From an uncultured Gammaproteobacteria bacterium (GTDB lineage: Bacteria > Pseudomonadota > Gammaproteobacteria > UBA9214): DNA of 64,000 nt. Both the position numbers and the translations under genes were made by a program. Below the pieces are notes generated by a model. It had not been told where the DNA came from. It did not search any database and was given only the letters and a program-made list of their open reading frames with translations. Shown piece after piece: positions 1 through 64,000 of this stretch. Every line of letters begins with the position of its first letter. Position 1 is the stretch's first letter. The stretch lies in NCBI GenBank assembly GCA_963753755.1, contig CAVWDM010000013.1:281055-345054 (forward strand), in the 5' to 3' direction.

Positions 1-215
1 CCGGGGCCCCATCAATGTCAAATGAACGAGTTAAATGAAGCTAGGGCCGCAATGCCTAACTTTTTATTCAACACGGACTGTCACGCTAAAGCCACGCCAG
101 CCTGTTAATTTTGACGTCAGGCGTAATGGGACCGCCTTTATTAGTCCCATACTGAACGGAGACTGACATGTCTGAGATTGTAAAAAGTGAGAACGTTGTG
201 TCTAAGGGGAATTCA

Positions 216-548
216 ATGAAACTTATGAAAGTGCTCTTCGGTGTCGCGCTTGTTATTTCCTTCGCAAACAGTGCAAGTGCGCAAAACCTGAAGGAGACGG
301 CGACCTGCAAGCTTACGAATACCGCTGAGTCTAAGACGCTCTATGAGGGTGCCTGCAAGGTCACGCAATCTATGAGCGGCAGCAATACGATTTTCTCGGT
401 CAAGATGGGCGACACAGAGCCATTCATGTTCGCTGGTGTTAGGGGGCAGAAGAACTGGATGCATGGCCCCGACGAAGTCGAGTTCACAGATCTACCCAAC
501 GGCGGTATTTTTCGCTGGTCGACATTCGTGCTCGTAATCGCCGAGTAG
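216..548 (+). CDS. small secreted hypothetical protein with an N-terminal signal peptide (MKLMKVLFGVALVISFANSASA)
   Basis: Six-frame ORF 168..548; the internal ATG at 216 is preceded by an AAGGGGA RBS and followed by a typical signal peptide; no recognisable domain. Confidence 0.45.
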   Translation: MKLMKVLFGVALVISFANSASAQNLKETATCKLTNTAESKTLYEGACKVTQSMSGSNTIFSVKMGDTEPFMFAGVRGQKNWMHGPDEVEFTDLPNGGIFRWSTFVLVIAE

Positions 549-946
549 GTGCGTTCGCTTAGAAAAGCTGAGTCAGGTCTTGCATTGTGAATTTCACAAC
601 CAAGCCTAACCCAACGCTCAAGTGGAGCTGAGCAGAAACGCGCAGCCCGCTTAGCTTTGCGTTGAATGTTTGAACTTGCAAAGCGGAAGTACAGCTTAAA
701 CTCGGTAATGATCGGTTGTGGCCGGTAGTGCTCCTTCAGCAGTTCTGCACTCGCTGAGACCCCATGGTTAGGGAACGGCAACTCTGTACTGACTGTGGCT
801 TTTTTGGTTCAAAAAAAACGAATAGACAACTGCCCAAGTCTGGACTAGATTAATTGCAAATGACGATTAAAAGGCGCTATTTCGACAGAGTGTGCCATTC
901 AAATAATTCAATATGCACAATAAATTAAGTTGCACTGGAGAATCCG

Positions 947-2182
947 ATGTATAAAAAAGTACTACTCCTGGTCGTTGGTCTGTTCCTGTGTTTCACCTCC
1001 GCCTACGCTGAAAAGGGAGCAATCGATTTTGCGTCTTATGAGTGGACACTGATTAATGAGGAAGCCCGGTGGGCACCTCGGGCGGGGCTTCAGGTCATCA
1101 ATTTAAGAAATCGCTTCTACCTGATGGGCGGACGGACACCGCGGCCACCAAGCTTTCCACCTATTCCTGGCGACAGTGAAATATGGGGTGATGTCTGGAT
1201 GAGCGATGACAAAGGCGCATCCTGGCAGAGAATTCTGGAAACTAATGATGAGGAACACTGGCCTGCTCGTGCCTATTTCCAGGCTGTAAAAAAAGGCAGA
1301 TATATGTACATACTGGGAGGTCAGAACTTCAAGTTGGAACAGAATAATTGCCCGCCCTTCGTGCAGGATTGTCCGCCCTTTGTATCATCCTCTGATTTCT
1401 TCAATGATGTCTGGCGCAGCCGTGACGGAATTCATTGGATGCAGATGACCGAAGCTGCTCCATGGGCCGGGCGTGCGGGCCTGAGCAGCGTCGTGCACAA
1501 GGGCGAGATCTTTATTATGGGCGGTTCATTCAATGACGATCCAGCTGTCATAGGAGGACCACCGACGAGGGTCTATTTCAATGATGTTTGGAAATCGCGT
1601 AACGGTCGTGACTGGGTAAAGCTCACGGATAATGCACCCTGGGAACCCAGGGCGGGCGCAATTACGGTCGTCAAGAATGGTTACATTTACCTTTTGGGTG
1701 GAGAGGATGGATTTACCTGCCTGCCCGATTCACCGCGCTGTCCACCGTACTACAACGACGTGTGGCGAACCCGTGACGGTGCTAACTGGGAACTGGTAAC
1801 GGCATCTGCAGACTGGGCACCACGTCCCGGGCATCAGGTCGTGGTGCTGCTGAACCATTTCATCCTCTTCGGTGGTTTCGGGCTCAGCGATGATCCAAGA
1901 GATCCTTTCAAAGCCGCAAACCCTATGGATGTCTGGGTAAGCAAGAATGGAGCCGATTGGTCAAAGGTAAGTGACTCGCCCTGGAATGCTGCTACGCCAG
2001 AGGAAATCAAATACGATTTCGACGCCCTTGCTGTGAAAGGTGGCAAAGGCGGTCAACGTCCCTCAATCTTTACCTTTGGTGGTGATCGCGAAACCTTTGA
2101 TTTCACCGACCCATTCAACTTCCTCAATGTTGATAATGATGTGTGGCGTTTTTCGCCACCGCTCTGGATGTCAAAGCCGTGA
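947..2182 (+). CDS. secreted Kelch/galactose-oxidase-like beta-propeller repeat protein
   Basis: 411-aa ORF with a signal peptide. It has about 6 repeats of the motif W-x-P/A-R-A-G ... (F/Y)(I/L)(L/M)GG, which is characteristic of kelch-type propeller blades. Confidence 0.7.
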   Translation: MYKKVLLLVVGLFLCFTSAYAEKGAIDFASYEWTLINEEARWAPRAGLQVINLRNRFYLMGGRTPRPPSFPPIPGDSEIWGDVWMSDDKGASWQRILETNDEEHWPARAYFQAVKKGRYMYILGGQNFKLEQNNCPPFVQDCPPFVSSSDFFNDVWRSRDGIHWMQMTEAAPWAGRAGLSSVVHKGEIFIMGGSFNDDPAVIGGPPTRVYFNDVWKSRNGRDWVKLTDNAPWEPRAGAITVVKNGYIYLLGGEDGFTCLPDSPRCPPYYNDVWRTRDGANWELVTASADWAPRPGHQVVVLLNHFILFGGFGLSDDPRDPFKAANPMDVWVSKNGADWSKVSDSPWNAATPEEIKYDFDALAVKGGKGGQRPSIFTFGGDRETFDFTDPFNFLNVDNDVWRFSPPLWMSKP

Positions 2183-2671
2183 AGCCTTTTCCTGTGAATA
2201 GTCACCCTATCTGAATAGTGGTTTGAATTTGGACACCAGTCACTATTCGCCTGCACCGCATTGCGGGGTTTCTATCAACCAGGGAAGGTCTGCTTATTTC
2301 CGGTAGGCGAGGTAAGAAAGAAGTATCAGAACGGCAAATTCTGCTGCATTTTCACCGTTCGCAGTCCGCACGGGAATGACAAGTTGTTGACGGTTTTCCC
2401 CTTGGCCGGCGGCACCAGCAACAGGAATCCACAGGACAACGAACGGCTACTTGCTGTCCGCAATGCGACATAGGGACTGATTCAAGATAAGAAAATGCTA
2501 AACAGCGGGAGCCAAATGAGACGCTCACGAAATTTATCCTGACGGCAGTTTCCAAGGTTGCGCGACATAATGCCGCACTCTCCAGTGCCAACATTTTGAT
2601 TAGCATCAATTACATATTTGATTCCATATGTGATGATTTACTTCACGGTAATCTTAACCAAGAGGGTATGT

Positions 2672-3016
2672 ATGATGAAATCACGTAACTTGAGAAATTG
2701 TTTGGCAACTGTAACTTTGGTTGTATTTACCAGTGTAGCGGCAGCGGCCGGCCCGGGAGCAGGTAGTGGCAGAGGTGGTGGCCAAGGTCAGAGTATGCAG
2801 GGCGGTGGCGGCCAGGGCTCTGGTATGAATCAAGGTCAGAGTTACGGACAGGGCCGGGGGCAAGGACAGGGTTATGAGCAAGACCAAAGCTCCGGGCAAG
2901 GGCAAGGGCAAGGGCAAGGACAAGGACAAGGACAGGGTAAGGGGGCTGGTAACGGTGGGCAAAAGCAGTACCGTCATCAGAATCAGAACCAGTACGGGCA
3001 GGGCCAGAACCGTTAG
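2672..3016 (+). CDS. secreted low-complexity Gly/Gln-rich protein with GQGQ repeats
   Basis: ORF with RBS AAGAGGG and start MMKSRNL. Signal-peptide-like N-terminus, followed by (GQ)n / GQGQS repeats up to the stop. Confidence 0.5.
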   Translation: MMKSRNLRNCLATVTLVVFTSVAAAAGPGAGSGRGGGQGQSMQGGGGQGSGMNQGQSYGQGRGQGQGYEQDQSSGQGQGQGQGQGQGQGKGAGNGGQKQYRHQNQNQYGQGQNR

Positions 3017-3198
3017 CTGGTAAGAATATAATCCTGTTTGCCGACATTGATGAAGCAACTGTTTCCGGTGTGGTGAGCATCAATGGCTAACCTGCGAGCC
3101 AAATACCACGTTCTCGGAACAACTGACTACCTGACGGGAACGTCCGGTTCTGCAAAGCGGACACTGGTCTGCATCTCAATTCATATCGTTTAACGTTG

Positions 3199-3555
3199 CT
3201 AAACGTCGTGTTCTTCGGACCAATTCTTGAGTTGTTCGAGTATTCCAAGAGCTGATTGACCAAAGGGAGTGATCTCGTAAGTTACCGCTATTGGTCGAGA
3301 ACTTTGTACCTTGCGTTTCACCAGTTTCAGGTCTTCCAGTTCGCGCAGTCTTTGAGTCACCATCTTTTTACTTGCACCACCGAGTTGTCGTGCCAGGTCG
3401 TTGAATCTCACGGGTCCGTCTTTCAGATGCCAGAGGATCGAGCCTTTCCACTTTCCGCCGATAATCCGCATGCCCCGTTCTATAGCGCAGGGTTCGGCGC
3501 AGGCATTTTGGACAGACTTTTTTCCGCGATAGTCTGTTTTGATTCGGGCTTTCAT
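3199..3555 (-). CDS. HxlR-family winged-helix transcriptional regulator
   Basis: 118-aa protein. It has the HxlR-type motifs (CAIERGMRIIGGKWKGSILWHL...VRFNDL...GASKKMVTQRLRELEDLKLV) and lies divergent to an MdaB-like oxidoreductase, which is the classic arrangement. Confidence 0.8.
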   Translation of the reverse strand: MKARIKTDYRGKKSVQNACAEPCAIERGMRIIGGKWKGSILWHLKDGPVRFNDLARQLGGASKKMVTQRLRELEDLKLVKRKVQSSRPIAVTYEITPFGQSALGILEQLKNWSEEHDV

Positions 3556-3658
3556 TATCTCTAACCAAATAGCAGGTTACTAAAAGTAAACTAGTTGCAA
3601 TATGTATACAGATTACCAAAATAGCATAGATCAGTAACCCACATAAAACAGGTCATAC

Positions 3659-4249
3659 ATGAAAAACGTATTCATCATTAATGCCCACCAGCCCTGGCCG
3701 TTTTCAGAGGGTAAATTAAATGCCGCTGTGGCCGATCTGGCCAAAACCGTTTTCATGGATCAGGAATTTGAGATTCGTACAACCAACATAGTAGATGGCT
3801 ATAAGGTAGAGGAAGAATTGGAAAAACATCAGTGGGCAGATGTCATCATCCTTCAGACTCCGGTGAACTGGATGGGTGTGCCCTGGTCCTTCAAGAAATA
3901 CATGGACGAGGTTTACACGGCCGGCATGGATGGAAGCCTGTGCAATGGCGATGGGCGCAGCCGGGAGGACACCAGCCGACATTACGGCTCGGGAGGCACC
4001 CTGAAGGGCAGGAAGTACATGCTGTCACTCACCTTTAATGCTCCCGACGATGCATTTGATGACAATAATCAGTATCTGTTCGGCGGCAAGGGCATGGATG
4101 ATCTATTCTTTCCGATGCATATGAATTTACGTTTCTTCGGGATGGAACCTTTGAAAACCTTCGCCTGTCTGGATGTGCTGAAGAACCCCCAGATCGAGAA
4201 CGACTTCATCCGTTACCGGGTACACCTGTGTGAACAGTTCGGCTTCTGA
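3659..4249 (+). CDS. mdaB: flavodoxin-like NAD(P)H:quinone oxidoreductase, MdaB family
   Basis: 196 aa. The N-terminus [21 protein letters not shown] and overall length match the MdaB/NQO family. It is divergent from the HxlR regulator. Confidence 0.75.
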
Positions 4250-4257
4250 TTGAGGGG

Positions 4258-4671
4258 ATGCATGCTATGCCGGATCAATACCACGTCGAATGTGACTGTA
4301 AATCAGTCAAGTTAAGCCTAAACGGTGAACCCAGAGTTCGTGGATTCTGCCACTGCGAGGATTGCCGGGAGTTATTGAAGATTCCCTATCACTCAGTGAC
4401 GGCTTGGGAGGAAGATCAGATCACTGTGGATCAAGGGGTCGACAAATTGGTTGTCTACCAGCACCCCACGAAGCGGATGAAGCGGTTTTATTGTCAAAAC
4501 TGTGGTGAAACGCTGTTCAACTCAAACGCCATGGACTGGCGTATTGTCTCTCAATTGCTGGTCAGGAAGTGCTATGGAGGGGATTTACCTGAATCTCTGC
4601 AGTCAAAAATGCATTTCTTCTACGGCAGGCGAATTGTCGATATAAACGATGACCTGCCCAAGCGAGACTAG
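4258..4671 (+). CDS. GFA-family (CENP-V / glutathione-dependent formaldehyde-activating-like) zinc-binding protein
   Basis: 137 aa with conserved Cys clusters (CDC...CHCEDC...CQNCG) typical of the GFA domain. Confidence 0.7.
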   Translation: MHAMPDQYHVECDCKSVKLSLNGEPRVRGFCHCEDCRELLKIPYHSVTAWEEDQITVDQGVDKLVVYQHPTKRMKRFYCQNCGETLFNSNAMDWRIVSQLLVRKCYGGDLPESLQSKMHFFYGRRIVDINDDLPKRD

Positions 4672-4714
4672 AGACGGAGATAAAAAATCTGCAATGAAGA
4701 CTCTCTAGTATCAT

Positions 4715-5794
4715 TTGGAGCACCGCCACGCTACCTGGCTGGAGCTTTTCTTCGATCTCGTGTTTGTCGCGAGCATAGGTATCGTGACTCACAATTTGGC
4801 TCACACCCATGATGGCCATGTCTCAATTAGTGAATTGCTGCTGTTTCCCGTTGAACTGATCCCGATCTGGTGGATTTGGGCGACACATACGCTCTATTCG
4901 AACCGTTTCGATACGCACAGCAAGGCGCACCGTCTTGCGACACTGACGATCATGTTTCCGATGATTGCGATGGTCGCATATCTGGGTGAAAAGCTTCTTC
5001 AAAATTTTGCTGCGTTCATTGCTTTTTACGTGATCATTCGCCTGATTCTTGCGGGGCTGTACCTTGGGTCAAATAAAAAACACGGTCTTTCAACGGACTT
5101 TACCCGAACAGCCGCAACAATCACTTTGACCGGAGTCGGTATTTCCCTGCTTGCGCTGGTATTCAATACCCCGATCACGGAGGCCATATTCCTCGGTGGT
5201 ATTGCTTTCGAGATGGTGGCCATGATCGTCCTTGTTCGCCGACCTTCAGTAGTTGCCGTGCATCGGAGCCATCTGGTCGAGAGAATTGGGCTGCTGGTCA
5301 TCATTCTGCTCGGTGAATCAGTGATCAGCCTTGTGGGAAGTCTGCGGGGAATCGAATGGAATGAGCATAATATGATCGCGGCAATGACCGGTTTTATTAT
5401 GATTGGCTGTATCTGGTGGATTTTTTTCGACAGTTTCGACGTGCTGGAGCGAACAAGAAGAATTGAGCGAGGATTGATCCTGTTGTATTCACAAGTTCTG
5501 TTTATTGCGGGTTTGCTTATTCTTGCCAATCTGATTCGGCACGCAATACTTGGTGATCTGGGTATGGCTGATTTCCGGCTGCTTGCCGTGTCCGGAATGA
5601 TCTTGTTGTATTTGGGTAAACAGTCCCTTTATTTCCATGCGTTCCCACCGTATCGCATCAATATTCTGATTAACAGTTCGATTTGTGTCGCGATTACAGT
5701 TGCCGCTACTTTCTTGCCCAGACCCGAATATGCTCTGATGGGGATGACCTTCGGTATGTTTTTTATTCATATTCGAATCTACGCTGGACCTTGA
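4715..5794 (+). CDS. low-temperature-requirement A (LtrA) family membrane protein
   Basis: 359-aa polytopic membrane protein starting with the ATWLELFFDLVFVASI motif characteristic of LtrA (PF06772-like). Confidence 0.65.
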   Translation: MEHRHATWLELFFDLVFVASIGIVTHNLAHTHDGHVSISELLLFPVELIPIWWIWATHTLYSNRFDTHSKAHRLATLTIMFPMIAMVAYLGEKLLQNFAAFIAFYVIIRLILAGLYLGSNKKHGLSTDFTRTAATITLTGVGISLLALVFNTPITEAIFLGGIAFEMVAMIVLVRRPSVVAVHRSHLVERIGLLVIILLGESVISLVGSLRGIEWNEHNMIAAMTGFIMIGCIWWIFFDSFDVLERTRRIERGLILLYSQVLFIAGLLILANLIRHAILGDLGMADFRLLAVSGMILLYLGKQSLYFHAFPPYRINILINSSICVAITVAATFLPRPEYALMGMTFGMFFIHIRIYAGP

Positions 5795-6343
5795 CCAAAG
5801 ATGTTACTGAATATCTGGTTGTTGATTCCTAGTTTTTGATCACGCGACGATGTCCGCTTCTGGCCGAAGTTACCGCTAGCTAATAATACAAAGCAGTGAC
5901 CGTAGCCTGACAGTGAACGGCAGGTTACTGCTCTAACTCGGACTAGCAAACTGATTCTATATTAGGAAAATAGCAAGGACGGTAGATGTTAAGGGTTGTA
6001 AGATGCCTGCCCCCAACCGCAGACCTGTCAGCGAACGCAAACCCTTAGCGGGCAGGCGTCTGACAAGCCTCGAGGGAGGAAACCGCGGGAGGAAGCCACG
6101 CAGTCATGGAAGGCAGTCGCGCTATGGGGATTTGAGTAGTGACTTTTCGGTATAACTCGGCAAAATAAATCATCATCGATATGCCGATGTACATTGTCGG
6201 ATCTTTTGCGTACTGATGGCACCTGTTTTGCTGCTCACGGTGGATGCAAAAGAGCGCACATTCATAACGACAACAAAGCGGTGACCTTCCCGGGCCAGGC
6301 CGGTAATGATAAGGCGGGTGGAATGAGTCGGTAGCGGCGGCAG

Positions 6344-7552
6344 TCATGATTCGCCAAAATGTCTGGGTGGTGCGCGGGGCAATTGCCCGCGCTCGAAGGA
6401 CTCAATGATAATCATCGGGGCGCCGCAGTCCGGGCAGACATAGGTCACTGACTCATCACTACCGTCTGCGGTATTCGCACCGTTCGTTTCTGCATCAGTA
6501 GGCGCATCCGTTTCTTTGCACATCAGCAGTTCACGCGCTTGCGCCAAGTTATCCTTGCGTGCAGTGTTGGCGATCAATCCGTAGTGGCGGATGCGGTGGA
6601 AGCCCGAGGGCAGGACATGGAGCAGGAAGCGACGGATGAACTCATCAGGGACGAGCGTCATGGTTTTGTGACGGTAACGTTCCTTCGCCCGGTAGTCTTT
6701 CCACTTGAAGGTGACGCCCTGTTCGTCCATCGCGATCAGCCGGCTGTTGGCGATCGCAACCCGATGGGTATAGCGGGAGAGATAAGCCAGTACAGCGTCC
6801 GGTCCGGCAAAGGGACGTTTGGCGTAGACAACCCACGTGCATTGGCGCAAGGGTTTGAGCCAATGGCTGAAGGACTTTGTCTCAGTGAGCGCTTGATGCT
6901 CACCGAAGAACTGCAGCTTGCCGGCACGGTATGCGTCGCTGAGCTTCTCGAGGAACAACCGCCGGAACAGTTGCGAGAGTACACGCACGGGCAGGAAGAA
7001 GCCCGGCCGGCAGGCGACCCAACGTTCACCATCGAGCGACAGGCCACCCCCGGGGACGATGCCGTGCACATGGGGGTGATGGGTCATCGCCGAGCCCCAG
7101 GTGTGCAAGACCAGGGTCGCGCCGATACGGGCACCCAGATGTTTGGGATCGGCGGCAATCGTGAGCAAGGTCTCGGCAGCGGCCTTGAACAGCAGGCCGT
7201 AGACCACCGCCTTGTTGTACCAGGCGATGTCGCGGATCGGTGCTGGCAGGGTGAAGACCAGGTGATAGTAGTCCACGGGTAGCAGGTCTGACTGACGGGC
7301 TTCCAGCCAGCGCCGGGCTGCACTGGCCTGGCACTTCGGACAGTGCCGGTTACGGCAGGAGTTGTAGGCGATCTGCGTATGTTCACAGGCCGGGCACTGC
7401 AGCACATGACCGCCCAGCGCTGCACTGCGGCAGCGTTCGATCGCCGACATGACCCTGAGCTGGCCGAGACTGAGGTGTCCGGCCTGCGCGTGACGCCATG
7501 CCGGCCCGTGGGCGCGGAAGATATCCGCGACCTCCAGGGCGGGGCGAGACAT
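6344..7552 (-). CDS. IS91-family rolling-circle (Y2/HUH) transposase
   Basis: 402 aa. N-terminal zinc-binding transposase domain (CPACEH...CRNRHCPKCQ) followed by the conserved IS91 Y2-transposase core (HTWG...HPHVH, YLSRYTHRVAI). Confidence 0.85.
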   Translation of the reverse strand: MSRPALEVADIFRAHGPAWRHAQAGHLSLGQLRVMSAIERCRSAALGGHVLQCPACEHTQIAYNSCRNRHCPKCQASAARRWLEARQSDLLPVDYYHLVFTLPAPIRDIAWYNKAVVYGLLFKAAAETLLTIAADPKHLGARIGATLVLHTWGSAMTHHPHVHGIVPGGGLSLDGERWVACRPGFFLPVRVLSQLFRRLFLEKLSDAYRAGKLQFFGEHQALTETKSFSHWLKPLRQCTWVVYAKRPFAGPDAVLAYLSRYTHRVAIANSRLIAMDEQGVTFKWKDYRAKERYRHKTMTLVPDEFIRRFLLHVLPSGFHRIRHYGLIANTARKDNLAQARELLMCKETDAPTDAETNGANTADGSDESVTYVCPDCGAPMIIIESFERGQLPRAPPRHFGES

Positions 7553-7562
7553 GCCCGTGCGC

Positions 7563-8441
7563 TTAGGCGGGCGGTCTCAACGACTCCAGTGGACTGACAA
7601 CCTCGCGCAGAACATCGGTGGCCACCTGGGCATAGAGGGCGGTGGTCTCAAGCTTCTTGTGTCCGAGCAGCACCTGGATGATGCGGATATCCACCTTCTG
7701 CTCCAGCAGGTGGGTGGCGTAGCTGTGACGCAGCGTGTGCATCGAGACGCGCTTGTCGATGTCTGCGGCGGCGGCTGCCGCGTGACAGATGCGATTGAGC
7801 TGACGGGTGCTCAACGGGTTGATCGGGTTCTGTCCGGGGAACAGCCAGCCCCCGTCGAGCATCTTCCCTTTGGCATGGGCGGCTTGCCACCAGACACGCA
7901 AGCACTTGAGTAGCACCGGTGAGAGCATCGCATAGCGGTCCTTGTGGCCCTTGCCTTGTTCAACACGCAGGGTCATGCGGGTGCTGTCGATATCACCCAC
8001 CTTCAACGCGACGACCTCGCTGGCCCGCAGGCCGGCACCGTAGGCCACCGATAAGACCGCCTGATACTTCGGTTTGCCGGCGGCATCAATCAGACGTGCG
8101 ACTTCCTCGCGGCTCAACACCACCGGCAGTTTGCGTGGTTCACGCACCGAACTCATCCTGGCCATTACCTCTGCATGATCCAGTGTCACGCCAAAGAAGA
8201 AGCGTAATGCCGTGATCGTATGGTTGAGCATGATACTGGAGACGCCGGTCTCGACCAGATGCAACTGATAGCGGCGTAAATCTTCCGGTGTTGCGGTATC
8301 GGGTGATCGGCCCAGAAAGCAGGTGAGGTTGATCACTGCCCGGAGATAGTTGCTCTGGGTCTTGGGTGAGAGTTTGCGCAACGCCATATCTTCGATCATG
8401 CGTTGGCGTAACGGACTGATGGGCTTGGTAGTGTGGGACAT
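7563..8441 (-). CDS. tyrosine site-specific recombinase (phage-integrase family) co-transcribed upstream of the IS91 transposase
   Basis: XerD-like N-terminal SAM-like domain and C-terminal catalytic motifs (R...HTLRHSYATHLLE...LGH...Y). The ATG at 8441 is preceded by an AGGAG RBS; the ORF track extends to 8480. Confidence 0.8.
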   Translation of the reverse strand: MSHTTKPISPLRQRMIEDMALRKLSPKTQSNYLRAVINLTCFLGRSPDTATPEDLRRYQLHLVETGVSSIMLNHTITALRFFFGVTLDHAEVMARMSSVREPRKLPVVLSREEVARLIDAAGKPKYQAVLSVAYGAGLRASEVVALKVGDIDSTRMTLRVEQGKGHKDRYAMLSPVLLKCLRVWWQAAHAKGKMLDGGWLFPGQNPINPLSTRQLNRICHAAAAAADIDKRVSMHTLRHSYATHLLEQKVDIRIIQVLLGHKKLETTALYAQVATDVLREVVSPLESLRPPA

Positions 8442-8674
8442 GGGTCTGCTCCTGTTGTGAGTCGAGGCGAAATGCCTCATCTCTCAACATAGGAAACAGA
8501 CAGCTAATGCACTGATATCCTTAAAATCTGCCACCCCCTACCGCGCGAGCGGTTTAGTCCTCCGACCCAACCCGGACGTAGAGGATTTTTCTTTGTAGGT
8601 CAGGAATGTACTGTAAGCAGTCATTCCCGAATCTTACTCTGACCGATGACCTCCGGTCTTTCTCGGACCATTGG

Positions 8675-9184
8675 TCACTCATGAGTTCTGTGCTTATTTT
8701 CTCGCGTCTCCTTGAGATGTTCCACATGGTCAATAAGCACGTCTGTTGTCTCCTTGAGCAACTCAAGTTCCTCTATGGTCAAATCGTTCAACTGTTCCAG
8801 GTTGTATTCAATCGTATCGACAATCTGCTTCGAGGGACGCTGCAGAGGGCGCATAAAATAAGCGGTAACCGTGGCCACAATTGCCCCGAAAAAAAGCAGT
8901 GATCCTACGATGATCCAGATGGCTCCAATTATCTCCGAAATGCCGTTTACGGGCATATCGGCGATACCAGCAGTAGAAAAGGCCGCAATCCCCCAATAGA
9001 GCGCCCGCCCATAGGATGTAATGCTGGTGTCCTCGGCACCTTGCTCGCCAAGAAAAATGCCAGCGGCGAAAAGCAACCATAATGCCATCAAAAGAACAGT
9101 CATCTTAATAACAGGCGTATGGATGACAACATCTCTAATAAATTTCTTACTTCTTCGTTTTAGGCTTTTTTTCTTTCGGCTCAT
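8675..9184 (-). CDS. two-TM K+-channel-like protein (Ion_trans_2 family) with a degenerate selectivity filter
   Basis: 169 aa. Basic N-terminus, two TM helices flanking a pore loop (YWGIAAFSTAGIADMP, compare T-x-G-Y-G-D), and a C-terminal coiled/acidic tail. Confidence 0.55.
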   Translation of the reverse strand: MSRKKKSLKRRSKKFIRDVVIHTPVIKMTVLLMALWLLFAAGIFLGEQGAEDTSITSYGRALYWGIAAFSTAGIADMPVNGISEIIGAIWIIVGSLLFFGAIVATVTAYFMRPLQRPSKQIVDTIEYNLEQLNDLTIEELELLKETTDVLIDHVEHLKETRENKHRTHE

Positions 9185-9274
9185 CGTTTCCTCTCGCAGT
9201 AAAAAGACGAGTGCAACTGTTATCTTAGGTTTGTTTTGAGCGTGCTAAAATACAGCAATTCATCTTTGTTGTAA

Positions 9275-9493
9275 TTGGAGATTGATGTCATGACTAAAAT
9301 GGACGGCAAACACATTATGGGTGAAGGAGGGGAATGTATCTGCCCAAAGTGCTCGACTCGCGTATCACACACACGCAGCATCCCCTGTCAGGATGAAGTC
9401 TGCCCGAAGTGCAAGGCCAAGATGCTCCGTGTCGGGTCGGAGCATTACCGACTCTGGTTAAAGAAGAAGAGCAACACCGTGCCATCTGCTTAA
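9275..9493 (+). CDS. small zinc-ribbon protein (two CxxC pairs)
   Basis: 72-aa ORF with a GGAG RBS 5 nt upstream. It has CICPKC...CPKC motifs; no further homology recognised. Confidence 0.4.
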   Translation: MEIDVMTKMDGKHIMGEGGECICPKCSTRVSHTRSIPCQDEVCPKCKAKMLRVGSEHYRLWLKKKSNTVPSA

Positions 9494-10052
9494 ATGACAT
9501 ATTTGTGGTCGATAATTCGAGCATTAATTGCTGGACATGAACGGCAACAAATGCGGCTTTTCGGAAGTAGACAGAATGCTAGGGAATTGCAGGTTCCGAT
9601 ACCATTCCAGGCCTTGAATAGAGCCAGTGGTGGTATCTAACAACTGTCGGCAAAAGTGGCAGCAATCAAACTATCTCTGTAAGTAACTTACTGAGTAACG
9701 TGTGGAATCAATGCCGGGGAGCAGTCCTGGCCGAACCTTTTCCTTGGACGGTGACTCAAGGGGTTATCCTGGTATTAGTCATCATTTACAGTCAGTTAAA
9801 AGTGGATAGGTGGATATTGTCCACGCAAACCACCCGGTTAGAACCATAGTGGTTGCGATTACAACTCGCATCGATATTCGCATCGGTTAAAAAGTGATGA
9901 GGAATTGTATGCTGGCTGAATGATATCATCTGCTGCAATCCAGACTTAACTGGATATTTGATATCAGAAGTTGAGTGTTCATCGATTTCTTCGTCAGAAT
10001 TAATATTCTATGAAAAGGCGTCGCCCCAAACATTAATAGGCCAGGATAAGGC

Positions 10053-10773
10053 ATGAAGTTACTGAGCTTTGACATAGAGATTTCGGATGTCTTCGAGTTG
10101 GGCAAACACGAAGACATGGAGAAGTATGCGCCGTTTCATATTTCGGTGGCGGCAACGGCCATTCATGATGGGGAGGAACGGGTGTGGTATTCCGAGGATG
10201 AGGAAGGTCGTCCGGCGTTGAACTTGACGCAGCAACGGGCGCATGAACTCCTGGAGTATCTCGACGAGATGCAGCAAAAGGAATTCATGGTCTGCGCGTG
10301 GAATGGCTTGAGCTTCGATCTGAAATGGATCGGACATCAGGCCGATGACATGGCCCTCGCCGCTCGAATCGCTCTGAAGAGTTACGATCCCATGTTCCAG
10401 TTCTTCAACCAGGCTGGCTTCCCTGTTCGGCCTGGCGAAGGTGGCGCAAGCTATGGGTATCTCGCAAGAAAAGCTCATGGACGGCGCGGACGCACCGAAG
10501 GAATGGCGTGCAGGAAATTACCAGAAAGTGATGGACTACTGCCTCGGTGATTGCCAGATGACCAATCTCATTATCCTTGCCATACAGAAGGCTCGGCAGG
10601 TTCAATGGGTGACAGGCAAAGGATATATCAGTTCAAAGCCTATGCCACGACTCAAGCCAGTCGAAGAAGTCATCCAAGATCCCGAGCCCGACCAGTCCTG
10701 GATGGATACACCAATTCCTAAGGTGAAGTTCTACGAATGGGTTCAGGAAGCCACTGGGATGAAAAATGAGTGA
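10053..10773 (+). pseudogene. DEDDy-type 3'-5' exonuclease-domain protein interrupted by a frameshift
   Basis: Exo I (LSFDIEIS) and Exo II (AWNGLSFDLKWI) motifs lie in frame 10053..~10410. The Exo III-like motif (YCLGDCQMT) lies in the overlapping +1 frame 10378..10773. The join is most parsimonious near 10405-10420. Confidence 0.5.
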
Positions 10774-11167
10774 AGATCTGACATTATTCTCCTTGCCCGA
10801 GCTGAAGGACGTCGTTCAAGATATGCGTGATTTGCTCTCGCAGAGTCATCTGGCGTTACTACTCGGAGCTGGATGCAGCAAGAATGCGGGACTTCCGCTG
10901 ATGCTTGAACTCACTGAGGAAGTCCTGGGGCATGACAAGATCGGTGAGGGAACGAAGAAACTCCTGGATACTGTTCGCAATCTGTTCTCCGGCGCAGAAA
11001 TTTCCACGATCGAAGACTTTATGAGTGAAATCGTTGACCTGTTCGGTGAGGGCGAATGGATTTTTGACAAAGACGAATGGAGGCTGGACTTTGAACGTGG
11101 TGTCACCATGCTCGGATGCCTGATTGCCCTTTGTTCGGTTGGATACCCGGAATCGAGGAGGCAGTAA
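10766..11167 (+). CDS. SIR2-like (SIR2_2 / ThsA-type) domain N-terminal fragment, probably a truncated remnant
   Basis: The 133-aa ORF contains the SIR2_2 N-terminal signature (ALLLGAGCSKNAGLPLMLELTEEV, compare ThsA IFAGAGLSMSVGYVSWAKLLEPIAQEIG). It lacks the remaining ~150 aa of the domain and ends 1 nt before the PPK2 start. Confidence 0.4.
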   Translation: MSEDLTLFSLPELKDVVQDMRDLLSQSHLALLLGAGCSKNAGLPLMLELTEEVLGHDKIGEGTKKLLDTVRNLFSGAEISTIEDFMSEIVDLFGEGEWIFDKDEWRLDFERGVTMLGCLIALCSVGYPESRRQ

Positions 11168-11168
11168 C

Positions 11169-12014
11169 GTGAGTAAGAAACACAAGAAATCGAAGCATAA
11201 AGGCAAGGCAAAGGACGAACAGTCTGTCGCGGAAAGCAAGCCGCGCTTGAAGAACAAGGAGTATGAAAAGGAACTGCGCAAGTTGCACGTGGAACTGGTG
11301 AAACTGCAGCAGTGGGTGGTTCACGAGGGACTCAAGGTCTGTGTGGTGTTCGAGGGACGTGACGGGGCCGGCAAGGGCGGCACCATCAAGGCGATTACCG
11401 AACGCGTCAGCCCGAGGATATTCCGGGTGGTCGCACTGCCAGCACCTACCGATCGCGAAAAGACCCAGATGTACATCCAGCGCTATCTCCCGCACATGCC
11501 TGCGGCAGGTGAAGTCGTGATATGGGACCGCAGCTGGTACAACCGCGCGGGCGTCGAGCGTGTCATGGGCTTCACTAGTGAGGATCTGGTGCAAAGGTTC
11601 CTGAAGATGGCGCCAGACGTCGAGAAGGCGATAGTGGATTCCGGGATTATCCTCATCAAGTACTGGCTGGAAGTCGACCAGGATGAACAGACGCGCAGGA
11701 TGGAAGGGCGTATTACAGACGGCCGCAAGCTCTGGAAGCTGTCGCCCATGGATCTCGAGTCCTACAAGCGCTGGTACGACTATTCGCGGGCCCGGGACGA
11801 GATGATTGCGGCCACGGACACGGAGCATGCGCCCTGGCACGTCGCCAATTCAAATGACAAGAAACGTGTCCGCCTCAACATCATTACCCATTTGCTCGAG
11901 CAGATACCCTACAAGTCGCTGCCGCACAAGAAGGTCAAGCTGCCGCCACGGCAGAAACCCGGTGATTACAGGGAGCCGGATTACCCGCTCAAGTACGTTC
12001 CGGAGAAGTTTTAA
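11169..12014 (+). CDS. ppk2: polyphosphate kinase 2 (PPK2; polyphosphate:NDP phosphotransferase)
   Basis: GTG start after a GGAGG RBS. Walker-A-like FEGRDGAGKGGTIK and the lid region (WDRSWYNRAGVERVMGF) are typical of single-domain PPK2. Confidence 0.85.
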   Translation: MSKKHKKSKHKGKAKDEQSVAESKPRLKNKEYEKELRKLHVELVKLQQWVVHEGLKVCVVFEGRDGAGKGGTIKAITERVSPRIFRVVALPAPTDREKTQMYIQRYLPHMPAAGEVVIWDRSWYNRAGVERVMGFTSEDLVQRFLKMAPDVEKAIVDSGIILIKYWLEVDQDEQTRRMEGRITDGRKLWKLSPMDLESYKRWYDYSRARDEMIAATDTEHAPWHVANSNDKKRVRLNIITHLLEQIPYKSLPHKKVKLPPRQKPGDYREPDYPLKYVPEKF

Positions 12015-12196
12015 CATATGGTGCCGTGCGCCGGTCATACTTGACTGGCGCAGTGAGAACAACAGAAGCCGGAGGTCAGGCTGGTGGATGAAGTCACTCC
12101 GGTGGTTCTAAGATGGCATCCAGCCACGTTCTTGCCGGCAGTTCGGTGGCACGTGGATTGCCGGGTTTCCGTGAGCACATTTCATAGGGGACTGCC

Positions 12197-13888
12197 ATGA
12201 ATGCCGTGAATAAAAACTCCGGCGGATTCCGCCTGCCAATCCTGCAGGGCGTACTGCCCATAAAGGCCTCGCAGATTCCGCTCGAGCTCATCGCCGGTCT
12301 CACCCTGGCGGCACTGGCGATACCCGAAGTGATGGGTTACACCAAGATTGCCGGGACCCCGGTGATCACCGGGCTGTACACCATCCTCATTCCCATGGCC
12401 CTGTTTGCCCTGTTTGGTTCCTCGCGGCACCTGGTGGTCGGGGCGGATTCGGCAACGGCGGCCATGCTCGCCGCCGGCCTGGTGGGGCTGGCGGCCACCG
12501 GTTCCGATGAATACGTGGCGCTGGCGGCAGTGCTTGCCTTGATGGCCGCGGCCTTTCTCATCCTGGCGCGGATTATCGGCCTGGGCTTCATGGCGGACTT
12601 CCTGTCACGCACGGTCCTGATCGGATTTCTCACCGGTGTCGGCATCCAGGTCGCACTGGGCGAGCTCTCCGGCATGCTCGGCCTGAAGGGCGGCGGGCAC
12701 GGCACCCTGCAGAAGATCTGGAACGATATCCAGCAGATCGAACAGGTCAATCTCTACGCGGTGGCCATTGCGATCAGTGTGCTGGTGGTGATCGTGGGTT
12801 CGAAAAAGCTTTCGAAAAAGATACCGGGGGCGTTGATCGCCGTGGTGAGTGCCATTGTCGCCAGCTGGGCATTGAATCTGGGGGCGCATGTGCACGTACT
12901 CGGTGAGGTACCAGGCGGTCTGCCACACATCGGGCTGCCGCAGGTTGACTGGAGCTGGGGACTCATCGGCAAGCTGGTGCCGGTCGCGTTTGCCATGTGC
13001 GTGGTTATCCTGGCACAGAGCGCTGCGACCTCGCGGGCCTATGCCACACGCTACAACGAACGCTTCAGTGAGAACACCGATCTCGTCGGCCTGGGGCTGG
13101 CCAACATCGGCGCGGGCCTGTCCGGCACTTTTGTCGTCAACGGCAGCCCGACCAAGACCCAGATGGTCGACAGCGCCGGGGGACGCAGCCAGCTGTCGCT
13201 GTTGTTCACCACAGCCATCGTGCTGCTGGTGCTGTTGTTCCTCACCGGGCCCCTGGCCTACATGCCGGAGGCAGTACTGTCAGCGGTCGTGTTCCTGATC
13301 GGTATCGACCTGGTCGACATCAACGGCATGCGCCGTATCTTCGCCCAGCGACGCTCGGAGTTCTGGGTGGCCCTGATTACGACACTGATGGTGGTGTTCG
13401 TCGGCGTCGAACAGGGCATCCTGCTGGCCATCGCACTGTCGCTGATCGATCACACCCGTCGTGGCTATCATCCGAAGAATGCCCTGCTCATGCCAACTGA
13501 ATCCGGCGTATGGAAGCCGCAAGCTGTGGCAAGCCAGGCCCAGGCCGCCCCCGGACTCATGATCTACCGTTTCACACACAGCATGTACTATGCGAATAGC
13601 CAGCAACTGTCCGAAGAGATCACGAATCTTGTCAACAGCGCAGAGCCACCGCTGCGCTGGTTCTGCATGGATGCCTCTGCGGTCGATGATGTGGACTATT
13701 CCGCGGCAGAGACACTGCGTGCGCTCCACGGCATACTGCATGAAAAAGGCATCCGGCTGGTGGTGGCGCAGGTCATGGAAGGCGTCAAGGACAAGAGCCA
13801 CTACGAGCTGCGTCAGCTGTTCGGTGATGATGCCTTCTTCGACACCCTGGGAGACGTCATGCAGGCCTACCAGGCACAGAAAATGTAG
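12197..13888 (+). CDS. SulP-family anion transporter with a C-terminal STAS domain
   Basis: 563 aa. The SulP N-terminal signature (LIAGLTLAALAIPEVMGYTKIAGTP) and a C-terminal STAS-like region are present. Confidence 0.85.
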   Translation: MNAVNKNSGGFRLPILQGVLPIKASQIPLELIAGLTLAALAIPEVMGYTKIAGTPVITGLYTILIPMALFALFGSSRHLVVGADSATAAMLAAGLVGLAATGSDEYVALAAVLALMAAAFLILARIIGLGFMADFLSRTVLIGFLTGVGIQVALGELSGMLGLKGGGHGTLQKIWNDIQQIEQVNLYAVAIAISVLVVIVGSKKLSKKIPGALIAVVSAIVASWALNLGAHVHVLGEVPGGLPHIGLPQVDWSWGLIGKLVPVAFAMCVVILAQSAATSRAYATRYNERFSENTDLVGLGLANIGAGLSGTFVVNGSPTKTQMVDSAGGRSQLSLLFTTAIVLLVLLFLTGPLAYMPEAVLSAVVFLIGIDLVDINGMRRIFAQRRSEFWVALITTLMVVFVGVEQGILLAIALSLIDHTRRGYHPKNALLMPTESGVWKPQAVASQAQAAPGLMIYRFTHSMYYANSQQLSEEITNLVNSAEPPLRWFCMDASAVDDVDYSAAETLRALHGILHEKGIRLVVAQVMEGVKDKSHYELRQLFGDDAFFDTLGDVMQAYQAQKM

Positions 13889-14031
13889 GCAGGTGGAGAA
13901 TATGCTGGAGACTCTCACAGGAGAGAATAGCGATGGAATTACAGTCGGTCGTCGTCGGGTTGGTACCGAAAGATCGCTACCCACTGGTGGCCAGCCGCAG
14001 CCGTACCTGCAGAATAGCGAATACTACGGCT

Positions 14032-15372
14032 ATGACCCTGTTACGCCTTGTCTCCATCGTTAGCCTGTTACTGCTACTTTCCGCCTGCGCCACACGCGGG
14101 GTGGTTGTGAATACTCCCGGGCCGGTGTCCGACAATGATCCCAGTTATTCTCTCAGCACATTTCAGCAGCAATGGGCAACCGATGAGAACGCGCTGATGC
14201 TGGCGTTCTCCGGTGGCGGTAGCCGTGCTGCGGCCCTGTCTTATGGTGTGCTCAAGGAATTGCGCGACACGCCGGTCACGACTGTTAACGGCGGCAAGCG
14301 TCTTCTGGATGAAGTACACAGCATCTCGTCGGTGTCGGGTGGCAGTTTCACCTCGGCCTATTACGGACTGCACGGAGACGGGATCTTCGATGACTACGAG
14401 GACGTGTTTCTTCGCCAGAATGTGGAGGGCGCGCTGTTCCGGCGACTCTTCAATCCGTTGCTGTGGTTCAGCAATACCGGACGCACCGAGATGGCGGCGA
14501 ACTATTACGACAAGACCCTATTCAAGGGCGCCACCTTCGCTGACCTGTCGCGGCAGGAGGGGCCCATGATTGTGATCAACAGCTCCGATCTCGGCTATGG
14601 CGTGCGCTTTTCTTTCATCCAGGAGTATTTCACGCTGCTCTGTTCAGACCTGTCGACCTTCCCGGTTTCCCGGGCGGTAACCGCTTCCTCAGCCGTACCG
14701 GTGTTGTTTAATCCGGTGGTGCTTCGCAACTACCCCGAGTGCGGCACTCAATTGCCCGACTGGCTCAAGGCGGCACGCGCTCGGGCCAGCGGTAACCGGG
14801 AGATGATCATGGTGGTCGAGGGACTGGAAACCTATTACGACCGTGATGACCGCCAGTACGCCCACTTCGTTGACGGGGGGCTCACCGACAATCTGGGGCT
14901 GCGCGCCCTCTATGAGATTGTCTCGCTCTCGGGCGGTACCCTGGCCGAATACAACAAGAAATACAATCGCACGCCGCCAAAGCGAGTCGTTATGATCTCG
15001 GTCAACGCCTCTACCGAGCCGGGCCATCATATGGACAGCAGCGATAAGCAACCGTCACTAGGCAAGACCATCGGCGCCGTGAGCGATATCCAGCTGCACC
15101 GTTACAACACGGCGACTATCGAATTGATGAAGAAGACCCTCGTCAGTTGGGCGCAAGGACTGTCAACAGAAGACACGCATGTCGAATCCTATTTCATCCT
15201 CCTCGACTTCGACGGCATTCACGATCCCAAGCGGCGCAAAGCCCTCAACCAGATCCCTACAAGCTTCAATCTGAGTGACGAGCAGGTGGACTTGCTGATC
15301 GAGGCCGGTGGCGAGTTATTACGCACCAATCCCGAATTCCAGCGCCTGCTGATCGACCTGCGGGAAGGCTGA
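14032..15372 (+). CDS. patatin-like phospholipase family lipoprotein
   Basis: Lipobox LLLSAC after the signal peptide. The glycine-rich oxyanion motif AFSGGGSRAAALSYGVL and the serine motif SSVSGGSF are present. The ORF track extends upstream to 13933, but the ATG at 14032 gives a clean lipoprotein signal. Confidence 0.8.
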   Translation: MTLLRLVSIVSLLLLLSACATRGVVVNTPGPVSDNDPSYSLSTFQQQWATDENALMLAFSGGGSRAAALSYGVLKELRDTPVTTVNGGKRLLDEVHSISSVSGGSFTSAYYGLHGDGIFDDYEDVFLRQNVEGALFRRLFNPLLWFSNTGRTEMAANYYDKTLFKGATFADLSRQEGPMIVINSSDLGYGVRFSFIQEYFTLLCSDLSTFPVSRAVTASSAVPVLFNPVVLRNYPECGTQLPDWLKAARARASGNREMIMVVEGLETYYDRDDRQYAHFVDGGLTDNLGLRALYEIVSLSGGTLAEYNKKYNRTPPKRVVMISVNASTEPGHHMDSSDKQPSLGKTIGAVSDIQLHRYNTATIELMKKTLVSWAQGLSTEDTHVESYFILLDFDGIHDPKRRKALNQIPTSFNLSDEQVDLLIEAGGELLRTNPEFQRLLIDLREG

Positions 15373-15414
15373 GTTGATAGTCGTGTCAGCAGACAAATGA
15401 GGAGGATGTGAAGC

Positions 15415-16645
15415 ATGTATGAAAATCTGGCAATCCTGGCGGTGTTCGTTTTTCTCTACAGCATTGCCAGCGGAGGACTCGAGCGCACACCCATCAACGG
15501 GGCACTCCTGTTTGCCGCCTTCGGCCTGGCACTCGGCCCGCTGGGTCTTGGCGTCCTGAGCATGAACGTGGACTCGGAGGGGCTGCGCACGCTTGCCGAG
15601 CTGACGCTGGCACTGGTGTTGTTTACGGATGCCGCCAATGCGAATCTCGGTGTACTCAAGCGGAGCATCGGCACCCCCGAACGTTTGCTGTTGATCGGTC
15701 TGCCCCTGACCATCCTGCTTGGCTTCGGGATCGGCGTGCTTGTATTCGACGGGTTGACCCTGCTGGAGATCGCCATTCTCGCAACCATGCTGGCACCCAC
15801 CGATGCGGCCCTGGGCAAGGCGGTGGTGACGAATGAGGCCGTGCCGTCCAACATTCGCGAGGGGCTGAATGTCGAAAGCGGCCTGAACGACGGTATCTGT
15901 GTTCCGATCCTGTTTGTGTTTCTTGCCCTTGTGACTGCCACGGGTGCCGAGACCAGTACCCCTGTGCTCGCGATGAAACTGGTGGCCGAAGAGATTGGTA
16001 TCGGCGTCGCCGTGGGCGTTGGGCTGACGGTTCTGGGCAGTTGGCTGCTGACGAGGTTTGCTGACCGTGGACTGGATCACCGAGACCTGGCGGCAACTTC
16101 CCGTCCCGGCACTGGCCGTGGCTTGTTTTGCAGTGGCGCAGTGGCTGGGGGGCAGCGGCTTCATTGCCGCCTTTGCCGGTGGCCTGTTGTTTGGCGGACT
16201 GACGAAGCGTCACAAACACAAGCTTCTGCTTGCCGCCGAGGGGACCGGTGATACGCTGGCCCTGATTACCTGGGTGGTGTTCGGTGCTGCCGTGGTCGGT
16301 CAGTCGATCGGGTCTTTCAGCTGGGACGTCGTGCTCTATGCCGTGCTCAGCCTGACCGTTGTGCGCATGCTGCCGGTCTTCCTGGCGCTCACCGGAATGA
16401 AGCTGCGCACGGATGAAAAACTGTTCATGGGCTGGTTCGGACCCCGCGGACTGGCGAGTATCGTGTTCGCCGTCATTGTGCTCAACGAACACCTGGCCGG
16501 CGGCAGCATCATCATCAGTACCGTGGTCTGCACCATCGCACTCAGCGTTATCGCACACGGTCTCAGTGCGAATCCCCTGGTCGCTGCACTCGCGGCGCGG
16601 ATAAAACGTGCCGCAGTGAAAACCGTGGCAGGTGGGCAGGATTAG
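15415..16645 (+). pseudogene. NhaP-type (CPA1) Na+/H+ antiporter split by a frameshift near 16060-16075
   Basis: ORFs 15415..16251 and 16058..16645 are both CPA1-like (..TRFADRG | WITETWRQLPVPALAV..) in different frames. The tail of the first ORF after the shift is compositionally non-protein-like. Confidence 0.7.
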
Positions 16646-16663
16646 CGCCGGGAAAGGATAGCC

Positions 16664-18832
16664 ATGACCCTGTCAAGAAAGGCCAAGGAAGCCATCAAGG
16701 TCGCGCTGGCGATGTCTCTCGCCTATGGTATTGCTTTGCAGTTGGGTTGGGACAAGCCCATGTGGGCAGGGTTTGCGGTGGCCTTTGTCAGCCTGGCAAC
16801 GGTTGGTCAGTCGATGAACAAGGCCGCCTTGCGCATGCTTGGCACGCTCATTGCCGTTGTGATCGCGTTACTGCTCATCGCCCTGTTTGCCCAGGATCGC
16901 TGGCTGTTCATGCTGTTCCTGTCTGCCTGGGTCGGTTTTTGCAGCTATATGATGGGTGGAAAGAAACACCAGTATTTCTGGAATGTCTGCGGTTTTGTCT
17001 GTGTGATCATCTGTATGGATGCCGGTCCCGATGCGGTTAATGCCTTTGATCTCGCTATGCTGCGCGCCGAAGAGACCGGGTTGGGTATCCTCGTCTACAG
17101 CCTGGTCGCGGTGCTGCTGTGGCCGAGTAAATCACGCGCCGGGTTCGAGGCTGCCGTTGTGACGCTGGCATCGACACTGCACCAGCAGTACCAGGCATAC
17201 CTGTGCATGATGAACGGCAAGGGGAGTGTCAAGGACACGCAGGCACTGAGGGCGCAGGAGATTCATGCTCGCACCGGCTTTAGCCAACTCCTGGATGCAG
17301 CCGTGTCCGACAGCTATGATGTGTGGGAACAGCGGCAACAATGGCGATGTTACCAGCGGCAGGCGCATGAACTGGGTAGTGCCATGGAGCACTGGCGTGA
17401 GAGCCTCCCCGAGGTTCTGGTGCTGGATTTGCAGCCATTGCTGCCCGGGCTGGCCGACTTCAGTGCCGAACTTGAGAAGCGATTCGTGCAGATCGAACGC
17501 ATGCTGGCTGGTCAGGCACCGGAGCGGGCGCCGCTCACGATAGGCCTTGCCGTCAACACCGGCGGGGTTCAGACCCTGTCCCATTTCCAGAGGGCGGCAC
17601 TGGCCGTCAGCCGAACCCGGCTGCTACAGATTGAACGACTGACGCGGTCACTGTTTGGCAGCATCGCTGGTCTCAAGGGATTCGGCCAAGCGAGTGCCGT
17701 GTGCGATACAATCCCTTCACCGCAGGCCGGCATTGTGCCTGACCCGGATCGGGTCGTAGCTGTCATGCAGGTCATGGCGACATTGTGGCTTGCCTGGTTC
17801 GCAGTGATCTTTGTCAGCGATATTCCAGGCGGTGCCGGTTTCGTCACCATGGCTGGCAGCCTGGGCATGGCCATGGCGAGCATGCCACAGCTAAGCGTCA
17901 CACTGCTGCTCGTGCCGGCTGCGACCAGCGTGCTGTTTGCCAGCCTGGTCTACATTTTCGTGATGCCGCAACTGTCGAGCTTCCTCGGCCTCGGTGTGCT
18001 GATTTTTACAGTGACCTTTGCCATCTGCTACCTGTTTGCCGCGCCCCGGCAGATGCTGGGCAGGGCTTTTGGTCTGGCCATGTTTGTCTCCATTGCCTCT
18101 ATTTCAAATGAACAGAGCTACAGCTTCTATGCCTTTGCCACAACCGTGCTGATGTTTCCCCTGATCTTTCTGTTGCTGGCCATCACGGCGAACATCCCTT
18201 TTTCGTCACGTCCCGAACGGGCATTTCTGCGCTTGCTGGGTCGCTTTTTCCGCAGTTGCGAATACCTGATATCCAGCAATTACCGGGATCCGCACCGCCC
18301 GGAAACACGACTTGAACGCTGGAGAACCGCATTTCATGCATCCGAGGTGTCAAACCTGCCCGCCAAACTCGGGGCCTGGGCCCGGGTCATCAATACCAGG
18401 GTACTGCCTGGCACCACGCCGCAGCAGGTGCAGGTTCTGTTGACCAGTCTCGAGAGTCTCTCCAGCCGCATGCAGACCCTGATCGAGTCACGTGCTTATC
18501 CCCAGTCACCACTTCTCGTGCAGGCCTTGAGCAAGGACACACAGGCCTGGCCGCTCATGGTAGCAAGGACCTTCCAGCACCTTTCGCGGGATCCAACTGC
18601 CGTGGAGCAGGCGGCATTTCGCAGCAAACTGGACAGTATGCTGGGTCATATGGAAGAGACCATTAAAAATACTCTGAACAAGCTTCCCGAAGGGCAGCTT
18701 AGTGAGCAGGATGCAGAAAACTTCTACGGTCTGCTCGGCGCGTACAGGGATGTGTCGGAAGCGCTGGTAAATTTTGCTGCGGGCGCCGAAGCCATTGACT
18801 GGTCCCGCTGGCGCGAAGCACGGTTTGCATGA
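16664..18832 (+). CDS. FUSC-family (fusaric-acid-resistance / AaeB-like) efflux transporter inner-membrane subunit
   Basis: 722 aa, with a duplicated membrane domain typical of AaeB/FusC (N-terminus MTLSRKAKEAIKVALAMSLAYGIALQLGW). Confidence 0.8.
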   Translation: MTLSRKAKEAIKVALAMSLAYGIALQLGWDKPMWAGFAVAFVSLATVGQSMNKAALRMLGTLIAVVIALLLIALFAQDRWLFMLFLSAWVGFCSYMMGGKKHQYFWNVCGFVCVIICMDAGPDAVNAFDLAMLRAEETGLGILVYSLVAVLLWPSKSRAGFEAAVVTLASTLHQQYQAYLCMMNGKGSVKDTQALRAQEIHARTGFSQLLDAAVSDSYDVWEQRQQWRCYQRQAHELGSAMEHWRESLPEVLVLDLQPLLPGLADFSAELEKRFVQIERMLAGQAPERAPLTIGLAVNTGGVQTLSHFQRAALAVSRTRLLQIERLTRSLFGSIAGLKGFGQASAVCDTIPSPQAGIVPDPDRVVAVMQVMATLWLAWFAVIFVSDIPGGAGFVTMAGSLGMAMASMPQLSVTLLLVPAATSVLFASLVYIFVMPQLSSFLGLGVLIFTVTFAICYLFAAPRQMLGRAFGLAMFVSIASISNEQSYSFYAFATTVLMFPLIFLLLAITANIPFSSRPERAFLRLLGRFFRSCEYLISSNYRDPHRPETRLERWRTAFHASEVSNLPAKLGAWARVINTRVLPGTTPQQVQVLLTSLESLSSRMQTLIESRAYPQSPLLVQALSKDTQAWPLMVARTFQHLSRDPTAVEQAAFRSKLDSMLGHMEETIKNTLNKLPEGQLSEQDAENFYGLLGAYRDVSEALVNFAAGAEAIDWSRWREARFA

Positions 18833-18854
18833 TGACGTATCGGAAACAACAATA

Positions 18855-19064
18855 ATGCCCGTTCCTCACGAATTCGCCATAGGCGGTGTTTATCTGGCAC
18901 CGCTGCTTGTCGCAGCCCTGTTCGGAGTAATAGCCGCCGTGGTGACAGCGCGCCTGCTCGACCGATACCGGCTATCGAGGTACCTTTACTCTCCGCCGCT
19001 GGTGCTGCTGGCACTGATGATTCTTTATACCGTCCTCATCGGGACATTTATTATTGGAGCATAG
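18855..19064 (+). CDS. DUF1656 (AaeX-like) small membrane protein
   Basis: 69-aa two-TM protein between the FUSC and MFP genes, as in aaeXAB operons. Confidence 0.6.
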   Translation: MPVPHEFAIGGVYLAPLLVAALFGVIAAVVTARLLDRYRLSRYLYSPPLVLLALMILYTVLIGTFIIGA

Positions 19065-19067
19065 CGA

Positions 19068-20205
19068 GTGAAACTATCCCGTAACTACCTGCTGACGGGC
19101 GCCATTGTCCTGCTCGCCATCGCTGCGGTCTTGCTCAAGTACTGGGACTATGTCCTCAACCCCTGGACCCGGGACGGGCAGGTGCGTGCCGAGGTGATTC
19201 AGATCACCCCGCGGGTATCCGGTCCTATCGTGTCGCTTGCCGTGAAGGACAACCAGTTCGTGAAGGCCGGCGATCTGTTGTTCGAAATTGATCCGCGTAC
19301 CTTCGCGGCCAGTGTGGATGCAGGCAAGCGCACAGTATGACAAAGCCAGAGACAACTACCTCGCCCGGAAAAGCAGGTTGAGGCGGCACAGGCCCAGGTC
19401 GAGGTTGCGACGGGCTTCACTGGATCAGGCGACCAGTGCCATCAAGCAAGCCGATGCCGAGATTGAAAAGAACAAGGCCGAGTTCCAGCGCCAGCAGGAG
19501 TTGCTGCCGCAAAAGGCGACCTCGCAAAAGTCGGTGGAGCGTGCCAGGGCAAACTACGAGGTCGCGGTGGAGAAACGCAAGGGTGCTGTCGCCAGCCTGA
19601 CCCAGGCGAAGGCTTCCCTGCCGCAGAGCGAAGCCGACCTGGCGGAGACCCGTGCCAACCTTGGTGCACCCGGGGAGGCCAATGCCAGTGTGCGTGAAGC
19701 GCGGGCGAATGTGCAGCAGGCAGAGTTGAACCTCGAGTTCACACAGGTGAGGGCGCCGGTGGATGGTTACGTCACCAATCTTAACCTGCGGCTCGGTAGC
19801 CAGGCAGTTTCCAACCAGCCGGCGCTGGCGCTGGTCGATGTCAACAGTTACTGGATAGACGGGTTCTTCAGGGAGAATTCCATTGAGGAAATCCAGGCAG
19901 GAGACAAGGCCATCATCACCCTGATGACCTATCCGGATAAACCGATTGAGGGCTATGTGGACAGCCTCGGCTGGGGTATCGCCCAGCAGGACGGCAGTAC
20001 CGGTTTCGAATTGCTGCCGACGGTCAGCCCGACGTTCGAATGGATTCGTCTGGCGCAGCGTGTGCCGGTGCGCATTCACATGACCATGATTCCGGACGGG
20101 GTCGCGTTGCGTGTCGGCACGACTGCCTCGGTGCTGGTGATGACCGGTACCCCGGAAGGTGATCACGACACACCGGTACCACCCGTGCCGTCAGTGCTGC
20201 AGTAA
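19068..20205 (+). pseudogene. HlyD-family / AaeA-like membrane fusion protein with a frameshift near 19320-19335
   Basis: ORF 19068..19340 encodes the TM segment and beta-barrel start (..FEIDPRTFAASVDAGK). ORF 19288..20205 continues in another frame (..AQYDKARDNYLA..) through the AaeA-like C-terminus (EWIRLAQRVPVRI). Confidence 0.7.
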
Positions 20206-20215
20206 GGATGCCGCC

Positions 20216-21700
20216 ATGAAACGCTCCTTGCGGACTATCGGCCTTGCCACACTGTCGGCCCTGATCGCCTCCGGTTGTGCGATGCTGGGTCCCGATTTCC
20301 AGCAGCCAGACGCGCCGGTCGAGAGTAACTGGCTCGAGGTCGATGATCCGATGCTTAGCAGTGAACCGCCCGCTGATCCGAAATGGTGGCAAATAGCCTT
20401 TCAGGACCCGGTGCTTGATGAGCTTGTCGAGATGGCCCTGCAGGAGAACCTGACGTTACGATCGGCAGCGTTGCGTGTGCTGCAGTCACAGCAGCAACTG
20501 GCTATTGCCATCGGTAACCAGTATCCCCAGCAGCAGCAGGCCACCGGCCTGGCAGCAAGAGAAAAATCGAACACCGTCATCTTCAACGACTACAGCCTTG
20601 GGTTCAATCTCAGCTGGGAAGTGGATTTCTGGGGGAGCTTCCGGCGGCAGGTGGAGTCGGCTTCAGCCGAACTCGATGCCAGTATTGCCGAGTATGATGG
20701 TGCCCTGGTGTCGCTGCTATCGCAGGTGGCGCAGAACTATATTCTTATCCGGACCTTTCAGGCACAGCTTGAGGTCGCCAGATATAACATCAAGCTCCAG
20801 CAGGAAAGTCTGCGCATTGCCAGGGCAAAATTCAATGCCGGCGAAGTCAGTGAACTCGACGCGGACCAGGCCGAGACCCTGCTGAACAATACCATCGCCA
20901 GTGTGCCGGCACTGGAGACCTCCTTGCAGCAGGTGAAGAACTCGCTTGCGATCCTGCTGGGGAAGCCGCCTCATGATTTGAATTATCTCCTGGGTGAGAA
21001 GGGCGACATTCCGACACCCCCGGCGACGATCGCCGTCGGTATGCCGCAGAACCTTATCAGGCAACGTCCCGACATTCGTACCGCCGAGCGCCAGCTCGCG
21101 GCCCAGAGTGCGCAGATCGGCGTGGCCGTCACCGAGTTGTACCCGGCCTTTTCGATTGGCGGTTCCATTGGCAGCACGGCAATGAAGACAGGCGATCTGT
21201 TCACCAGTGACAGCAGCACCTGGAACCTGTTCGGTGCGTTTCAGTGGAATATCCTGAATTACGGGCGCCTGCGTAGCAATGTCCGCTTGCAGGACGCCCT
21301 GTTCCAGCAGTTACTGGTGGATTACCAGAATACCGTCCTGTCTGCGCAGGGCGATGTCGAGAATACGATTGTTGCCTACCTCAAATCCTATCAGCAGCTG
21401 GCGTCATACCAGTTGGCGGCGGCTGCATCGAAGCGCTCGGTGGCCGCTTCCACGGCTCAGTACCAGAACGGCCTGATAGGTTTCAACACGGTCATCAGTA
21501 CCCTCAGTGCTGATGCACAGCAGCAGGACTTGCTGACTTCGACCCGGGGAACTGTGGCCACCAATCTGGTACAGGTCTATCGGGCACTTGGCGGTGGTTG
21601 GGAGATTCGTGACAACCAGGACCCGGTCGATTATTTGCCTGAAGCCATGAAGGACAACATGCGCGAAAGGACCGGGGCCTGGAAAGGGGTACTGCAGTGA
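20216..21700 (+). CDS. NodT-family efflux outer-membrane lipoprotein
   Basis: Lipobox ALIASGC. Typical OprM/NodT repeats are present, and it is the last gene of the efflux operon. The ORF track extends upstream to 20159. Confidence 0.85.
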   Translation: MKRSLRTIGLATLSALIASGCAMLGPDFQQPDAPVESNWLEVDDPMLSSEPPADPKWWQIAFQDPVLDELVEMALQENLTLRSAALRVLQSQQQLAIAIGNQYPQQQQATGLAAREKSNTVIFNDYSLGFNLSWEVDFWGSFRRQVESASAELDASIAEYDGALVSLLSQVAQNYILIRTFQAQLEVARYNIKLQQESLRIARAKFNAGEVSELDADQAETLLNNTIASVPALETSLQQVKNSLAILLGKPPHDLNYLLGEKGDIPTPPATIAVGMPQNLIRQRPDIRTAERQLAAQSAQIGVAVTELYPAFSIGGSIGSTAMKTGDLFTSDSSTWNLFGAFQWNILNYGRLRSNVRLQDALFQQLLVDYQNTVLSAQGDVENTIVAYLKSYQQLASYQLAAAASKRSVAASTAQYQNGLIGFNTVISTLSADAQQQDLLTSTRGTVATNLVQVYRALGGGWEIRDNQDPVDYLPEAMKDNMRERTGAWKGVLQ

Positions 21701-21775
21701 TAAATCACTGCCATAGATAAGGGGCAGGGCAACGAGGTCCTCAAGAATTGAACATGGGAAGAGAGGTGAGCGATA

Positions 21776-22201
21776 GTGCTGCTTAATATTTTTATCGCGG
21801 CTGTCTTGATGGTGGCAACCACTGCAATCCATGCCGGGGGCATGGTCCTGGCAATGTCCATGATGCATCCGCACGTTGCACACATGAAGCGATTGCAACA
21901 GATGCACATCTACCGGGTCAGTGGAATAGTCCTGCTGATGTTCAATGCCTCGTTGCTGGAAGTGTTGCTCTGGGCTGGCACCTACCATTTATTGAATGCA
22001 CTTCAGAGCTTCGAGGAGGCCGTTTACTTTTCGATGGTCACATTCACTACACTGGGATACGGTGAAATTGTTCTCGATGAACGCTGGCGTCTGCTTTCTT
22101 CTTTTGAAGCAGTCAACGGAATAATCATGTTCGGCTGGACGACCGCTATCATTCTCGCCGCCGTGAAAAGCACATACTTTGGTGAAGAAGCCAGCGGTTA
22201 G
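21776..22201 (+). CDS. small two-TM K+ channel-like protein (selectivity-filter-like TTLGYGE)
   Basis: 141 aa. TM1, a pore helix with FTTLGYGEIV, then TM2. The start is uncertain (GTG 21776 or ATG 21809). Confidence 0.6.
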   Translation: MLLNIFIAAVLMVATTAIHAGGMVLAMSMMHPHVAHMKRLQQMHIYRVSGIVLLMFNASLLEVLLWAGTYHLLNALQSFEEAVYFSMVTFTTLGYGEIVLDERWRLLSSFEAVNGIIMFGWTTAIILAAVKSTYFGEEASG

Positions 22202-22982
22202 ATACAGGACTGGTCTGCCATGTTTTCAGTACTGGATGACACTATACTAAATACTCTACTACTTCGAGGTGCTCCATGTCCCTGGCGACTGATAGTCAAG
22301 CCGCTGTGGGAAGCTGGCAGAGCCCTCGGCAGTGAGTTTACCAGCGGAAGTTATTCAACGTGGTTTGCAATCTGGGAGTGTCTCCAGAAAATTCAATCGG
22401 AGTGTCGCCGCTGAGTGGGCTGTGCGTGCGATGATGGTTGTAATAAAGACGTGAACAGAGGAGCTCGAAGAATACCAATTTCATTAGTACGGTATACGCA
22501 ACTTGCGTATATTACCAAGATTTCAAGAAGCAATTTCTGCCGTGGGCAGTTGGTACCTACTGTCGCCGGAACTGGCGGCGGTCGAATCCTGCTGACATGT
22601 AACGAGTTGAAATAAGCAGGGAAAGTGAGAAGGGAAGGAGTCCTTGCCAAACCTATTACTGGGACGGTGGCTCAAGGGGTTATCCTGATGATTGCGATAG
22701 TAATGAATGAGTTAAGTTTCGGGATAAACCAAAGGCCTGCGCACATCATGGTGTTGGATATATATGGGAGCGGAAGGTGGATCGCTACGATTTTCGCGAC
22801 GGTCCTCGGAAGGGCATATTGGAACGCAAGTTCAAACGGTGCCGAAGGGGGTTTTTATAAGATCTCAAACGGTCGCTGGGTGAAGCGATGGAAGAAGGCA
22901 GCCCCCTGAATGGCGAAAAGCAATGGGCTGATCCTTTGGGCATCTATGAGCAGATGCTAAATGTGTTACAAATAGTGCACTG

Positions 22983-24245
22983 ATGGAAGTGGATACAGAA
23001 TATTTCTTGGCGCTGATCGAGGCTTTGGGGATTGGCCTTCTGATTGGTATCGAGCGCGAGCAACAAGCACACAGGTATGGGGAGGAAGCCTCGGCCGGTG
23101 TGCGAACCTTCACCCTGGCATCGCTTGTCGGCGCGCTCAGCTTACTGGCGGGCGGTGTGCCGCTCCTTGCTGCTGCAGTAGTGACTGTAGGGGCCATTCG
23201 CATTGTCTCAGTCGTGTTGCGAGGCGATCCGACGGCCGGGCTAGCCACAAGCCTTGCGCTTGTTGCGGTCGTGCTGTTGGGTGCGCTTGCCGTAGAAACG
23301 GCGACGATGGCAGCAGGTGTTGCGGTGGTCATTGCCTCGCTTCTAGCCGCCCGCGAAGTTTTGCACAGTTTCAGCCGGACGGTGTTGACAGCGGTCGAAT
23401 TGCGCGATGGGCTCATCCTCGGCGCCTCGATTCTTGTTATCCTGCCGGTCCTGCCCAGCCTCGATTTCGGTCCGGGTGGCGCGCTAAACCCGCGCAATCT
23501 GTTCATCATCGTCGTGCTCATCATGTCGATAGGTGCCGCGAGTCACATCACGACGCGGGTCGTCGGTGCACGCCTCGGCCTGCCGCTCAGCGGTTTCCTT
23601 TCGGGCTTCGTGTCGAGCACAGCCACGATCGCCGAACTGGGTCGGCGTGCCGGCGACAAACCGGACGACGCGCGCAGCGCTTCCGCGGGGGCAACACTGT
23701 CCTCTGTGTCGTCGTTGATCCAGATCGGAATCATCCTGTTCGTATTGAGCCCGGCGATGTTTGTCGACGGTTTACCGATCCTGATCGGGACCGGGTTGGC
23801 GGCGGGGCTTTACGGAGCAGCTGCTTTCTTCCTGTCGCTATATGGTGAAACGAAGCCTGCGGTGCTGGAATTGCCGTCTCAGGTCTTTTCGGTCAAAGGC
23901 GCCGTCAAGTTCATGCTTATCGTGGCGACCGTGATGCTCGTCTCGGCAATTCTCAGTGACCGTTTCGGAAGCGACGCCATACTACCCGCCGTGGCGTTCG
24001 CCGGTCTGGTAAGCACTAATGCTGCGGCTGTCGCGCTCGCCTCACTCGTGGCCGCGGGGCAGATCTCCCCGATTCAGGGCACCTTGCCTCTGGCCGCCGC
24101 GCTAAGCGCAAACACGGTCGTGCGGCTCTGGATATCCGTGCACGCCAGCGAGCCATCCTACCGCTGGGGCGTGTCCGGTGGACTTGTGCTCCAACTGGCG
24201 GCGCTCTGGGCCGCATGGTGGCTGGGCGGCCTGATCCTGGCCTAG
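22983..24245 (+). CDS. MgtC/SapB-family N-terminal domain plus DUF4010 membrane protein
   Basis: N-terminus LGIGLLIGIEREQQAH...GVRTFTLASLVGAL matches MgtC, followed by extended polytopic DUF4010-like hydrophobic repeats. Confidence 0.65.
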   Translation: MEVDTEYFLALIEALGIGLLIGIEREQQAHRYGEEASAGVRTFTLASLVGALSLLAGGVPLLAAAVVTVGAIRIVSVVLRGDPTAGLATSLALVAVVLLGALAVETATMAAGVAVVIASLLAAREVLHSFSRTVLTAVELRDGLILGASILVILPVLPSLDFGPGGALNPRNLFIIVVLIMSIGAASHITTRVVGARLGLPLSGFLSGFVSSTATIAELGRRAGDKPDDARSASAGATLSSVSSLIQIGIILFVLSPAMFVDGLPILIGTGLAAGLYGAAAFFLSLYGETKPAVLELPSQVFSVKGAVKFMLIVATVMLVSAILSDRFGSDAILPAVAFAGLVSTNAAAVALASLVAAGQISPIQGTLPLAAALSANTVVRLWISVHASEPSYRWGVSGGLVLQLAALWAAWWLGGLILA

Positions 24246-24810
24246 TTAGCGACCTGCCCGGCGGCCTTATTTGCGCGCCGAGCTGTAAGCTGACAAGCAG
24301 GACACCAGACGCCATTCAGCGCAAGCTATCTGTGATTCAATGCGGCAGTATCAGTTATTTTCTCCCATAAAAATGCTGAGTGACTGCGCGCCAGGTAAAT
24401 GCGAACAAGAACTAGGCAACCAGTAGGGAGAAGACATTTTAGCCGGTGTTTCGTTTGTAATATGAAGTTCCTGTCTTGGTATGAACTTGTCGTTCAGACC
24501 AGTAACAGGGAAGGGCAAGTACTGGCCGGTAGTACCCCTTGCAGGCCAAGAAACGAGCCGGTGCTCAAGAGGCAGCGAACGGCAGGTATGTATCAAACTC
24601 GGAAGTCCCTGCAGTATCTCGCTATAATCATCGTTAAAGGGGGACTCCACCATTTCCTGACATTCGCAGAAGATGAACAGTGGTAAATTGAGCTATGCAG
24701 CCATGGAATCTTCCAGCGATGGCCGATCTCCGGGTGGATTCTATCGAAGTGGATGCGTTAACCATCCCATAAGTGAAAATTATCCTGTCACTCAGGGAGG
24801 AGGATCTATC

Positions 24811-25506
24811 ATGAAAATACGCCCATTAACTTCTTTAGTTGTGTGCCTCGCCTTACTATCTGCAAGCTGTATCGCTTCAGCGCAAAGCGTCACTATATTT
24901 ACTGATCGTAGTGCATGGGAATCTGCCGCCGCCACACTAAGTCCATCTTTCCTCATGCACCAGGATTTCAATTCTCTAACTCCTGGAACCTTGTCTACTG
25001 GACAGAACGAATTTTGGACTAATGATCCAGCTGGCTTTTTTATTGTGGATATCATTGGTTCCCCAGGCTTTAATAGTATTGAAGATGGAACTATCAACCC
25101 AGAAATGGCTTTCTCTTTATCTCCGAATGGATCTACATTCTATCTAGGTGAGGTTTCCGGTACGACAAAACCTCAATTTCTATTTCAGCCCTTCGCTGCA
25201 CCTGCAATATCATTTGGCTTCGGCGCAGATTGGGTTGTTCTTGAGCCGGGGTTAAATATGGAGATTGGCGGAATTACCATAGACTTTGATACATACCTAC
25301 CGAGTGGCTTTGGCTTCCTGGGCATAATTACCGCAGATGTAATAACTGCTGTGAATCCGGTACTGTTTAACACGTCTAATCCATCTCAAGTGTTTGGTAT
25401 GGATAATATAGTCTCCGTTGCAACGCCCGTCCCCCCAGCCGTCTGGCTCTTCAGCTCCGGCCTGCTTGGGCTGATCGGAATAGCTAGGCGCAAGAAATCA
25501 GCTTAA
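24811..25506 (+). CDS. PEP-CTERM sorting-domain (exosortase-substrate) secreted protein
   Basis: Signal peptide after a GGAGGAGG RBS. The C-terminal VPPAVWLFSSGLLGLIGIARRKK is a PEP-CTERM-like anchor (VPxP + TM + basic tail). The ORF track extends upstream to 24673. Confidence 0.7.
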   Translation: MKIRPLTSLVVCLALLSASCIASAQSVTIFTDRSAWESAAATLSPSFLMHQDFNSLTPGTLSTGQNEFWTNDPAGFFIVDIIGSPGFNSIEDGTINPEMAFSLSPNGSTFYLGEVSGTTKPQFLFQPFAAPAISFGFGADWVVLEPGLNMEIGGITIDFDTYLPSGFGFLGIITADVITAVNPVLFNTSNPSQVFGMDNIVSVATPVPPAVWLFSSGLLGLIGIARRKKSA

Positions 25507-25647
25507 TCATTCGATTCGTAGACGGCCCTTCGGGGCTGTTTTCAATTGCGCTAAATGTCGCTTGTTGGCCGAACCCGGTAGTACATCAAGCGATCATAAT
25601 GCTGATGAGAGCATCTGTTGAATGGCAACTCAACCGTAACCGCACGG

Positions 25648-27243
25648 TCATCCCATATTGTGGGATTTCCATTTATGCGGTAGCAGTTGATCGAGGGCTG
25701 AGTACTTGATCGTTGGCAACCGCTCCATCACATCCTTGAGATAGGCCTGCGGGTCGAGGCCGTTGATCTTTGCCGACTGGATCAAGCTCATGATATTGGC
25801 AGCACGCTGGCCACTGCGCAGTGAACCTGCGAAGAGCCAGTTGGACCTTCCAAGCGCCCACGGTCGGATCTGGTTTTCCACCCAGTTGTTATCGATCGGC
25901 ACGTGTCCGTCATCGAGATAACGGGTCAAGGCCTGCCAGCGTTTGAGACTGTAATCGATCGCCTTCGCGGTGCTCGTGCCGTTGGTGACCTGCTCGCGCT
26001 GGCCGATCAGCCATAACCTGAGCTTGTCGAGAATGGGCTTGGCCGTGTCCTGCCTGAGTTGTTGACGCGCCTGGTGGTCGAGCTTTGCGGCTTCACGCTC
26101 GACATCATAGAGTAGCGCGATGGTGCGCAGTGCCTTTTCCGCGATGGGGCTCTGATTGGCGACGTGCAGATCATGGAACTTGCGCCGCGCATGGGCCATG
26201 CAGCCGATCTCAGTGATGCCCTGGCTGAAGCTGGCCTTGTAGCCACTGTAATCATCACACACCAGTTTACCTTGCCAGCCTTCGAGGAAGTCTCTGGCCT
26301 CCTTGCCGGCGCGGCTGGGCCGGAAGTCATACACGACGCCCTGGATGTTGGCATACCGCGTCGAGGCATAGGCCCAGACATAAGCGGTGTGGGTGCGTTT
26401 CTTGCCCGGGGCGAGCATGGCTACCGGGGTTTCGTCCGCATGTAATACGGTATGCTGCTTGAGCGCCTCGCGTAGCTGTTCCACCAGCGGACTTAGCTCC
26501 ACACCACAACGACCCACCCAATCGGCCAGTGTCGAACGCGGCAAGTCCACGCCGGCGCGGGCAAAGATTTGCTGCTGACGATACAGCGGCAGATGATCGG
26601 CATACTTCGACACCAATACCTGCGACAGCAGGTGGGTCGTTGGAATACCCTTGTCGATGATGTGCGGTGCCACTGGTTCCTGTATGAGCGTTTCACAGGC
26701 CTGACAGGCCCATTTACCTCGGATGTGGCGCTCGACACTGAAGGCCCCGGGCTGATAATCCAGCTTCTCGCTGACATCCTCGCCGATGCGCGTCATCGCA
26801 CAGCCGCAAGCGCAGGTCGTCGATTCAGGTTCGTGGTGGATCTCCGTGCGCGGCAGTTGCGGCGGCAGGGGCTGGCGTTTGGCTTGTCGCTTATCGGCCC
26901 CGGGCTTACGCACCGAGACCTTTTCCAGCTCGACTTCCACGGCGCTGGTATCCTCGTCAATCAGTTCATGGAGCAGACTCAGTTGGTGCTTGTCGAGGCC
27001 TTCGCTGCTTTTGCCATAGCGATGACGGCGCAGCAGTGCGATCTCATGGCTCATCTGTTCTTCGCGGATCTGGTAACGTTTGATGGCTTCCTCGCGACGG
27101 GCAATGACCGTATCGCGATCCGCGATCAGCCGCGCTTGCCGCGTAATCTGTTCATCACGCTCACGGACCTGTGTGCTTAATTGCGCCACCATCGTGCGCA
27201 GTTGATCCGCGGTGAGTTGATTCAGATCGGGCGATTTCTCCAT
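25648..27243 (-). CDS. IS66-family transposase (TnpC / orf3)
   Basis: 531 aa, with a leucine-zipper N-terminus, a zinc-finger CxxC..CxxC, and DDE core motifs (HADETPV, ..YVWAY..). Confidence 0.85.
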   Translation of the reverse strand: MEKSPDLNQLTADQLRTMVAQLSTQVRERDEQITRQARLIADRDTVIARREEAIKRYQIREEQMSHEIALLRRHRYGKSSEGLDKHQLSLLHELIDEDTSAVEVELEKVSVRKPGADKRQAKRQPLPPQLPRTEIHHEPESTTCACGCAMTRIGEDVSEKLDYQPGAFSVERHIRGKWACQACETLIQEPVAPHIIDKGIPTTHLLSQVLVSKYADHLPLYRQQQIFARAGVDLPRSTLADWVGRCGVELSPLVEQLREALKQHTVLHADETPVAMLAPGKKRTHTAYVWAYASTRYANIQGVVYDFRPSRAGKEARDFLEGWQGKLVCDDYSGYKASFSQGITEIGCMAHARRKFHDLHVANQSPIAEKALRTIALLYDVEREAAKLDHQARQQLRQDTAKPILDKLRLWLIGQREQVTNGTSTAKAIDYSLKRWQALTRYLDDGHVPIDNNWVENQIRPWALGRSNWLFAGSLRSGQRAANIMSLIQSAKINGLDPQAYLKDVMERLPTIKYSALDQLLPHKWKSHNMG

Positions 27244-27324
27244 GCCCGATACTGTGCCAGAGCAGGCCGCTCATGACGATTTCTCTTTGGTTGTATGGAC
27301 TGGACTTGAGTGATATGAAAGGCG

Positions 27325-27660
27325 TTACAGGTGTTTGATCACGTGATTCGATCCGGCGTATTGCCAGGGCAACCCGACCACCAGGGCCTGAAGTTGTTGG
27401 GCATCCAGGGCAATGGCATCGCCCTGACGCAACGCACTCCAGATGAACTTGCCCTGGTGCAAACGGCGCGCAGCCAGCCAAATGCCATAGCCGTCATGTA
27501 CCAGTATCTTCATCCGGTTGGCGCGTTTGTTGGCGAATACATAGGCGCAGTGTGGTTTGGCTTCGCCAAACGAGCGCACCACCCGGGCCAGCGTGGTATC
27601 CGGCCCCGAGCGCATATCCAGCGGTTCGCGCGACAACCAGATTTCATCAAGGCGAATCAT
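27325..27660 (-). CDS. IS66 accessory protein TnpB (orf2)
   Basis: 111 aa; conserved motifs IWLSREPLDMR...VFANKRANRMKIL are typical of IS66 Orf2. Confidence 0.8.
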   Translation of the reverse strand: MIRLDEIWLSREPLDMRSGPDTTLARVVRSFGEAKPHCAYVFANKRANRMKILVHDGYGIWLAARRLHQGKFIWSALRQGDAIALDAQQLQALVVGLPWQYAGSNHVIKHL

Positions 27661-27995
27661 GCATTCAACGATTTAAGCCAGATCACTGACGCGGCAACAT
27701 CACCCAGAGGCCAGTGGACCACGATACCACCAGGCAGATCGATGCGGATGGTCGAGCCACTAGGCTTTTGGCTCGGCGGGGCGGGTGTCTGTAACCGAAT
27801 GAAATCGGCCGTAACGCTTACTTTGAGTTGCTTACGCCATTTGTGCAACAGGTTGGCGTTCAAATCATGCTGACGCGCTACTCCCGCGACAGACTGGCCG
27901 GGCTCTTCGCAAGCCCTGACCACCCTGGCCTTGAATTCGGCGGAATAGCGTCTGCGACGCTTGGGGGTGGAGGCAGTAGGGGCTAATTGATCCAT
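27657..27995 (-). CDS. IS66 Orf1 (TnpA; HTH transposase-helper)
   Basis: 112 aa; the RRRYSAEFKARVV motif is typical of the transposase_8/IS66 Orf1 HTH. Confidence 0.75.
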   Translation of the reverse strand: MDQLAPTASTPKRRRRYSAEFKARVVRACEEPGQSVAGVARQHDLNANLLHKWRKQLKVSVTADFIRLQTPAPPSQKPSGSTIRIDLPGGIVVHWPLGDVAASVIWLKSLNA

Positions 27996-28158
27996 AACAG
28001 GTGTCCACTTGAAAATAGGTGGACACTTAAAATACGAATTTCGCTACAGCTGAAAAGATGAGTTTACCGGACCGTTACACTCAACCTCCGGAAACCGTCG
28101 TTCAGAATTGTCAAACTGTTAATGCTTACCCAGCAGAGCTAGGGGCTCATATTTTTGT

Positions 28159-29142
28159 CTAGTCTTGTCCTGTAGTCGCTGAGTAGGATGCTGCATCAGC
28201 GGGATTTCCTGTGTCAGATGCGCCCATCCTTAACCATGCAAACATCTCATCAAAAGCCGCTTCTCTTACCTCTTTGGGTGACAAGAATATATCGTGTTGC
28301 GCATTATCAATGTCCAACAAAGTTACCTGCTTACCTAATTTGGAACCGATTTTCTTAATGTCTTCAATATCTAACACAGTATCTGTGGACATAGCCTCCT
28401 GAGAAAAAGTAGTAATTCTCCTGGAATGTGATGAGTGCATAACGAGAACGGGAACTTCGATATTAGATTTTAGTAGTTTTTTTTGCGCCCTTCTTATTGC
28501 AACGATCCACTTAAAATAGGTTGGAAAGCCGTTTATTGGTTTCCAGTCCAGGTTGAAATCCCATTCACCATAGTAGTCTTTATGTATGCTCTGCGCATAC
28601 ACTGGTGACAAAGCCCCGTTTATATAAGAGTGTGGCAGGATAGTTGAAGCGATATTAGCCGTGAGAAAGGTTGTCTTTTTTGCAAAATCCGGTTGATTGA
28701 AGTCTAGAAAAGGCGAATTCAAAATTAGGCTTTTTATTGAAGAAACTTCCTTGCCATAGTTCATATAATTACTTGCTATTAACCCTCCGGTTGAATGGCC
28801 TAAGAGGTGAATTGAAGAATTACCTGTTTTATTGATCTGTCGAATTGCGATCGTTATTTCTTCAAAATATTCTTCAATATCCAAACAGAAGTTTGGTCGC
28901 TGGTGCTCCAGGATTGACCTGCCATACTTTCGAAGATCAAGTGCATAAAAATCAAAGTCATTCTTTATGAATTCCTCACACACGTGTGGGTGAAAAAAAT
29001 AGTCAATGTAACCATGCAGATATAAAACACTCTCTCTGTCCCCAATATTGTATTTTGAAGAGATTAGAGTAGCGGTAACTTTCCCTTCATAGTCAGGAGA
29101 AAGCTGAAAGGTTTGATAATCAAAATCTGTATGCAGGTTCAT
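28159..29142 (-). CDS. alpha/beta-hydrolase-fold esterase/lipase (GxSxG: LLGHSTGG) in a strongly AT-rich segment
   Basis: 327 aa with HGY...GHSTGG...D...H catalytic-triad spacing. The local GC is far below the window average. Confidence 0.7.
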   Translation of the reverse strand: MNLHTDFDYQTFQLSPDYEGKVTATLISSKYNIGDRESVLYLHGYIDYFFHPHVCEEFIKNDFDFYALDLRKYGRSILEHQRPNFCLDIEEYFEEITIAIRQINKTGNSSIHLLGHSTGGLIASNYMNYGKEVSSIKSLILNSPFLDFNQPDFAKKTTFLTANIASTILPHSYINGALSPVYAQSIHKDYYGEWDFNLDWKPINGFPTYFKWIVAIRRAQKKLLKSNIEVPVLVMHSSHSRRITTFSQEAMSTDTVLDIEDIKKIGSKLGKQVTLLDIDNAQHDIFLSPKEVREAAFDEMFAWLRMGASDTGNPADAASYSATTGQD

Positions 29143-30088
29143 TTAAAGATTAATTACGTGGCGAGTTCAAACATAGAAATTTCTCATAAAGAATTAAAAG
29201 GTATTTTAAATGAAGAAATCACCATATAGCGACAGCCATATACTGACGATCCTGAAAAAATGTGGGGATACGAGGATTAATTATATCTGCCACACGTTGT
29301 TTTAGCGTAAAAATACGGCTGATTATCGATCGAAAATTCTTCCAGGTAGTCAATTGCTGCAACTGTCAGGTAGACACGCACTTCCGTTAAGGGCTGTAAG
29401 ATGCATGCCCCACCCCAGTCGTCCGGGAATGTCGCATTGCAGCCGGTTGTACCCCTTGCCGGTCATAACAACAACTGGCATTCAGGGAATCGCCGGTGAC
29501 TTATTGAAGGCTCATCCCGATGCGCCCTACGGTGATGAGCTGGCAAGCGATGTGTCTGCTGCGCAGAAGGCATACCAACAGGCAGCGGATGCCTATGGGT
29601 AGGGTGCGAACGCGTCCTGTTGGCGGGGTCTTGTTTCAGTCAATGAACCGGCGGCCACCAGCGCGCAATGGGGGCTGCAGGCCGATGCTCGGGGGCTTCA
29701 TGAGCTCGCCCGTTGTGGCTTTCAAAAAAGCACACCCAATTAAGCATAGCTACTGGCACTGATAATGTTATTGGCTGGTAGAGATATTGTTATAAGTGGA
29801 GCTACCTATTTACTCAATGCCGCACCTGATTGACACTGTCTGTCATAACGCGGTGGCGAACCTGGGTGAAGTCCCGAAGTATAGCCGTCATGACCGACCT
29901 CCCAAGAGTCGACACGAAGCAGCAAGTATGCGACATTCTGAAACGCTACAGTCACTGCCTACCGGAGGAGCAGAAAGCCTTCCTCGAACAGTAGTGTAAA
30001 CATTGATCTGCAGATGTGTACCTGATGTGTACCGGATTTTGAGGTTGTTTCCAGGAAGTCGGGGTTCTGCATAAGTCGTTGATTATCT

Positions 30089-30175
30089 TGGTGCCGAGGA
30101 GAGGACTTGAACCTCCACGGGGTTTCCCCCACTAGCACCTGAAGCTAGCGTGTCTACCAATTTCACCACCTCGGC
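30089..30175 (-). tRNA. tRNA-Leu (anticodon CAG), 87 nt with long variable arm and encoded CCA
   Basis: The reverse complement folds as a class II tRNA. It has the acceptor GCCGAGG/CCTCGGC, anticodon stem CTAGC/GCTAG with loop TTCAGGT, a long variable arm, T-arm GGTTCAAGTCC, and terminal CCA. Confidence 0.85.
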
Positions 30176-30344
30176 GTGGCTCCCGAAACGACATATCGCT
30201 GTTGCGAGAGCCGCGAACTCTACCGCCTGATATATGACTTGTCAATTTACACCGTCAGACCTCACACTAAGGGCTGGTAATATAAGCCAATAAACAAGCT
30301 GAGACAGATCCAGCAACGTCTAACCGACCTGTAAACCTGAAGTT

Positions 30345-32648
30345 ATGCAAAGAAAGAAGAAAAGAACGAACAAAACAGCCCACCGCAGTGACCCACATGC
30401 CAGCCGTGAGGCCTCGCGATATGAACAGCCCATAGCCAGCCGCGAACTGATTCTCGAGGTCATTACTGAGGCGGACCACCCCGTTAATCGCGCCGATCTC
30501 GAGGTGCTACTGGGTATCAGTGATGCTGACGGTATGGAAGCGTTGCGGCGGCGCTTGAATGCCATGACCCGGGACGGGCAGCTGGTTCGTAACCGGCGTG
30601 ACTGCTATGCCCGGGCTGACCAGTTTGACCTGGTGCCGGGTCGCGTTGTCGGTCATCAGGATGGCTTCGGTTTCCTGGTCACCGATGACGAGGGTGATGA
30701 CGTCTATTTGTCGGCACGCCAGATGCGTGCGCTGTTCCACGGTGACCGCGTGCTGGTGCGTATTACCGGCCTGGACCGGCGCGGGCGGCGTGAAGGCAAC
30801 GTCGTGGAGATACTGAAACGCAATACCCAGCACGTGGTCGGGCGTTTCTACAACGAGAAGGGCGTGCAGTTCGTGATCCCCGACAACAAGCGCCTGCCAA
30901 TGGACATACCTGTACCGGCCGGTGAGTCCAACGGCGCCCGGCATGGCCAGATCGTGTCAGTCGAAATCATCGAACAGCCCAGCAAGCGCAATCCGCCCGT
31001 AGGGCGCGTGGTCGAGGTGCTGGGTGACCACATGGCGCCCGGCATGGAAATCGATATTGCCATTCGCAGCCACGATGTCCCGCAGGCCTGGCCGCCCGAG
31101 GTCGAGGCGGAGATTGCCGGCCTGGGTGAACAGGTGCCGGCGAAAGCCAAGCGCGGTCGTGAGGACCTGCGCAATCTGCCACTGGTGACCATAGACGGCG
31201 CCGATGCGCGGGATTTCGATGACGCCGTGTACTGCGAGCCTACGCCCAAAGGCTGGCGCCTGCTGGTGGCCATTGCCGATGTCTCGCACTATGTCCACCC
31301 GGAGACCGCGCTCGACAGGGAAGCCTTTGAACGTGGAAATTCCGTGTACTTCCCCGAGCGCGTGATTCCGATGCTGCCGGAGGTGCTTTCCAACGGGCTG
31401 TGTTCTCTGAACCCGGAAGTGGACCGTCTCTGCATGGTGTGCGAAATGCTCTTTAACAGGGAAGGGCGCATGATCCGCTCGCGCTTCAGTAATGCCCTGA
31501 TGCGCTCGCATGCGCGCCTGACCTACAGCGAGGCCGCCGCCATCATGGTTGAAGGTGACAAGCAGGCCCGCAAACGCCACCAGGGACTACTGCCGCACCT
31601 GGATGAGTTGTATCGCCTCTACAAGGTGTTGCGCAAGGAACGCAGCAAACGCGGTGCGATCGATTTTGAGACCACCGAGACGCGCATCGTCTTCGGTGCC
31701 GAACGCAAGATAGAGCGTATCGTGCCACTGGTACGCAATGATGCGCACAAGGTCATCGAAGAGTGCATGGTGGCGGCCAATGTGGCCGCGGCCCGTTTCC
31801 TGGAACGTCACAAGATGCCGACCCTGTACCGCATTCACGCGACGCCCTCCGGGGACAAGGTCACCGAGCTGCAGGAATTTCTGAATGAACTGGGACTGGG
31901 GTTGCGTGGTGGCCGGAAACCCACGGCCCGGGACTATTCAGCCGTGCTGGAGCAGGCAAAAGGACGCCCGGATGAACACCTCATCAACACGGTGCTGCTG
32001 CGTTCCATGCCGCGTGCCGAGTACAATCCCGACAATATTGGTCACTTTGGGCTGGCGCATGAAAACTACGCACATTTTACCTCGCCCATCCGCCGTTACC
32101 CGGACTTGCTGGTGCACCGTGCCTTACGCCATGTGCTGGCCGGGAGCAAGCCGAAGACGTTTCCCTATACGGTGGACAGCATGCAGGTTTTCGGTGAGCA
32201 TTGCTCGGCCACGGAACGGCGTGCGGATGATGCCACCCGCGATGCCATCGACTGGCTGAAATGTGAATACATGCTCGACAAGGTCGGTGAAACCTACCCC
32301 GGCATTATTACCGCCACTACCTCGTTCGGGATCTTTGTCGAGTTACAGGATATCTACGTGGAAGGACTGGTGCATGTCACCGCTCTGGGTAATGATTACT
32401 ACCATTACGATCCTACCCGTCACTGGCTCATCGGGGAGCGCACCAACCACATCTTCCGTCTCGGTGATCCGCTGGATGTCAAGGTGGTGCAGGTAAACCT
32501 GGATGATCGCAAAATCGATTTCGAATTGAGCGCAAATCAGCAACGCAAAACCGGCAAGAAGGACAGGGACAAGGACAACATCAAGGACAAATCCAGAACC
32601 CGATCCGGGAGAAAGCGTAAATCCTCGCTGAGGAGAAAATCGAAGTGA
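30345..32648 (+). CDS. rnr: ribonuclease R (RNase II family 3'-5' exoribonuclease) with an S1 domain and basic C-terminal tail
   Basis: 767 aa. RNB catalytic-region motifs, a C-terminal S1 domain and a Lys/Arg-rich tail are present. The conserved rnr–rlmB neighbourhood supports the call. Confidence 0.9.
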   Translation: MQRKKKRTNKTAHRSDPHASREASRYEQPIASRELILEVITEADHPVNRADLEVLLGISDADGMEALRRRLNAMTRDGQLVRNRRDCYARADQFDLVPGRVVGHQDGFGFLVTDDEGDDVYLSARQMRALFHGDRVLVRITGLDRRGRREGNVVEILKRNTQHVVGRFYNEKGVQFVIPDNKRLPMDIPVPAGESNGARHGQIVSVEIIEQPSKRNPPVGRVVEVLGDHMAPGMEIDIAIRSHDVPQAWPPEVEAEIAGLGEQVPAKAKRGREDLRNLPLVTIDGADARDFDDAVYCEPTPKGWRLLVAIADVSHYVHPETALDREAFERGNSVYFPERVIPMLPEVLSNGLCSLNPEVDRLCMVCEMLFNREGRMIRSRFSNALMRSHARLTYSEAAAIMVEGDKQARKRHQGLLPHLDELYRLYKVLRKERSKRGAIDFETTETRIVFGAERKIERIVPLVRNDAHKVIEECMVAANVAAARFLERHKMPTLYRIHATPSGDKVTELQEFLNELGLGLRGGRKPTARDYSAVLEQAKGRPDEHLINTVLLRSMPRAEYNPDNIGHFGLAHENYAHFTSPIRRYPDLLVHRALRHVLAGSKPKTFPYTVDSMQVFGEHCSATERRADDATRDAIDWLKCEYMLDKVGETYPGIITATTSFGIFVELQDIYVEGLVHVTALGNDYYHYDPTRHWLIGERTNHIFRLGDPLDVKVVQVNLDDRKIDFELSANQQRKTGKKDRDKDNIKDKSRTRSGRKRKSSLRRKSK

Positions 32649-32665
32649 AGCGGTTGTTTGCCAGA

Positions 32666-33169
32666 ATGGTCCTCAACACGGACCGGGTGCAGCGCGGCTC
32701 TCGTGTGCTTGCCGGACTGGCGCTATTGCTGCTGCTCAGTAACTGCGCCACGGTAACAAATGACCAGGCGGCGACGGCTTATAACGCCCGCGGCATTGCC
32801 ATGGTGCCGCTGGTTGATGGCAGTACCCGCATCGATATTGCCACGGACGCTGCATTTGACTTTGGCAGCGCCGCGTTGCGGCCTGCTTTTGCCGCACAGA
32901 TGGTAACGGTCTTGAAGCCGTATCTTCAACACTCGGTTCGAGTGTCCGGTTACACGGATAACGTCGGTGCGCGCGCCTTCAACCTCGATCTGTCGAAGCG
33001 TCGTGCCCGTGCCGTTGCGGATGTGCTGCGCGAACAGGGTTTCACTGCTGCGCAGCTGGTGGTCAGCGGTTATGGTGAGGACAACCCGGTTGCCAGTAAC
33101 GCCACCGAGGCCGGTCGCCGCCTCAACAGACGCATCGAACTACTGATCAGCGCGCAAGTTCCCGGATGA
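32666..33169 (+). CDS. OmpA-family (OmpA/MotB C-terminal domain) lipoprotein
   Basis: Lipobox LLSNCAT, then OmpA_C motifs (FDFGSAAL...TDNVGARAFNLDLSKRRARAV). It is inserted between rnr and rlmB. Confidence 0.75.
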   Translation: MVLNTDRVQRGSRVLAGLALLLLLSNCATVTNDQAATAYNARGIAMVPLVDGSTRIDIATDAAFDFGSAALRPAFAAQMVTVLKPYLQHSVRVSGYTDNVGARAFNLDLSKRRARAVADVLREQGFTAAQLVVSGYGEDNPVASNATEAGRRLNRRIELLISAQVPG

Positions 33170-33924
33170 CTGCCAGTGCCGGGCATGTATACGGCATTCA
33201 TGCGGTGGCGGCACTGCAGGCACAACGACCCGGATCGATAAAAAAACTGCTGCTTGCCAGCGGGGCAAAAAACGCACAGCTCGATGGTCTGGTCGAGAAA
33301 GCCGTGGCCACGGGTATCGCGCTGCAGGTATTGCCCCGTGCAGAACTCGATGCCCTCATCCCCGGTGCGCGGCACCAGGGCATCATCGCCGTAATCAGGG
33401 CTGCATCCTACGAGCGCAATGAAAAGACATTACCCGCATTCCTGGCGGCACTAAGCGAACCGGCGCTGCTGCTGGTGCTGGACGGGGTGCAGGATCCACA
33501 CAACCTGGGTGCCTGTTTACGGACCGCGGATGCGGCCGGTGTGCATGCGCTGATCATGCCGCGTGACCGTGCGGCTGGCATCACCCCGGTGGTGCACAAG
33601 GTTGCCTGCGGCGCAGTGGAGTCAGTACCCATCTTTACGGTGACGAATCTGGCGCGCACCCTGCGCGCACTGCGTGAGGCCGGCATCTGGATCTATGGTG
33701 CCAGCGGCGATGCCGGTGAGGTGCTGTTCTCCACTGACCTGCGCGGCCCTGTCGCGCTGGTGCTGGGCAGTGAAGGCAGAGGATTGCGGCGCCTGACCCG
33801 CGAGCATTGCGATCACTTGCTGGCAATTCCCATGTCAGGGCAGGTAGAGAGCCTCAATGTCTCGGTGGCGGCCGGGGTCTTGCTGTTCGAGGCGCGCCGC
33901 CAGCGCCAGAAAAATGATCAATAA
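33166..33924 (+). CDS. rlmB: 23S rRNA (guanosine-2'-O-)-methyltransferase RlmB (SpoU family)
   Basis: 252 aa SPOUT methyltransferase (LVLDGVQDPHNLGACLRTADAAGV...LGSEGRGL) immediately downstream of rnr. Confidence 0.85.
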   Translation: MTASAGHVYGIHAVAALQAQRPGSIKKLLLASGAKNAQLDGLVEKAVATGIALQVLPRAELDALIPGARHQGIIAVIRAASYERNEKTLPAFLAALSEPALLLVLDGVQDPHNLGACLRTADAAGVHALIMPRDRAAGITPVVHKVACGAVESVPIFTVTNLARTLRALREAGIWIYGASGDAGEVLFSTDLRGPVALVLGSEGRGLRRLTREHCDHLLAIPMSGQVESLNVSVAAGVLLFEARRQRQKNDQ

Positions 33925-34133
33925 ATACAATATTTATGCAGGAGTAGATTGGATCCGCGACCTAGTGGACAGGGTGGCGGTGCCCCGACGCATAAACGAT
34001 CCGCTGCTGCAATTGCATCTCACGCAGCCCTCACGTAGAATGCGCGCTCTCTTAAAAGGCTGAATAACAGCTGAATTATAAACTCCTTGCCTGTTGCCGA
34101 GACAGCAGGCTACTCATCCACAAGGGGTCTTGA

Positions 34134-34595
34134 ATGAGACATTATGAAATAGTGTTTCTGGTCCACCCTGACCAGAGTGAACAGGTACCTGCGATGATCG
34201 AGCGTTATCGCGGTACAATCGAGGGTGATGGTGGTGCTATCCACCGGCTGGAAGACTGGGGTCGACGCCAGCTTGCCTACCCGATTCAGAAACTGCACAA
34301 GGCACACTACGTGCTGATGAATATCGAGTGCACGACCGCCGCTCTCGACGAACTCAACAGTGCTTTCCGCTTCAATGATGCTGTCATCAGGAGCATGGTG
34401 ATCAGCCGCAAGGAGGCAGTTACCGAACCGTCCCTGCTGGTCAAGCGTCCGGAGGAAAGGCGCGAGCGTGAAGCGCCTGCTGACGATGGTGAGCAGGCTG
34501 AAGCAGAGACTGAAGATGATGATGTCGCCGGCGACACGGTTAAGGCAGCGGATGACGCTGCTGATGATACCGCCACCGTTCCTGCAGCTGAGTAA
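34134..34595 (+). CDS. rpsF: 30S ribosomal protein S6 with acidic C-terminal tail
   Basis: [19 protein letters not shown]... canonical S6 N-terminus. Confidence 0.9.
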
Positions 34596-34627
34596 TCCCG
34601 GCCAACCGAATTCAAGAGGACCTAATC

Positions 34628-34852
34628 ATGGCTCGCTATTATCGTCGTCGTAAATTCTGTCGTTTCACGGCAGAAGGAACCAAGGAAATTGACTACAAGG
34701 ATCTTGCCGTTTTGAAACAATACGTTTCAGAGACCGGCAAGATTGTACCCAGCCGTATTACCGGTACCAAGGCGAAATACCAGCGGCAACTGTCAACGGC
34801 AATCAAGCGTGCACGTTACCTGTCGCTGTTGCCTTACTGTGACGCACACTAG
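34628..34852 (+). CDS. rpsR: 30S ribosomal protein S18
   Basis: [17 protein letters not shown]...DYKD...LLPYC, the canonical S18 sequence. Confidence 0.9.
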
Positions 34853-34899
34853 ACGAATCTGACTGAAGGCATCACGCAGGACGACAGGTTTTAACCGCC

Positions 34900-35835
34900 A
34901 TGAAAGCACTGGCTGCCTATATTGTCAGTGGTCGCTGGCAAGCGGCATTGATTGCAACGACCTGTGGTGTGATGTCATTTTTACTGCCCTGGCTGGGGGG
35001 TATGCTGAATTACCTGGCGGCAGCGGTGGTGGTACTGGTTACCTTGCACGTCGGCATGCTCCCTGGTCTGCAGGTGCTGCTGATTGCGACCACTGTGACG
35101 GTGCTCTTTTACCAGCTGGTGGGCGTGCAGGCGGTAGTCGGCCTGGTCATGGTGCTGTTGCTATGGCTGCCCTGCTGGATGGCAGCAGCGGTCCTGTTGC
35201 AGACACGCAACCTCGGGGCTGCGTTACGTGCCGCCACGCTGTTCGGTGTTTGTCTGCTGGTAGTGGTGTTTCTGGCCTACGGCGACCCGGCACCCTGGTG
35301 GCTGCAACAACTGCAGCTGGTTGAAAGTACGCTGGAAGAAGCCGGTGTGTCACTTCCGGCAAGCCTGGCCGACCCCGAGTTGCAGCACCAAGTCGCTACC
35401 CTGTTGACCGGCATGGTGGTGGCTTCGCTGGTGATTGGCGTTATTGCCAGCTTGCTGCTGGCGCGCTGGTGGCAGTCCATACTGGTACACCCGGGCGGAT
35501 TCCGGGAAGAATTTTACGGGTTGCGGCTCGGCACCGCGGCCGGGCTGGTGACGCTGGCTGTGATGCTGATGGCACGGCTGACACAGGGTACATTGAGTGA
35601 TTTCAGTGCCCAGCTGGCGATGATATTGCTGGTGCCGTACCTGTTGGTAGGACTGGCCATAATTCACAGCCTGCTAAAGCAATACAGCCGCGGGAGTGGC
35701 TGGCTGGTGGCTGTTTATGTGCTGCTTGCCGTGTTTCCACAGGCAATGCTACTGCTCGCTGCCGGTGGACTAATGGATACCTGGATTGACTTCCGTCGAC
35801 GGCTGCGCCGGGACGCGGGTGAATCCGGGCAATGA
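34900..35835 (+). CDS. polytopic membrane protein of unknown function between rpsR and rplI
   Basis: 311 aa, about 8 TM helices. A hypothetical membrane gene occupies this same position in some other gammaproteobacteria. Confidence 0.55.
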   Translation: MKALAAYIVSGRWQAALIATTCGVMSFLLPWLGGMLNYLAAAVVVLVTLHVGMLPGLQVLLIATTVTVLFYQLVGVQAVVGLVMVLLLWLPCWMAAAVLLQTRNLGAALRAATLFGVCLLVVVFLAYGDPAPWWLQQLQLVESTLEEAGVSLPASLADPELQHQVATLLTGMVVASLVIGVIASLLLARWWQSILVHPGGFREEFYGLRLGTAAGLVTLAVMLMARLTQGTLSDFSAQLAMILLVPYLLVGLAIIHSLLKQYSRGSGWLVAVYVLLAVFPQAMLLLAAGGLMDTWIDFRRRLRRDAGESGQ

Positions 35836-35863
35836 TACATAAAGACAGAGTGAGGTTGTAACA

Positions 35864-36310
35864 ATGGAAATCATCCTGCTGGAAAAAATTGCCAACCTGG
35901 GCGCCATGGGCGAGAAGGTGAATGTAAAGCCGGGCTATGGTCGCAATTATCTGATTCCGCAAGGCAAGGCGGCGGCGGCTACTGCTGAAAACATTGCCGA
36001 TTATGAAGCACGGCGTGTCGAACTTGAAAAGGCATCTGCCGATGCATTGACGGCTGCACTGGCGCGTCGCGATGAACTGCTTGACAAGGTCATTACCATT
36101 ACCTCTCATGCGGGCGAGGAAGGCAAACTGTTTGGCTCGGTTGGCACCGCCGATATTGCCCATACACTGACCGAGAGTGGCACCGCGGTTGAGCGTCACG
36201 AAGTCCGTTTGCCGGACGGCGCTTTCAGGATGGTTGGCGAGCACGATGTGCTGATACAACTGCACACCGATGTGGATGTGACAATAAAATTACTGATTGA
36301 GGCTGACTAG
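35864..36310 (+). CDS. rplI: 50S ribosomal protein L9
   Basis: MEIILLEKIANLGAMGEKVNVKPGYGRNYLIPQGKA, the canonical L9 sequence. Confidence 0.9.
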   Translation: MEIILLEKIANLGAMGEKVNVKPGYGRNYLIPQGKAAAATAENIADYEARRVELEKASADALTAALARRDELLDKVITITSHAGEEGKLFGSVGTADIAHTLTESGTAVERHEVRLPDGAFRMVGEHDVLIQLHTDVDVTIKLLIEAD

Positions 36311-36351
36311 TTAATACAGCAAACAAAGAACACTGCAAGTTGTTGTAATAA

Positions 36352-36386
36352 AGTAATACCTTATATCAGGCAGCCCGGGGGGGATG
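36352..36386 (+). terminator. candidate intrinsic terminator after rplI
   Basis: Hairpin TCAGGCA-GCCCGGGGGGGA-TGCCTGA followed by TTTGTT. Confidence 0.4.
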
Positions 36387-36520
36387 CCTGATTTGTTCAA
36401 GACTGGCACCGGCACGCACAAAGTCAGTCCATTTACAATGATGTCTTTCGCCTGCGTTTGTGCTATTTATTCGCCTTCACTGAACGCGGTGATGTGCACT
36501 TTTATTCGACACGGAACTCA

Positions 36521-37921
36521 ATGGCTGAATTACTACGCTCTGCAGATATCGTGCATGCCGGTACGGATGCGCTAAAGATACCCCCGCATTCATTGCAAGC
36601 CGAACAGGCTGTCCTTGGCGGACTAATGCTGGATAACAGCACCTGGGACACGGTTGCAGACCGCGTCACCGAAGCAGATTTCTACCGCCGCGATCACCAG
36701 CTAATTTTTCGAGCCATTGCCGAGCTGGCTGAAAAGAATCATCCTCTTGATGCTGTCACCTTGTCGGAATGGCTGGAGCACAACAATCTGCTGAATGAAG
36801 TCGGCGGGCTGTCTGCGCTCGGGGTGCTGGCACAAAACACACCCAGTGCTGCGAACATCAAGGCCTATGCCGACATCGTGCGAGACAAGTCGGTTGTTCG
36901 GCAATTGATCAGCGTCGGCAACCAGGTCGCTGGCAGTGCCTACGAAGCCGAGGGGCGCAACACCAGCGAGTTGTTGAACGAGGCCGAGAAGCTGGTATTC
37001 GATATTGCCGAGCAGGGCAATCGCGGCAAGCGTGGTTTCCGGAGTATACGGGCGTTGCTCACGGTGGCCGTTGACCGCATCGACATGCTTTCCCAGCAGG
37101 ATAATCCGTTAACCGGTGTCTCAACCGGTTTTACCGACATCGATGAAATGACGGCTGGCCTGCAGCCCTCGGACCTGATTATCGTCGCCGGTCGGCCTTC
37201 CATGGGCAAGACCACGCTGGCTGTGAACTTTGCCGAGAATGCGGCCATCAAGAACCAGGTAGCGGTGGCCATTTTCAGTATGGAAATGCCCGGTGAGTCA
37301 CTGGCGCTGCGCATGATGTCCTCGCTGGGACACATTGATCAACACAAGATTCGCACCGGCAAGCTGGACGATGACGATTGGCCTCGGCTGACGTCAGCCG
37401 TGAGCCTGCTGGATACGGCCCCCATATTCATAGATGACACGCCGGCCCTGACGCCGATGGAAATGCGCGCACGGGCGCGGCGTTTGAAGCGCGAACATGA
37501 TATCGGACTGATCGTCATCGACTACCTGCAGCTGATGACCATCGGTAACAGCCGCGAAAACCGTACCACCGAGATCTCCGAGATCTCACGCAACCTGAAG
37601 GCGCTGGCAAAGGAACTCGAAGTCCCTGTGATAGCCCTGTCACAGCTGAACCGCAGCCTGGAGCAACGCTCTGACCGGCGTCCGGTGATGTCGGACCTGC
37701 GCGAGTCTGGCGCCATCGAGCAGGATGCCGATGTGATCATGTTCATCTACCGCGATGAAGTCTATAACGAGGAAAGCCCGCACAAGGGGCTGGCCGAGAT
37801 TATCATTGGCAAGCAACGTAACGGTCCGATCGGCACACGCCTGCTGACCTTCCGTGGCCAGTTCACACGTTTTGAGAATTACGCGGCAGACAACCAGTAC
37901 TCAGGTGGTGAATTTGGATGA
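36521..37921 (+). CDS. dnaB: replicative DNA helicase DnaB
   Basis: Canonical DnaB N-terminus (PPHSLQAEQAVLGGLMLDN), Walker A GRPSMGKTT, and the C-terminal helicase domain. Confidence 0.9.
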   Translation: MAELLRSADIVHAGTDALKIPPHSLQAEQAVLGGLMLDNSTWDTVADRVTEADFYRRDHQLIFRAIAELAEKNHPLDAVTLSEWLEHNNLLNEVGGLSALGVLAQNTPSAANIKAYADIVRDKSVVRQLISVGNQVAGSAYEAEGRNTSELLNEAEKLVFDIAEQGNRGKRGFRSIRALLTVAVDRIDMLSQQDNPLTGVSTGFTDIDEMTAGLQPSDLIIVAGRPSMGKTTLAVNFAENAAIKNQVAVAIFSMEMPGESLALRMMSSLGHIDQHKIRTGKLDDDDWPRLTSAVSLLDTAPIFIDDTPALTPMEMRARARRLKREHDIGLIVIDYLQLMTIGNSRENRTTEISEISRNLKALAKELEVPVIALSQLNRSLEQRSDRRPVMSDLRESGAIEQDADVIMFIYRDEVYNEESPHKGLAEIIIGKQRNGPIGTRLLTFRGQFTRFENYAADNQYSGGEFG

Positions 37922-38997
37922 GCCGTCCCGCCCGGGCACGGATTAACCTGCAGGCCCTGCAACACAATTTTTCCCTGGTACAGAAAACAGCACCCGACAG
38001 CCACATCATGGCGATCATCAAGGCCAATGCCTATGGCCATGGCCTGGTCAGCGTTGCACAGGCACTGCCCGCGGCGGCCGCATTTGGTGTGTCCTGCCTT
38101 GACGAGGCGATTGCCTTGCGCGAGGCCGGTTTCGACCGGCGCATTCTATTGCTTGAAGGTCTGTTCGGAGCGGATGATATCGGCCTCATTGGCGGCTACC
38201 GGCTGGACGTGGTCGTCCATCATGACAGCCAGTTGCAGTGGCTGGCACAGGGACATCTGCTGCGTCCGCTGGATGTCTGGCTGAAAATCGATACCGGTAT
38301 GCACCGGCTGGGGTTTGCGCCGGATCGTGTCGGCGATGTCACCTCACGCTTGCAGCAAATTCCGCAGGTCAGCACAGTGCGCTACATGACGCATTTTCCC
38401 TGTGCCGATGACCTTGATAATCCCGATACTCGCGAGCAGATCGATGTATTCAAGTGTGCGGTTGCGAGAGTCGCTGGCGGTGAGCATTCGCTTGCTAATT
38501 CAGCCGGCTTGCTGGGTTGGCCGGCCGCACGCACCGACTGGGTCCGTCCCGGCATCATGCTCTACGGCGGTTCACCACTCGGTGGACGTACTGCCGCGTC
38601 ACTTGGCCTGCAGCCGGTCATGACGCTCAGTACCCGCCTGATCGCCGTCAATGCGCTCAAGCAGGGTGATGCCGTCGGTTACGGTGGTGACTGGCACTGT
38701 CCGTCTGACATGTCTATCGGTGTAGCGGCCATTGGTTACGGCGACGGCTATCCACGTCATGCACCCAGTGGCACCCCGCTGCGGGTAAACGGTTACGCCG
38801 CTTCACTGGTTGGGCGTGTCTCCATGGATATGATTACCGTTGACCTCAGCGATGTGCCAAACGCGCAGGTTGGTGATGAGGTCATCCTCTGGGGGGAGGG
38901 CTTGCCGGTCGATGAAGTGGCCGCTTCTGCTGCGACCATTTCCTATGAACTGTTTTGTGGTGTCGGTTCACGGGTGCAGTTTGATTACAGCGCCTGA
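37918..38997 (+). CDS. alr: alanine racemase
   Basis: The PLP-binding motif AIIKANAYGHG and the dnaB-alr adjacency match E. coli. Confidence 0.85.
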   Translation: MSRPARARINLQALQHNFSLVQKTAPDSHIMAIIKANAYGHGLVSVAQALPAAAAFGVSCLDEAIALREAGFDRRILLLEGLFGADDIGLIGGYRLDVVVHHDSQLQWLAQGHLLRPLDVWLKIDTGMHRLGFAPDRVGDVTSRLQQIPQVSTVRYMTHFPCADDLDNPDTREQIDVFKCAVARVAGGEHSLANSAGLLGWPAARTDWVRPGIMLYGGSPLGGRTAASLGLQPVMTLSTRLIAVNALKQGDAVGYGGDWHCPSDMSIGVAAIGYGDGYPRHAPSGTPLRVNGYAASLVGRVSMDMITVDLSDVPNAQVGDEVILWGEGLPVDEVAASAATISYELFCGVGSRVQFDYSA

Positions 38998-39255
38998 TCG
39001 TTCACTGTTCTCTGACGCGTGCTTGACAACCCCGGGTTGTCGACTAGGCTTTGTGCAACGCAAGGTAACGCAAGGGCGGATTTTCATTAGTACAGCTTAT
39101 CAGGATTTTAACAATTGCCTGTGCCAATCACGGGTCATATCTTTGTCTTATTGATTTGATTGATAAGGATGGGGCAGTACGGAGTGGTACAGAATGGCTA
39201 TCCGATTTGGTACCCGGGATTGGCCTGGAGTTGAAACCACGATTGGAGGTGTGAT

Positions 39256-39523
39256 TATGGGAGAACTGGCTTATGACCTGCAGCAACAAGCTGCATCCAG
39301 TATTGAGATCATTATACACATTGATGAAACCCTGGAAGAGCACGAGCGCAAGCACCTGATCGATGCACTGGAAGCAGCGGATGGCATACATTCCGCTGAA
39401 TTCTGTCCATTGAGGTATCACCTGATGCTGGTACAGTATGACAGGGAGAACCTCAGGTCACAGGATGTTCTCACCAGGGTCAAGGAGCAGGATGTAAACG
39501 CTCAACTCATCGGTCCCGTGTAA
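39256..39523 (+). CDS. small hypothetical protein (~88 aa) followed by a strong intrinsic terminator
   Basis: ORF 39194..39523, with a more likely start at MGELAYDL. No recognisable domain. Confidence 0.4.
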
Positions 39524-39549
39524 AAAATATTCAGTCGGTATCACCCGCT

Positions 39550-39588
39550 CCCGGAGTTGCAGCCCGGGAGTATTTTTTTGCCGGATCT
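39550..39588 (+). terminator. rho-independent terminator
   Basis: CTCCCGG-AGTTGCAGC-CCGGGAG hairpin followed by TATTTTTTTG. Confidence 0.6.
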
Positions 39589-39627
39589 TTTATTTTTCGC
39601 GCCTGCCGGGTAGCCTGTGCAGCACCT

Positions 39628-40998
39628 ATGGCAAAAACCAGAACCCTCTACACCTGCAGCGCCTGCGGCGCAGAATCGCCCCAGTGGGCCGGGCAGTGTG
39701 GCGACTGTGGTGGCTGGAACACGCTCTCTGAAGTTGTCGTTATGCCGAAAACGTTATCCGCTCGCTACTCCGGTTACAGTGGCGAGACACCTGTGCCGGT
39801 ACAACGCCTGTCAGCAGTTAAAACGGACCAGCAGTTACGTACCTCGGTGGGCATGCAGGAACTCGACCGGGTGCTGGGTGGCGGGCTCGTTAGCGGTTCG
39901 GTGGTGTTGATCGGGGGTGACCCCGGTATTGGTAAATCCACCTTGCTGTTGCAGGTGCTGTCCGCCCTCTCCGGCGGGCTCGATTCCCTGTATGTGACCG
40001 GAGAGGAATCGTTACAGCAGATTTCACTGCGCGCACATCGTCTGGGTATCAACGGTGATGACATCCGTCTGTTTTCCGAGACGTCGGTCGAGCGCATTAT
40101 CGCCACCGCCGACAGGGAACGCCCCCAGGTCATGGTGCTGGACTCCATCCAGACACTGTATACGGAGGCCTTGCAGTCAGCGCCCGGTTCTGTTTCGCAG
40201 GTCCGTGAGAGTGCCGCGCAACTGGTGCGCTTTGCGAAGCAATCAGGTATCGCCATGTTCCTGGTCGGACATGTCACCAAGGAAGGGCAACTGGCGGGGC
40301 CTCGCGTCCTCGAGCACATGGTCGATACCGTGCTCTACTTTGAAGGTGATCCCGGTGACCGTTACCGTATTCTACGCGCTATAAAAAACCGCTTCGGTGC
40401 TGTCAATGAACTGGGCGTGTTTGCCATGACAGAGCGCGGGCTGAAAGAAGTGTCTAATCCGTCAGCCATCTTTCTGTCGCGGCATGAACAGGCAGTACCC
40501 GGCAGTGTCGTCATGGTGACCTGGGAAGGCACCCGGCCGATGCTGGTGGAGGTACAGGCACTGGTCGATCAAAGCCAGCTCGGTAATCCGCGCAGGGTGA
40601 CGCTGGGTCTCGAACAGAATCGACTCTCCATGCTGCTGGCGGTACTGCATCGTCACGGCGGGTTGACGCTGGGAGATCAGGATGTGTTTGTCAATGTCGT
40701 CGGTGGTGTGCGTGTCAGCGAGACCGCCGCAGATCTTGCCGTGTTGCTGGCCGTCATGTCGAGCTATCGCAACCGGCCATTGCCGGCAGACCTGATTGTC
40801 TTTGGGGAAGTTGGTCTGTCGGGTGAACTGCGGCCCGTACCCAACGGCCAGCAGCGCATCAGCGAGGCCGTCAAGCACGGTTTTCACAAGGCCATTATCC
40901 CGGCAGCGAACAAGCCAAAAGTGCTGCTGAAAGGGCTTGACGTGACGGCAGTGAATCGCCTCTCAGAGGTGCTGGAAAAAGTATCCGAAGGTTTCTGA
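39628..40998 (+). CDS. radA: DNA repair protein RadA (Sms)
   Basis: N-terminal C4 zinc finger (CSACGAESPQWAGQCGDCGGWN), RecA-like Walker A GDPGIGKST, KNRFG motif, and Lon-like C-terminus. Confidence 0.9.
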   Translation: MAKTRTLYTCSACGAESPQWAGQCGDCGGWNTLSEVVVMPKTLSARYSGYSGETPVPVQRLSAVKTDQQLRTSVGMQELDRVLGGGLVSGSVVLIGGDPGIGKSTLLLQVLSALSGGLDSLYVTGEESLQQISLRAHRLGINGDDIRLFSETSVERIIATADRERPQVMVLDSIQTLYTEALQSAPGSVSQVRESAAQLVRFAKQSGIAMFLVGHVTKEGQLAGPRVLEHMVDTVLYFEGDPGDRYRILRAIKNRFGAVNELGVFAMTERGLKEVSNPSAIFLSRHEQAVPGSVVMVTWEGTRPMLVEVQALVDQSQLGNPRRVTLGLEQNRLSMLLAVLHRHGGLTLGDQDVFVNVVGGVRVSETAADLAVLLAVMSSYRNRPLPADLIVFGEVGLSGELRPVPNGQQRISEAVKHGFHKAIIPAANKPKVLLKGLDVTAVNRLSEVLEKVSEGF

Positions 40999-41817
40999 CA
41001 GTGTATCGCTGCCCCGTGGTTTTTTCAGATCGCTATCGAGGAAGCCGGTTTACAGCTCTGCTCCGGCACATTCCGATACCAGCAGCGTGACGGGGCGGTT
41101 GTAATCGTTGGTCGTGTTACTGCCGTGATACTGAGTGACGATTGAGCAGTATCCCGGTTTGCGTCGTTTACGAAGCGGGGACCTGGTGATGCGAGCCTTG
41201 AGGTTGTGTTGCTGATAATAGAGCCAGACCGACATTTCGATGTCCATCGGGTGTTTCCTTGTCAGAAGCGATTCACCTTGCCAGCCAGTGCCGAGGGGTG
41301 TGATGTTTATGCAGTTTTCGGACAGGCGTCTTTCGGGTTTGATGTCAACATCATCAATGACACCGCTGGTTGAATGCAGGGGTTCTCCGATGGTATCTGG
41401 TTTTGATTATCCCTGGAGTGCGTGATGGGCCTGTTCGCTAAAACCACCATGATCATTCTTGCGAATAATCCAGGAAATGGCGAATAGACAGAACGACGAG
41501 CGAGACAAGCGCAAATATCTGTTAATATCAGAGTCTGGCAGGTGCCGCTGCTCGTAGAGGTAGCATGAACTTTATTGATCTATATCAACTGCCTGCCACT
41601 CGATAAGCGGTATTTTGTAGATAGTTGGACGTTTCTGGGTCTTCATCACGGTTGCTGACATTGCGACTGCTGCAGGGTGATTGATCTCGAACACAAACAT
41701 ATAAAAACGATAGTAGCAGCGCTTGCAGAACTACAATCAGCCTGACTCCCGAAGCTGGCCAGTACGGCATTAAGCTGGATTATTTGGAAACAGGCGGGTT
41801 ATGCTTGCTAGTCTACC

Positions 41818-42828
41818 GTGCAGGAGAGTAATGCCTTGTTTAATCCCACCAGACCAGCCAATGATCGCCGCCTGAATTCCTCTCTACTGGACGGCGTCCG
41901 CAAACATCTAGCCTCCAGGGTCGTCGGCCAACGCGATCTCGTCGACAGCATGCTCATCTGCCTGCTGAGTAAAGGACACGTGCTGGTGGAGGGCATGCCC
42001 GGACTGGCGAAGACAACCGCGGTAAAGACGCTGGCAGAGGCTATCGAGGGTGACTATCATCGCGTCCAGTTTACCCCGGACCTGTTGCCATCCGACCTTG
42101 TCGGTACCGATATCTACCGCCATGAAAAGGGTGAATTCGAATTCCGGGCCGGTCCCCTGTTCCACAATATTCTGCTGGCGGACGAGGTCAACCGGGCACC
42201 AGCGAAAGTACAGTCAGCGCTGCTCGAGGCGATGGGTGAATGTCAGGTCACGGTCGGTCTGAAAACCTATACCATGCCGAAACTGTTCATGGTACTTGCC
42301 ACCCAGAACCCAATCGAACAGGAAGGTACCTACAATCTTCCGGAAGCACAGCTGGACAGATTCCTGATGCATGTGCGTGTCGATTACCCCAGTCGTGACG
42401 AGGAACTGGCGATCCTGGAACTCGACAGTAACCAGCAACTGGCAGCGCCGCCGCCGCCCGCCGAGGTGCTTTCCCAGCAGCAACTGTTCAGGCTGCGGGA
42501 AGATACGGCAAAACTCTATCTGGATCCAAAGCTGAACCATTATATCGTCGATCTGGTGCAGGCCAGCCGCAAACCGGAGGCCTATGACGAGGGACTGAAA
42601 CGCTGGTGCCGCATTGGTGCATCGCCGCGCGCAACCATTGCGCTGGCACGCTGCGCCCGTGCTCGTGCGTGGATGGACGGTGAAGAGTTCGTTGCTCCTC
42701 ACCATATCCAGGCAGTGGCGCCGGACGTACTCCGGCACCGCATCCTGCTGACCTTCGAGGGTGAAGCGGAAGGGGTGACGAGTGATGATTATATCAGGCG
42801 TCTGCTGGAGGTCGTGGCGATCCCGTGA
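41818..42828 (+). CDS. MoxR-family AAA+ ATPase
   Basis: Walker A GMPGLAKT, Walker B LLADEVNRA, sensor regions; first gene of a Bat-type operon. Start codon uncertain (GTG). Confidence 0.85.
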   Translation: MQESNALFNPTRPANDRRLNSSLLDGVRKHLASRVVGQRDLVDSMLICLLSKGHVLVEGMPGLAKTTAVKTLAEAIEGDYHRVQFTPDLLPSDLVGTDIYRHEKGEFEFRAGPLFHNILLADEVNRAPAKVQSALLEAMGECQVTVGLKTYTMPKLFMVLATQNPIEQEGTYNLPEAQLDRFLMHVRVDYPSRDEELAILELDSNQQLAAPPPPAEVLSQQQLFRLREDTAKLYLDPKLNHYIVDLVQASRKPEAYDEGLKRWCRIGASPRATIALARCARARAWMDGEEFVAPHHIQAVAPDVLRHRILLTFEGEAEGVTSDDYIRRLLEVVAIP

Positions 42829-42883
42829 TTGCCGGCATTATTACCCGCAGAGGGCCTGACATACTATTGACGGTGGTCACACA

Positions 42884-43795
42884 ATGAGTCTCCAGCCACA
42901 ACTTGATGACCTGCTGGAACTTCGCCACCAGGCACGTACCCTGGGTGTGGCGGCACATCATCTCGTTAATTCTACCTTTACCGGCCTCTATGCCTCGGTA
43001 TTTCGCGGTACCGGTCTCGACTTCGACGAGGTTCGCGAATATCGCGAAGGTGATGACATTCGCAACATGGACTGGCTGGTCACCGCGCGCACCAACACGC
43101 CACATCTCAAGATCTTCCGCGAAGAGCGGCAACGCAGCGTCATACTGTGCATCGACATGGGGCCGCACATGAACTTCGGCACCCGCGGTACCTTCAAGTC
43201 AATACAGGCCGCGCGTGTTGCGGCACTGATCGGCTGGGCAGCCAGCAAGCAGCATGATCGTGTCGGTGGCGTGCTGTTCGGCAATCCGGCGACGGGTATC
43301 CGTTATTTCCGGGCTACGCCGGGGCGCCGCGGACTGTGGCGCTTGCTGCGCGCATTGACGCAGCCGATCGAGCAGGGCGATACCGATGAGTCTCAGTTGA
43401 TGGCCGCATTGCAACATATGGACAGTGGCACCGGCACCGGTTCTCTGATCTTTGTCATTGCCCCCATCAATCAGGTCACCGCCGGTTTTGAACGTATCGT
43501 CGGCAGCCTGAAACAGCGCCATGATGTCGTTCTGTTGCCAGTCGATGACCCGGCTGATCGTGACCTGCCCTCAATGGGGCCGGTCATCTTCTCCAATGCA
43601 GCCGGTGAACTTCTGGAGGTTGATACGGACAGCGAGGCCGGCCGAGAGGCCTTTCGTCTCGACTGGGAACAACGCCGCGATGAGCTGCAGCAGTTGTCTT
43701 TTCGACTGAAACTGGGACTGATTCCGGTGAGTACCAACGAGGATGTGCATCAGTCGCTCGTCACTGGATTGCGTCACTACGCAGGCAGGCGCTAG
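42884..43795 (+). CDS. DUF58 (MoxR-associated, VWA-like) protein
   Basis: LDFDEVREYREGDDIRNMDWLVTART... is the DUF58 signature. Confidence 0.8.
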   Translation: MSLQPQLDDLLELRHQARTLGVAAHHLVNSTFTGLYASVFRGTGLDFDEVREYREGDDIRNMDWLVTARTNTPHLKIFREERQRSVILCIDMGPHMNFGTRGTFKSIQAARVAALIGWAASKQHDRVGGVLFGNPATGIRYFRATPGRRGLWRLLRALTQPIEQGDTDESQLMAALQHMDSGTGTGSLIFVIAPINQVTAGFERIVGSLKQRHDVVLLPVDDPADRDLPSMGPVIFSNAAGELLEVDTDSEAGREAFRLDWEQRRDELQQLSFRLKLGLIPVSTNEDVHQSLVTGLRHYAGRR

Positions 43796-43802
43796 CCACA
43801 GC

Positions 43803-44369
43803 ATGGACACCGGGGCGACAGTGTTACGCGATATCCACGGTCTTGATGCGGCCCCCTGGTGGCCGTTGGCACCTGGCTGGTGGTATCTCGCAGGACTTGT
43901 CTGTCTGCTGCTGTTGCTCATCGGGCTTCGCTACTGGTTGTTCTATCACGCTGGCTGGCTTGGCTGGCGTGGCGATGCACGCCGTCAGCTGCGCGGATTG
44001 AAAAAGTCTCTGGCCACTGAAGACACGCATGCCGTCGCCGGCCGCTTGTCGGAACTGTTGCGTCGTATCGCCATGGTGCGCAGCGGCCGGCAGCAGGCAG
44101 CCGGCCTGACGGGTGACCGCTGGCTGCTGTGGCTGGCCAAGCAGGATAACAGCGGGTTTGACTGGGAACGGCATGGACAGATTCTTCTCACGGCACCCTA
44201 CATGCCACCGGCAATGGCCGTTGAGCGAAACGAATTGGCCACCCTGATCCGGGCAGCCACCCGCTGGATCGACACCTCCGTACCTGAAAAACGAAATACG
44301 GGTCTTTCACAGCGGCTCAAGGAACTGTTACCGGGTATGCCACGTCAAGATGGAGCACGTCGTGTTTAG
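43803..44369 (+). CDS. DUF4381-like single-TM protein of the Bat operon
   Basis: PWWPLAPGWWYL + TM helix typical of the small membrane protein that follows DUF58. The ORF track starts at 43743; ATG 43803 chosen because it follows the DUF58 stop. Confidence 0.6.
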   Translation: MDTGATVLRDIHGLDAAPWWPLAPGWWYLAGLVCLLLLLIGLRYWLFYHAGWLGWRGDARRQLRGLKKSLATEDTHAVAGRLSELLRRIAMVRSGRQQAAGLTGDRWLLWLAKQDNSGFDWERHGQILLTAPYMPPAMAVERNELATLIRAATRWIDTSVPEKRNTGLSQRLKELLPGMPRQDGARRV

Positions 44370-45399
44370 TTTCCACTGGCCCTGGTTTGCACTGCTGTTG
44401 CCGTTGCCCTTGCTTATCTGGAAGTTCTGGCTTCGACCGCATGGAGCCACGGATGCCTATACCCATGCGGATCGCAGCACACTGTTGCATCCGGCACTGG
44501 GAAGACTGGCGTCAACATTCGTTAGCTCCCGCTCTCTTACCCATGCCGGCAGCCGACTGCAGATCTTCATGCTGTCACTGTTATGGATGGCGCTGGTGGT
44601 GTGCCTGATGCGTCCGCAGTGGCTGGAACCGTACACGGAAATCCGTACCGAGGGTTATGACCTGATGCTGGCGATTGATACCTCGCGCTCCATGGAGGCG
44701 CTGGACTTCAGCGTTGAAGGCCGGCAGGTTACCCGCATGGCGGTGGTCAAGGGTGTCATCGGGCGATTTATCAAGGCCCGCGATGGTGACCGTATCGGGC
44801 TGGTGGCGTTCGGCAGCCAGGCATTCGTTCTGTCTCCCATGACACTGGATAATCAAGCCGTGTACAGCCTGGTAGACAACCTCGTGTCGCGCATGGCCGG
44901 TGACGGTACCGCGATCGGTGATGCCATCGGGCTGGGCGTGAAAAAATTACGCGATCGTCCCGAGGGATCAAGGATCCTGATTCTGGTGACGGATGGTGAA
45001 AATACCGAGGGTAGTCTGCCGCCGAGACTGGCTGCACAACTGGCCGCACACGAAGGCATCCGTATCTATACCATTGGTGTTGGCAGCAAGGGGCTGGTGC
45101 CGTTTATGGAAAATGGCCTCATGACCCAGGTGAAGATGGAAATTGACGAGGACTTGTTAACCGAGGTCGCGAGCATTACCGGCGGCGAATATTTCCGCGC
45201 AACAGATACCGATGCACTGGAGCAGATCTACCAGCGCATCGATGCGCTGGAAAAAACCCAGGCTGAATCACGCACAGTCATGATTGCCCGACCGCTGTAC
45301 CGCTGGCCGCTGGCGCTGGCGCTGCTGGCGTTGTTGTTGCTTGGTCTTTTTCCAGACGGTATTCCACGTGCCTGGCTGACGCGGAGGGCACATGGCTGA
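44350..45399 (+). CDS. BatA-like VWA-domain membrane protein
   Basis: N-terminal TMs, then a VWA MIDAS motif (LAIDTSRSM...). Confidence 0.8.
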   Translation: MEHVVFSFHWPWFALLLPLPLLIWKFWLRPHGATDAYTHADRSTLLHPALGRLASTFVSSRSLTHAGSRLQIFMLSLLWMALVVCLMRPQWLEPYTEIRTEGYDLMLAIDTSRSMEALDFSVEGRQVTRMAVVKGVIGRFIKARDGDRIGLVAFGSQAFVLSPMTLDNQAVYSLVDNLVSRMAGDGTAIGDAIGLGVKKLRDRPEGSRILILVTDGENTEGSLPPRLAAQLAAHEGIRIYTIGVGSKGLVPFMENGLMTQVKMEIDEDLLTEVASITGGEYFRATDTDALEQIYQRIDALEKTQAESRTVMIARPLYRWPLALALLALLLLGLFPDGIPRAWLTRRAHG

Positions 45400-46426
45400 A
45401 CTGCTGGACGCCTTTCACTTTAGCGAACCGGCCTGGCTGTGGGCGCTGCTGTTGTGCGTGCCGGTTGCCGGCTGGCTGTTGCTGTTCAGACACCTGACCG
45501 GCAATAACGAACGCATTCAGCAATACGCCGATGCCCACTTGTTGCCCCACTTGCTGGGACGTTCGACGGCTTCCTCGAGCACCCAGTGGCGACGCTATGC
45601 GCGCTGGGTTGGCCTGTGGACGCTGCTGGTGCTGGCCATGGCTGGACCCCGCTGGGGATTTACCGACGTGCAATTATTCAGGCCGGGTACCAACCTGCTG
45701 ATACTAATGGATATATCGCGGTCAATGCAGGTGGCGGATGTGCGTCCGTCACGACTGGCACGGGCGCGTCAGGAGGTTGAAGACCTGCTGAACCAGAACC
45801 GTGGTGTCCGGGTCGGACTCATTGGTTTTGCATCGGTTGCGCATGTGGTGTCACCGGTCACCGAGGATATGCGCGGTATAAGCCGGGTGTTGTCCGCCCT
45901 CGATACCAGTCTGGTCAGGCTGCAGGGTAGCCGTTTGCTATCTGCGTTGGACCGGGCGCAGGAACTGCTTGCCGGGCAGCCGGCAGAAAGTGTTAATTCG
46001 ATACTCATTATCAGCGACGGCGATTTCGAGGAACCGGGTCTGGAGCAACGCCTCGAAGAACTGGCTGCTGCGGGAATACGGGTGCATGTCCTTGGTGTCG
46101 GTACGCCGGAGGGTGATGCGGTCCCCGGCCAGGGACGCGACAATCCCTGGATTATGAACAGGACCGGTCAGCCAGTGATCTCATCGCTCAATGAACCCTT
46201 GCTGAAATCCCTGGCAAAGGCCGGCAATGGGATCTACCAGCGTGCCGATTACCGTGAAAAGGATACCGGCAGGATCCTTGCCGAAGTCAAGGCACAGGCG
46301 TTGCCCGATACGGACCGCGATGAACGGACACGGGTCTGGAATGAACGCTATTTTTGGCTGACCGGCCTGGCACTGCTCTTGTTGCTACCCATGTTTCGTC
46401 GAAACCAGTCGGTAAACCGTTTGTGA
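45392..46426 (+). CDS. BatB-like VWA-domain membrane protein
   Basis: MIDAS LMDISRSM, TM helices at both ends. Confidence 0.8.
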   Translation: MAELLDAFHFSEPAWLWALLLCVPVAGWLLLFRHLTGNNERIQQYADAHLLPHLLGRSTASSSTQWRRYARWVGLWTLLVLAMAGPRWGFTDVQLFRPGTNLLILMDISRSMQVADVRPSRLARARQEVEDLLNQNRGVRVGLIGFASVAHVVSPVTEDMRGISRVLSALDTSLVRLQGSRLLSALDRAQELLAGQPAESVNSILIISDGDFEEPGLEQRLEELAAAGIRVHVLGVGTPEGDAVPGQGRDNPWIMNRTGQPVISSLNEPLLKSLAKAGNGIYQRADYREKDTGRILAEVKAQALPDTDRDERTRVWNERYFWLTGLALLLLLPMFRRNQSVNRL

Positions 46427-48206
46427 AACGCACGACTGCAAACACACGAGGTGCTATTGCCGGGCGGACCTGCTGTAGCCGGGCATCGTTAGTGCTTTGC
46501 TGCCTGTTCTTTACATCCGTCGTTAATGCAGCCTGGTTCAAGAACCCGGAACAGCAAGCGGTGGAAAAATTCGAACAGGGTGAATACAGCGACGCGGCCA
46601 GTGAATTTACTGATAATTACCGTCGCGGCGTCGCACTGTACCGCGCGGGTCACTATACGGATGCCGGTGAGGCCTTTGCCAGTGTTGAACGTGAAGAAGT
46701 CAAGGCAGATGCCCTTTATAACCTGGGTAATACCCGCTACAAGCGCAGTGATTATGCCGGTGCGGTCGATGCGTACACGGCATCGCTGGTGCTGCAACCT
46801 GATGATGAAGATACACTGCATAATCTGGCACTGGCCAAGAAGATGCTTGAGCAGAGCCTGACGGAAGAGTTCGAGGAACAGGAGAGCGAGGAGCAGACGC
46901 AGGAACAGGAGGAAGAACAGGCATCCGAGGAATCCAGCGGGGATGAGGAGCAGGAACAGGAGTCCGAGGAGTCTTCCGGGGAGCAGGAACAGGAGTCCGA
47001 GGAGTCTTCCGGGGAGCAGGAACAGGAGTCCGAGGAGTCTTCCGGGGAGCAGGAACAGGAGTCCGAGGAGTCTTCCGGGGAGCAGGAACAGGAGTCCGAG
47101 GAGTCTTCCGGGGAGCAGGAACAGGAGTCCGAGGAATCTTCCGGGGAGCAGGAACAGGAGTCCGAGGAATCCTCCGGGGAGCAGGAACAGGAGTCCGAGG
47201 AGTCTTCCGGGGAGCAGGAACAGGAGTCCGAGGAATCCTCCGGGGAGCAGGAACAGGAGTCCGAGGAGTCCTCCGGGGAGCAGGAACAGGAGTCTGAGGA
47301 TCCTCCGGTGACCAGGAACAGGAGTCCGAGGCCTCCGGGGATCAGGAGCAGGAGTCCGAGGGCTCCTCCGGGGATCAGGAGCAGGAGTCCGAGGATGCCT
47401 CCGGGGATCAGGAGCAGGAGTCCGAAGGCTCATCCGGTGATCAGGAGCAGGAATCCGAGGATGCCTCCGGGGATCAGGAGCAGGAGTCCGAAGGCTCATC
47501 CGGTGATCAGGAACAGGTATCCGAGGATGCCTCCGGCGACCAGGAAGATGAATCCGAGGATGCCTCGGGTGACAAGGAGCAGGAGCCGGAAGGTGCCGCG
47601 GGAGCGGAAGAAAAGGATGCCGAGGATGCCGAGAGCGGCCAGCAGGAGGAAACTGATGATGCCAGTGGCGGCATGGAGCAGCAGCAGGAGGATGCCGCCG
47701 GTGGTGAGGAAGAACCTGAAAAACAAGCGGGAGAAGGTGAGGATCAGCAGGAAGAGGGCAATTTAGGCGAGCAAGGCAATGAAAATGATGGTAATCTAGC
47801 TATAGACAATACTGATAAAGGTGCCGCCGCAGATGAAACGGGTGACGCTGGAGGAGGTGAAGAAGAGCGGGATCCGCTAGAGGCCGGAATCTCGTCAGAA
47901 CAGCCAGCCGGTCCGGGTGGTACCCCTGAAGAGATTTCCGAGGAGGAGGCCGCCGCCAGCCAGGCCGTGGACCAGTTTGACCAGATGGGTCCAGGTCCGG
48001 GTGAAGAAGATCCTGATGCATTACCGGCCGGCCTGCCTGATGAAGATGCGGTTCCCGGAACCGGTATCTCCATGATCATGATGGATCAATGGCTGGAACA
48101 AATAGAAGGTGACCCTGCTTACCTGTTACGGAACCAGTTTTTGCTCGAGGAACGGCAGGAACTTGAGCAACGAGGACGCGAGCTGATGGAATCGCGACCA
48201 TGGTAA
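46423..48206 (+). CDS. BatC-like TPR protein carrying a long acidic tandem-repeat (SGEQEQESEES)n region; reading frame shifts by -1 near 47300
   Basis: Signal peptide, then TPR units (YRAGHYTDAGEAF.., YNLGNTRYKRSDYAGAVDAY), then 11 x 33-nt near-perfect repeats, then about 7 x 36-nt repeats. The acidic frame continues in the frame of ORF 47673..48206 after a 1-nt shortfall at the unit 47278-47309. GTG start uncertain; the ORF track starts at 46354. Confidence 0.6.
46946..47560 (+). repeat. coding tandem repeat (VNTR): 33-nt unit GAGCAGGAACAGGAGTCCGAGGAGTCTTCCGGG x about 11, then a related 36-nt unit x about 7
   Basis: Read directly from the sequence; the units are nearly identical, with a few third-position variants. 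Confidence 0.85.
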
Positions 48207-48296
48207 TGGCTGCAGCGTGGACAGGTCATGCCGCACCGGGGGGGGGTAATGTTTTACCGAAATAATAAAGTGGCAGGAGCGATCAAATTGAATCTC

Positions 48297-49991
48297 ATGA
48301 ATTGCCTACGAATCACGACCAGTTGTTTGTTTGTCGGACTCCTGACGACTACCAGTGTACAGGCCGCCGGATTCTCATTTGGCCCCAGCAATGCACCAGC
48401 AAAGCATTCGCGCACCACGACTAACAGGCCCTGGGGTAATATCGAGGCGTTCAAACCCGGCTTGACGAGCGAGCAGCCACCGGCAATGCCTGGCGCCCCG
48501 CAATATCTCGGCGCTGCACCCGGCACCGGATGGTATCCGGCACAGATGCAGGGGGGCGAGAGTCCAGCTGTTGCCAGACAACCGGTTGTTGAGACTGAAA
48601 TAAACGGTTCGGTGTTTTACGAGCAACAGAATATCGTGTACACGGTTCGGGTTGTCAGCAGCGATAACCTCAAGACGCTAACCCCCGTCATTCCGCGCAT
48701 CAAGGGTGCGATAATGGAACAGGTCGATGGGCCCGTCGCCACGACGCGCAAGTCATGGAAGGACAGTTCTCGCGAAATTGTCAACGAATACCGCTTCAAA
48801 CTGACACCGTTACGATCCGGTGAAATCGTTGTTCCTGCCATTGAGTTTAGCGGTACCCACGTTGCAAACCAGCAATGGAATGGTGCGCCGGGCAGACCGG
48901 CCGGCAGCGGTGCCGAAAAGAGCTTTAACATTGCTGCCGACAGCCCAATGATTATACAGGCGCTGCCTGCTGATCCCTTTGTTGCACCCTGGTTGCCGCT
49001 GCATGATCTGAAACTGCAGATGCAGATGGCCGATAATGCCCCCGCCAAGGCGGGTGTTCCCGTCACACTGACGCTTGAGTTGACCGCCAGGGGAGCACTG
49101 GGTACACAATTGCCTTCACTGGAAAAGCAGATCAAGAGCGAACACTTCCGGGCTTACCGGGACTCGGTGACTACCAGTAATGGTATTTCCAGTGATGGCA
49201 AGAAATTACTTGGTAGCCGCAAGGAAACCTACACGATCATCCCGCTGCAGGATGGCTGGATACACCTGCCGACAATTCAGCTTGCCTGGTGGGATGTGGA
49301 TGCAGATAAACCCATGCTTGCCGGGTTACCCGGTCAGGAAGTTGCTGCCGACGCTGTGGTGGCGAGTCGCACTGTAAATGCGAACGCCGGCGAACAGGGG
49401 CTATTCGCCGTGTATTTCTGGGCGCCACTGTTAATTGTCATGGGGTTGATCGTTGGCTATTGGCTGGGTGCCTGGGCACGTACCCGACCGTTCTTCAAGT
49501 CAGCCAGTAGCAAGGCGGGCAGCTGGTTGTCTGCATCAGGACAAAGCGTTGTGCAGCACACAGTGGCGGCGGGCAAGCAGCTTTCTCCCATGCCCCACCT
49601 GAATAAATTACGCATGAATTTCGCGTTTATCATACCAAGACCCGTCAAGTTGTGGTTATGTGTTCGTTGCCTTGAAAGTGAAGACAAGCCTGAGGTATGG
49701 TGCACTGAGTTCAGATCCCGTATATGCAGGCACCTCGATATTTCCAGTCACGCCCCCATATCCGCTATCGCCGAGAAAATCATTGAGGTACAGCCAACGG
49801 CACAACCAGCCAGGTTGCGTGACCTGGCGCAGACAATGGACAACGCACTCTATGGTGCCGGAGTGCTGGATTTTTCAGACTGGAAGAAAGACCTCAGAAG
49901 GCAGTTACGCCCGCGTCTGTATCGCAGTCGCCGATCGGCTCAACGGCGCGCACGGCGTGAACTTCCCGCGCTGAATCCGCATGTGGCATGA
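48297..49991 (+). CDS. BatD-like protein (signal peptide, large periplasmic domain, C-terminal TM)
   Basis: Last gene of the Bat operon, with a signal peptide and a C-terminal TM helix (GLFAVYFWAPLLIVMGLIVGYWLGAW). The ORF track starts at 48228; the start was set at the signal-peptide ATG. Confidence 0.65.
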   Translation: MNCLRITTSCLFVGLLTTTSVQAAGFSFGPSNAPAKHSRTTTNRPWGNIEAFKPGLTSEQPPAMPGAPQYLGAAPGTGWYPAQMQGGESPAVARQPVVETEINGSVFYEQQNIVYTVRVVSSDNLKTLTPVIPRIKGAIMEQVDGPVATTRKSWKDSSREIVNEYRFKLTPLRSGEIVVPAIEFSGTHVANQQWNGAPGRPAGSGAEKSFNIAADSPMIIQALPADPFVAPWLPLHDLKLQMQMADNAPAKAGVPVTLTLELTARGALGTQLPSLEKQIKSEHFRAYRDSVTTSNGISSDGKKLLGSRKETYTIIPLQDGWIHLPTIQLAWWDVDADKPMLAGLPGQEVAADAVVASRTVNANAGEQGLFAVYFWAPLLIVMGLIVGYWLGAWARTRPFFKSASSKAGSWLSASGQSVVQHTVAAGKQLSPMPHLNKLRMNFAFIIPRPVKLWLCVRCLESEDKPEVWCTEFRSRICRHLDISSHAPISAIAEKIIEVQPTAQPARLRDLAQTMDNALYGAGVLDFSDWKKDLRRQLRPRLYRSRRSAQRRARRELPALNPHVA

Positions 49992-50019
49992 CACACCGGC
50001 GGGATTATTCGGGAGACGC

Positions 50020-50165
50020 TGATTAATTCGTCATTCCGGGCGGAGCGCAGCGGAGACCCGGAACCCAGTGGCTTTTATTCAATGTGTCCCCCCTGCGGGT
50101 TGCCCTTTTGAGCGTTCAATATGCTGCCCGCACTTCTCCCGCCTACGCGGGAATGACGAAAAACA
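50020..50165. repeat. about 145-bp element bounded by imperfect 14–22-bp inverted repeats (TTCGTCATTCCGGGCGG ... CCGCCTACGCGGGAATGACGAA): candidate MITE/REP-like element or structured RNA
   Basis: Inverted repeats are visible in the intergenic DNA between batD and the convergent membrane-protein gene. Confidence 0.45.
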
Positions 50166-50210
50166 GGATTAGTCAGCGTTTCCCGGTGTTGTCCGGTATC
50201 AGGGCACAAT

Positions 50211-51395
50211 CTACAGCAACAACAGGCGTTTCATCACTTTAAGAATGTCCTTGAGCGGTAGTTGCGTGGTACCTGCAGCCACCAGTGGCAGTAGTGCAGC
50301 AACCGAGAGCGGCAACAGCACTTCTCGGCTGATCAGCTTGCCCGATAGTTTGAGGGTTGCCGCATAGGCCTTGGCCGGGTCGGAAATATCCCCGGTGTTT
50401 ACCTTGTCGCTGTCTTCGCTTGCAGCAATGTTCCTGCCCAGCAGTTCACGCTCTACGGCGCGTTGATGTTGTGTGGCGCGAGCGCTATAGGCAAGCAGCG
50501 TTTGTTCCTTCAGTTTGCCTATCGGCTTGCTAAATGCCTGCAGCGGGATGGCGAACAACACCAGTATCAGCAGTAACCAGCCAGCCATGATAAAGCCATA
50601 GGTGGTTGTTGTAATCGTGCCGTGCAGGAGTTCATGAGCCACGGCTGCACCCAGTACACAACTGATAGCAAACACAAACATGGTACAGGTGTTCGGATAA
50701 GTTCCCAGAAAGCCCAGGCCACCGTGGCTATCGGGGTGCGTCGCCACCAGGCGCAGTTCAAGTGTCGCCAGTTCGCGTAACAGCAGTCCCCATACACACA
50801 AACGCCACAGCCAGCGCAGTAACAGAAAAGAGAACAGCGTGTTGCTGACAATGATTGCCCACCAGCCAGCAAGGGTCAGGCTGTTGTGACCCTGTACGAG
50901 TTGTACCGCCCAGGTGGTGGTATCGAGCGTTATCTGTCTTTGGTAAAGAACCAGTGATAAGAATGCGGCGATCAGCAGGCAGATGGCCTCAGCGGTTTTT
51001 GCGTCCCGGCGTTTCAGTGCGTGTGTAACGGCGCTGGCAGCGGCCACAAATGAACCGGGTGCCAGCAGTGGTGCGCGTACAAACTGGAGCAGATAGATTC
51101 GCAGCTGCTTTTCAAGCCTTTTTTCCATTAACAGGAACAGGGCGATTGCGACAAAGAATCGTGCCCATACACTCAGGTCGAGCAGATAGGGGCTGTCAGT
51201 GGCCGGCCCGTGAGCACTGCCGGCAATGATGCTGAATACCAGTGGCACGCCCCAGGCGAGTGCCACAAACAGTAGTGCCCGGGAACCGGCACGGAATGCA
51301 TCCTCGTGCAACAGGCCCAGTTGTCGCTGCAGGGTATAAAATGGCCCGCCATGCGCCAGCAGGAATTCATTGAGCTTTTTTTCTTCCGGTGTCAT
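50211..51395 (-). CDS. polytopic membrane protein of unknown function
   Basis: 403-aa ORF, with probable start at MTPEEKK; multiple TM helices; no family recognised. Confidence 0.5.
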   Translation of the reverse strand: MTPEEKKLNEFLLAHGGPFYTLQRQLGLLHEDAFRAGSRALLFVALAWGVPLVFSIIAGSAHGPATDSPYLLDLSVWARFFVAIALFLLMEKRLEKQLRIYLLQFVRAPLLAPGSFVAAASAVTHALKRRDAKTAEAICLLIAAFLSLVLYQRQITLDTTTWAVQLVQGHNSLTLAGWWAIIVSNTLFSFLLLRWLWRLCVWGLLLRELATLELRLVATHPDSHGGLGFLGTYPNTCTMFVFAISCVLGAAVAHELLHGTITTTTYGFIMAGWLLLILVLFAIPLQAFSKPIGKLKEQTLLAYSARATQHQRAVERELLGRNIAASEDSDKVNTGDISDPAKAYAATLKLSGKLISREVLLPLSVAALLPLVAAGTTQLPLKDILKVMKRLLLL

Positions 51396-51586
51396 GGATG
51401 ATAGTCCCCTTATAGACTGCATACGTTCTATTGAAACAATCCTGCAGACGATGAGCGAATGACCATAGGTTTTCTCCCCTGGTTATTTGTCTGGAACTTT
51501 GGTGGCTGCCTGGGTCGCTTGCAGCTGCAATACCACTTATAGAATCCTGATATATCGTAGCATCAATATATCCTGCAGCTGCTATC

Positions 51587-51937
51587 CTACAGGGAGTACT
51601 CCTGTAAATCCGGATATGAAACACTGGCCGAAGGTTGACAATGGGTCCTTGTCATAGCGAACCTCGGCACCCTCGTTCTCGGTTTGCAGTCCGGCGGTCG
51701 AATCACTCGACCAGTTCTTCTTGATAATCCCTGAAACTTGTACACCTCGGCGACTGCATCAAGCAACTGCTTGCGATAGTTTGTATGACCGGTATGAGCA
51801 GCCAGTATTGTGCGCGTTGCAGCCACGTCATTATTAACAGAATACAGATAATCACCGGCTGCAAACTTCTCTTGCAATCCTGCGACTGCCAACTGGAGGC
51901 CATCATCGGTGTAGGGGTGGTCGATGTACACGGTCAT
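51587..51937 (-). CDS. hypothetical protein; C-terminal third may be frameshifted
   Basis: The N-terminal 70 aa look protein-like (MTVYIDHPYTDDGLQ...AEVYKF). The remainder is Arg/Pro-rich, while an alternative frame ends ...RDYQEELVE. Confidence 0.3.
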   Translation of the reverse strand: MTVYIDHPYTDDGLQLAVAGLQEKFAAGDYLYSVNNDVAATRTILAAHTGHTNYRKQLLDAVAEVYKFQGLSRRTGRVIRPPDCKPRTRVPRFAMTRTHCQPSASVSYPDLQEYSL

Positions 51938-52099
51938 TGTTATGGATCACAAACCAGTCTTCTGACAGGTGAAAGCACGCAGTTCAACCGGGTGTGGCCA
52001 GAAAACTTTTTACAGTAAGTGCTTCATGGCACAGGTAAATCAGCCTTAAGTCAGTATATTTACGTACGTATCAGTGTTTGGTGATGTAACACTGGCGGG

Positions 52100-52448
52100 T
52101 GTAGTATTTTTCCAGAATAAGTCAATAGAGATGATAACAACGGGTAATAACCAGAAATTAACCGGTACTTGAAGTGAGTTTGGGAATAATGCAGGCAAGT
52201 CTATTGTGAAATTGGTCGTGAGACAGCGAGGCCGCCGCCGCTCAGGGTTGCCTGTAGAATTTCCGTTAACGGATTCCCGGGGACTTTGGATTACCCGTGA
52301 TCGACGGCGGGTGCCTGATCGACGCAAGTTAAAACATGACATTGAGGATCTGAAAGTCATACTCTCAAAAATGGGCAGGGACTGACTGGCATGCGCGCCT
52401 GATAGACAGCGACGCAACAACAAACGACCTACAGGTCGTTTTTTTTGT
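52100..52448 (+). ncRNA. candidate sRNA (about 300–350 nt) ending at the intrinsic terminator; identity unknown
   Basis: ORF-free plus-strand region with a strong terminator. Only tiny ORFs (at most 6 codons) are present. The 5' end was not determined. Confidence 0.3.
52425..52448 (+). terminator. strong rho-independent terminator (ACGACCT-AC-AGGTCGT + T8) ending an unannotated plus-strand transcript
   Basis: A perfect 7-bp GC-rich stem is followed by 8 T. No plus-strand CDS lies upstream for about 500 nt. Confidence 0.6.
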
Positions 52449-53243
52449 GTGCGCCCAGCATGGGCGCGATTCTGGAGGTGGAAGTCCTCCGTGAGTTGAC
52501 CACAGCGAACGAAGTGAAGCGCAACTGCATGAGGGTGACCGATTGTGGGGAGGAAGCGTGGAGCGAAGCCGTGAGCCGATGGACAAGAACCGGATACGAG
52601 GCGGTGCCGAGCAGGGTGAGCGGGCATGAAATCGCGAAGCTCTTGTGGTCAAGGCTCAGGCGGCGTAAATCCGGCGGTTGTGCGGTGAAGGATCGCGTTC
52701 TTACCTGGGGAGATCTCGCCTTGTGCCTGAAAGGGCGACGGTGATGAACCGGAGCGAGAAGTCAGCAGAGGTCATAGTAGCTGCCAGCATGGAGCGAAGG
52801 GCCGAAGGAATAGGAGAGGGAGTCCTCTGGTTCTCGGATTTGGAATGTCTCAGATGTTCGCAGAAGCGAAGCTCGTCGTTATGGCTTGTAAGGTGAAGCC
52901 CGATAAGCTACGGCAGCGAGAAACCGAATCGGGCGGATCAGAAACAAGCAACCTCAGGAGGTGTGCCGGGATTGACTCAAGTGCGCCGACCTCAACTATT
53001 CCAACCGCCCGGTGCGGACCCGCATGCCGGGTGGTGTGGGAGGGGCTCGGTCAGGTTTCCTGACCGCCCCTATCCCGATTCAGGGGATATGCACCGTCCC
53101 TGTTGCGGATAGCAGGGATCTGACTACCGGGGGTGTGCCGTGGGCCGGTTGCCGGTGACTGCTGCGGTGTGTACAGGCAGCCTCTGACGCAGGACGGCAT
53201 ATCGGTTAAACTTTGCCATTATTTTGATTCCGGAGTCAGCTGC

Positions 53244-54107
53244 ATGAAGTTCACCATTGACGAGTTCCGCGCCTGGAAGAATAAAAGCATTACCCTGCTG
53301 GGTATGTCCGGGGTGGGCAAGACTCACCTGTCAATGCTGCTGCGGGCAAACAACTGGTTTCACTACTCGGGCGACTATCGCATTGGCACCCGTTACCTGG
53401 ATGAACCGATCATGGACCTGATCAAGCAGCAGGCGATGCAGACGCCGTTTTTGCGTGAACTGCTGCGTCGCGACTGGATCCAGATTCGCAACAATATCAA
53501 GGTCAACGACCTCGGGCCGGTAATGAGTTTCGTTGGCAAGCTTGGCAATCCCGAGCTTGGCGGCGTGCCGCTGGATGAATTTTCTGGTCGCCAGGCACTG
53601 TACCGTGAGGCAGAAATCGCGGCCATGCAGGATGTGCCCGTGTTTATCCGCAAGGCGCACGAGATTTACGGTTACGACAACTTCGTCAACGACGTTGGCG
53701 GCAGCCTCTGTGAACTTGATGAACCGTCCGTGATCGACCTGCTGGTGGAGTACTCGCTGGTCCTGTACATCCGTGTCACCGAGAAGGCCGAGGAGGAGGC
53801 GCTCATCAGCCGTGCACAGAGTAGCCCCAAACCGTTGTATTACCGCCCCGAATTTCTTGCCGAGCAGATGCAGCAGTATCTTGGTGAGAACAACCTGGAG
53901 TACGCGGCAGAGGTGGATCCGGACGATTTCTGTCGCTGGGTGTTCCCGCGCCTGTTCCATTCGCGTGTGCCGCGTTACGAGGCCATTGCGCGACCGCACG
54001 GCTACACCGTCACCTCGCACGAGGTGGCGGCGGTGCGCGACGAACAGGACTTTCTCGACCTGCTGGAAAACGCCATCGCCCGCAAGGCGAATGAACCGCA
54101 GGAGTAG
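53244..54107 (+). CDS. P-loop NTPase / kinase-like protein of unknown specificity
   Basis: Walker A LLGMSGVGKTHLS near the N-terminus, 287 aa. GGAG RBS 10 nt upstream. First gene of a tight three-gene operon. The ORF track starts at 53133. Confidence 0.6.
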   Translation: MKFTIDEFRAWKNKSITLLGMSGVGKTHLSMLLRANNWFHYSGDYRIGTRYLDEPIMDLIKQQAMQTPFLRELLRRDWIQIRNNIKVNDLGPVMSFVGKLGNPELGGVPLDEFSGRQALYREAEIAAMQDVPVFIRKAHEIYGYDNFVNDVGGSLCELDEPSVIDLLVEYSLVLYIRVTEKAEEEALISRAQSSPKPLYYRPEFLAEQMQQYLGENNLEYAAEVDPDDFCRWVFPRLFHSRVPRYEAIARPHGYTVTSHEVAAVRDEQDFLDLLENAIARKANEPQE

Positions 54108-54112
54108 CCGCC

Positions 54113-55201
54113 ATGCCGATTGTCGCCCACAATGATCTACCGACCTTCCAGCGGCTGCGCCAGGAAGGCCAGACTATTCTCGCGCCCGGCCGTGCCCGGC
54201 ACCAGACCATTCGCGAGTTGCACATCGGTGTGCTCAACATGATGCCCGATGCCGCACTGGCTGCGACCGAGCGCCAGTTCTTCCGACTGGTGGGGGAGAG
54301 CAACCCCATTGCGCAGTTCTACCTGCACCCGTTCACGCTGCAGGAGCTGCCGCGCGGCGAGCAGGCACATGCACACATCGAGCGTTACTATGACACTTTC
54401 GAGCAGATACGCGCCGAGGGTCTGGATGCGCTGATTATTACCGGCGCCAATGTCACCCATCCTGACCTGTCGCAGGAATCCTTCTGGGAGCCGCTGCGCC
54501 AGGTGTTTGACTGGGCGCAGCAGAATGTGACCTCGGTGCTGTGTTCCTGCCTCGCCACCCACGCGGCGATGCAGTTTCATCATGGCCAGAAACGTCGTGC
54601 CATGCCTGCCAAGCGCTGGGGCGTGTATCCACACCGAGTGATCCAGACAACGCATCCGCTGGTAAACGACGTCAATACACAGTTTGACGTACCGCATTCA
54701 CGCTTTAACAATATCAGCGCCGCGCAATTCAATGAGGCCGGGCTGCACGTGCTGGTGGAGAGCATCGAGGCGGGGGTACACCTCGCGGTCAGTGCGGACG
54801 GTATCCGCGTCGTCTATTTCCAGGGTCACCCGGAGTATGACACCGTGTCCCTGCTGAAGGAGTACAAGCGCGAGGTGCGGCGTTTTTCCGCCGGCGAGCG
54901 CAGTGATTATCCGCCGTTTCCGGAAAACTATTTCAAGCCGCGTGAACAGGCCATCTTGAACGAGTATCGCTTGCGCCTCGATGCCGCACAGACAGCGGGC
55001 AATCCGGTGCCTGAGTTTCCGGAACAGCTGGTTGCCGGGCGCATCGACAATACCTGGCACGATGCTGCCGAGGGTATCGTCGGTAACTGGATTGGCCTGG
55101 TTTACCAGTTGACCCATGAAGAGCGGAGGCTGCCCTTCATGGACGGGGTGGACCTGCACAACCCGCTCGGTCTCGACTGGATCGCCGAGTCACACCCATA
55201 G
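54113..55201 (+). CDS. MetA-family (HTS) homoserine O-acyltransferase homologue with a C-terminal extension of about 50 aa
   Basis: The N-terminus aligns to E. coli MetA (MPIVAHNDLPTFQRLRQEGQTIL...IRELHIGVLNMMPD). Catalytic Cys (CSCLA), His (VPHSRF) and the GHPEYD motif are present. Confidence 0.75.
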   Translation: MPIVAHNDLPTFQRLRQEGQTILAPGRARHQTIRELHIGVLNMMPDAALAATERQFFRLVGESNPIAQFYLHPFTLQELPRGEQAHAHIERYYDTFEQIRAEGLDALIITGANVTHPDLSQESFWEPLRQVFDWAQQNVTSVLCSCLATHAAMQFHHGQKRRAMPAKRWGVYPHRVIQTTHPLVNDVNTQFDVPHSRFNNISAAQFNEAGLHVLVESIEAGVHLAVSADGIRVVYFQGHPEYDTVSLLKEYKREVRRFSAGERSDYPPFPENYFKPREQAILNEYRLRLDAAQTAGNPVPEFPEQLVAGRIDNTWHDAAEGIVGNWIGLVYQLTHEERRLPFMDGVDLHNPLGLDWIAESHP

Positions 55202-55226
55202 CATCCCCGGTACAAGGAGCAAACAC

Positions 55227-56390
55227 ATGCAGTCCGGTCCAAGAGAAATTATCACCCCGTTCAGACCCATCCCGCTGGATGTGCCGAAGGCCATGGCGCC
55301 CAACGAGTTTTTCAACAGCACCGAGAATCTCGATGACCTGATGCACAACAACGGGCTGTTGACCAATCCGGAGAACCTGCTGCTGTACCGCAAGGCGCTG
55401 GGTCACAGCCGCGAGTTCGATACCTCGATTATCTACAACAGTTCAAAGTGCATACTCAACCCGCTGGGCCGGCCGGTACGCCGTACCCAGGTGCCGGCCG
55501 ATGTGAAACATATCTGGAACCGTATGAACCAGATCATTATCGATTACATGGTGGAACGTTACCCGGACCCGGAGTCACACCTGCTGCTTGCGGGCGAGGC
55601 CAGCCTTGATGCTACCTGGCCGCTGACGTCGCCCGGGGTGCCCAGTATTCGCATGCTGCACAATCATTTCATCGTCTTCAGCATGGACGAGCTGCGCACT
55701 GCACAGCCGGCCGACCCGAAAAACCCGAATCTCACCGACGGTGGCCAGCACAGCCTCTTCGAGGCCTACATGCACGATGTCTACCGCGAGTTCTTCGATC
55801 GCGCACTGGACCTGGAGATCCTCTGGCCGGTGGGCGAGGCGGGCTCACGCATCGAGTTGACCGGTTATCCGCAGGGGCTGCCGAGCTGGGAAATCCAGGG
55901 CGGTATAGCAGCACTGGAGGAGGTCGGTTTCTGGAGCGAGTATGACGAGATTCTGAAGGGCTTCATGGATTTCTACCGGTCTTTCTTCAGCCAGGTATCG
56001 ACGCGCAATGCGCCAATGCTGGATGATCTGTACTTCCCGGATCATGTCGAGAATGTGCTGCTATTTAATAATGATTTCCTGAAGACGGCGAAGAAGGTCC
56101 GCGATAACTGTATCGTGGATGCCGCCTATGCCAATGCCATACGCTGGCAGCCGGCCTTCAAGCAGCTCATTTACCGTAACGACGAGGACAAGCTGATTGT
56201 CACCATCAGCCAGAACTCGATCGGTAACGCCATTACCGAGCTGCTTGGCGTGGTGGTCAAGCGCGTTCCCGATGCGCAGGCTTACGAGCGCTTCGAACCG
56301 CAGTTGATAGAGCAGTTGCTGGAAGTGCGCCGCCGTCTCATCGAGGCTGACCTCGGCGATGCTATCGAAACACCCTACTGGCCGGGCTGA
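55227..56390 (+). CDS. 388-aa protein of unknown function, third gene of the operon
   Basis: Strong RBS AAGGAGC 7 nt upstream. No recognisable motifs. Soluble-looking composition. Confidence 0.55.
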   Translation: MQSGPREIITPFRPIPLDVPKAMAPNEFFNSTENLDDLMHNNGLLTNPENLLLYRKALGHSREFDTSIIYNSSKCILNPLGRPVRRTQVPADVKHIWNRMNQIIIDYMVERYPDPESHLLLAGEASLDATWPLTSPGVPSIRMLHNHFIVFSMDELRTAQPADPKNPNLTDGGQHSLFEAYMHDVYREFFDRALDLEILWPVGEAGSRIELTGYPQGLPSWEIQGGIAALEEVGFWSEYDEILKGFMDFYRSFFSQVSTRNAPMLDDLYFPDHVENVLLFNNDFLKTAKKVRDNCIVDAAYANAIRWQPAFKQLIYRNDEDKLIVTISQNSIGNAITELLGVVVKRVPDAQAYERFEPQLIEQLLEVRRRLIEADLGDAIETPYWPG

Positions 56391-56473
56391 GCCAATTTAC
56401 AGGCGATGACTGCCGGGCACTCTGTGCTTTTTGAATGGATCCGGATTAACACCAAGGCGCAGGGCCCGGGGGG

Positions 56474-57394
56474 TTATTTGCCCAGCACGTGATGTATTTC
56501 AGGCATCATGCGCATGACGCACTGTTCGCCTTCCTCTATGGCTTCCCTGGCACGATAGAATTCCATCAGGCCAATATGCGATAGCTTTGGGGACAACATG
56601 ATATCCGGCGGATCGCCCGCCAGTCGGCTGCGTGTAATTCGGTCCTGCGCAATATTGATGGAGCCGGCAATGGCATCAAACAGGCCGGGTGGGGAGGCTT
56701 TTTCTTCGTTGTCCTTGAATATATCCGGTGAATATTTATTCACTGCCCTTGATAACCTGTCCAGGACATTGTTGCTGTCGGTTGATGGTTCGTTTTGTTT
56801 CTGTACGAAATGCTTGCCCACGACACCACCGTTCAGGTTGACAGATATGACAATGTCCGCCCCCTGTGCATGGCAAACAGACACCGGTACCGGATTCACC
56901 AGGCCGCCGTCGACCAGCCATCTTCCCTGATGCTGCAGGGGTGGAAACAGGCCCGGGAGTGATATGGATGCCCACACCGCATCGATCAGCGGGCCACGGG
57001 TAAACCAGACCTCTCTTCCTGTTTCCAGATCGGTTGCCACGGATGCGAATTTCACCGAGATGTCTTCAATGGATTCATCCTCGCTGCAAACACACTGAAG
57101 CAAGAATTGATGCAATTTTTCAGTATCGACAAATCCGTTCAGCGACAGATTCAGTTCGATGTACCTGGCAAGCTCCACTCTGGTTAGCGAGCGTACCCAC
57201 TGTTCCAGCTTGTCGAGATTACCGGATACGTAGGAGGCGGCGACGATGGATCCGATGGAACAGCCGCAGACAATCTCCGGGTGAATATCCATATCCGACA
57301 AGGCCTTTATGACACCAATGTGTGCCCAGCCCCTGGATGATCCACTGCCCAGAGCAAGGCCGATACGCGGGGCTGACATTTGTTTACGCGGCAT
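56474..57394 (-). CDS. patatin-like phospholipase (RssA-like)
   Basis: GLALGSGSSRG oxyanion loop, GCSIG nucleophile elbow, and DGGLVNPVP catalytic Asp motif. Confidence 0.8.
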   Translation of the reverse strand: MPRKQMSAPRIGLALGSGSSRGWAHIGVIKALSDMDIHPEIVCGCSIGSIVAASYVSGNLDKLEQWVRSLTRVELARYIELNLSLNGFVDTEKLHQFLLQCVCSEDESIEDISVKFASVATDLETGREVWFTRGPLIDAVWASISLPGLFPPLQHQGRWLVDGGLVNPVPVSVCHAQGADIVISVNLNGGVVGKHFVQKQNEPSTDSNNVLDRLSRAVNKYSPDIFKDNEEKASPPGLFDAIAGSINIAQDRITRSRLAGDPPDIMLSPKLSHIGLMEFYRAREAIEEGEQCVMRMMPEIHHVLGK

Positions 57395-57464
57395 TGTTTA
57401 AACACTCGCCCCAGTCACCCTGGAGCACCCGGAAAACGGGTATAAAGAAGAGGGGGTAACCAGT

Positions 57465-58571
57465 CTATACTGGTGGCTGCGCGGCATCGACCACATCCCG
57501 GGTGATTTCCAGTACTTGTTTTCCCTGCTGTTCCCGCACCAGCCCTGTGGCGTGCGGGTCGAATTCAAGACGTTTGACGATAGAGCCAAACACTTCTCGC
57601 AGGGCCCGCGCGCCCAGTCTGTTTTTCTTCGCCGCCAGGTCGGCGATCAGGCAGGTTGCCTCCTCGGAGATAGTGAGGGTAATGCCGGCATGTTTGAAAT
57701 AATCAACCGCTGCAGGCCAGATGGCCCCTTCGACAGCACTGAATATCCTTACCAGGTCGGGGGCGCTTAAATCAGCCAGCATGACAACGCTGTCGAAGCG
57801 GGACAGGAATTGCGGCGACATGCCGTACTGGAAGATATCGTCCTGAGTCATGTAGCGGGAAAGATCGAAGATGAAGCGTCTGTCCAGGCTGCCATCGGCT
57901 CGCGGCTCCAGACGCCAGAACTTGTCGGAGCCCGACTTCTTGGTGACCCGTTGATAGACCTGATCATAGAGTTCCTCGAAGGCACCGCCGGCGACGAAGA
58001 AGACATGTTCGGTATTGATGGTCGTGCTCAGTGACTGCCAGCTGCCGTTGTCAAAGTAGGGCAGTTCAACCTGCACATTCTCGTTTTCCATGAGGGTGAG
58101 CAGGCTGTCCTGGGCAACGATGCCCTTGACATTGGGTTCACCGCCAACCACCGAGCGGATCTTGTCCACTTCATCAACACAGACGATACCGTGTGAGACA
58201 TAGTCTTTCATGGACTCGATGCTGGCCTTTTTGCCGAGGAGATTGGCTGCCTGGCGTGCCAGTCTGTCCATGACGATATTGGTCTGCTTGCCGCGGCTTG
58301 CCAGGTCGGCGACAAGGTTGGCGTTGATACGGATGATGGTCGAGTACTTCTCGAAACCACTGGTCTGCGAGAAAAAGCGCTCGACCGAGCGCATGATGGT
58401 GGTCTTCCCGGTTCCCGAGTTGCCGATCATGAGTACATTGCGCGAAGAATGTTCGATCAGATGCTTGTAGATTGCCACCGACATGTCCTGAAGGGCCTGG
58501 TCTTGTCCAATGACATCAGCGGACAGATCGGCGAGTATTTGCCGGGGTGTAATGGGTGATTTCGGGGCCAT
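57465..58571 (-). CDS. divergent ClpX/HslU-like AAA+ ATPase (no zinc finger, no I-domain), co-oriented with the patatin gene
   Basis: N-terminal TPRQILADLSADVIGQDQALQDMSVAIYKHL, Walker A GNSGTGKT, Walker B VCVDEVDK, and the ClpX/HslU C-terminal small domain. The ORF track extends to 58589 (TTG); the start was placed at ATG 58571. Confidence 0.7.
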   Translation of the reverse strand: MAPKSPITPRQILADLSADVIGQDQALQDMSVAIYKHLIEHSSRNVLMIGNSGTGKTTIMRSVERFFSQTSGFEKYSTIIRINANLVADLASRGKQTNIVMDRLARQAANLLGKKASIESMKDYVSHGIVCVDEVDKIRSVVGGEPNVKGIVAQDSLLTLMENENVQVELPYFDNGSWQSLSTTINTEHVFFVAGGAFEELYDQVYQRVTKKSGSDKFWRLEPRADGSLDRRFIFDLSRYMTQDDIFQYGMSPQFLSRFDSVVMLADLSAPDLVRIFSAVEGAIWPAAVDYFKHAGITLTISEEATCLIADLAAKKNRLGARALREVFGSIVKRLEFDPHATGLVREQQGKQVLEITRDVVDAAQPPV

Positions 58572-58755
58572 GGTTTTTATCACTAGCAACTGGGACAGGT
58601 TCTGCTGTGCATAGTACCTCTCAACCGCGTCTGTATTCCATCGTTGCCGACATGCCCTTCAGAGCGGCGCTAAATTCCCCTCAGTAGCTGTGATAATCTC
58701 GGCAGGGTGAGATTCCTGGGGTTGGCACCGATTTTCAGGTTCAAGCGGAAATGTG

Positions 58756-59373
58756 ATGTACCACGGCGAACGATTCAACAGTATTAGCCATCTGGTGGGT
58801 GCCGCGCTGGCCCTTATCGGCATGGTGTTGCTGGTGGTGTATGCCTCGGCGCAGGGCGATCCGTGGAAAATCGTCAGTTTCACTATCTACGGTGTCTCGT
58901 TGTTCCTGCTCTATAGTCTGTCGACGCTGTATCACTCCTTGCGTGGTCCGGCCAAGAAGACCTTCCAGAAACTGGATCACGTCGCCATCTACCTGCTCAT
59001 CGCCGGTACCTACACCCCTTTTACCCTGGTCACGTTGCGTGGTGCCTGGGGCTGGACGCTGTTCGCGATCATCTGGGGGCTGGCTATCCTCGGCATCATC
59101 GTGGATAGCAGGCACAAGGACGGCTCACGCGCTATCCAGATGGTCATCTATCTGCTGATGGGCTGGTTGATCCTGATCGCCATGAAACCGATGGTGCAGG
59201 CCTTGCCCAAGGGTGCGCTGGTGCTGCTGGTGCTCGGCGGCGTGTTCTACACCAGCGGTATTATTTTTTATGCCATGGATAAAAGAATGAAACATGCTCA
59301 CGGCATCTGGCACCTGTTCGTGCTGGCCGGCAGCATCTCGCATTACCTGGCCGTGCTGTTTTATATCCTGTGA
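58756..59373 (+). CDS. hemolysin-III / PAQR family membrane protein (YqfA-like)
   Basis: 7-TM protein with the HxxxH motif (KHAHGIWH) and an overall Hly-III signature. The ORF track starts at 58753 (GTG). Confidence 0.8.
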   Translation: MYHGERFNSISHLVGAALALIGMVLLVVYASAQGDPWKIVSFTIYGVSLFLLYSLSTLYHSLRGPAKKTFQKLDHVAIYLLIAGTYTPFTLVTLRGAWGWTLFAIIWGLAILGIIVDSRHKDGSRAIQMVIYLLMGWLILIAMKPMVQALPKGALVLLVLGGVFYTSGIIFYAMDKRMKHAHGIWHLFVLAGSISHYLAVLFYIL

Positions 59374-59400
59374 ATACAGCCATTGCGGGGGGGCAGCAGG

Positions 59401-59802
59401 CTACTTGTCATCCTTGTCCAGGTCCAGTGATACGGAATTTATGCAATAGCGCAGCCCGGTCGGTGCCGGCCCGTCTTCAAAGACATGACCGAGGTGGGCA
59501 TCACAACGGGAGCACATCACCTCGACACGCGCCATGCCGTGACTGCTGTCGGTTTCAGTCTTGATGTTTTCGCTGACGCCGGGTCGTATGAAGCTGGGCC
59601 AGCCACTGCCGGAGTCGTATTTATCGCTGGAATGAAACAGCGGCGTACCGCAACAGATACAGTTGTAGACACCACTGTCCTTGCAGTCATGGTATTCCCC
59701 GCTGAATGGCCGTTCCGTACCCTTGCGGCGGGTGACCAGGTATTGATCCTCTGTCAGCTGTGTCTGCCACTCGCTGTCAGGTTTTTCGATTTTTTCAGTC
59801 AT
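59401..59802 (-). CDS. msrB: peptide-methionine (R)-S-oxide reductase MsrB
   Basis: CxxC...CxxC zinc site and catalytic RYCINS motif. Start at MTEKIEK. The ORF track extends to 59922. Confidence 0.85.
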
Positions 59803-60067
59803 GCTCGTTCCTGTCGTCAGCACCCGTGTAAATGCGCGGCGCATTCGCCTCCAGCCTGTGTAAAAATTCCCTTGCCGTGGCAACGCCGATTTCGGCCTCC
59901 GCGCGCGCTTGCGGGTTATCACTGTTACGCACCTCGTTCTCAGCCCAGTCGAGAAACTCCGTCACGGCCGTCATCTGTTGATCAGCAGGCAGTGACTTCA
60001 GGTAGTCACTCGGGCGTGCCTTGATGCGGTTACCTTCAATGACATCCAGGTTGAACAGGAGTTTCAT
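59795..60067 (-). CDS. small hypothetical protein (90 aa)
   Basis: ORF overlapping the msrB start by 8 nt and the upstream gene's stop by 4 nt, consistent with translational coupling in an operon. Confidence 0.45.
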
Positions 60068-61362
60068 TCTGTGGGTTCTCCGCCAGCTGCTTGACAGTGA
60101 TTCTCCAGCAGCTTGTGTATGCGTACGGTTTTCACCATATTGTCCTTGATCTGCACAATGTCGATCGGGTGGTTGTCGAGTAACAGGCTGGTGCCGGTTT
60201 CCGGGATGGTTTCCATGTATTCGGTGATCAGACCATTAAGTGTCTTCGGCCCATCGGTCGACAGCGACATGTCGAGGGCGCTGTTCAGGGAGCGAATGTT
60301 GATGGAGGCGTCTACCAGCCAGGTGCCGTCATCCTGTGGATGGATGTCTTCAATATGCGCGGTGGGGTCGGAGGTGAATTCACCGACGATCTCTTCGAGG
60401 ATGTCCTCCAGCGTGACCAGGCCCTGGATGTCACCGTATTCATCAACGGCAAAGCCGATGCGCCGATGTTCACGCTGGAAGTTGAGCAGTTGCCTGTTCA
60501 GGGAGGTATTCTCCGGTATATAGTAAGGCTCCCGTGCAATACCCTGCAGTGTCTCGCGGTCCAGCTGATCACGGTAGAGTAGCGGTAATACCTTGCGCAT
60601 GTGCAGGATACCGATGACATGGTCAATCGTCTCGCGATACAGCGGCAGGCGTGTGTACTGGCTCTCCATCAGCAGTTTGCGTGAGACCTCCCAGTCTGCC
60701 TCAATATCAATACCGGTCACCTCGTTGCGCGGCACCATGATGTCTTCCACTGTGACTTTCTCCAGGTCCATCAGATTGAGCAGCATGGACTGGTGACGTT
60801 TCGGAATCAGGGCGCCGGCCTCTGTCACCACGGTTCGCAGTTCCTCGGTGGTGAGCGCATCACTGCTGCCGTGTTCGGGTGAAACGCCGAGCAGTTTCAG
60901 CAATCCGTTGGCAATCCCGTTGACCACCCAGACCACCGGCCACATCAGTTTTAACAACGGCACGTAGACAAAGGCTGCCGGAAAGGCCACGCGTTCAGGG
61001 TGCAGCGCGGCCAGTGTTTTCGGTGTCACCTCGGCGAACAGCAGGATCACAATGGTCAGCACCAGGCCGGCGGCAAACAGCAGTCCTGTGTCATTGTAGA
61101 TGCGCAGGGTAATCAGCGTCATCAGGATCGACGCCAGAACGTTGACAAAATTATTACCCAGCAGGATCAGGCCGATGAGACGATCCTGCCGCTGCAGCAG
61201 TTTCTGGGCGCGCATAGCGCCGGGATGCTGCTTCTCGGCCAGGTGGCGCAGGCGATAACGGTTCAGCGTCATCAGGCCGGTTTCGGAGCCGGAGAAGAAG
61301 GCGGACAGCAGGATCAGGAATAACAGCGCTGCAAACAGCAGGCTTAGCGGGGTGTCGTCCAA
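60064..61362 (-). CDS. yfjD: HlyC/CorC-family transporter (DUF21–CBS pair–CorC_HlyC; YfjD-like)
   Basis: N-terminal DUF21 TM domain (LILLSAFFSGSETGLMTLNRYRLRHL), a CBS pair, and a C-terminal transporter-associated domain. Synteny with ypjD-ffh. Confidence 0.85.
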   Translation of the reverse strand: MDDTPLSLLFAALLFLILLSAFFSGSETGLMTLNRYRLRHLAEKQHPGAMRAQKLLQRQDRLIGLILLGNNFVNVLASILMTLITLRIYNDTGLLFAAGLVLTIVILLFAEVTPKTLAALHPERVAFPAAFVYVPLLKLMWPVVWVVNGIANGLLKLLGVSPEHGSSDALTTEELRTVVTEAGALIPKRHQSMLLNLMDLEKVTVEDIMVPRNEVTGIDIEADWEVSRKLLMESQYTRLPLYRETIDHVIGILHMRKVLPLLYRDQLDRETLQGIAREPYYIPENTSLNRQLLNFQREHRRIGFAVDEYGDIQGLVTLEDILEEIVGEFTSDPTAHIEDIHPQDDGTWLVDASINIRSLNSALDMSLSTDGPKTLNGLITEYMETIPETGTSLLLDNHPIDIVQIKDNMVKTVRIHKLLENHCQAAGGEPTE

Positions 61363-61441
61363 ACGGGGACAGCCTCCTGGTAGTTGGCAAGCCGCTATGG
61401 TACAGAAAAAACAGTCCGGCTGTCAGTGAATACGGGCGGGA

Positions 61442-62251
61442 TTACCTGCCGATAATCAGTTCCAGTACGAATTTACTGCCAAAGTAGGCAATCATCAGGA
61501 ACAGGAAACCGCCGATGGTCCAGCGGATTGCCACCCGTCCGCGCCAGCCAAATCGCCAGCGGCCCCACAGCAGGATCGCAAATACCACCCAGGCAATGAA
61601 GGATAGAATGGTTTTATGTGCCAGGTGCTGGGCGAACATATCCTCGAGAAACAGTGTGCCGCTGATCAATGCCAGCGTCAGTAGTGCAAAGCCGGCTGCG
61701 ATCATCTGGAACAGTAGCGATTCCATGGTTTGCAGGGGTGGCAGCGCGCGAATAAAACCGCCGGGATTGCGGTTGCGCAGGTGCCGATCCTGAATCGCGA
61801 GCAGCAGTGCCTGGAGGACGGCGAGTCCGAGCAGACTATAGGCCAGTAATGATGCCAGAATGTGCAGGTCCAGCTGCCAGGTGGTGATACTGCTGATGAT
61901 GTGCGGTTGCGGAAACAACATCGTCAGGCCAATGCAGAGCGCGGCGGCTGGAAATGCCGGAATCGCCAGGTTGTCGACCGGTCCGGCCAGCGTTGCCATC
62001 AGCAGTAATAGCGACGTGGTCAGGGTCACCAGGGAGGCGGCATAGAATATCCCGATATTCAGGCCCGTTGGCGTGATAATGGCCGGATACAAAATACTGC
62101 CGTGAATGATTGCCGCGGCGAGGCCGATCATCATGACCTGGTTGCGCTGGCAACCGACATCCGGTTCGCCACGCAACAGTCTTGTCAGCTGCAGCGTGCC
62201 TGCAAACAGGTACAGAAAGATCGCAAGGAGTCCGGGCAAGGTCGGTGGCAT
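61442..62251 (-). CDS. ypjD: cytochrome c assembly (CcsA-like) family inner-membrane protein YpjD
   Basis: 269-aa polytopic protein divergent from ffh, as in E. coli. Confidence 0.75.
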   Translation of the reverse strand: MPPTLPGLLAIFLYLFAGTLQLTRLLRGEPDVGCQRNQVMMIGLAAAIIHGSILYPAIITPTGLNIGIFYAASLVTLTTSLLLLMATLAGPVDNLAIPAFPAAALCIGLTMLFPQPHIISSITTWQLDLHILASLLAYSLLGLAVLQALLLAIQDRHLRNRNPGGFIRALPPLQTMESLLFQMIAAGFALLTLALISGTLFLEDMFAQHLAHKTILSFIAWVVFAILLWGRWRFGWRGRVAIRWTIGGFLFLMIAYFGSKFVLELIIGR

Positions 62252-62388
62252 GCCGGGATGATGACATAACTGCCGTTGGCATTGAAGTATTCCCTGCCGG
62301 TTGTGGCCGTGTTGCCCGGGGGGCGAATTTTATCGCTATAATTGCGACCTCATTTATTCACTGTGACGACTTCGGGGACAGTAGCGCT

Positions 62389-63751
62389 CATGTTTGACAA
62401 TCTTACAGATCGGTTGTCCAGGACCATCAAAACACTGCGTGGTCAGGGACGCCTGAGCGAAGACAATATCAAGGACGCATTGCGTGATGTCCGTATGGCC
62501 CTGCTGGAGGCCGATGTGGCCTTGCCGGTGGTGAAGGACTTTATTGACCGGGTCCGGGAGCGGGCGTCGGGGCAGGAGGTGCTGAAAAGCCTGTCACCGG
62601 GGCAACTGCTGGTCAAGGTGGTTAACGATGAACTGATCCACATGATGGGGGAGGCCAATGACGGGCTGAACCTGAGTGTACAGCCGCCCGCGGTGGTACT
62701 GATGGCGGGGCTGCAGGGCTCGGGCAAGACCACCAGCACCGCCAAGCTGGCGCGCATGCTGGGGGAGCGGGAAAAGAAATCCGTGCTGGTGACCAGTTGC
62801 GACATCTACCGGCCCGCGGCTATTGAGCAGTTGCAAACACTGGCGCGCGAGGTCGGGGCCGAATTTTTCCCCAGCCGTACCGACCAGGATCCGGTCAGCA
62901 TTGCGGAGAATGCCATCACCCATGCGCGCAAGCAGCATCTCGATGTGGTGATTATCGATACCGCCGGTCGGTTGCACATTGACGAAGAGATGATGTCCGA
63001 GATCCGCCGGGTGCACGCAGCGGTGAATCCGGTTGAAACCCTGTTCGTTGTCGACAGTATGACTGGCCAGGATGCTGCCAATACCGCGCGCACCTTCAAT
63101 GAGGTACTGCCGCTGACCGGTGTCATCCTCACCAAGGCCGACGGTGATGCGCGAGGCGGTGCCGCCCTGTCCATTCGTGCCATTACCGGCAAGCCGATCA
63201 AGTTTATCGGTGTCGGTGAAAAAACCGCGGCACTGGAGGCCTTTCACCCTGACCGTATTGCGTCGCGCATACTGGGTATGGGGGATATTCTCAGCCTGGT
63301 TGAGGAGGCGGAGCAGAAGGTTGACAAGCAGCAAGTCGAAAAACTTGCCAGGAAGATTACCCGGGGCAAGGGCTTTGATATGAATGATTTCAGCGAGCAA
63401 CTCGACCAGATGCTCAGTATGGGTGGGCTCTCCGGACTGATGGACAAGATGCCGGGTATGGGGCAGATGCCGAAGAACGCCATGATGGATGACAGCCAGG
63501 TGCACCGCATGAAGGCGATTATTAATTCCATGACGCCGCAGGAGCGCAGCCATCCGGCGGTTATCAAGGGCTCGCGGCGGCGACGCATTGCGGCCGGTTC
63601 CGGTACCCAGGTACAGGATGTGAATCGTCTGTTGAAGCAGCATCTGCAGATGCAAAAGATGATGAAAAAGATGTCCAAAGGGGGCATGGGCAAGATGCTT
63701 CGAGGCATGAAGGGCAAGATGCCGCGAGGTGGGCAGGGCTTTCCGTTCTGA
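62389..63751 (+). CDS. ffh: signal recognition particle protein Ffh (SRP54)
   Basis: N-domain, G-domain (GLQGSGKTT, DTAGR, TKADGDARGG) and Met-rich M-domain. Start at ATG 62389. The ORF track starts at 62342. Confidence 0.9.
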
Positions 63752-63767
63752 TCAAGCAGCACGCTTG

Positions 63768-63805
63768 ATACGGTGTCGCCCCGGCGAAGGCCGGGGGCCA
63801 TGATG
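63768..63805 (+). terminator. candidate terminator after ffh
   Basis: GCCCCGGC-GAAG-GCCGGGGGC hairpin, followed by a U-containing tract. Confidence 0.4.
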
Positions 63806-64000
63806 TTGTTTTACGGAATCCGGTAGTTGCCGGAATCACGGATCAGGGATTGTTCAGGTGCCCCTGATTTGACTGGCTGGGGTGGGTCTGGTCAGCGATC
63901 TCATGGATAACAGGTAGTCGTACGCGGATGGATGTTTCCGCAAATAAAAAACGGTGGCAATGCCACCGTCGAATACTGCGCTAATACGGTAATTTTACAA

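Follow-up and report, generated by a model that had tools for sequence, protein, structure and literature searches.

The region between positions 52450 and 53240 of the window (the whole 64-kb stretch of DNA that was analysed, from an uncultured gammaproteobacterium) lies between the intrinsic terminator of an upstream small ORF and an operon that encodes a P-loop protein and a homoserine O-succinyltransferase. The terminator that the first-pass annotation had placed on the plus strand ahead of the region was confirmed as a hairpin (52422-52441) with a T-run behind it. The same annotation had described the region as free of ORFs, and on the + strand none longer than 99 aa is present inside 52450-53240, although a 193-aa ORF of the minus strand (52046-52627) extends into it. 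The features of the locus that are discussed below are the following.

52422..52446, + strand: intrinsic terminator that belongs to the upstream small ORF (stem-loop at 52422-52441 and T-run, from a terminator scan), the 5'-exon stem-loop target of the intron
52449..53079, + strand: complete intron, from GUGCG to ...CCCGAU, with limits given by Rfam and by homology that are identical with those of ORF-less copies elsewhere
53180..53243, + strand: conserved leader or possible promoter of the P-loop/homoserine O-succinyltransferase operon, outside the intron, recognized by DNA similarity to 11 related loci

Judged from its sequence, the segment 52449-53079 of the + strand is a complete ORF-less group II intron RNA of bacterial class C (IIC), 631 nt long. 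At Rfam gathering thresholds two models match it, RF02001 (group-II-D1D4-3) at 52529-52700 with 110 bits and RF01998 (group-II-D1D4-1) at 52717-52802 with 46 bits. A sensitive Rfam scan of the range 52300-53400, with E up to 10, added RF00029 (domains V/VI) at 53003-53079 with 36.9 bits and a local E-value of 2e-5. As the gathering cut-off of RF00029 is 40 bits, the domain V/VI match falls just under it, and standard annotation therefore shows the element as two partial Rfam hits only. Group II intron RNA had been among the large structured RNAs suggested for the region, and this suggestion is borne out by the three models and by covariation in 18 diverged homologs; only group II models score meaningfully in the covariance scan. 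The purine-rich composition and the recurrence of GNRA-like words, both noticed in the first reading, are properties of the element. Its + strand contains 58.8% purine in 52449-53079 vs 51.2% in the whole window, where no more than 19 of 634 equal-sized tiles reach such a value; the word G[CT]GAAG occurs 7 times in it, compared with 0.47 expected from the window rate, and both occurrences of GGAGCGA[AG]G in the window fall inside it.

The limits of the element are sharp. The 5' GTGCG stands at 52449-52453, directly 3' of the terminator T-run; it had been recognized as resembling a group II 5' end, correctly as to its nature but at about 52461 instead of its actual position. BLAST searches retrieved ORF-less homologs that share these boundaries, the similarity beginning in the alignments at GTGCG and stopping at ...CCTATCCCGAT. 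In Polaromonas a second intron starts right behind the ...GCCGAT of the first, which fixes the 3' end of the window element at 53079. Hence the element starts with GUGCG and ends with ...GAU, in agreement with the group II termini 5' GUGYG and 3' AY. The structured RNA that had been supposed to extend over the whole of 52450-53240 is real but terminates at 53079, and the remaining 164 nt are ordinary intergenic DNA and the conserved leader of the downstream operon. A hairpin of the form CCCTG..CAGGG, counted earlier as part of the structured region, does exist at 53098-53117, but outside the element. The exact boundaries 52449-53079 and the significance of the terminator as an insertion target had both escaped the first-pass annotation.

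All of domains I to VI were recovered with the Rfam models and with an RNAalifold consensus of 18 homologs, and are arranged as follows.

52449..52709 (3' limit approximate), + strand: domain I, from RF02001 and a consensus fold with compensatory pairs; it includes GUGCG, AGGAA at 52551-52555 and the EBS1 loop
52626..52628, + strand: EBS1 (AUG), immediately 3' of GGGC in the loop of the distal hairpin of domain I
52710..52803, + strand: domains II and III (about 52710-52763 and about 52770-52803), from RF01998, helices 17-21; the domain labels are our own assignment
52807..53002, + strand: domain IV, about 195 nt, structured and ORF-less, helices 22-32 with many compensatory changes
53004..53035, + strand: domain V, the catalytic hairpin, from RF00029; helix 33, near-invariant in 18 diverged copies
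53037..53077, + strand: domain VI, its putative branch-point adenosine (53072) bulged and 7 nt away from the 3' end

Domains I-III together take up about 355 nt. The AGGAA bulge motif at 52551-52555 lies within GGGGAGGAAGCG, is nearly invariant among the family copies and stays unpaired in the consensus, its position relative to the epsilon' region being judged from the alignment. A domain V, which had not been found convincingly before, is present at 53004-53035 and is of the short class C type. It shows the group II features of a triad (CGC, 53006-53008), a G.U wobble (G53007.U53032) and a 2-nt bulge (AU, 53024-53025), and ends in a 3-bp distal stem with the loop GACC. In domain VI the 3' strand CCCCT pairs with GGGAGGGG at 53038-53045, and not with the AGGGG with which it had been thought to form a hairpin. 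The predicted fold leaves A53072 unpaired, at a distance from the 3' splice site within the 7-8 nt typical of the bulged adenosine. The stem of this domain changes in a compensatory manner, GGGAG/CUAUCCC against GGCAG/CUAUGCC in 5 of 18 copies (a G-C to C-G swap at pair 632-666). Domain IV carries the invariant blocks GTCTCAGATG.TCGC, AGCGAAGCTCG, GGTGAAGCC and GGCAGCGAGA.

The consensus fold was obtained from 18 non-redundant copies that are 75-94% identical, and comprises 188 pairs. In it 97.4% of the cells are paired vs about 40% when the partners are slid, a comparison that favours the consensus over the slid versions since this alignment also served to predict the structure; the less biased measure is the number of pairs with changes on both sides, which amounts to 62 of the 188 and compares with 30.4 in shuffled alignments (none of 500 reaching the observed value) and with 7-18 in the slid versions. 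This covariation shows purifying selection on the whole fold, domain IV included. Only 4 of the 188 pairs are unpaired in the window copy, the range in the family being 1-11, and the window copy looks intact.

Copies of the element were searched for in species-representative genomes with a 25-base pattern specific for domain IV. The pattern occurs in 46 stretches from 24 assemblies of alpha-, beta- and gammaproteobacteria, and nearly all of these stretches are complete ORF-less copies of 625-655 nt that are 75-87% identical to the window copy. The hosts include Neorhizobium, Rhizobium, Burkholderia, Bordetella, Cupriavidus, Chitinimonas, Dechloromonas, Thiobacillus, Pseudomonadales and other gammaproteobacterial MAGs. 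Among plasmids, BLAST detected ORF-less homologs of about the same length, in Cupriavidus campinensis and two Rhizobium strains among others, and also ORF-containing relatives such as that of Polaromonas sp. JS666. The ORF-less domain IV is found in only 3 of 72,556 plasmids, at a single place in each, and in IMG/VR, searched for viral carriers, the pattern has no match. Some genomes, for instance those of Neorhizobium huautlense DSM 21817 and Ca. Dechloromonas phosphorivorans, harbour many identical copies. Four genomes, with 6, 5, 6 and 2 copies, were compared internally: identity between the copies of a genome is 99-100%, whereas their 200-nt flanks align only at the background level of about 60%. 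Coverage of a collapsed 588-nt contig of N. huautlense is about 626x vs about 41-44x for the other contigs, which suggests that this genome carries about 15 copies. No RT gene is located near the other family copies within their 8-kb loci. One family copy is interrupted by an IS3-type element.

The place of insertion is equally constant. The exon bases adjoining the window intron are the following.

52446..52448, + strand: IBS1 (TGT), the last three bases of the 5' exon
53080..53080, + strand: IBS3 (T), the first base of the 3' exon

The window intron is inserted 7 nt past the terminator stem, in sense orientation with the upstream gene, and all the family copies with a readable upstream flank (about 35 independent sites) are situated 7-10 nt after a GC-rich hairpin with a T-run. 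The EBS1 of each copy matches its own exon. Exon positions -1 to -3 pair with EBS1 at all three positions in 32 of 37 copies, and across the family pairing extends to 106 of 111 positions, 94 being Watson-Crick pairs; permutation gives a mean of 70.6 +/- 4.1, and 0 of 10,000 permutations reach 106. The combinations found include AAC/GUU, AAG/CUU, UAA/UUA, CAG/CUG, ACG/CGU and CAA/UUG (EBS1/IBS1). The second Polaromonas intron follows the same logic, its EBS1 AUC fitting the GAU end of the first intron into which it abuts. In the window EBS1 AUG faces IBS1 UGU with one Watson-Crick pair and two G.U wobbles. Such EBS1-IBS1 covariation is the signature of reverse splicing guided by the RNA of each element. 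At +1 of the exon, 15 of the 18 non-redundant copies have T; no alignment column of these 18 covaries with that base in the way of an EBS3.

Class C introns have been characterized by an abbreviated size, a domain V whose distal stem is 2 bp shorter than in IIA and IIB introns and which carries CGC for AGC, a bulge with a conserved AGGAA, an EBS1-IBS1 interaction of 3-4 bp and no EBS2; a terminator stem-loop stands where IIA and IIB introns have IBS2, and insertion takes place 3' of an intrinsic terminator or another stem-loop (PMC1702495). The window RNA displays these published structural and targeting hallmarks. Its distal stem has 3 bp vs the canonical 5 bp and goes with the CGC triad, and the absence of EBS2 is read from the exon side, where 5' of the window IBS1 there are only the T-run and the hairpin. 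Insertion behind a terminator is shared by the window element, the approximately 35 family copies and the autonomous relatives. The order D1D4-3 then D1D4-1 behind a terminator was likewise read as IIC in a survey of phages (PMC12350094). The RT/maturase without endonuclease that class C introns encode is absent from the window element. An IIC-type RNA without an encoded RT is therefore of class C in its structure and a non-autonomous derivative as an element. The short, non-GNRA domain V had at first been taken as atypical and as a possible reason why the family was overlooked; this idea was dropped, as the short stem with CGC is the normal IIC signature (PMC1702495). The resemblance to the well-known introns B.h.I1 of Bacillus halodurans and O.i.I1 of Oceanobacillus iheyensis extends to the compact ribozyme, the CGC triad, the short distal stem, the AGGAA motif, the 3-bp EBS1-IBS1 pairing, the terminator stem-loop at the place of IBS2 and the sense insertion after a terminator. 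The window intron differs from both in that it has no RT/maturase, its domain IV being instead a structured RNA of about 195 nt.

Taking these features together, the best explanation of 52449-53079, which we regard as very probably correct, is a non-autonomous (ORF-less) class C intron that would have been reverse-spliced into its site and copied by the RT of a related intron acting in trans. Another explanation, but an improbable one, would be an autonomous IIC intron deprived of its ORF by a deletion at this locus and now an immobile, inactive and decaying relic. No reverse transcriptase is encoded anywhere in the 64-kb window, as examined by tblastn with two IEPs of relatives, nor is there a second intron copy in it, and both facts agree with a dead relic, as does the reviewed opinion that ORF-less introns of bacteria are no longer retromobile (PMC4424553). 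The two wobbles in the pairing of the window IBS1 point in the same direction; owing to them, and to its being single in the window, the window copy may be old or now stranded. A local loss is nevertheless hard to reconcile with the family. One domain IV with the same boundaries is present in 24 assemblies, and the deletion is therefore ancestral and not local. The near-identity of family copies at different sites of one genome speaks against an immobile relic, and the covariation, indicative of purifying selection on the entire fold with its domain IV, speaks against decay, the window copy being paired as well as any other. Hence the window element is, by these comparisons, not a copy that decayed in situ, although in a genome without an IEP it might by now be stranded nonetheless.

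The position of the intron about 165 nt upstream of the first gene of the P-loop/homoserine O-succinyltransferase operon, on the same strand, would be compatible with a domesticated cis-acting RNA (a leader, an insulator or a riboregulator) controlling that operon. Comparison of the operon among genomes largely refutes this, and we attach very little probability to it. The proteins most similar to the downstream P-loop protein share 88-94% identity with it and were retrieved from metagenomes and MAGs. In 11 related loci the operon consists of the genes for the P-loop protein, the homoserine O-succinyltransferase and a 387-aa protein, and is preceded by a spacer of about 75-180 bp that contains no intron. 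The DNA similarity of these 11 loci to the window starts at 53180-53182, that is, 3' of the element, which places the intron upstream of the operon leader and not as part of its regulation; everywhere else the family adjoins unrelated genes. Since it lies upstream of the operon's own conserved leader, the insertion in the window is probably neutral for the host. An empty site was looked for in three ways: exact look-ups of two downstream proteins found nothing, the loci of the 88-94% homologs show similarity only from 53180 and have upstream genes that are absent from the window, and the terminator 21-mer is absent from metagenome contigs. The upstream neighbourhood differs between genomes, and for that reason no empty site was recovered.

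A likely origin of domain IV is suggested by the autonomous relatives. The class C introns of Polaromonas sp. JS666 plasmid 2 and of environmental betaproteobacteria resemble the window element in domains I-III (80-85% nucleotide identity), in a near-identical domain V, in terminator targeting and in the EBS1 logic, but their domain IV is filled by an IEP of 456-461 aa (RVT_1 + GIIM, no endonuclease). In Polaromonas and three environmental contigs, domain IV of these introns begins with a block made of CAGATG, a 5-bp hairpin with a tetraloop and GGTGAAGC, which falls within the first 25 or so codons of the IEP, and the ORF-less family has the same arrangement. Homology between ORF-less and autonomous introns resumes at the IEP stop codon (TGACCTCAAC). 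This arrangement fits a single internal deletion in an ancestor, by which the surroundings of the IEP start were spared. By analogy with other group II introns, in which DIVa binds the IEP, domain IV probably retains the DIVa region; in IIA introns DIVa is the high-affinity binding site of the IEP (cited in PMC2882425).

A coding origin or coding function was weighed on the same evidence, either as a heavily decayed protein gene, the alternative kept open in the first-pass annotation, or as a small protein translated from domain IV (a 69-72-aa ORF from a conserved ATG). The invariant ATG of domain IV does open a frame of 59-75 codons in 11 of 18 copies, with a similar N-terminus, MFAxAKLA...RVKP. 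In the other 7 copies, however, the frame has only 3-44 codons, so that its length among the 18 copies varies from 3 to 75 codons and no reading frame is conserved. The variation consists mostly of compensatory base-pair changes, as under selection at the RNA level, and the apparent conservation of the peptide follows from the nucleotide invariance of the DIVa relic. The small protein was rejected on account of these frame lengths. None of the 5 ORFs overlapping the region matches Pfam, tblastn detects no RT remnant in domain IV, and of the IEP ORF only short nucleotide relics of its two ends are found there. Reading frames, Pfam and tblastn thus agree in giving no protein signal, and we consider a protein-coding explanation highly implausible. 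Any other large non-coding RNA (ROOL, GOLLD, HEARO, raiA, tmRNA or a riboswitch), which the size and the GNRA-rich composition might have suggested, is practically eliminated by Rfam, non-group-II matches in 52300-53400 with E up to 10 attaining at most 16.4 bits, far under thresholds.

For the non-autonomous class C intron we propose a model of trans-mobilization. In the model, the element would first be transcribed through read-through of the terminator behind which it resides. The RNA would fold and be spliced with the RT/maturase (IEP) of a related autonomous IIC intron located elsewhere in the cell. The resulting RNP would recognize single-stranded DNA in which a terminator stem-loop is followed by a 3-nt IBS1 and, at +1, by a T. 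The RNA would then reverse-splice into this site, and the IEP supplied in trans would copy the RNA into DNA. The helper enzyme would be an IEP of the class C type (RVT_1 + GIIM, no endonuclease) from an autonomous relative, and the block of domain IV formed by CAGATG, the hairpin and GGTGAAGC would be the docking site of the IEP that enables the borrowing. A search for homologs of the Polaromonas IEP as candidate drivers returned thousands of environmental RT/maturases, none tied by its source name to a genome rich in ORF-less copies.

A precedent for such a scenario is found in the ORF-less TeI3 introns of Thermosynechococcus elongatus, which are mobilized in trans by 'driver' IEPs (Mohr et al. 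2010, PMC2882425). Like the window family, the TeI3 introns are ORF-less derivatives that go back to a single ancestral deletion of domain IV sparing the region of the IEP start (PMC2882425). Two marks of introns of the TeI3 type are present here: domain IV is homologous in all copies, as after a shared ancestral deletion, and the near-identical copies with unrelated flanks and matching EBS1-IBS1 attest to recent proliferation. The two systems differ in several respects. TeI3 is not IIC and does not target terminators, and it is confined to one genome while the window family occupies at least 3 proteobacterial classes; moreover, trans-mobilization has been demonstrated by experiment for TeI3, whereas we infer it for the window family. 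A second comparison is offered by truncated IIC copies in phage-plasmids of E. coli, which have homologous domains I-III (about 80%), are ORF-less and stand after a hairpin like the window element, with a matching IBS1 (EBS1 ACA vs exon TGT, as compared by eye). They are only about 480 nt long and lack the domain IV of the family, which makes them a separate deletion derivative; probably they correspond to the phage intron of the OQ555808 type (PMC12350094).

ORF-less introns of bacteria have been reviewed as rare and as having lost retromobility (PMC4424553; PMC3245105), TeI3 in its single cyanobacterial genome being the only exception studied in depth (PMC2882425), and a survey of 2022 counted 888 introns without IEP among 13,041, the families of which were left uncharacterized (PMC8919778). 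Class C introns and their targeting of terminators are already well known, while the ORF-less IIC family appears to be undescribed; full-text literature searches, whose coverage does not extend to Simon et al. 2008 or the Zimmerly database, gave no prior description of such a family.

What had been an unexplained "ORF-free" gap of about 630 nt is now a defined mobile element. Beyond this, we give about even weight to the idea that the family constitutes a long-lived, horizontally spreading, 'SINE-like' lineage of class C introns, one that would have remained without RT through 15-25% divergence, would be kept under selection for a domain IV that presumably captures IEPs, and would still generate some 5-15 identical copies per genome. 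Should this be true, the lineage would run against the view of bacterial ORF-less introns as rare, immobile and short-lived, and would provide, in bacteria, a natural case of many introns relying on one shared trans-acting protein. In that case a widespread parasite without RT would have arisen from class C introns and would exploit the machinery of these introns themselves, and a dependence on a shared protein at the scale of the Proteobacteria would bear on how intron families acquire a common apparatus for splicing and mobility. For biochemistry, the family is a source of compact IIC ribozymes that lack an ORF by nature and possess a conserved domain as a candidate for protein docking.

The genes on either side of the ORF-less intron were compared with those of related loci. 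Features noted in the window are the following.

30092-30175, minus strand, tRNA gene (Rfam RF00005, 54 bits)
50211-51422, minus strand, predicted membrane protein of 403 aa, among the genes 5' of the intron
52206-52385, arginine-rich ORF of 59 aa (MKLVVRQRGRRRSGLPVEF...), ending 37 nt before the terminator targeted by the intron
53244-56390, conserved three-gene cluster (P-loop protein, homoserine O-succinyltransferase and a 387-aa protein)

The three-gene cluster is widespread among uncultured Gammaproteobacteria. Its homoserine O-succinyltransferase belongs to PF04204; Pfam searches gave no match for the 387-aa protein or for the 287-aa P-loop protein, the latter being named in the sources either ATPase or shikimate kinase. 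The mechanically delimited ORF at 55116-56390 exceeds the 387-aa gene called in relatives, whose start corresponds to a position near 55227. The 64 nt preceding the ATG of the P-loop gene (53180-53243) are 84-88% conserved in all 11 of the related loci examined, and upstream of 53180 the sequence differs in every one of the eleven. The conserved stretch is likely the promoter or leader of the operon, with CTGACG ... TAAACT recognizable by eye; the promoter scan made no call at 53180-53243.

The genes 5' of the intron, at 50211-51422 and upstream, are syntenic with none of the related contigs, which carry at the corresponding place flavodoxin, citrate-lyase-like or IDH genes. Somewhere 5' of position 53180 there is a boundary left by a rearrangement or an insertion. 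Neither the membrane protein nor the arginine-rich ORF had a match in the Pfam search, and a promoter-like site is located within the latter at 52336-52363. The tRNA gene is probably of the long-variable-arm type, given its length of 84 nt.

On an E. coli ETEC1701 phage-plasmid-like replicon (locus L004, 3004-3485) we observed an ORF-less class C derivative of about 480 nt that does not contain the domain IV of the ORF-less family, has a hairpin upstream and is adjoined by phage lysis genes. The derivative is common on E. coli plasmids (about 100 plasmid records by BLAST) and looks like a deletion lineage separate from the family.

In plasmid 2 of Polaromonas sp. JS666 (locus L003, 1756-5470), two autonomous class C introns are arranged in tandem, with the GAT end of the first directly abutting the start of the second. 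The EBS1 of the second, AUC, is complementary to the terminal GAU of the first, whose domain VI hairpin seems to have been used as the terminator-like target.

An insertion sequence of the IS3 family, 1.65 kb long, interrupts one of the ORF-less intron copies of Ca. Dechloromonas phosphorivorans (locus L011, 5578-7869) near position 77 of the intron; its two transposase ORFs overlap and are encoded on the strand opposite to the intron. In Neorhizobium huautlense DSM 21817 (locus L037), a 588-nt contig made of intron sequence only is a collapsed repeat; its coverage of ~626x, against ~41-44x on the other contigs, implies roughly 15 genomic copies of the intron.

Follow-up and report, generated by a model that had tools for sequence, protein, structure and literature searches.

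Methionine synthesis is regarded as a solved pathway, and automated reconstructions keep reporting gaps at the homoserine node. MetW, an accessory of the homoserine acyltransferase MetX, is to our knowledge still unexplained after 25 years. The metX-metW pair is the closest described precedent for the locus reported here: in vivo, MetX does not act without MetW, whose function is unclear (PMC2290942). There, the gene of a homoserine acyltransferase goes together with a small gene encoding a protein of recognisable enzyme fold and undefined role, and the same holds for metA and the gene preceding it, here called g1, in the 64,000-nucleotide stretch of gammaproteobacterial DNA that we analysed (the window). 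The likeness is one of proposed role alone. MetW has a methyltransferase fold whereas g1 has a predicted P-loop kinase fold, and we detected no homology between g1 and the MetW family, the Pfam matches of g1 being limited to sub-threshold P-loop families. MetX is an alpha/beta hydrolase whereas MetA belongs to the HTS family, and the gene order of metX-metW is reversed relative to g1-metA, where the putative accessory comes first.

Two other described systems bear on the locus. One is the family of shikimate-kinase-type homoserine kinases (NF040667), represented by DvMF_0971 of Desulfovibrio, for which activity is proven (PMC5764234) and to which g1 shows a partial likeness. The other is the HIT superfamily, where the best structural matches of the third gene product, g3, are found.

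Organization of the locus

All three genes lie on the forward strand. The first, g1 (53244-54107, ATG at 53244, TAG stop at 54105-54107), encodes 287 aa; its start codon agrees with that of 287-aa homologs, and a GGAG ribosome-binding site (RBS) is found 8 nt upstream of the ORF. The middle gene, metA (54113-55201, stop at 55199-55201), encodes 362 aa. The third, g3 (55227-56390, ATG at 55227, stop at 56388-56390), has an AAGGAG RBS at 55214-55219 and encodes 387 aa, or 388 codons if the stop is included. At the g1-metA junction (54100-54115) the AGGAG that would serve metA (54100-54104) is located within the 3' end of g1 and is followed by the g1 stop codon, with the metA ATG at 54113 coming 5 nt after that stop. 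This arrangement is consistent with translational coupling. Three tightly spaced ORFs with good RBSs had been described in an earlier note on this DNA, and our check of the ORFs and junctions gave the same coordinates and spacing. No terminator-like sites were found between the three genes by a consensus scan, and co-transcription of g1, metA and g3 in the source genome appears probable.

The ten neighbouring genes that were scanned are unrelated to the three genes; their Pfam assignments are BatD, patatin, AAA ATPase, HlyIII, MsrB, CorC, CcsA and Ffh, and two of the ten ORFs have no Pfam match. Rfam scans, performed at gathering thresholds for the window and at permissive settings for 51900-53300, returned a group II intron as the single element, and no SAM/SAH element was found upstream of g1 in either scan. 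We also considered a defence system or a phage as the origin of the locus and rejected both, as there were no PADLOC and no PHROGs matches.

The middle gene encodes a regular MetA

By its profile matches, the middle gene product is a regular MetA of the long subfamily NF003776. It matches the Pfam HTS family PF04204 with 295 bits (E 5e-88, gathering score 27) over profile positions 1-297 of 298 and the NCBIfam equivalog NF003776 with 516 bits (cut-off 358) over positions 1-352 of 353, and it aligns to solved MetA chains in the PDB at E values of 1e-37 to 3e-40. In alignments to 2ghr and 2vdj its Cys146, His239 and Glu241 correspond to the catalytic Cys142, His235 and Glu237, and a QGHPEYD motif begins at residue 237. 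The protein had earlier been called a genuine HTS with its catalytic residues intact, and these data bear this out. Compared with the solved MetAs (2ghr, 2vdj, 2h2w, 7cbe, 6mtg), it belongs to the same family, keeps the Cys-His-Glu set and differs in nothing essential. Similarity to these 301-312-aa proteins stops near residue 275, and about 50 residues lie beyond, so the C-terminal extension pointed out in the earlier note is real by this measure. It is, however, not unusual: the NF003776 model, with 353 positions, is of the same length as the window MetA and is matched over its full length, so that the 'extra' residues are a trait of a known subfamily.

The acyl group transferred by this MetA is probably succinyl. 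Its Thr115 aligns with Glu111 of the Bacillus cereus enzyme, a position that we take to control the choice between acetyl and succinyl, and the threonine thus differs from both residues (Glu and Gly) that characterised enzymes have there. The 'MPxK' lysine of the solved enzymes has no counterpart in the alignment. The scores with the succinyl model TIGR01001 (224, cut-off 495) and with the acetyl model NF047918 (220, cut-off 460) are both under the respective thresholds.

g1 and metA form a conserved two-gene unit

Our data show that g1 and metA are a conserved unit across divergent loci. We gathered 120 metagenome loci by the g1 peptide motif YSGDYRIGTR alone, with g1 being 44-99% identical to that of the window, and in 95 of them the sequence extended far enough past g1 to be evaluated. 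In 93 of these 95 loci (∼98%) g1 is immediately followed, on the same strand, by a metA homolog. Among the 27 loci without metA, 25 are on contigs that end at most 31 nt past the aligned part of g1, and only two (L140 and L185) have room downstream of g1 yet lack metA. The link between a P-loop gene and an HTS gene that the earlier note had suspected was thus recovered in loci selected by the g1 motif, and the coupling seems comparably strict to that of metX and metW.

The two genes are separated by a median of 21 nt, and by no more than 50 nt in 79 of the 93 loci; in some loci (L118, L150) the stop and start codons overlap in an ATGA-type arrangement. Order and strand are kept down to 44% g1 identity, while the flanking genes vary at almost every locus and no gene besides the pair recurs in more than eight loci. 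The pair is also present, with unrelated flanks, in four NCBI/ENA genomes (L084-L087) with g1 63-88% identical. Partners of g1 include both the long-type MetA and a short form with Glu111 (acetyl-type), and a canonical short MetA of 305 aa that scores 404 bits with the HTS model was found among them. No g1-MetA fusions were seen among 786 ORFs, and literature searches turned up no g1-like partner of metA. A methyltransferase gene beside g1 at L140 was considered as a possible metW and rejected, its product being a generic Methyltransf_11 protein.

g1 appears to be a divergent shikimate-kinase-like protein

From its motifs and partial profile matches, g1 appears to be a P-loop protein distantly akin to shikimate kinases, probably with a kinase-like fold, in line with the kinase role suggested for it earlier. 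It carries a Walker A motif GMSGVGKT (residues 20-27), HYSGDYRIG (40-48), NDVGGS (149-154), PKPLYYR (195-201) and RVPRYEAIA (241-249). Walker A and about 60 further columns are invariant down to 45% identity. Homologs are named 'ATPase' or 'shikimate kinase' in their source records. No family in Pfam or NCBIfam is matched above its cut-off, the AAA_18, AAA_33 and shikimate-kinase models being far below. NF040667 is the commonest family among the matches of diverse g1 sequences (18/18), with the best match reaching 24.3 bits (cut-off 197, E 2.3e-5) at positions 2-41 of 163 only, a region that runs from the P-loop to strand 2. The Desulfovibrio homoserine kinases would therefore be the nearest curated family, as judged by the first 40 profile positions only.

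A search of the PDB with the g1 profile found shikimate kinases at E values of 0.08-0.27 in two stretches, and hhalign matched residues 165-263 to AroK, the E. coli query sequence being approximate, with E 1e-3 and a probability of 22%; this match covers the strand-4, LID and C-terminal motifs. The AlphaFold2 (AF2) model of g1 has a pLDDT of 46.5 and is unusable for fold comparison. With DvMF_0971 and AroK, g1 shares the P-loop, strand 2 and the subsequent G-D motif, the strand-4/LID 'R...K-P-L' and the C-terminal 'R-x-P-x-Y-E-x-I-A'. It differs from this type in being about 120 residues longer (a ∼90-residue insert and a C-terminal extension relative to the NF040667 family), and no shikimate-kinase model reaches threshold. 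DvMF_0971 acts on homoserine, and the g1 gene adjoins a gene of homoserine metabolism.

Possible roles of g1

We are inclined, by somewhat more than even chances, to view the locus as a conserved g1-metA module followed by an unrelated passenger, g3, with g1 acting as a dedicated ATP-using partner of the MetA step. MetA would commit homoserine to methionine by ping-pong acyl transfer from acyl-CoA via Cys146, with the assistance of His239 and Glu241. The ATP-using accessory g1 would support or gate this acylation in vivo and might be for MetA what MetW is for MetX. Such a role is favoured over that of a general housekeeping kinase. It sits less easily with the two g1 genes that have no downstream metA (L140 and L185) and with the character of g1 itself, which bears every hallmark of a small-molecule kinase and lies nearest, among curated families, to one with proven homoserine kinase activity. 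These latter features make a metabolic role on the shared substrate a serious rival.

According to this rival, g1 might be a non-orthologous homoserine kinase of the shikimate-kinase type, and the cassette would then consist of two enzymes competing for homoserine, with their coupled expression setting the split between threonine and methionine. The uniform matches of diverse g1 sequences to NF040667 and the shikimate-kinase-like motifs speak for such an activity. Moreover, since g1 pairs with both the long MetA and the short Glu111 form, it is homoserine, and not the acyl donor, that its partners have in common. However, the NF040667 match extends over a quarter of the 163-position family at most, at about 24 bits or less against 197, and the insert and the C-terminal extension of the 287-aa g1 are absent from that family. 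It is also not evident why a threonine-pathway gene should stand beside metA in 98% of loci, and co-regulation with a methionine gene would, as we reason, couple threonine supply to methionine status. We therefore regard a homoserine kinase as possible, though rather unlikely.

Quite improbable, in our opinion, is that the adjacency of g1 and metA reflects inherited synteny without a functional link, g1 being an unrelated housekeeping NTPase. Most of the sampled loci may come from a single broad clade of Gammaproteobacteria, in which case some of the linkage could indeed be of this origin, and the identities of g1 and MetA co-vary (r = 0.90, n = 87) as simple co-inheritance predicts. But the pair stays intact over the whole range of g1 divergence while its flanks are exchanged, the gaps between the two genes are short or replaced by overlaps, and the pairing spans two MetA subfamilies.

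If g1 is an accessory, its near-constant presence beside metA (∼98% of sampled loci) points to an extra ATP-binding protein that homoserine activation often requires or by which it is regulated; the alternative would add one more type of homoserine kinase. Either role would correct the 'ATPase' or 'shikimate kinase' annotation of thousands of sequences and would improve auxotrophy prediction for sulfur-oxidising bacteria, both free-living and symbiotic.

g3 is probably a lineage-specific passenger

In contrast to g1 and metA, g3 is outside the conserved unit and probably accompanies the pair as a lineage-specific passenger. Of 53 evaluable g3 genome loci, 8 have g3 next after metA, in each case with g3 at least 92% identical, while 43 have no metA within reach. 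In the metagenome set it follows three of the 93 g1-metA pairs (3 of all 120 loci), being absent near the other 90 and near three of the four genome pairs. The three-gene operon described in the earlier note is not a conserved unit by these counts; the lack of conserved co-occurrence that the note had named as the outcome speaking against it is seen for g3 and not for g1 and metA, which stay together in 93/95 loci. That the three genes make up a novel small-molecule pathway, with an HTS enzyme recruited from methionine synthesis, g1 as the activating kinase and g3 as a further enzyme, is hardly credible and largely refuted by the co-occurrence counts, in spite of the tight spacing with good RBSs and no terminator-like sites, the persistence of the trio in close relatives (8 genome loci and L013, L086, L100, L146 and L197) and the uncharacterised state of both g1 and g3, and recruitment of the HTS enzyme is likewise countered by the MetA score above the curated homoserine O-succinyltransferase equivalog cut-off and by the pairing of g1 with a canonical MetA.

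Elsewhere, as in Thioalkalivibrio, Sulfurirhabdus, Sedimenticola and others, g3 is unlinked and is found in varied contexts. Its commonest neighbours, namely an RND efflux pair, DUF1249 and gyrA, were rejected as conserved partners, because even the most frequent neighbour clusters are limited to 13 or fewer of ∼80 loci, mostly from one Thiotrichaceae-like lineage, which points to local synteny. Under the favoured view of the locus, g3 would have been placed behind metA by a rearrangement in the source lineage, and it would probably be read through from the same promoter.

g3 family and its possible relation to HIT proteins

The earlier note could not assign the third protein to any family, and we likewise found no match for it in Pfam, NCBIfam, PADLOC, PHROGs or PDB sequences; an exact-sequence look-up of the window g3 returned no record. 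The protein has 3353 homologs in Gamma- and Betaproteobacteria, and the best 120 of the 3353 are 79-90% identical. Across sulfur-oxidising members of both classes g3 is 72-95% identical, and at the 50% clustering level just two divergent full-length representatives are present. The family is found in sulfur- and iron-oxidising Proteobacteria. Its invariant columns are K56, H60, D65, R82, S126, S140, H145, H147 and D171. Three long g3 fusions (P0128, P0256, P0241) were considered as functional clues and set aside, since they look chimeric or mis-joined; their additional domains (ankyrin repeats and cation-efflux domains, FGE-sulfatase, STAS) are unrelated.

The N-terminal half of g3 is tentatively HIT-like. 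The AF2 model has a pLDDT of 83.7 and a pTM of 0.88, and the best Foldseek matches of this model in two libraries are HIT proteins, the matches being weak (E 0.03-0.1, TM 0.35-0.41, target-only). The superfamily includes the CDP-diacylglycerol pyrophosphatase 2pof, the Ap4A phosphorylase Rv2613c (3ano) and two-domain transferases of the GalT type. We take the strand order and the long helix within residues 43-152 to match the HIT topology. This half contains the motif S140-I-R-M-L-H145-N-H147-F-I-V-F, which stands near 40% of the chain, presumably as in GalT. Compared with the canonical H-phi-H-phi-H-phi-phi, the segment M143-L-H145-N-H147-F-I keeps two of the three histidines, the first of the triad being replaced by Met. 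S140 precedes H145 by five residues, and the resulting S-x-x-x-x-H-x-H-hydrophobic-hydrophobic pattern has HIT spacing. H145 and H147 are unchanged also in relatives of 28-54% identity. On the other side, g3 had no match to HIT-type families in Pfam or NCBIfam at E ≤ 10 and none in the PDB profile search, and comparison by hhalign with a canonical HIT protein of L149 gave a probability of 0.4%. The C-terminal domain of 220 residues has no family assignment.

We suggest that g3 might be a separate enzyme, probably HIT-like, that uses histidine-based chemistry on a nucleotide-containing substrate. A bolder joint reading, which we consider rather unlikely, is that in a large gammaproteobacterial group the step committing homoserine to methionine has a new obligatory ATP-dependent component, g1, whose kinase fold would serve a partner required by MetA or gating it in vivo, and that g3 founds a new nucleotide-handling branch of HIT/GalT-like proteins limited to sulfur- and iron-oxidising Proteobacteria. 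Under this reading, g3 might for instance phosphorolyse or transfer an adenylylated sulfur compound such as APS. Whatever its chemistry, the g3 family is ∼80% identical between bacterial classes and carries no annotation, and a confident model of it is now at hand.

g1 and metA form a conserved pair

In the genome under study, inspected within the 64-kb window, three ORFs follow each other on the forward strand: g1, coding for a P-loop protein (53244-54107, 287 aa), metA, coding for an HTS-family homoserine O-acyltransferase (54113-55201, 362 aa), and g3, a third gene (55227-56390, 387 aa). Their positions, tight spacing and ribosome-binding sites agree exactly, on re-examination, with the earlier note. 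A Shine-Dalgarno-like sequence stands 7-8 nt ahead of every start; that of metA (AGGAG) sits within the final codons of g1, whose stop is 5 nt from the metA start, and metA and g3 are 25 nt apart. Since the gaps are short, each gene has its Shine-Dalgarno-like site, a consensus scan finds no terminator-like site between the genes and the gene downstream of g3 (patatin-like lipase) is convergent, the three look like a single transcription unit in this genome. At 3 kb past the downstream end of the cluster, on the reverse strand (59401-59922), is a gene for methionine sulfoxide reductase B (SelR domain, E 3e-51), a proximity that is probably coincidental.

Two samples show that g1-metA is a conserved pair. 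The metA-led one comprises four genomes whose MetA is only 72-81% identical to that of the window, three of them metagenome-assembled and the fourth that of a Ctena orbiculata symbiont. All four carry, 5-25 nt upstream of metA, a 282-288-aa protein without Pfam match that is a g1 homolog (63-88% identity); the flanks around the pair are otherwise unrelated, and g3 stands behind metA in one. The other sample is independent of metA: in a metagenome collection, a scan for sequences coding for YSGDYRIGTR, a peptide invariant in g1, yielded 120 loci whose g1 shares 44-99% identity with that of the window. In 93 of them the next gene downstream, in the same orientation, codes for a MetA homolog; of the other 27 loci, 25 lie on contigs that stop no more than 31 nt past the aligned part of g1. 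Thus metA comes next at 93 of 95 evaluable loci, a count from contigs of unassigned taxonomy among which related Gammaproteobacteria may dominate, and the co-occurrence that the earlier note had suggested checking holds for its P-loop gene. Only two loci have room for metA and lack it: L140 (3473-6326), where genes for a Methyltransf_11 protein and a family III CoA-transferase follow g1, and L185 (2400-4057), where g1 and the next ORF, a phosphofructokinase-like one, overlap by 4 nt at the g1 stop.

Several features speak for a real unit. The gap within the pair has a median of 21 nt and is at most 50 nt in 79 of 93 cases, with overlapping stop and start codons in some, and no other neighbour of g1 recurs in more than eight metagenome loci. 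g3 follows the pair in three, g1 being at least 86% identical in all three. The closer g1 is to its window counterpart, the closer, as a rule, is MetA (r = 0.90 between the two identities, 87 pairs). The most distant g1 proteins (∼44% identical; L097, L125 and L206) are encoded ahead of a short, canonical MetA (305 aa, HTS 404 bits) whose 'GAPVE' motif is of the Glu111 (acetyl) type. MetA proteins of two subfamilies thus have g1 as a partner, and the association is bound neither to the long subfamily nor to one acyl donor.

The metA product itself, which the earlier note had placed in the HTS (MetA) family, is predicted to be a regular MetA: it scores 295 bits against Pfam HTS and 516 bits (cut-off 358) against the equivalog NF003776, 'homoserine O-succinyltransferase MetA', over 352 of 353 model positions; residues 1-275 align with solved MetA structures (E 1e-37 to 3e-40), and the catalytic residues are kept as Cys146, His239 and Glu241. 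Its extra C-terminus does make it longer than the crystallized enzymes (301-312 aa), but the full-length NF003776 match shows that this length is shared by a long subfamily already known and is not a novelty. The position of Bacillus cereus Glu111 is occupied by Thr115, and the succinyl-specific and acetyl-specific NCBIfam models both score under their own cut-offs. While MetA is already known, the link with g1 gives the methionine acylation step a strictly linked, uncharacterized partner; a shikimate-kinase-like gene locked to metA is absent from the searchable methionine-regulon and pathway papers.

Identity and possible role of g1

No family model for g1 exists among those searched: curated models reach no threshold and match P-loop segments only, and source databases name its homologs 'ATPase' or 'shikimate kinase'. 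In a diverse alignment of 18 members, 45-83% identical to the window protein, about 60 columns are invariant, including Walker A, HYSGDYRIGTRY, D-x-G-G-S and P-K-P-x-x-Y, a pattern that fits an active enzyme, not a degenerate fold. The profile of this alignment finds shikimate kinases in the PDB (E 0.08-0.27) in the P-loop and strand-4/LID regions, and hhalign places residues 165-263 on a hand-entered E. coli AroK sequence over strand 4, the 'KRPLL' LID and 'RNPLYEEIA' (E 1e-3, probability 22%). The AF2 model has low confidence (pLDDT 46.5). From these similarities g1 is best described as a putative divergent shikimate-kinase-like P-loop kinase, with an insert of ∼90 residues behind strand 2 and an extended C-terminus.

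There is a substantial probability that g1 is a homoserine kinase, so that g1 and MetA would both use homoserine. Its nearest curated family is NF040667, a shikimate-kinase-related homoserine kinase of Desulfovibrio, which is the most recurrent match in the alignment (18/18 members, best E 2.3e-5) but is matched just at positions 2-41 of its 163-position profile, at no more than 24 bits versus a cut-off of 197. A thrB mutant of E. coli has been rescued with the Desulfovibrio kinase DvMF_0971 (PMC5764234). However, to couple an enzyme of threonine synthesis with a gene of methionine synthesis would be a strange regulatory design. For this reason, and because the linkage is near-obligate, fits translational coupling and persists through extensively reshuffled flanks and a switch between MetA subfamilies, we slightly favour g1 as a dedicated accessory of homoserine acylation; these are arguments from context. 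Such an accessory would resemble MetW in role. In vivo, homoserine acylation by MetX requires MetW, a protein whose function is still unclear (PMC2290942), and g1 may serve the MetA step as MetW serves that of MetX.

g3 is a separate family

The earlier note had proposed a three-gene operon, perhaps of a different small-molecule pathway; as a functional entity it is not supported. Among 80 genome loci fetched around g3 homologs, in which g1 and MetA were located, 53 have enough upstream sequence. metA is directly upstream of g3 in only eight (g3 at least 92% identical to the window in all), 2.5 kb and 7 kb away in two more, and absent nearby in 43, including some with g3 up to 87% identical, so that co-occurrence with metA, on which the proposal had been staked beforehand, is not conserved. 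g3 adjoins moaA and a DUF2325 gene in Thioalkalivibrio sulfidiphilus and stands behind an RND pump in Sulfurirhabdus, and neighbour clustering finds no conserved neighbours past local synteny inside single lineages. Given these varied contexts, g3-metA adjacency is a lineage-specific rearrangement. In one Thiotrichaceae-like lineage (10 loci: L026, L034, L035, L043, L045, L046, L049, L056, L060, L065) a DUF1249 (YqiB-like) gene lies ∼30-220 nt after g3, followed by an RND efflux pair in 8/10, with gyrA further downstream in six.

The earlier note could assign g3 to no family, and it has indeed no match in Pfam, NCBIfam, PADLOC, PHROGs or PDB sequences. It has 3353 homologs, the best 120 of which are 79-90% identical, and members from Gamma- and Betaproteobacteria (window and L001-L083) share 72-95% identity. 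Carriers include Thioalkalivibrio, Thiohalomonas, Thiohalobacter, Sedimenticola, bivalve and tubeworm symbionts and the betaproteobacterial Sulfuricella, Sulfurirhabdus and Sideroxydans. Representatives of 50%-identity clusters from an exhaustive search are mostly fragments, with only two divergent full-length relatives (54% and 44%) and one 30% partial match. At shared loci g3 outdoes MetA in conservation (in L086, for example, g3 90%, g1 88%, MetA 81%). Such remarkable conservation in a family annotated in no database is worth a study of its own.

The AF2 model of g3 is confident (pLDDT 83.7, pTM 0.88) and has no significant Foldseek match in PDB or viral structures. Its weak top matches are proteins of the histidine-triad (HIT) superfamily: CDP-diacylglycerol pyrophosphatase 2pof (rank 1, E 0.03), Ap4A phosphorylase Rv2613c 3ano (rank 4, probability 0.82, target TM 0.41) and a giant-virus HIT-domain protein (rank 4 in BFVD). 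Residues 43-152 are modelled as three strands, a long helix, a strand and then a strand starting at H145-N-H147, an order that we take to agree with HIT topology; S140 and two invariant histidines may reproduce the HIT-signature spacing, with Met in place of the first histidine. Profile searches gave no support to this relation, and a HIT-like nucleotide hydrolase or transferase is a tentative lead. Occurrence of the family in sulfur- and iron-oxidizers invites the idea of a putative APS- or dinucleotide-handling enzyme.

Upstream region

Upstream of the cluster, on the reverse strand, are ORFs for a predicted membrane protein (50211-51422, 403 aa) and a 116-aa product (51587-51937), neither with a Pfam match. 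A 59-aa Arg-rich ORF on the forward strand (52206-52385), which begins MKLVVRQRGRRRSG and also lacks a Pfam match, is followed by a strong terminator-like hairpin (52422-52441); the DNA of this ORF and hairpin region is 73-84% conserved in close relatives (L004, L007, L083, L100, L102). Bacterial class C introns habitually insert after terminators. Directly after the hairpin and its T-run (52422-52446), a group II intron without a reverse-transcriptase or other ORF starts with GTGTG at 52447 and extends to ∼53085 on the forward strand, with Rfam matches to D1-D4 at 52529-52700 (110 bits) and 52717-52802 (46 bits) and to D5-D6 at 53003-53079 (36.9 bits, just below the gathering score of 40). 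Its two flanks adjoin in the close relatives L083, L100 and L007, and the ∼630-700-nt insertion is therefore specific to this genome.
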